Source of the DNA: Myxococcales bacterium
GTDB lineage: Bacteria > Myxococcota_A > UBA9042 > JABWCM01 > BTVJ01
Direction of reading: 5' to 3'
NCBI GenBank assembly: GCA_045863395.1
Contig: BTVJ01000137.1
Location: forward strand, 1 to 13,223
Length of the DNA: 13,223 nt
Shown here in pieces: positions 1-13,223 of this stretch. How positions within the stretch are numbered: the first letter of the stretch is position 1; every line of letters begins with the position of its first letter. The position numbers and the translations under genes were made by a program. The notes beneath the pieces are model-generated. The model saw only the letters and a list, made by a program, of their open reading frames with translations. It made no database searches and was not told the DNA's origin.

Positions 1-79
1 CGGTGTCCGTCGTGCCGCCGCCGCCGGTGTCCGTCGTGCCGCCGCCGCCGGTGTCCGTCGTGCCGCCGCCGCCGGTGTC
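1..79. repeat. 24-bp coding tandem repeat (3 perfect copies plus a partial copy) encoding TDTGGGGT on the minus strand
   Basis: CGGTGTCCGTCGTGCCGCCGCCGC occurs at 1-24, 25-48 and 49-72, with a partial copy at 73-79. The array may continue beyond the window. Confidence 0.95.
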
Positions 80-190
80 GGTGACGCCACCGTTGCCGCC
101 GCCGTCATCGTCGCTGCCGCATGCGGGCGCAGCAACGGCCAGGCCCAATGCCGCCGCAACTGCGAGGAACCTCCGCGCTCGAACCTTCAT
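2..190 (-). CDS. 5' part of a putative lipoprotein with a Gly/Thr/Asp-rich repeat linker; runs off the left edge of the window
   Basis: Manual translation from ATG at 190 (AGGAGG RBS about 8 nt upstream on the minus strand) gives MKVRARRFLAVAAALGLAVAAPA-C24-GSDDDGGGNGGVTDTGGGGTTDTGGGGTTDTGGGGTTDT... It has a basic n-region, a hydrophobic h-region and a lipobox-like APA|C. It is absent from the ORF track because no stop falls inside the window. Confidence 0.85.
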   Translation of the reverse strand, partial: MKVRARRFLAVAAALGLAVAAPACGSDDDGGGNGGVTDTGGGGTTDTGGGGTTDTGGGGTTDT

Positions 191-233
191 CTGTCTGCCT
201 CCTGGTGCTGTGGTGTCCACGACTGTGGTCGGG

Positions 234-262
234 GTTGTAAGTATAGAGGGTCGAGTTGTCAA
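234..262 (-). promoter_or_regulatory. Possible sigma70-type promoter for the minus-strand lipoprotein gene
   Basis: On the minus strand, TTGACA (262-257, perfect -35) is followed after 17 bp by TACAAC (239-234, 4/6 match to -10). It lies in an AT-rich patch about 45 bp upstream of the ATG. Confidence 0.45.
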
Positions 263-595
263 TTCCACATTTCATGCCGGGTCGTGATCGGTGTGCTGTT
301 CGTTCGTGTAACTGATTGTAAATAAATGCGAACTGTGTGTATCCTGGCTTCTTGGGGCGGCCTCGGCGCTCCGGCAGCACCGTGCAGCGGAACGAACCTT
401 CCACGGTCGCCTTGAGGCACCGCCTGCGTGAACGGCCTCGATTTGCCAGCGATTTCCCGACCGGCGGACGACTGCCCCCGGGTGGTGGCTCTGCCTGGGC
501 GGAGGGTGTCCTTGGCTTGCGTCCCTCGAACGATCCGGGCTAGGATGCGCGCCGCCCGTGCGGTCCACCCGCAGTCCCAAGGAGGTCCTCCAGCC

Positions 596-1311
596 ATGCG
601 GTCTGCTCTCGCGTCGCTCCAGATCACAAGGGTCATCGCCGCAGCGCTCCTGCTCGCCGGAGCGTCAGGCTGCGGAAGTGACACGGGCGCGACGTGCCCG
701 CCCGGCGCGTTCCTCGATCCCGTCCAGGCCTTCTGCGTGTCCTGTCCGCAGGGCACACCAGGCTACGTGATCCACACGTCTCAACCATCGGCTCCGTCGG
801 GTGGAGGAGGCACGGGGAGTGGCTCCGGTGCCGTCGACACGGGTGTCCCGGCCGCGGACGCGGCCACGGGGATGGGCGACGCGGTCACGGGGCTCGACAC
901 CGTCATGGCATGGGGGCGCTCACCGACGATGGAGCGCCCACGGAGTCCGACGGCGCCGCGTCCGGGGCCGACTCCGGACCGTCCGGCGGTGCCGGGGACG
1001 CTGTCGGGACGGGGGGAGCCGGTGGCAGTGGTGGATTGGGCGGGACGGGCGGACTCGGCGGGGCCGGTGCGACGTTCCCAGATCCGCCGGACGCGACGGG
1101 CTGTAACTGCCCCCTTGCCTTCTACTGCAAGCAGCTCGCGAGCGGGCCCACCTGCGTGTCCCACTCCTGCCTCAACAGCGTGCCCCAGGTCCAGACGCCG
1201 GGGACCGGAGGCGCCGGCGCGGACGTGTCTGGCGGTGACGCCGTTGCGCCCACCACCGACGCCAAGGTACCCGCGGGTGACGTCGTGACGCCCGGCGAGA
1301 CCGACCTGTAG
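596..1311 (+). pseudogene. Putative Cys/Gly-rich lipoprotein (about 238 aa if repaired) interrupted by an apparent 1-bp deletion near 905-916; either a real frameshift or a sequencing error
   Basis: GGAGG at 581-585 precedes ATG 596. The signal peptide MRSALASLQITRVIAAALLLAGASG|C26 is followed by CPPGAFLDPVQAFCVSCPQG and a G/S/T/D linker. After about 910 this frame becomes Arg/Pro-rich and looks off-frame. The 694..1311 frame continues the same linker style (GMGALTDDGAPTESDG...) into a Cys cluster (CNCPLAFYC...TCVSHSC) and stops at TAG 1309-1311, just before the next RBS. 596..1311 is 716 nt, one base short of a multiple of 3. Confidence 0.7.
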
Positions 1312-1332
1312 GGACCCCGCCAGGAGCCAGCC

Positions 1333-2934
1333 ATGCGCAAGGCCGACAAGGAGCGCGTTCTCGTCGAGGTCACGAGCAGAGCGGTCGCCAGCAAGATCGC
1401 CGCGGCGCGTGACGGCAGCGGTCTCCCCCTGGAGAACCTGCTCAACGACACCCTCTACCACGAGCGCAAGCGCCTCGAGACAGAGCCCCGCAACGCCGCC
1501 CGCAAGCACGACCTGGCCTTCTGGAACGAGATCGGGCGCGCGCTTGGCCGCGCCTCCCAAGAGGAGGTTCGTGACCTGCTCAAACGCGTCGTCGAGCGCT
1601 ATGTCATCGAGATCATGGGGAACTTCAGTGACTCCGTCTATCGGGTCGCGACGAAGGCCCTCCCCATCGGCCTCGGCGGCCTGCTCAACGCCCTGTCGCC
1701 TGCGCGCCTGGTCACGGGCTTCCCGTCCTTCCCGAGCCTGGACGACACGCTGATCATCCAGGGTGACGTCGACACGCTGCGCTCCCTCGACGAGAAGGGC
1801 ACCATCGTCATGGCCCCCACCCACCTGTCCAATCTGGACAGCATCATCATGGGGTGGGCCATCTACCGAATGGGGCTGCCTCCCTACCTCTATGGCGCTG
1901 GGCTCAACCTGTTCTCGAATCCTCTGATCAGCTTCTTTATGAACAACCTGGGCGCCTACCGGGTGGACCGGAAGAAGAAGAGCGCCCTGTACAAAGATGT
2001 CCTCAAGGAGTACGCGACCTGCTCCATCGAGCTGGGCTACGACAACCTCTTCTTCCCCGGGGGGACCCGCTCCCGGTCCGGCCTCGTCGAGCAGAAGCTG
2101 AAGCTCGGGCTGCTCGGCACCGGTCTTGGCGCTTACATCAACAACCTCCGAACGGGGCGCCCCAGCCCGAAGGTCTTCGTCGTCCCGGTCACTCTGAGCT
2201 ACCACCTCGTGCTCGAGGCAGAGACCCTCATAGACGACTACCTCAAAGAGGCCGGGAAGGCGCGCTACATCATCACGGACGACGAGTTCTCCCGGCCACG
2301 GCGCATCGCCACCTTCCTGTCGAACCTGGTCAACCTGGACGCGCGCATCTACATCACGGTGTGCCCGCCGCTGGATCCCTTCGGCAACCGGGTGCTCGCC
2401 GACGGCACGAGCGTCGATGCCCGTGGGCGCGCCATCGACATCGAGCGCTATGTCCACGTCGGCGGGCGGCCCGACCACGACCCCTGGCGGGACCAGGAGT
2501 ACACGCTGGAGCTGGGTGACTCGGTGCGTGCGTCGTTCCTGGCGAACAACGTGGCCATGTCCACCCACCTGCTTGCCTTCGCCATGTTCCGGCTCATGAG
2601 AGACCGAAACCCCGGCTTGGACCTGTATCGCCTGCTGCGGACCGGCGGCGACGAGGACAGCATGGTCCTGACCGATGTGTACGCCCGGGTCGATGCTCTC
2701 CTCGGGCGCGTGGGCAACCTGGTCCGCGACCGCCGCATCCAGGTCGACCCGCGCCTGGACGGCAAGCCCGTCAGCGAGGTGGTCTCCGACGCTCTGCGCC
2801 ACTTCGGCACCTACCACAGCCACGCAGTGGTGGAGCGGCGGGGTGATCGCCTGTTCGCCGGAGACATGAACCTCCTCTACTACTACCACAACAGGCTGGT
2901 CGGCTACGGCCTGGAGGCGAAGGAGGCCGCATGA
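1333..2934 (+). CDS. Glycerol-3-phosphate/lysophospholipid acyltransferase, PlsB/GPAT-like (LPLAT superfamily), 533 aa
   Basis: AGGAG RBS at 1322-1326. Catalytic HxxxxD is PTHLSNLDS (H-D at 1822-1839). Also present are GAGLNL, LGAYRVDR, block III FFPGGTRSRSG, KLKLGLL and VVPVTLSYHLVLE, all GPAT-type blocks. ATGA overlap with gpsA. Confidence 0.9.
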   Translation: MRKADKERVLVEVTSRAVASKIAAARDGSGLPLENLLNDTLYHERKRLETEPRNAARKHDLAFWNEIGRALGRASQEEVRDLLKRVVERYVIEIMGNFSDSVYRVATKALPIGLGGLLNALSPARLVTGFPSFPSLDDTLIIQGDVDTLRSLDEKGTIVMAPTHLSNLDSIIMGWAIYRMGLPPYLYGAGLNLFSNPLISFFMNNLGAYRVDRKKKSALYKDVLKEYATCSIELGYDNLFFPGGTRSRSGLVEQKLKLGLLGTGLGAYINNLRTGRPSPKVFVVPVTLSYHLVLEAETLIDDYLKEAGKARYIITDDEFSRPRRIATFLSNLVNLDARIYITVCPPLDPFGNRVLADGTSVDARGRAIDIERYVHVGGRPDHDPWRDQEYTLELGDSVRASFLANNVAMSTHLLAFAMFRLMRDRNPGLDLYRLLRTGGDEDSMVLTDVYARVDALLGRVGNLVRDRRIQVDPRLDGKPVSEVVSDALRHFGTYHSHAVVERRGDRLFAGDMNLLYYYHNRLVGYGLEAKEAA

Positions 2935-3953
2935 GCGCGCGTGAGACGGTCACGGTGGTCGGCGGCGGGAGCTGGGGGACGACGCTGGCTCATCTCTTTG
3001 CTCAGAACGACCACGACGTGCTGCTGTGGGTGCGCCGGGCCGATCAGGTGCGCCAGATCAACGAGGAGCACCGCAACGAGCGGTATCTCCCGGGCTACGC
3101 CATCCACCCGGGGGTCTCGGCCACCGAGGACCTGGAGCGCGCCATGCGCCACTCCCGCGTCGTCGTGGTGGTCGTGCCGTCCCACGCGCTCCGCTCCGTC
3201 GCGTCCGAGATGGGGCGCCACGCGACGGGCGATCAGCTCCTGATCAGCGCCACCAAGGGGCTGGAGCGGGACTCCTTCAAGCGAATGACCCAGCTCCTGG
3301 CCGAGGAGACCTGCTGCAAGAAGCTCGGCGTCCTGAGCGGACCCAACCTGGCGCGCGAGATCATGGCGGGCCAGCCGGCGGCTACGGTCATCGCGTCCCG
3401 GTATCGGGAGGTGGTTGCCGAGGGGGCTCGGCTCCTGGCGACCCCCATGTTTCGGGTCTATGGCAACGGCGACGTGCCTGGCGTGGAGATGTGCGGCGCT
3501 CTCAAGAACATCATCGCCATCGCCTCCGGTGTCGCCGCCGGGCTCGGGCTCGGCGACAACTCGCAGTCCATGCTGATGACGCGCGGGTTGGCTGAGATCC
3601 GCCGCATCGGCGAGGCGGTGGGGGCGACCCCGCTGACCTTCAGCGGCCTCGCCGGCATCGGCGATCTCATGGCCACCTGCGCCAGCTCCCTGAGCCGCAA
3701 CCACCAGGTGGGGTTTCGCCTGGCCAAGGGGGAGTCCCTCCCGCACATCCTGGAGACCATGGTCCAGGTGGCGGAGGGAGTGAACACGGCGGAGATCGCA
3801 CAGGCCTATGCGAGGCGCCTGGGTGTGGAGATGCCGATCACCGCTGGGGTCTGCCAGCTCCTCTTCGAAGGCATGTCTCCCCAGGACGCGATCCGGGAGC
3901 TCATGAACCGGCGCTCCACCTATGAGATTGATGCGACTCCCATTCACGCGTGA
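2931..3953 (+). CDS. gpsA: NAD(P)H-dependent glycerol-3-phosphate dehydrogenase, 340 aa
   Basis: Rossmann motif VVGGGSWGTTLA, plus NERYLPG, ATKGLE, LSGPNLARE, GALKNIIAIASG, GDN, GLAGIGDL.ATC.S..SRN and VAEGV. AAGGAGG RBS lies within the end of the upstream gene. Confidence 0.97.
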   Translation: MSARETVTVVGGGSWGTTLAHLFAQNDHDVLLWVRRADQVRQINEEHRNERYLPGYAIHPGVSATEDLERAMRHSRVVVVVVPSHALRSVASEMGRHATGDQLLISATKGLERDSFKRMTQLLAEETCCKKLGVLSGPNLAREIMAGQPAATVIASRYREVVAEGARLLATPMFRVYGNGDVPGVEMCGALKNIIAIASGVAAGLGLGDNSQSMLMTRGLAEIRRIGEAVGATPLTFSGLAGIGDLMATCASSLSRNHQVGFRLAKGESLPHILETMVQVAEGVNTAEIAQAYARRLGVEMPITAGVCQLLFEGMSPQDAIRELMNRRSTYEIDATPIHA

Positions 3954-4878
3954 CCGGCCGTCGCCGGAGTCCTGGTGCTATCCCCTGGACCGCAGCGACC
4001 AGCGGCTCATCGACCCTGACTGGCGGGGCGCCATCGTCACGTGTGACATCGACAAGACCTATCTGCGGACGCAGCTCGAGTCATTGAGTGGGATGCTGCG
4101 AGTCCCCATGGAGTTGGCCATCGACAAGCGGGCCATCCCAGGGACCGTGCCGATGCTGAAGGCGCTGCGTCGCGGCCCGGGACCGCAGCACCAGAACACG
4201 CCGCTCTACTTCGTGTCTGCGAGCCCGCCCCAGCTCCGGCGCGTCATCGAGCGCAAGATGCTCCTCGACGGAGTGGACTACGACGGGATCACATTCAAGG
4301 ACTGGGTGGGCCTGCTGCGGGCAGGCCAGCCGTCCAAGCTGAGAAACCACATCGGGTACAAGCTCTCGGCCCTCCTGCTGAACCGTCGGGCCCACCCGGA
4401 GGGGGCCCGGGAGCTGCTCTTCGGGGACGACAGCGAGACAGACGCCATGATCTACTGGACCTACGCGGCGATCCTCCGCGGGGAGCTCCGGGGACCGGCG
4501 CTGCTCGACCACCTGGCGGTGCACGGCGTCGCCCCGGAGGACGGGGTCTACGTCGAGCGGCTGTGTCGCGATCTCGCCGACACCGATGCCGTGGAGCGAG
4601 CCTTCATCCATTTGGAGGTCGGGCGCGCCCCGGAGGCGTTCTCTACCTGGGCTCCGCTCGTCGTGCCGACCCGAAACCCACTGCAGGCTGTGGCGCTGCT
4701 CCGGCTCGCCTCGTACGTAGATGCCCGCGCCGTCTCCGACGTGTCCCACGACCTGCTCGCCGAGGGCGAGCTGGACGCGGCCGATCTGTCCGCGGCGGTC
4801 ACGGACCTCGTGGATCGTGGCTTGGCGACGGAGACGGATCTGGCCGAGGTCCGTGAGCTCCTAGCCCAGGTGGTGTAG
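3922..4878 (+). CDS. HAD-like DxDxT phosphatase, putative App1/DUF2183-like phosphatidate phosphatase (start could be 3931)
   Basis: Motif I IVTCDIDKT (DIDKT at 4045-4059), motif II YFVSASP, a candidate motif III Lys in HIGYKL and motif IV LLFGDDSETD (GDDSETD at 4423-4443). The order and spacing resemble the App1 catalytic domain pattern (DIDDT / YVSxSP / LIGDSGExD). The gene overlaps the gpsA 3' end. The substrate is inferred from motifs and context. Confidence 0.7.
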   Translation: MRLMRLPFTRDRPSPESWCYPLDRSDQRLIDPDWRGAIVTCDIDKTYLRTQLESLSGMLRVPMELAIDKRAIPGTVPMLKALRRGPGPQHQNTPLYFVSASPPQLRRVIERKMLLDGVDYDGITFKDWVGLLRAGQPSKLRNHIGYKLSALLLNRRAHPEGARELLFGDDSETDAMIYWTYAAILRGELRGPALLDHLAVHGVAPEDGVYVERLCRDLADTDAVERAFIHLEVGRAPEAFSTWAPLVVPTRNPLQAVALLRLASYVDARAVSDVSHDLLAEGELDAADLSAAVTDLVDRGLATETDLAEVRELLAQVV

Positions 4879-5478
4879 CGGCGAGTCTGAGCGGGCCCAG
4901 CACTCCGTCACTGCGCCCGGCTCGCTCGCCAGCTCGGGCCAGGAGCGGCCCGGGGTTGGAGTCCCCAGCGCCCGCGCCAGCGACGTGGCGCTCTTCGCCT
5001 CACCCGCGAGGAGCTGTCTCGCCCACGCCCGAAACGGGTGGTTGGGTAGCCGATCCCACCCCAGGGCGCGCTCCATGTCCTGTATCTCCCGTTCTCCGGC
5101 CCGTGACACCGGGTACAGGAACTCGTCGTCCGGGTCGTCGCCCAGCTTGGCGACGGGCTTGCCGTCCAGGTAGGCCTTTGCGCGCCAGTCCCCCCAGGGA
5201 TCCACCGTCAATGCGACGACGAGAGTGCCACGGAGCGCGGCGCTCGCGTCTCGCCCCCAGGTGAAGATTCGATCTCGCTCCTCCGGCGCCACGACGGTCC
5301 AGTCTCCCCCCGGCAGGAGTGCCCACTCGCGCACCTCGAACGCTTGTCGCGGGTAGCCATTGGGGATCGGCGTGGCCAGTCGCCTGTACCCTTCGCCGTG
5401 GGCCACGGCGCACAGGGCATCTGCGACCCTGAGCTGGTCGGAGGTGGCGACGAACAGCAGCGAGCGGGTCTTCCCCAC
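4861..5478 (-). CDS. Hypothetical protein, 205 aa
   Basis: GTG start lies 4 nt after the stop of the upstream kinase-like gene. The composition looks globular (Trp-rich, alternating alpha/beta). The ORF exactly fills the gap and overlaps the convergent phosphatase stop by 18 bp. Confidence 0.75.
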   Translation of the reverse strand: MGKTRSLLFVATSDQLRVADALCAVAHGEGYRRLATPIPNGYPRQAFEVREWALLPGGDWTVVAPEERDRIFTWGRDASAALRGTLVVALTVDPWGDWRAKAYLDGKPVAKLGDDPDDEFLYPVSRAGEREIQDMERALGWDRLPNHPFRAWARQLLAGEAKSATSLARALGTPTPGRSWPELASEPGAVTECWARSDSPLHHLG

Positions 5479-5482
5479 GTGT

Positions 5483-8400
5483 CTACTCGGGATCCGCGCA
5501 GCAGCGGAACCCGACGTAGGAGGCCGGAGACGACTCGAGGCGCTTCGGCGACCGGGAGCAGGTGGCCGACGCGTCGTCGTTGACGGCGTTGCCGCCGTTG
5601 ACCGTCTTGTCCGCCGTCCACTCGCTCACGTTGCCGCTCATGTCGAAGAGGCCGTAGCCACTCTTGCAGCGCTTCATGCTCCCGGCAGGCTTGATCTCCC
5701 GCTCCTCGCCGTTCTCGCCCATGGTGTTGCAGGCGGTCGAGTCGTAGGTCTTGCCGTAGGGGTAGACTCCCCCGCACCCCCGCTTCCACTCGGCGCTGGT
5801 GCAGAGGCGGCGACCGCGCCCCTCACAGGCCCGCGTGGCTCCAAACCAGTCCACGTTGACCTTGGGCTTCTGCCCCGCCCCCGGAAACTCGTAAGGCTCG
5901 ATGCAGAACGCCCCCTTCTCGATGACCTTGTGGCCAGCCACGGTCCTGGTCGTGCTCGTGCTGATCTTGCGCATCCCGGCGGGGCACTTCAGGTCACCAT
6001 CGTCGTCCGGGTCGGGTGTCGCTGCCGCGACCACTGCGGCTTTCTGTGCCTCCTTGGCTGCCTTCTCCTCGGCCTTCTTGCGCGCTGCCTCCTCCTTGGC
6101 GGCCTTCTGGGCCTCCTTCTTCAGGCGCAGCTCCTCGTCCTTCTGCCGCTTGGCCTCGGCACGCTGAGCGGCGCTCATCTCTGCGAGGGCCTTCTTCTCT
6201 GCCAGTGCGGCCGCCTTCGCCTCGGCCTTCGCCTTCTCGCGTGCCTCGTTGGCGGCGACCTCGGCTGGCGTGAGCTCCTTCTTGGCGGCCTCCTCGGCCT
6301 TCTTGGCCTCTGCCAGCTTCTTCGCCTCCTCGGCCTTCTTGGCCTCCGCCAGCTTCTTGGCCTCCTCGGCCTCGGCCTTCTTGGCCTCCTCGGCCTTCTT
6401 GGCCTCCTCGGCCTTCTTGGCCTCCTCGGCCGCCAGCTTCGCGGCGGCTTCGTCTGCGGCTCTCTTGGCTGCCTCCTCCTCCGCTCTCTTGGCCTCTTCT
6501 GCCGCCAGCCGTGTCTGCTCTTCTGCCTTTCGGGCCTCCTCCGCAGCGAGGCTCTCTGCGCTCTGCGCGTCGCCGGACGCAGAAGACGCCGTACCTGCCA
6601 CGGTCCCGTCCTCGGTCGCCTGTGCGGTGAGGGTCACCCCATCGGGCTTGCCTGCGTCGCCCGCCGCGGCGACCTGGGAAGCCGTGTCCGCCTGGGCGGT
6701 CTGGCCGGCGTCCTGCTGACCGGCGTCCGCCGCAGCGGCGATGGCCCCCGTGTCTGGAGCAGCGGCGATGGCCCCGGCGTCGTCCGGCCGCGCGGTCCCC
6801 AGCCCTGTGTCCGGCGCTGCCTGCGCGACGGCCACCGGCTTCGGGCCGTCGGCGGGGTTCCCCGTCGCGACCGCATCGCCCTTCTTCGCGGCGGGAGCCC
6901 CCGCATACTGGACGTAGGTGTAGATCGCGGCGCCCACGATCAGGACGATCCCCGCCGCCAGCGCGAAACGCGCTCCTGCGCCGCCCTTGCGGGGTGCGCT
7001 CGGGGTCGCCACCGCGCGCTCCTGTCCGCCGATGCCGGTCGCGGTGCGCGCTGACGCAGCCGCCTCCGTTGCCGCTTGCTTGGGGTGAGGGCGCAGAGGG
7101 ACCAACATCACCTCCGCCATGCCGACGTCCAGGGTTGCGTCCTCGGTGTATGACGGTCGCTCGGGGCGTGCGGGCACCTCCGCGGCGGGCTCCTCGTCCC
7201 CCTCCAGCAGGATGGGCTCCTCCTCGTCCGGGGCGAGGATCAGGTCCTCGTCACTCGCCTCCACCCTGCGGTCCGCGGCGGGCTGGCCGGGGATGTGTAC
7301 CCGCGCCCTCTCCAGGACGATGGTGGCGTCGTGGTCCTCCGGCATCGGGAGGCCCGTCGCGTGCTCCGCCTCCCCCGCGACGCTCCCCGCTTGCCGTGGT
7401 AGGGGCAGAACGCTGGTCTGCTGGCCCGTCGGACGTTCGTCCGTCGCGCGGCGACGGAGCCCAGCGTCCGCCAGTGCGGCCGGCAGCGCGTCCGCGGCCT
7501 CCTCGGGGAGCCCCGGGACGGAGAAGTCCGGCGCCCCGCCCCCGGCGAGCCCCCCGCCGGCATCCTCGGCCTCGGCCACCGCCATGACGAGCTCGACATC
7601 GGACTCGTCCCCGTCCGCCTCCAACACCTCGTCCAGCTCCCCGTCCAGCAGGATCTCGGCCGCCGCGTCCCCCTCCGCGAGGACGTCCTCGAGCTCGAGG
7701 TCGATCTCGTCCTCGCCCTCCTCGCTCGGGACATCTGCCCGGATCATCGACGTGGCCGTGAGGGAGTCCTCATCCTCCAGGGGAGCCCCGACGTCGCTCA
7801 CGCCCGCCGCGGTGTCCGCGGCCTCATCCAGCGCGGTCTCGACGTCGGGGGCTTCGGCTTCTCCACCCTCGTCTCCGGCGGTCTCTGGCGGAGCTGCTGG
7901 CACCACCCTCGCGTCAAACCCGGAGTCCGTGAGCTCCTCGACGCCGACGACCTGCTCGACACCGTCGGGGGCGCTGTCCGGACGCGCCAGCGTCGCCGCC
8001 TTCGACTCACGGACGTGGCGCAGCACCTCCAGCCGGAGCCTGCTGTCCTCCAGCGTGTCGACCAGCGTGCGCTCGAACAGGTTGTCGTCCGCCACGAGGG
8101 GCCTGCCGTCCTTTGACAGCCACGCCGGCGGAGCGCTCGTCTCCAGCTCATCGTCCCAGTCGAGCGTGACCTCGTCCTCCGCATCGGACCCGGCAACGCG
8201 GGCGACGGGCTCGACCAGGGCCTCCACTCCCTCGGCACGGATGGACGCGGACGCCACCTCGGCCTCGGGGTGCCACGGCACGTCCTCCAGGTCCTCCGCC
8301 ACGTCGACCGCGTCGGCCGGCGGGACATCGGACGGCATCGCGGGCGGGATCCACGCGCCCTCCGCAGCGAGGCGCTCGGCGTTGCGTGCGGCCCTGACGG

Positions 8401-9298
8401 CATCGATCTGCTCGATCTCCGCCGCGGTGAGCACGTCGGCCAGCGGGACCTCCGTGGTGTCCCCCAGGTCCGCCACGACGCGCTTGCCCTCCATGGGGAA
8501 CGCGCGCCGGAGGTCCGCCAGGAAGCTGTCCACGGACGCATAGCGGGACACCGGATCCGAGGCCGTCGCCTTGACGAACAGCTCGTCTAGCGTAGATGAG
8601 ACGTCCTCGGCCTGTGCTGAGAGCGGGATTCCCGGGCGCACCGCCGCGCGGGCGACCAGCTCCCCGGTGAGCAGGGCGAGGGCGAACAGGTCGCTCTGCC
8701 GCGACTCCTCGCCGGCCCGAAGGAGCTGCTCCGGCGCCAGGTAGTGATCGGCGAGGGGGTCCTCGCCCGTAGACCAGCGCACCTTCGCTCGCCCCACGAG
8801 GAAGAACGGGTCCGTGACCTTCACCGCCTCGCCTGAGACGAAGATGTTCTCGGGCTTCAGGTTCCCATGCACGCCGAGCTGGTGGATCCACCGCAGCGCC
8901 GACGCGACGCCCTCGATGACGAAGCGGACCTCGGCGGGGGACAGCGGGTCTCCCGAGTCGTGGCGGAGCATCTGGATGGTCCGCAGGTTCAGCCCCTCGA
9001 TGAGGTCCTCGGTGACGAACGGGGGCGAGCCGTCCTCGGGGATCACCATGTCGTGGAACACCACGATGTTGGGATGCTGGAAGGCCCGAGCCCGCTGCAC
9101 GCGGAACGCGTTCACCGCCCTGCGGTCGTCCTCGAAGTACGCCGGGTGCAGCACCTTCAGCGCGACGCCGCGCCTGAGCGCCAGGTCGATGGCCTTGAAC
9201 ACGGCCCCGATGGGGCCCTTTCCGATGTACTCGACGAGCTGGTAGCGACCCTGAAGGACTTCGCCCACCGGGGGAAGCCAGCGCTCCGTGACGACCAT
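5483..9298 (-). CDS. Membrane-anchored Ser/Thr protein kinase-like (pseudokinase) protein with acidic linker, TM helix, TolA-like stalk and C-terminal FGE-sulfatase/SUMF1-like domain, about 1271 aa
   Basis: The start is reassigned from 9469 to ATG 9298 (AAGAGG RBS; MVVTERWLPPVGEVLQGRYQL). Hanks motifs: GKGPIGAVF, VALKVL, HPNIV, HGNLKPENI, KVTDPFF, YLAPEQ, SDLFALA, RY. TM helix FALAAGIVLIVGAAIYTYV at about 6910-6967. AEEAKK repeats at about 6035-6545. The C-terminal domain (about 5483-5990) has CPAGM, FCIEPYEFP, RLCTSAEW, YPYG, GLFDMSGNVSEW and VGFRCC. Confidence 0.9.
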   Translation of the reverse strand: MVVTERWLPPVGEVLQGRYQLVEYIGKGPIGAVFKAIDLALRRGVALKVLHPAYFEDDRRAVNAFRVQRARAFQHPNIVVFHDMVIPEDGSPPFVTEDLIEGLNLRTIQMLRHDSGDPLSPAEVRFVIEGVASALRWIHQLGVHGNLKPENIFVSGEAVKVTDPFFLVGRAKVRWSTGEDPLADHYLAPEQLLRAGEESRQSDLFALALLTGELVARAAVRPGIPLSAQAEDVSSTLDELFVKATASDPVSRYASVDSFLADLRRAFPMEGKRVVADLGDTTEVPLADVLTAAEIEQIDAVRAARNAERLAAEGAWIPPAMPSDVPPADAVDVAEDLEDVPWHPEAEVASASIRAEGVEALVEPVARVAGSDAEDEVTLDWDDELETSAPPAWLSKDGRPLVADDNLFERTLVDTLEDSRLRLEVLRHVRESKAATLARPDSAPDGVEQVVGVEELTDSGFDARVVPAAPPETAGDEGGEAEAPDVETALDEAADTAAGVSDVGAPLEDEDSLTATSMIRADVPSEEGEDEIDLELEDVLAEGDAAAEILLDGELDEVLEADGDESDVELVMAVAEAEDAGGGLAGGGAPDFSVPGLPEEAADALPAALADAGLRRRATDERPTGQQTSVLPLPRQAGSVAGEAEHATGLPMPEDHDATIVLERARVHIPGQPAADRRVEASDEDLILAPDEEEPILLEGDEEPAAEVPARPERPSYTEDATLDVGMAEVMLVPLRPHPKQAATEAAASARTATGIGGQERAVATPSAPRKGGAGARFALAAGIVLIVGAAIYTYVQYAGAPAAKKGDAVATGNPADGPKPVAVAQAAPDTGLGTARPDDAGAIAAAPDTGAIAAAADAGQQDAGQTAQADTASQVAAAGDAGKPDGVTLTAQATEDGTVAGTASSASGDAQSAESLAAEEARKAEEQTRLAAEEAKRAEEEAAKRAADEAAAKLAAEEAKKAEEAKKAEEAKKAEAEEAKKLAEAKKAEEAKKLAEAKKAEEAAKKELTPAEVAANEAREKAKAEAKAAALAEKKALAEMSAAQRAEAKRQKDEELRLKKEAQKAAKEEAARKKAEEKAAKEAQKAAVVAAATPDPDDDGDLKCPAGMRKISTSTTRTVAGHKVIEKGAFCIEPYEFPGAGQKPKVNVDWFGATRACEGRGRRLCTSAEWKRGCGGVYPYGKTYDSTACNTMGENGEEREIKPAGSMKRCKSGYGLFDMSGNVSEWTADKTVNGGNAVNDDASATCSRSPKRLESSPASYVGFRCCADPE
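6377..6430. repeat. 18-bp coding tandem repeat (3 perfect copies, AEEAKK) inside a larger degenerate Ala/Glu/Lys repeat region (about 6035-6545)
   Basis: CTTCTTGGCCTCCTCGGC occurs at 6377-6394, 6395-6412 and 6413-6430. Degenerate copies (LAEAKK, AEEAAKK) flank it. Confidence 0.9.
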
Positions 9299-9420
9299 GT
9301 GAACCTCTTGCGGCGGCTCGTCCCACCGGGCGGGCTGCGGCGCGGGCGCGCCGGGAGACCGTGGCGGGTCGGGGCTTCGGGCCGGGCCCACACGGGCGCC
9401 CAGCCTTTTGCGAACGGCGA

Positions 9421-12642
<3,222 letters not shown>

Positions 12643-13050
12643 GCTCGACGCGCTTGACGATGGCGCGCACGGAGGCGGTCTCCGCCGGGATGAACGCACC
12701 CATCTCCTGCGTGGAGGTTGCCTTGGCCTCCACGAGCGTCGGCGCGACCTGGCTCCACGGGAAGGACTTGAGGACGGCCCCGTCGGGCCCCAGGTACTCC
12801 AACTCCAAGTGAACGCCCTGCACGGCCTGACCGCCGTAGTTGAACACCCTCATGGTGGCTCGCAGGTCCTCCCCCTTGCGCGCCATGGCCACGAACTCCA
12901 GGGCCACCGGGGCGCCGTCCGCGGGGCGCTCGGGCCACTCGGGACCCACTGCTGCCTGCGGCGGAGGGTCCTTGGCGGCGCCCGCGGGCGGCTCGGCCTT
13001 CTTGCACGCTGCCAGCGCGAGCACCGCGGTGAGGGCCAGCGCCACGCGGC

Positions 13051-13221
13051 TCACTCGAGCACCACTTGCACGATCACCACGGTCACGTTGTCCCGGCCCC
13101 CGTGATCGCAGGCGCCCTGGATCAGGCGCTCCACGGCGGCCTCCAGCTTGCCGTCGCACTGGGTGAGGACCTCCGTGATGCCCTCGTCGGTCACCTCGCC
13201 GGTCAGCCCGTCGGAGCAGAG
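13051..13221 (-). CDS. 3' end of a PP2C/PPM-family Ser/Thr protein phosphatase (Stp1/PrpC-like); 5' part lies outside the window
   Basis: Manual translation gives ...LCSDGLTGEVTDEGITEVLTQCDGKLEAAVERLIQGACDHGGRDNVTVVIVQVVLE*, with the PP2C metal-binding motifs LCSDGL and GGRDNVT. It is absent from the ORF track. Confidence 0.93.
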   Translation of the reverse strand, partial: LCSDGLTGEVTDEGITEVLTQCDGKLEAAVERLIQGACDHGGRDNVTVVIVQVVLE

Positions 13222-13223
13222 CA

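Follow-up and report, generated by a model that had tools for sequence, protein, structure and literature searches.

How might a protein signal across the cell envelope when the enzyme-like domains at both of its ends lack catalytic residues? The question is raised by P0001, a gene in the 13,223-nucleotide stretch of Myxococcales DNA analyzed here (hereafter, the window), whose product joins a Hanks-type kinase domain to a domain of the formylglycine-generating-enzyme (FGE) type with a C-type-lectin fold (CLec). A first-pass annotation had proposed two non-catalytic ends working through a TolA-like, periplasm-length stalk. The ends bear this out in P0001 (HGN, DPF, and Arg66 in the kinase; no FGE catalytic Cys pair), and the stalk does not hold across the family. 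The kinase domain, predicted to lie inside the cell, lacks catalytic residues, and the binding domain outside is predicted to be rich in disulfides, so envelope signals are likely relayed by binding and not by phosphorylation. We regard P0001, with moderate confidence, as a conserved single-pass protein that works as a receptor-like scaffold, handing on binding events at the envelope to partners in the cytoplasm with no canonical phosphotransfer.

Layout and predicted topology

P0001 matches the Pfam families Pkinase over residues 19–222 (E 5e-19) and FGE-sulfatase over residues 1138–1232 (E 9e-15). The kinase domain is followed by a 507-aa acidic linker, a hydrophobic helix, a 118-aa Ala/Asp/Gly linker, a 173-aa Ala/Glu/Lys (A/E/K) segment, and the CLec domain (Table 1). 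The pseudokinase, acidic linker, PRKGG patch, single transmembrane (TM) helix, A/E/K segment, and FGE-like end of the first-pass annotation are all seen in the 1271-aa translation, as is its Ala/Asp/Gly/Thr linker, although not at the length of ~130 aa first given. An in-frame upstream ATG at 9469 was rejected as the start, since close homologues begin at the Met at 9298, 5 nt upstream of which lies AAGAGG. The window has no indels relative to contigs of two public runs, which break within the A/E/K repeats.

Table 1. Features of the P0001 locus, in window coordinates.
Feature	Position	Strand	Basis or remark
Shine-Dalgarno-like AAGAGG	9304..9309	(-)	5 nt ahead of P0001 ATG at 9298
P0001, pseudokinase-TM-spacer-CLec gene, product 1271 aa	5483..9298	(-)	ORF, Pfam, close homologues
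Hanks-type pseudokinase domain, aa 1-270	8489..9298	(-)	G26/G28, Lys48, Asn151, Asp163 kept; αC Glu replaced by Arg66
HGN replacing HRD, aa 144-146	8861..8869	(-)	catalytic base Asp to Asn, RD Arg to Gly
DPF replacing DFG, aa 163-165	8804..8812	(-)	
Acidic low-complexity linker, predicted cytoplasmic, aa 271-777	6968..8488	(-)	ends in PRKGG
Single predicted TM helix, aa 778-796	6911..6967	(-)	without His
Ala/Asp/Gly/Thr-rich linker, predicted periplasmic, aa 797-914	6557..6910	(-)	
A/E/K helical-type segment, aa 915-1087	6038..6556	(-)	lineage-specific; partly 18-, 42-, 60-bp tandem repeats
Compact FGE-type CLec domain, aa 1103-1271	5486..5992	(-)	10 conserved Cys
GGNAVNDDASATC loop, aa 1235-1247	5558..5596	(-)	site of FGE's catalytic Cys pair
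Partner X, 205 aa	4861..5478	(-)	no known family; no predicted TM; begins 4 nt past P0001 stop

The sole strong hydrophobic stretch is residues 778–796, with a Kyte-Doolittle score of 2.18 against 1.36 for the next independent peak. Residues 271–770 are 24% Asp and Glu, with the basic patch at 769; residues 801–920 are 33% Ala; and the C-terminal domain contains all ten cysteines. A single helix with the N-terminus inside is predicted from hydropathy, the charge flanking the helix, and the placement of the cysteines, in agreement with the first-pass topology. We compared a family of 151 kinase domains, 146 distinct orthologues, 51 genome-level orthologues, and 43 sequences from the class to which this genome belongs (hereafter, own class). 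A TM score of at least 1.7 is found in 146/146 distinct orthologues and ten Cys in 135/146, and the net charge before the helix exceeds that after it in 41/51 genome-level orthologues.

The kinase and lectin-fold domains

The β3 motif of P0001 reads VALK, with Lys48 present, and the catalytic loop reads HGNLKPEN from residue 144, with Lys148 also kept; the Asp of DFG is retained, and Arg66 occupies the αC-Glu column. No own-class sequence has the catalytic Asp (0/43; Asn in 39/43), and 39/43 read DP[FYW] in place of DFG. Across the 151 family members the RD arginine is never present, and the αC Glu is found in 12, versus 23/24 active controls; the β3 Lys is kept in 102 and a Lys/Asn/Asn/Asp pattern in 52. 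The catalytic Asp persists in 41/151 and the full Lys/Asp/Asp triad in 36, 7 of these with the αC Glu too, and part of the family may thus be genuine kinases; members named from Myxococcaceae read HSD and DYG. Signaling or scaffolding without canonical phosphotransfer, as first suggested, is therefore supported in the own lineage but not by motif family-wide. In the most divergent lineages the Lys and Mg residues are also lost, so ATP binding cannot be universal in the family. The fold core (E190, D203, R252) is kept in 51/51 genome-level orthologues, and the nearest solved structures are StkP and PknB. In a kinase-domain tree the 151 domains form one clade (FastTree support 0.77) separate from 24 active kinases of this genome, with the 43 own-class domains as a subclade (support 1.0).

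HER3 and JAK JH2 bind ATP (PMC4718504), and P0001 has their residue pattern: it has no αC Glu and has Asn for the catalytic Asp, but retains the β3 Lys, the DFG Asp, and the Asn of the catalytic loop. Gly50/52 are kept as well, which completes the HER3/JH2-type nucleotide-binding pattern and makes P0001 a candidate bacterial receptor signaling by pseudokinase allostery. The likeness is convergence rather than orthology, StkP and PknB being closer, and both ATP binding and allostery in P0001 are predictions from sequence.

The CLec domain is the best conserved part of the protein. Its structure model (pLDDT 91) matches CalU17 (Z 18.8), TvpA (17.9), Mtd (16.5), and PorK (15.8) over 140–158 residues, and, as a predicted structure, human FGE (Foldseek E 1.6e-8; VIA Z 15.5, rmsd 2.7, 154 aligned). 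The active site of FGE has two copper-binding Cys. When GGNAVNDDASATC is aligned with human FGE GGSYM(C336S)HRSYCYRYRC, its Cys pairs with the Cys of RYRC, which leaves neither catalytic Cys in place; we thus reject a formylglycine-generating enzyme despite the matching fold, as the first-pass annotation had done. Mtd, TvpA, Tsi3, and PorK/GldK are non-catalytic binders of like fold, and Tsi3 lacks the FGE catalytic Cys. The P0001 domain stands apart from these: it shows high conservation instead of hypervariability, carries ten Cys, falls short of FGE by ~100 aa, and is joined to a pseudokinase. Between P0001 and three close relatives, the kinase domains are 81–89%, the CLec domains 87–92%, and the linkers 35–65% identical; judged from these sequences, both ends are under purifying selection around freely varying linkers. 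A DGR variable protein was also rejected, given this CLec identity and the lack of a reverse transcriptase among the window proteins scanned.

Family spread and gene neighborhood

The gene is usually single copy, and the family spans Myxococcota, cultured Myxococcaceae included; in one own-class family it is absent from 23/23 genomes searched and so is dispensable there. This genome has six kinase-TM-FGE proteins, P0001 included, along with 72 other kinase-domain hits and 36 FHA matches. The first-pass suggestion of an undescribed system is half upheld: a literature search found no publication on the P0001 family, but the kinase-TM-FGE layout is common. The kinase plus FGE-sulfatase-type architecture was noted before in PMC1262709 and 10.1101/2025.01.12.632604, and bacterial Hanks kinase-TM-FGE-sulfatase proteins (including the chlamydial kinase-DUF323 and Proteo1 FGE-sulfatase architectures, and the five others in this genome) have P0001's domain order. 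Unlike them, the P0001 orthogroup has lost the RD Arg throughout, the αC Glu mostly, and the catalytic Asp in the own class; its FGE domain is a minimal, ten-Cys one of 169 aa, and it is single-copy and syntenic rather than rich in paralogues. By their descriptions, and from sequence, the family fits none of ActPs1–3, DLHK, GLW, and CP1: ActPs1–3, DLHK, and GLW lose the VAIK Lys in all members, and CP1 and DLHK are defined without the TM region that is present here in 146/146. Myxobacteria have dozens of Hanks kinases, most in expanding paralogue families, whereas this family is single-copy, old, and position-conserved yet degenerate. Such a family marks a core function hidden by 'kinase/FGE' annotation; one member is named 'bifunctional serine/threonine-protein kinase/formylglycine-generating enzyme family protein' at NCBI. 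Homologues named from cultured Corallococcus make ordinary genetics applicable.

The gene usually has dut-pnp or clpA on one side and the pur operon on the other. In the own class, purB is directly 3′ in 25/38 loci; in other classes, pur genes or dut-pnp flank 18/26. A pur gene starts at most 1.5 kb downstream in 27/38 own-class and 13/26 other loci. In this genome the purB and purF hits are on another contig, and many Myxococcota have purB without the pseudokinase gene. Partner X is restricted to the own class, outside which we found weak partial hits only, and is syntenic, occurring only alongside the pseudokinase (24/24 X-bearing genomes). It lies at most 2.6 kb downstream in 24/38 own-class loci, adjoins the pseudokinase without purB in five of these loci and in the window, is on a different contig in one genome, and is absent from 9/33 own-class genomes with the pseudokinase. 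It is often inside the pur cluster and may simply be part of it. A TPR-SLT lytic transglycosylase gene is directly downstream in 5/6 loci of the family whose spacers are longest. We found no conserved secretion, motility, or division gene at the loci examined and recognized no T6SS gene among the neighbors. Additionally, a second pseudokinase-CLec family with a short linker lies near purM-purN. At three loci within one family, a short ORF resembling a lipoprotein encodes the CLec by itself; at two of the three it precedes purB or purC.

Proposed working and rival explanations

In the receptor-like scaffold that we favor, the disulfide-bonded CLec domain, held in the periplasm on a flexible leash, would bind a fixed ligand in the envelope, with a protein as the likeliest candidate, a step modeled on TagR, Tsi3, and Mtd/TvpA. 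Ligand binding would cluster the molecules and bring the pseudokinase domains together. Holding Mg-ATP, these could offer an allosteric or docking surface to an active Hanks kinase and, in the own class, also to partner X, with the spacer serving as a mere tether. Thr motifs of the acidic linker may then become targets of trans-phosphorylation and docking sites for FHA proteins, much as the MviN pseudokinase (ActPs3) recruits FhaA once PknB phosphorylates it (PMC12599244). The linker holds conserved Thr-centered islands (e.g., T281, T411, T659, T722), and T-x-x-[ILVM] occurs 167 times in cytoplasmic linkers versus 138 expected (z 2.9), a modest enrichment computed on related sequences, with z 0.0 in the outer spacers and a flat Ser control (z 0.6); a stricter motif, [DE]xT[ILVM], is similarly enriched in active kinases of this genome (z 2.0).

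Pseudomonas PpkA and TagR, the membrane-damage sensor of H1-T6SS, offer a two-protein counterpart: the FGE domain of TagR is proposed to bind and dimerize PpkA (PMC13713981), so that, as in P0001, a periplasmic FGE domain is paired with a Hanks kinase that sits in the inner membrane and has a disordered region. P0001 differs in having the FGE-type domain fused in, no catalytic base, and no T6SS gene nearby. A bolder version, which we consider rather improbable, is an ancestral Myxococcota HER3-like envelope receptor, a fused, dead PpkA plus TagR whose lectin-fold domain would sense an envelope partner from the periplasm and whose ATP-bound pseudokinase would allosterically turn on or organize active Hanks kinases, with own-class output through partner X; if true, a dedicated 205-aa protein of no known family carries the signal there. 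EssB/YukC and MviN are likewise membrane-bound bacterial pseudokinases that scaffold partners, but they have lost all three motifs (MviN also ATP binding), have no CLec, and belong to Firmicutes or Actinobacteria.

A fairly unlikely alternative is a purely structural anchor like EssB/YukC, in which the pseudokinase nucleates or positions an envelope machine, e.g. for cell-wall remodeling, and the CLec docks a periplasmic subunit without any signal. The single-copy gene in its housekeeping neighborhood, the adjacent transglycosylase, and the standalone lipoprotein-like CLec fit an anchor, as do the CLec fold of the ring subunit PorK and the scaffolding of T7SSb by EssB (PMC12599244), but the lack of conserved machine genes nearby and the ATP-site residues kept in most members, whereas EssB has none of the three motifs, argue against it. 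We judge it unlikely that P0001 is an atypical, active non-RD receptor kinase which, by analogy with HER3 and JAK2 JH2, would form ligand-induced dimers and phosphorylate weakly in cis or trans. P0001 retains Lys48, Lys148, Asn151, Asp163, and the Gly-rich loop, the full triad occurs in other members, and HER3 and JH2 are weakly active (PMC4718504); against this stand the missing own-class Asp, the replaced αC Glu, the DP[FYW] motif, and loss of the Lys too in several lineages. That P0001 senses nucleotide status, as an ATP-binding pseudokinase co-expressed with partner X and regulating PurB/C/SQL/F, is extremely improbable: the nearby pur starts, partner X within the pur cluster, and the second pseudokinase-CLec family near purM-purN all suit it, but purB and purF are elsewhere here, purB often occurs without the gene, the role needs no periplasmic binding domain, and conserved gene order accounts for the linkage.

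Very unlikely, too, is the TolA-like mechanical link of the first-pass annotation, in which an A/E/K helix of about 25 nm would bring the binding domain to the peptidoglycan or outer membrane. P0001 itself resembles TolA in having one helix and then a long A/E/K segment, which by calculation would reach at most about 26 nm as a continuous helix; residues 921–1092 are 80% Ala, Glu, and Lys, with one Pro (1011) in 915–1087. The segment is not conserved, however, and orthologues across Myxococcota largely lack a stalk: an A/E/K helix is absent from 103 of the 146 distinct orthologues, spacers range from 19 to 554 aa and are below 60 aa in 44, and a quickly built tree shows 15 changes in the trait. 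In a family member from the same order Pro/Ala sequence makes up the spacer, and spacers are 27–40 aa in proteins named from cultured Myxococcaceae. A helix of at least 100 aa occurs in 26/146, so a reach function is possible in some lineages; the tandem DNA repeats point to recent slippage. The TM helix of TolA carries a Ser/His motif coupling to TolQR. Residues 778–796 of P0001 contain no His, and 1/146 orthologues has one in the helix, hence no TolA/TonB energizing motif; no tol gene adjoins among the neighbors examined (ligA, X, pur, dut-pnp, clpA). With a large cytoplasmic part, a CLec in place of TolA-III, and no tolQRAB-pal context, P0001 was rejected as a TolA. The A/E/K helix is a lineage quirk, the conserved parts being both ends and the TM helix, and 'TolA-like' stalks can be interchangeable fillers, of which this one would be one of several.

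Domain architecture and a variable spacer

The pseudokinase frame encodes 1271 aa, and its start codon is backed both by the starts of homologues and by a Shine-Dalgarno-like site. Pfam recognizes both kinase and FGE-sulfatase domains in this protein, and NCBIfam yields sub-threshold matches only, to PknB-type kinases and GldK. The intervening segments follow the order read in the first-pass annotation, from an acidic linker through a PRKGG patch, a single helix and an Ala-rich linker to an A/E/K segment, which contains one Pro and is encoded in part by DNA repeats of 18, 42 and 60 bp. A promoter and terminator scan found none on the strand of this gene, and a plasmid search returned distant FGE-like matches only. 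Sixteen RNA-labelled runs contain part of the window; in the two best, contigs lie over all 30 bins, opposite-strand neighbours included, at flat depth, so that neither transcription nor co-transcription with partner X, the protein encoded just downstream, is to be read from these runs.

Coordinates of features in the window, in its protein, and at loci in other genomes (L numbers)
Feature	Location	Remarks
Pseudokinase gene	window 5483-9298 (-)	
Partner X gene	window 4861-5478 (-)	205 aa; 4 nt after pseudokinase stop
Acidic linker	aa 271-770	24% D+E
Basic patch PRKGG	aa 769	
Hydrophobic helix	aa 778-796	one only
Ala-rich linker, then A/E/K segment	between hydrophobic helix and last domain	segment 80% A/E/K
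NAD-dependent DNA ligase and nucleotidyltransferase	window 9569-12642 (+)	overlapping
Acyltransferase, glycerol-3-phosphate dehydrogenase, APP1-like phosphatidate phosphatase domain protein	window 1333-4878 (+)	in a row
Perfect 24-bp tandem repeat	window 1-79	3.3 copies; contig end, inside ORF with lipoprotein-like start
Intact HRD kinase fused to CLec	L046:6333-8324, L048:8057-10153	paralogues of one genus
Stand-alone CLec	L110:1565-2260, L111:6437-7261, L114:3215-3937	one family; short lipoprotein-like ORF, no kinase
TPR-SLT lytic transglycosylase	L023:12726-14945, L031:12135-14438, L034:2639-4867, L036:4293-5954, L032:10941-11492	L032 cut
REC-GGDEF diguanylate cyclase	L080:6164-7093, L081:8304-9272, L082:5759-6703, L089:5589-6587	family f44

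The C-terminal domain, hereafter CLec, was modelled with AlphaFold2 (169 aa, pLDDT 91) and matches FGE-type C-type-lectin folds: CalU17 (Z 18.8), TvpA (17.9), Mtd (16.5), PorK (15.8) and human FGE (15.5). Alignment to human FGE bears out the earlier observation that the catalytic Cys pair is missing, and places the Cys of its 'ATC' opposite the RYRC Cys. The same fold binds without catalysis in Mtd and TvpA (PMC5006420) and in Tsi3 (10.1101/2021.05.21.445229). The Cys count is exactly ten in 135 of 146 distinct orthologues, and the window protein has no Cys outside CLec, which is compatible with a disulfide-bonded periplasmic domain. CLec is the best-conserved region (87-92% identity among close relatives), and thus likely binds a fixed partner. 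TagR is a further non-catalytic binder of this fold, and dimerisation of PpkA by its FGE domain has been proposed (PMC13713981). Kinase-FGE architecture was already noted in 2005 (PMC1262709). In this genome an FGE-type CLec domain is found in 21 ORFs, six of them kinase-TM fusions. The stand-alone CLec ORFs, which sit just before purB or purC in two of their three loci, represent a TagR-like, unfused state.

The spacer between the TM helix and CLec ranges from 19 to 554 aa (median 117) across the 146 orthologues, and is shorter than 60 aa in 44 of them; Myxococcaceae-named members have 27-40 aa. A TolA-like A/E/K stalk had been proposed as the working principle of the protein, and a homologue survey was set beforehand as the check that could refute it. 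The proposal fails: an A/E/K helix of at least 100 aa is present in only 26 orthologues and none in 103, the helix label switches 15 times on the tree, and the filler elsewhere is Pro/Ala, Pro/Lys/Glu or Ala/Asp/Gly. In long-spacer lineages the stalk is a possible reach device. Spacers of the longest-spacer lineage (470-554 aa) also hold an amphipathic repeated helical region. The TM helix itself is universal (146/146), and includes a His, a residue of the TolA TM motif, in only one orthologue. This universality, together with a higher net charge ahead of the helix in 41 of 51, supports a predicted N-in topology. A SPOR-like tail in one orthologue (P0263) was set aside as unreliable, as it sits at the end of a contig, follows no TM helix and has no Pfam SPOR match.

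A degenerate kinase domain in a wide but patchy family

The window kinase domain retains Lys48, Asn151 and Asp163, its motifs read HGN and DPF, and in the alignment Arg occupies the alphaC-Glu column. HER3 and JAK JH2, which likewise keep the Lys, Asn and Asp, carry Asn for the catalytic Asp and have lost the Glu, bind ATP (PMC4718504), and the window pattern is the one described for them. This likeness is drawn from residue descriptions; the text of PMC4718504 contains no literal 'HGN' or 'DPG'. The bacterial pseudokinase families whose definitions were compared differ from it, and five of them always lack the Lys (10.1101/2025.01.12.632604, PMC12599244). Kinome-atlas profiles might put the family in Myxo1, Myxo2, Proteo1 or the unclassified set.

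Among 151 family kinase domains, the RD Arg occurs in none, the catalytic Asp in 41, Asn in its place in 55, the alphaC Glu in 12, the Lys in 102 and the DFG Asp in 104; the full triad is found in 36, and the triad plus alphaC Glu in seven. Within the taxonomic class of the window, the catalytic Asp is missing in 43 of 43. The fold core (E190, D203, R252) is nevertheless retained in all 51 genome-level orthologues, and close relatives are 81-89% identical in the kinase domain versus 45-65% in the cytoplasmic linker, which argues that the kinase domain is selected rather than decaying.

Most titled relatives come from uncultured Myxococcales or Myxococcota, and the majority of 41 related genomes searched have one strong orthologue. 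In a 301-genome phylum sample (58 in the window's class by family tallies), a class-built kinase profile matches 33 of the 34 own-class genomes that remain once families f7 and f6 are set aside, a figure that partly reflects how the profile was built. In f7, which lacks the gene, the CLec profile matched none of 23 genomes, and two weak kinase matches proved to be ordinary HRD kinases without CLec. The same layout occurs in other classes, where loci were read from f23, f44, f20, f26, f50, f58, f57, f54 and f61 (kinase matches in 23 of 26 f23 genomes), and in Corallococcus- and Myxococcaceae-named database proteins. A phylum search with a Myxococcaceae-named protein, a stricter first look that sets only a floor, found at least 22 of 301 genomes. 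With orthologues across classes and absences in families, the distribution is wide but patchy.

In FastTree, the 151 kinase domains group in a single clade (support 0.77), which leaves out 24 active kinases of this genome and includes an own-class subclade of 43 (support 1.0); a quick IQ-TREE run puts own-class and other-class orthologues on opposite sides of the midpoint root. Orthologue counts exclude two loci that duplicate others, the HRD paralogues L046 and L048, and seven short-linker proteins (L087, L088, L093, L094, L105, L109, L112). Seven of 107 kinase-plus-CLec database proteins fell outside the clade and were excluded, as were 26 of 133 lacking one domain; the motif test excludes P0003-P0005. 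In L046 and L048 the kinase joined to a CLec of the same subfamily is an intact HRD one, which suggests domain shuffling. The short-linker proteins, with L148, make up a second family of degenerate kinase-TM-CLec proteins, several of them next to a ubiB-like gene and some close to purM-purN. Outside the window's class, members frequently open with a CxxC...CxxC zinc-ribbon-like stretch ahead of the kinase (P0291, P0303, P0349, L076, L081, L082), which is missing from the window protein.

Neighbouring genes and partner X

On one side of the window gene lie ligA and a nucleotidyltransferase, and on the other X and lipid genes that are likely an operon converging on X. In the closest relative genome ligA is again divergent from the pseudokinase gene. 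Own-class loci have purB directly downstream in 25 of 38 and clpA upstream in seven, and in other classes pur genes lie downstream or dut-pnp upstream in 18 of 26 loci; these recurrent flanks look like an old chromosomal position. Twenty further stretches from other families show no such gene beside purB or pnp, one family being set apart by its stand-alone CLec. The purB of this genome, near purF on another contig, is distant (117 bits) from the gene-linked type of relatives, which suggests that the ancestral pur cluster was replaced.

The linkage of X is more specific than these flanks. X lies at most 2.6 kb downstream of the pseudokinase in 24 of 38 loci, and adjoins it without purB in five loci and the window. 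It occurs in 24 of 301 genomes, all own-class and pseudokinase-positive, to which a search with a broader profile brought just six more matches, weak and partial. Of 33 pseudokinase-positive genomes, 9 lack X, and one has it on a different contig from the pseudokinase. A profile search of 1.84 billion representatives gave 119 matches, most of them stand-alone proteins about 190 aa long. Window X matches no Pfam family and no PDB sequence. Its model (pLDDT 90.5) has no Foldseek match at E<=0.001; the best VIA match, a DUF1281 protein (Z 6.8 over 92 residues), is within the range of common arrangements, and these negatives do not imply a new fold. ESM Atlas neighbours are unnamed clusters, with DUF6461/DUF6928 at 0.86 as a lead only. 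A complex prediction of the pseudokinase with X scored 0.00 in two runs, made without folded controls, and weighs neither for nor against binding. Another family has a 169-aa gene downstream, which was rejected as an X homologue (hhalign probability 0.08).

Other neighbours are lineage-specific. X is absent from the family whose spacers are 470-554 aa long; there, a TPR-SLT lytic transglycosylase is encoded directly downstream in five of six loci. In f44 a REC-GGDEF diguanylate cyclase is directly downstream, a possible c-di-GMP output. In f23 (L073, L074, L084, L085, L090) the gene is closely preceded, on its own strand, by an intact HRD/DFG kinase that has a TM helix, and at three loci a 150-aa unknown of secreted type separates the two; this kinase was not accepted as a partner, as its best match in this genome differs in layout (42-45% identity).

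A receptor-like reading and its alternatives

Every building block of the protein has precedent. A literature search, with most subscription journals outside it, found no paper on the family, and what appears undescribed is the orthogroup, conserved and degenerate, together with its set of HER3-like motifs and X. The architecture, the loss of motifs, the pattern of conservation and the linkage of genes are demonstrated; beyond them we propose a receptor-like reading, whose chances as a whole we put at about even. CLec would bind in the periplasm, so that the protein clusters; the ATP-bound pseudokinase and the Thr-bearing linker would then offer docking sites for active kinases, FHA proteins or X, and output would come by scaffolding or allostery.

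The pseudokinase might instead be the structural anchor of an envelope machine, which we consider unlikely. Some members of the wider family could be active non-RD kinases, and some lineages look too degenerate for ATP binding, both of which count against the HER3-like reading; that the protein is an atypical active kinase is quite improbable. A TolA-like mechanical link is very unlikely given how few orthologues have the helix, and a purine sensor, for all the pur genes nearby, seems highly improbable.

As to the docking step of the receptor-like reading, T-x-x-[ILVM] is modestly enriched in the cytoplasmic linkers (z 2.9), the sequences being related and the test therefore not a clean one, and this genome has 36 FHA matches.
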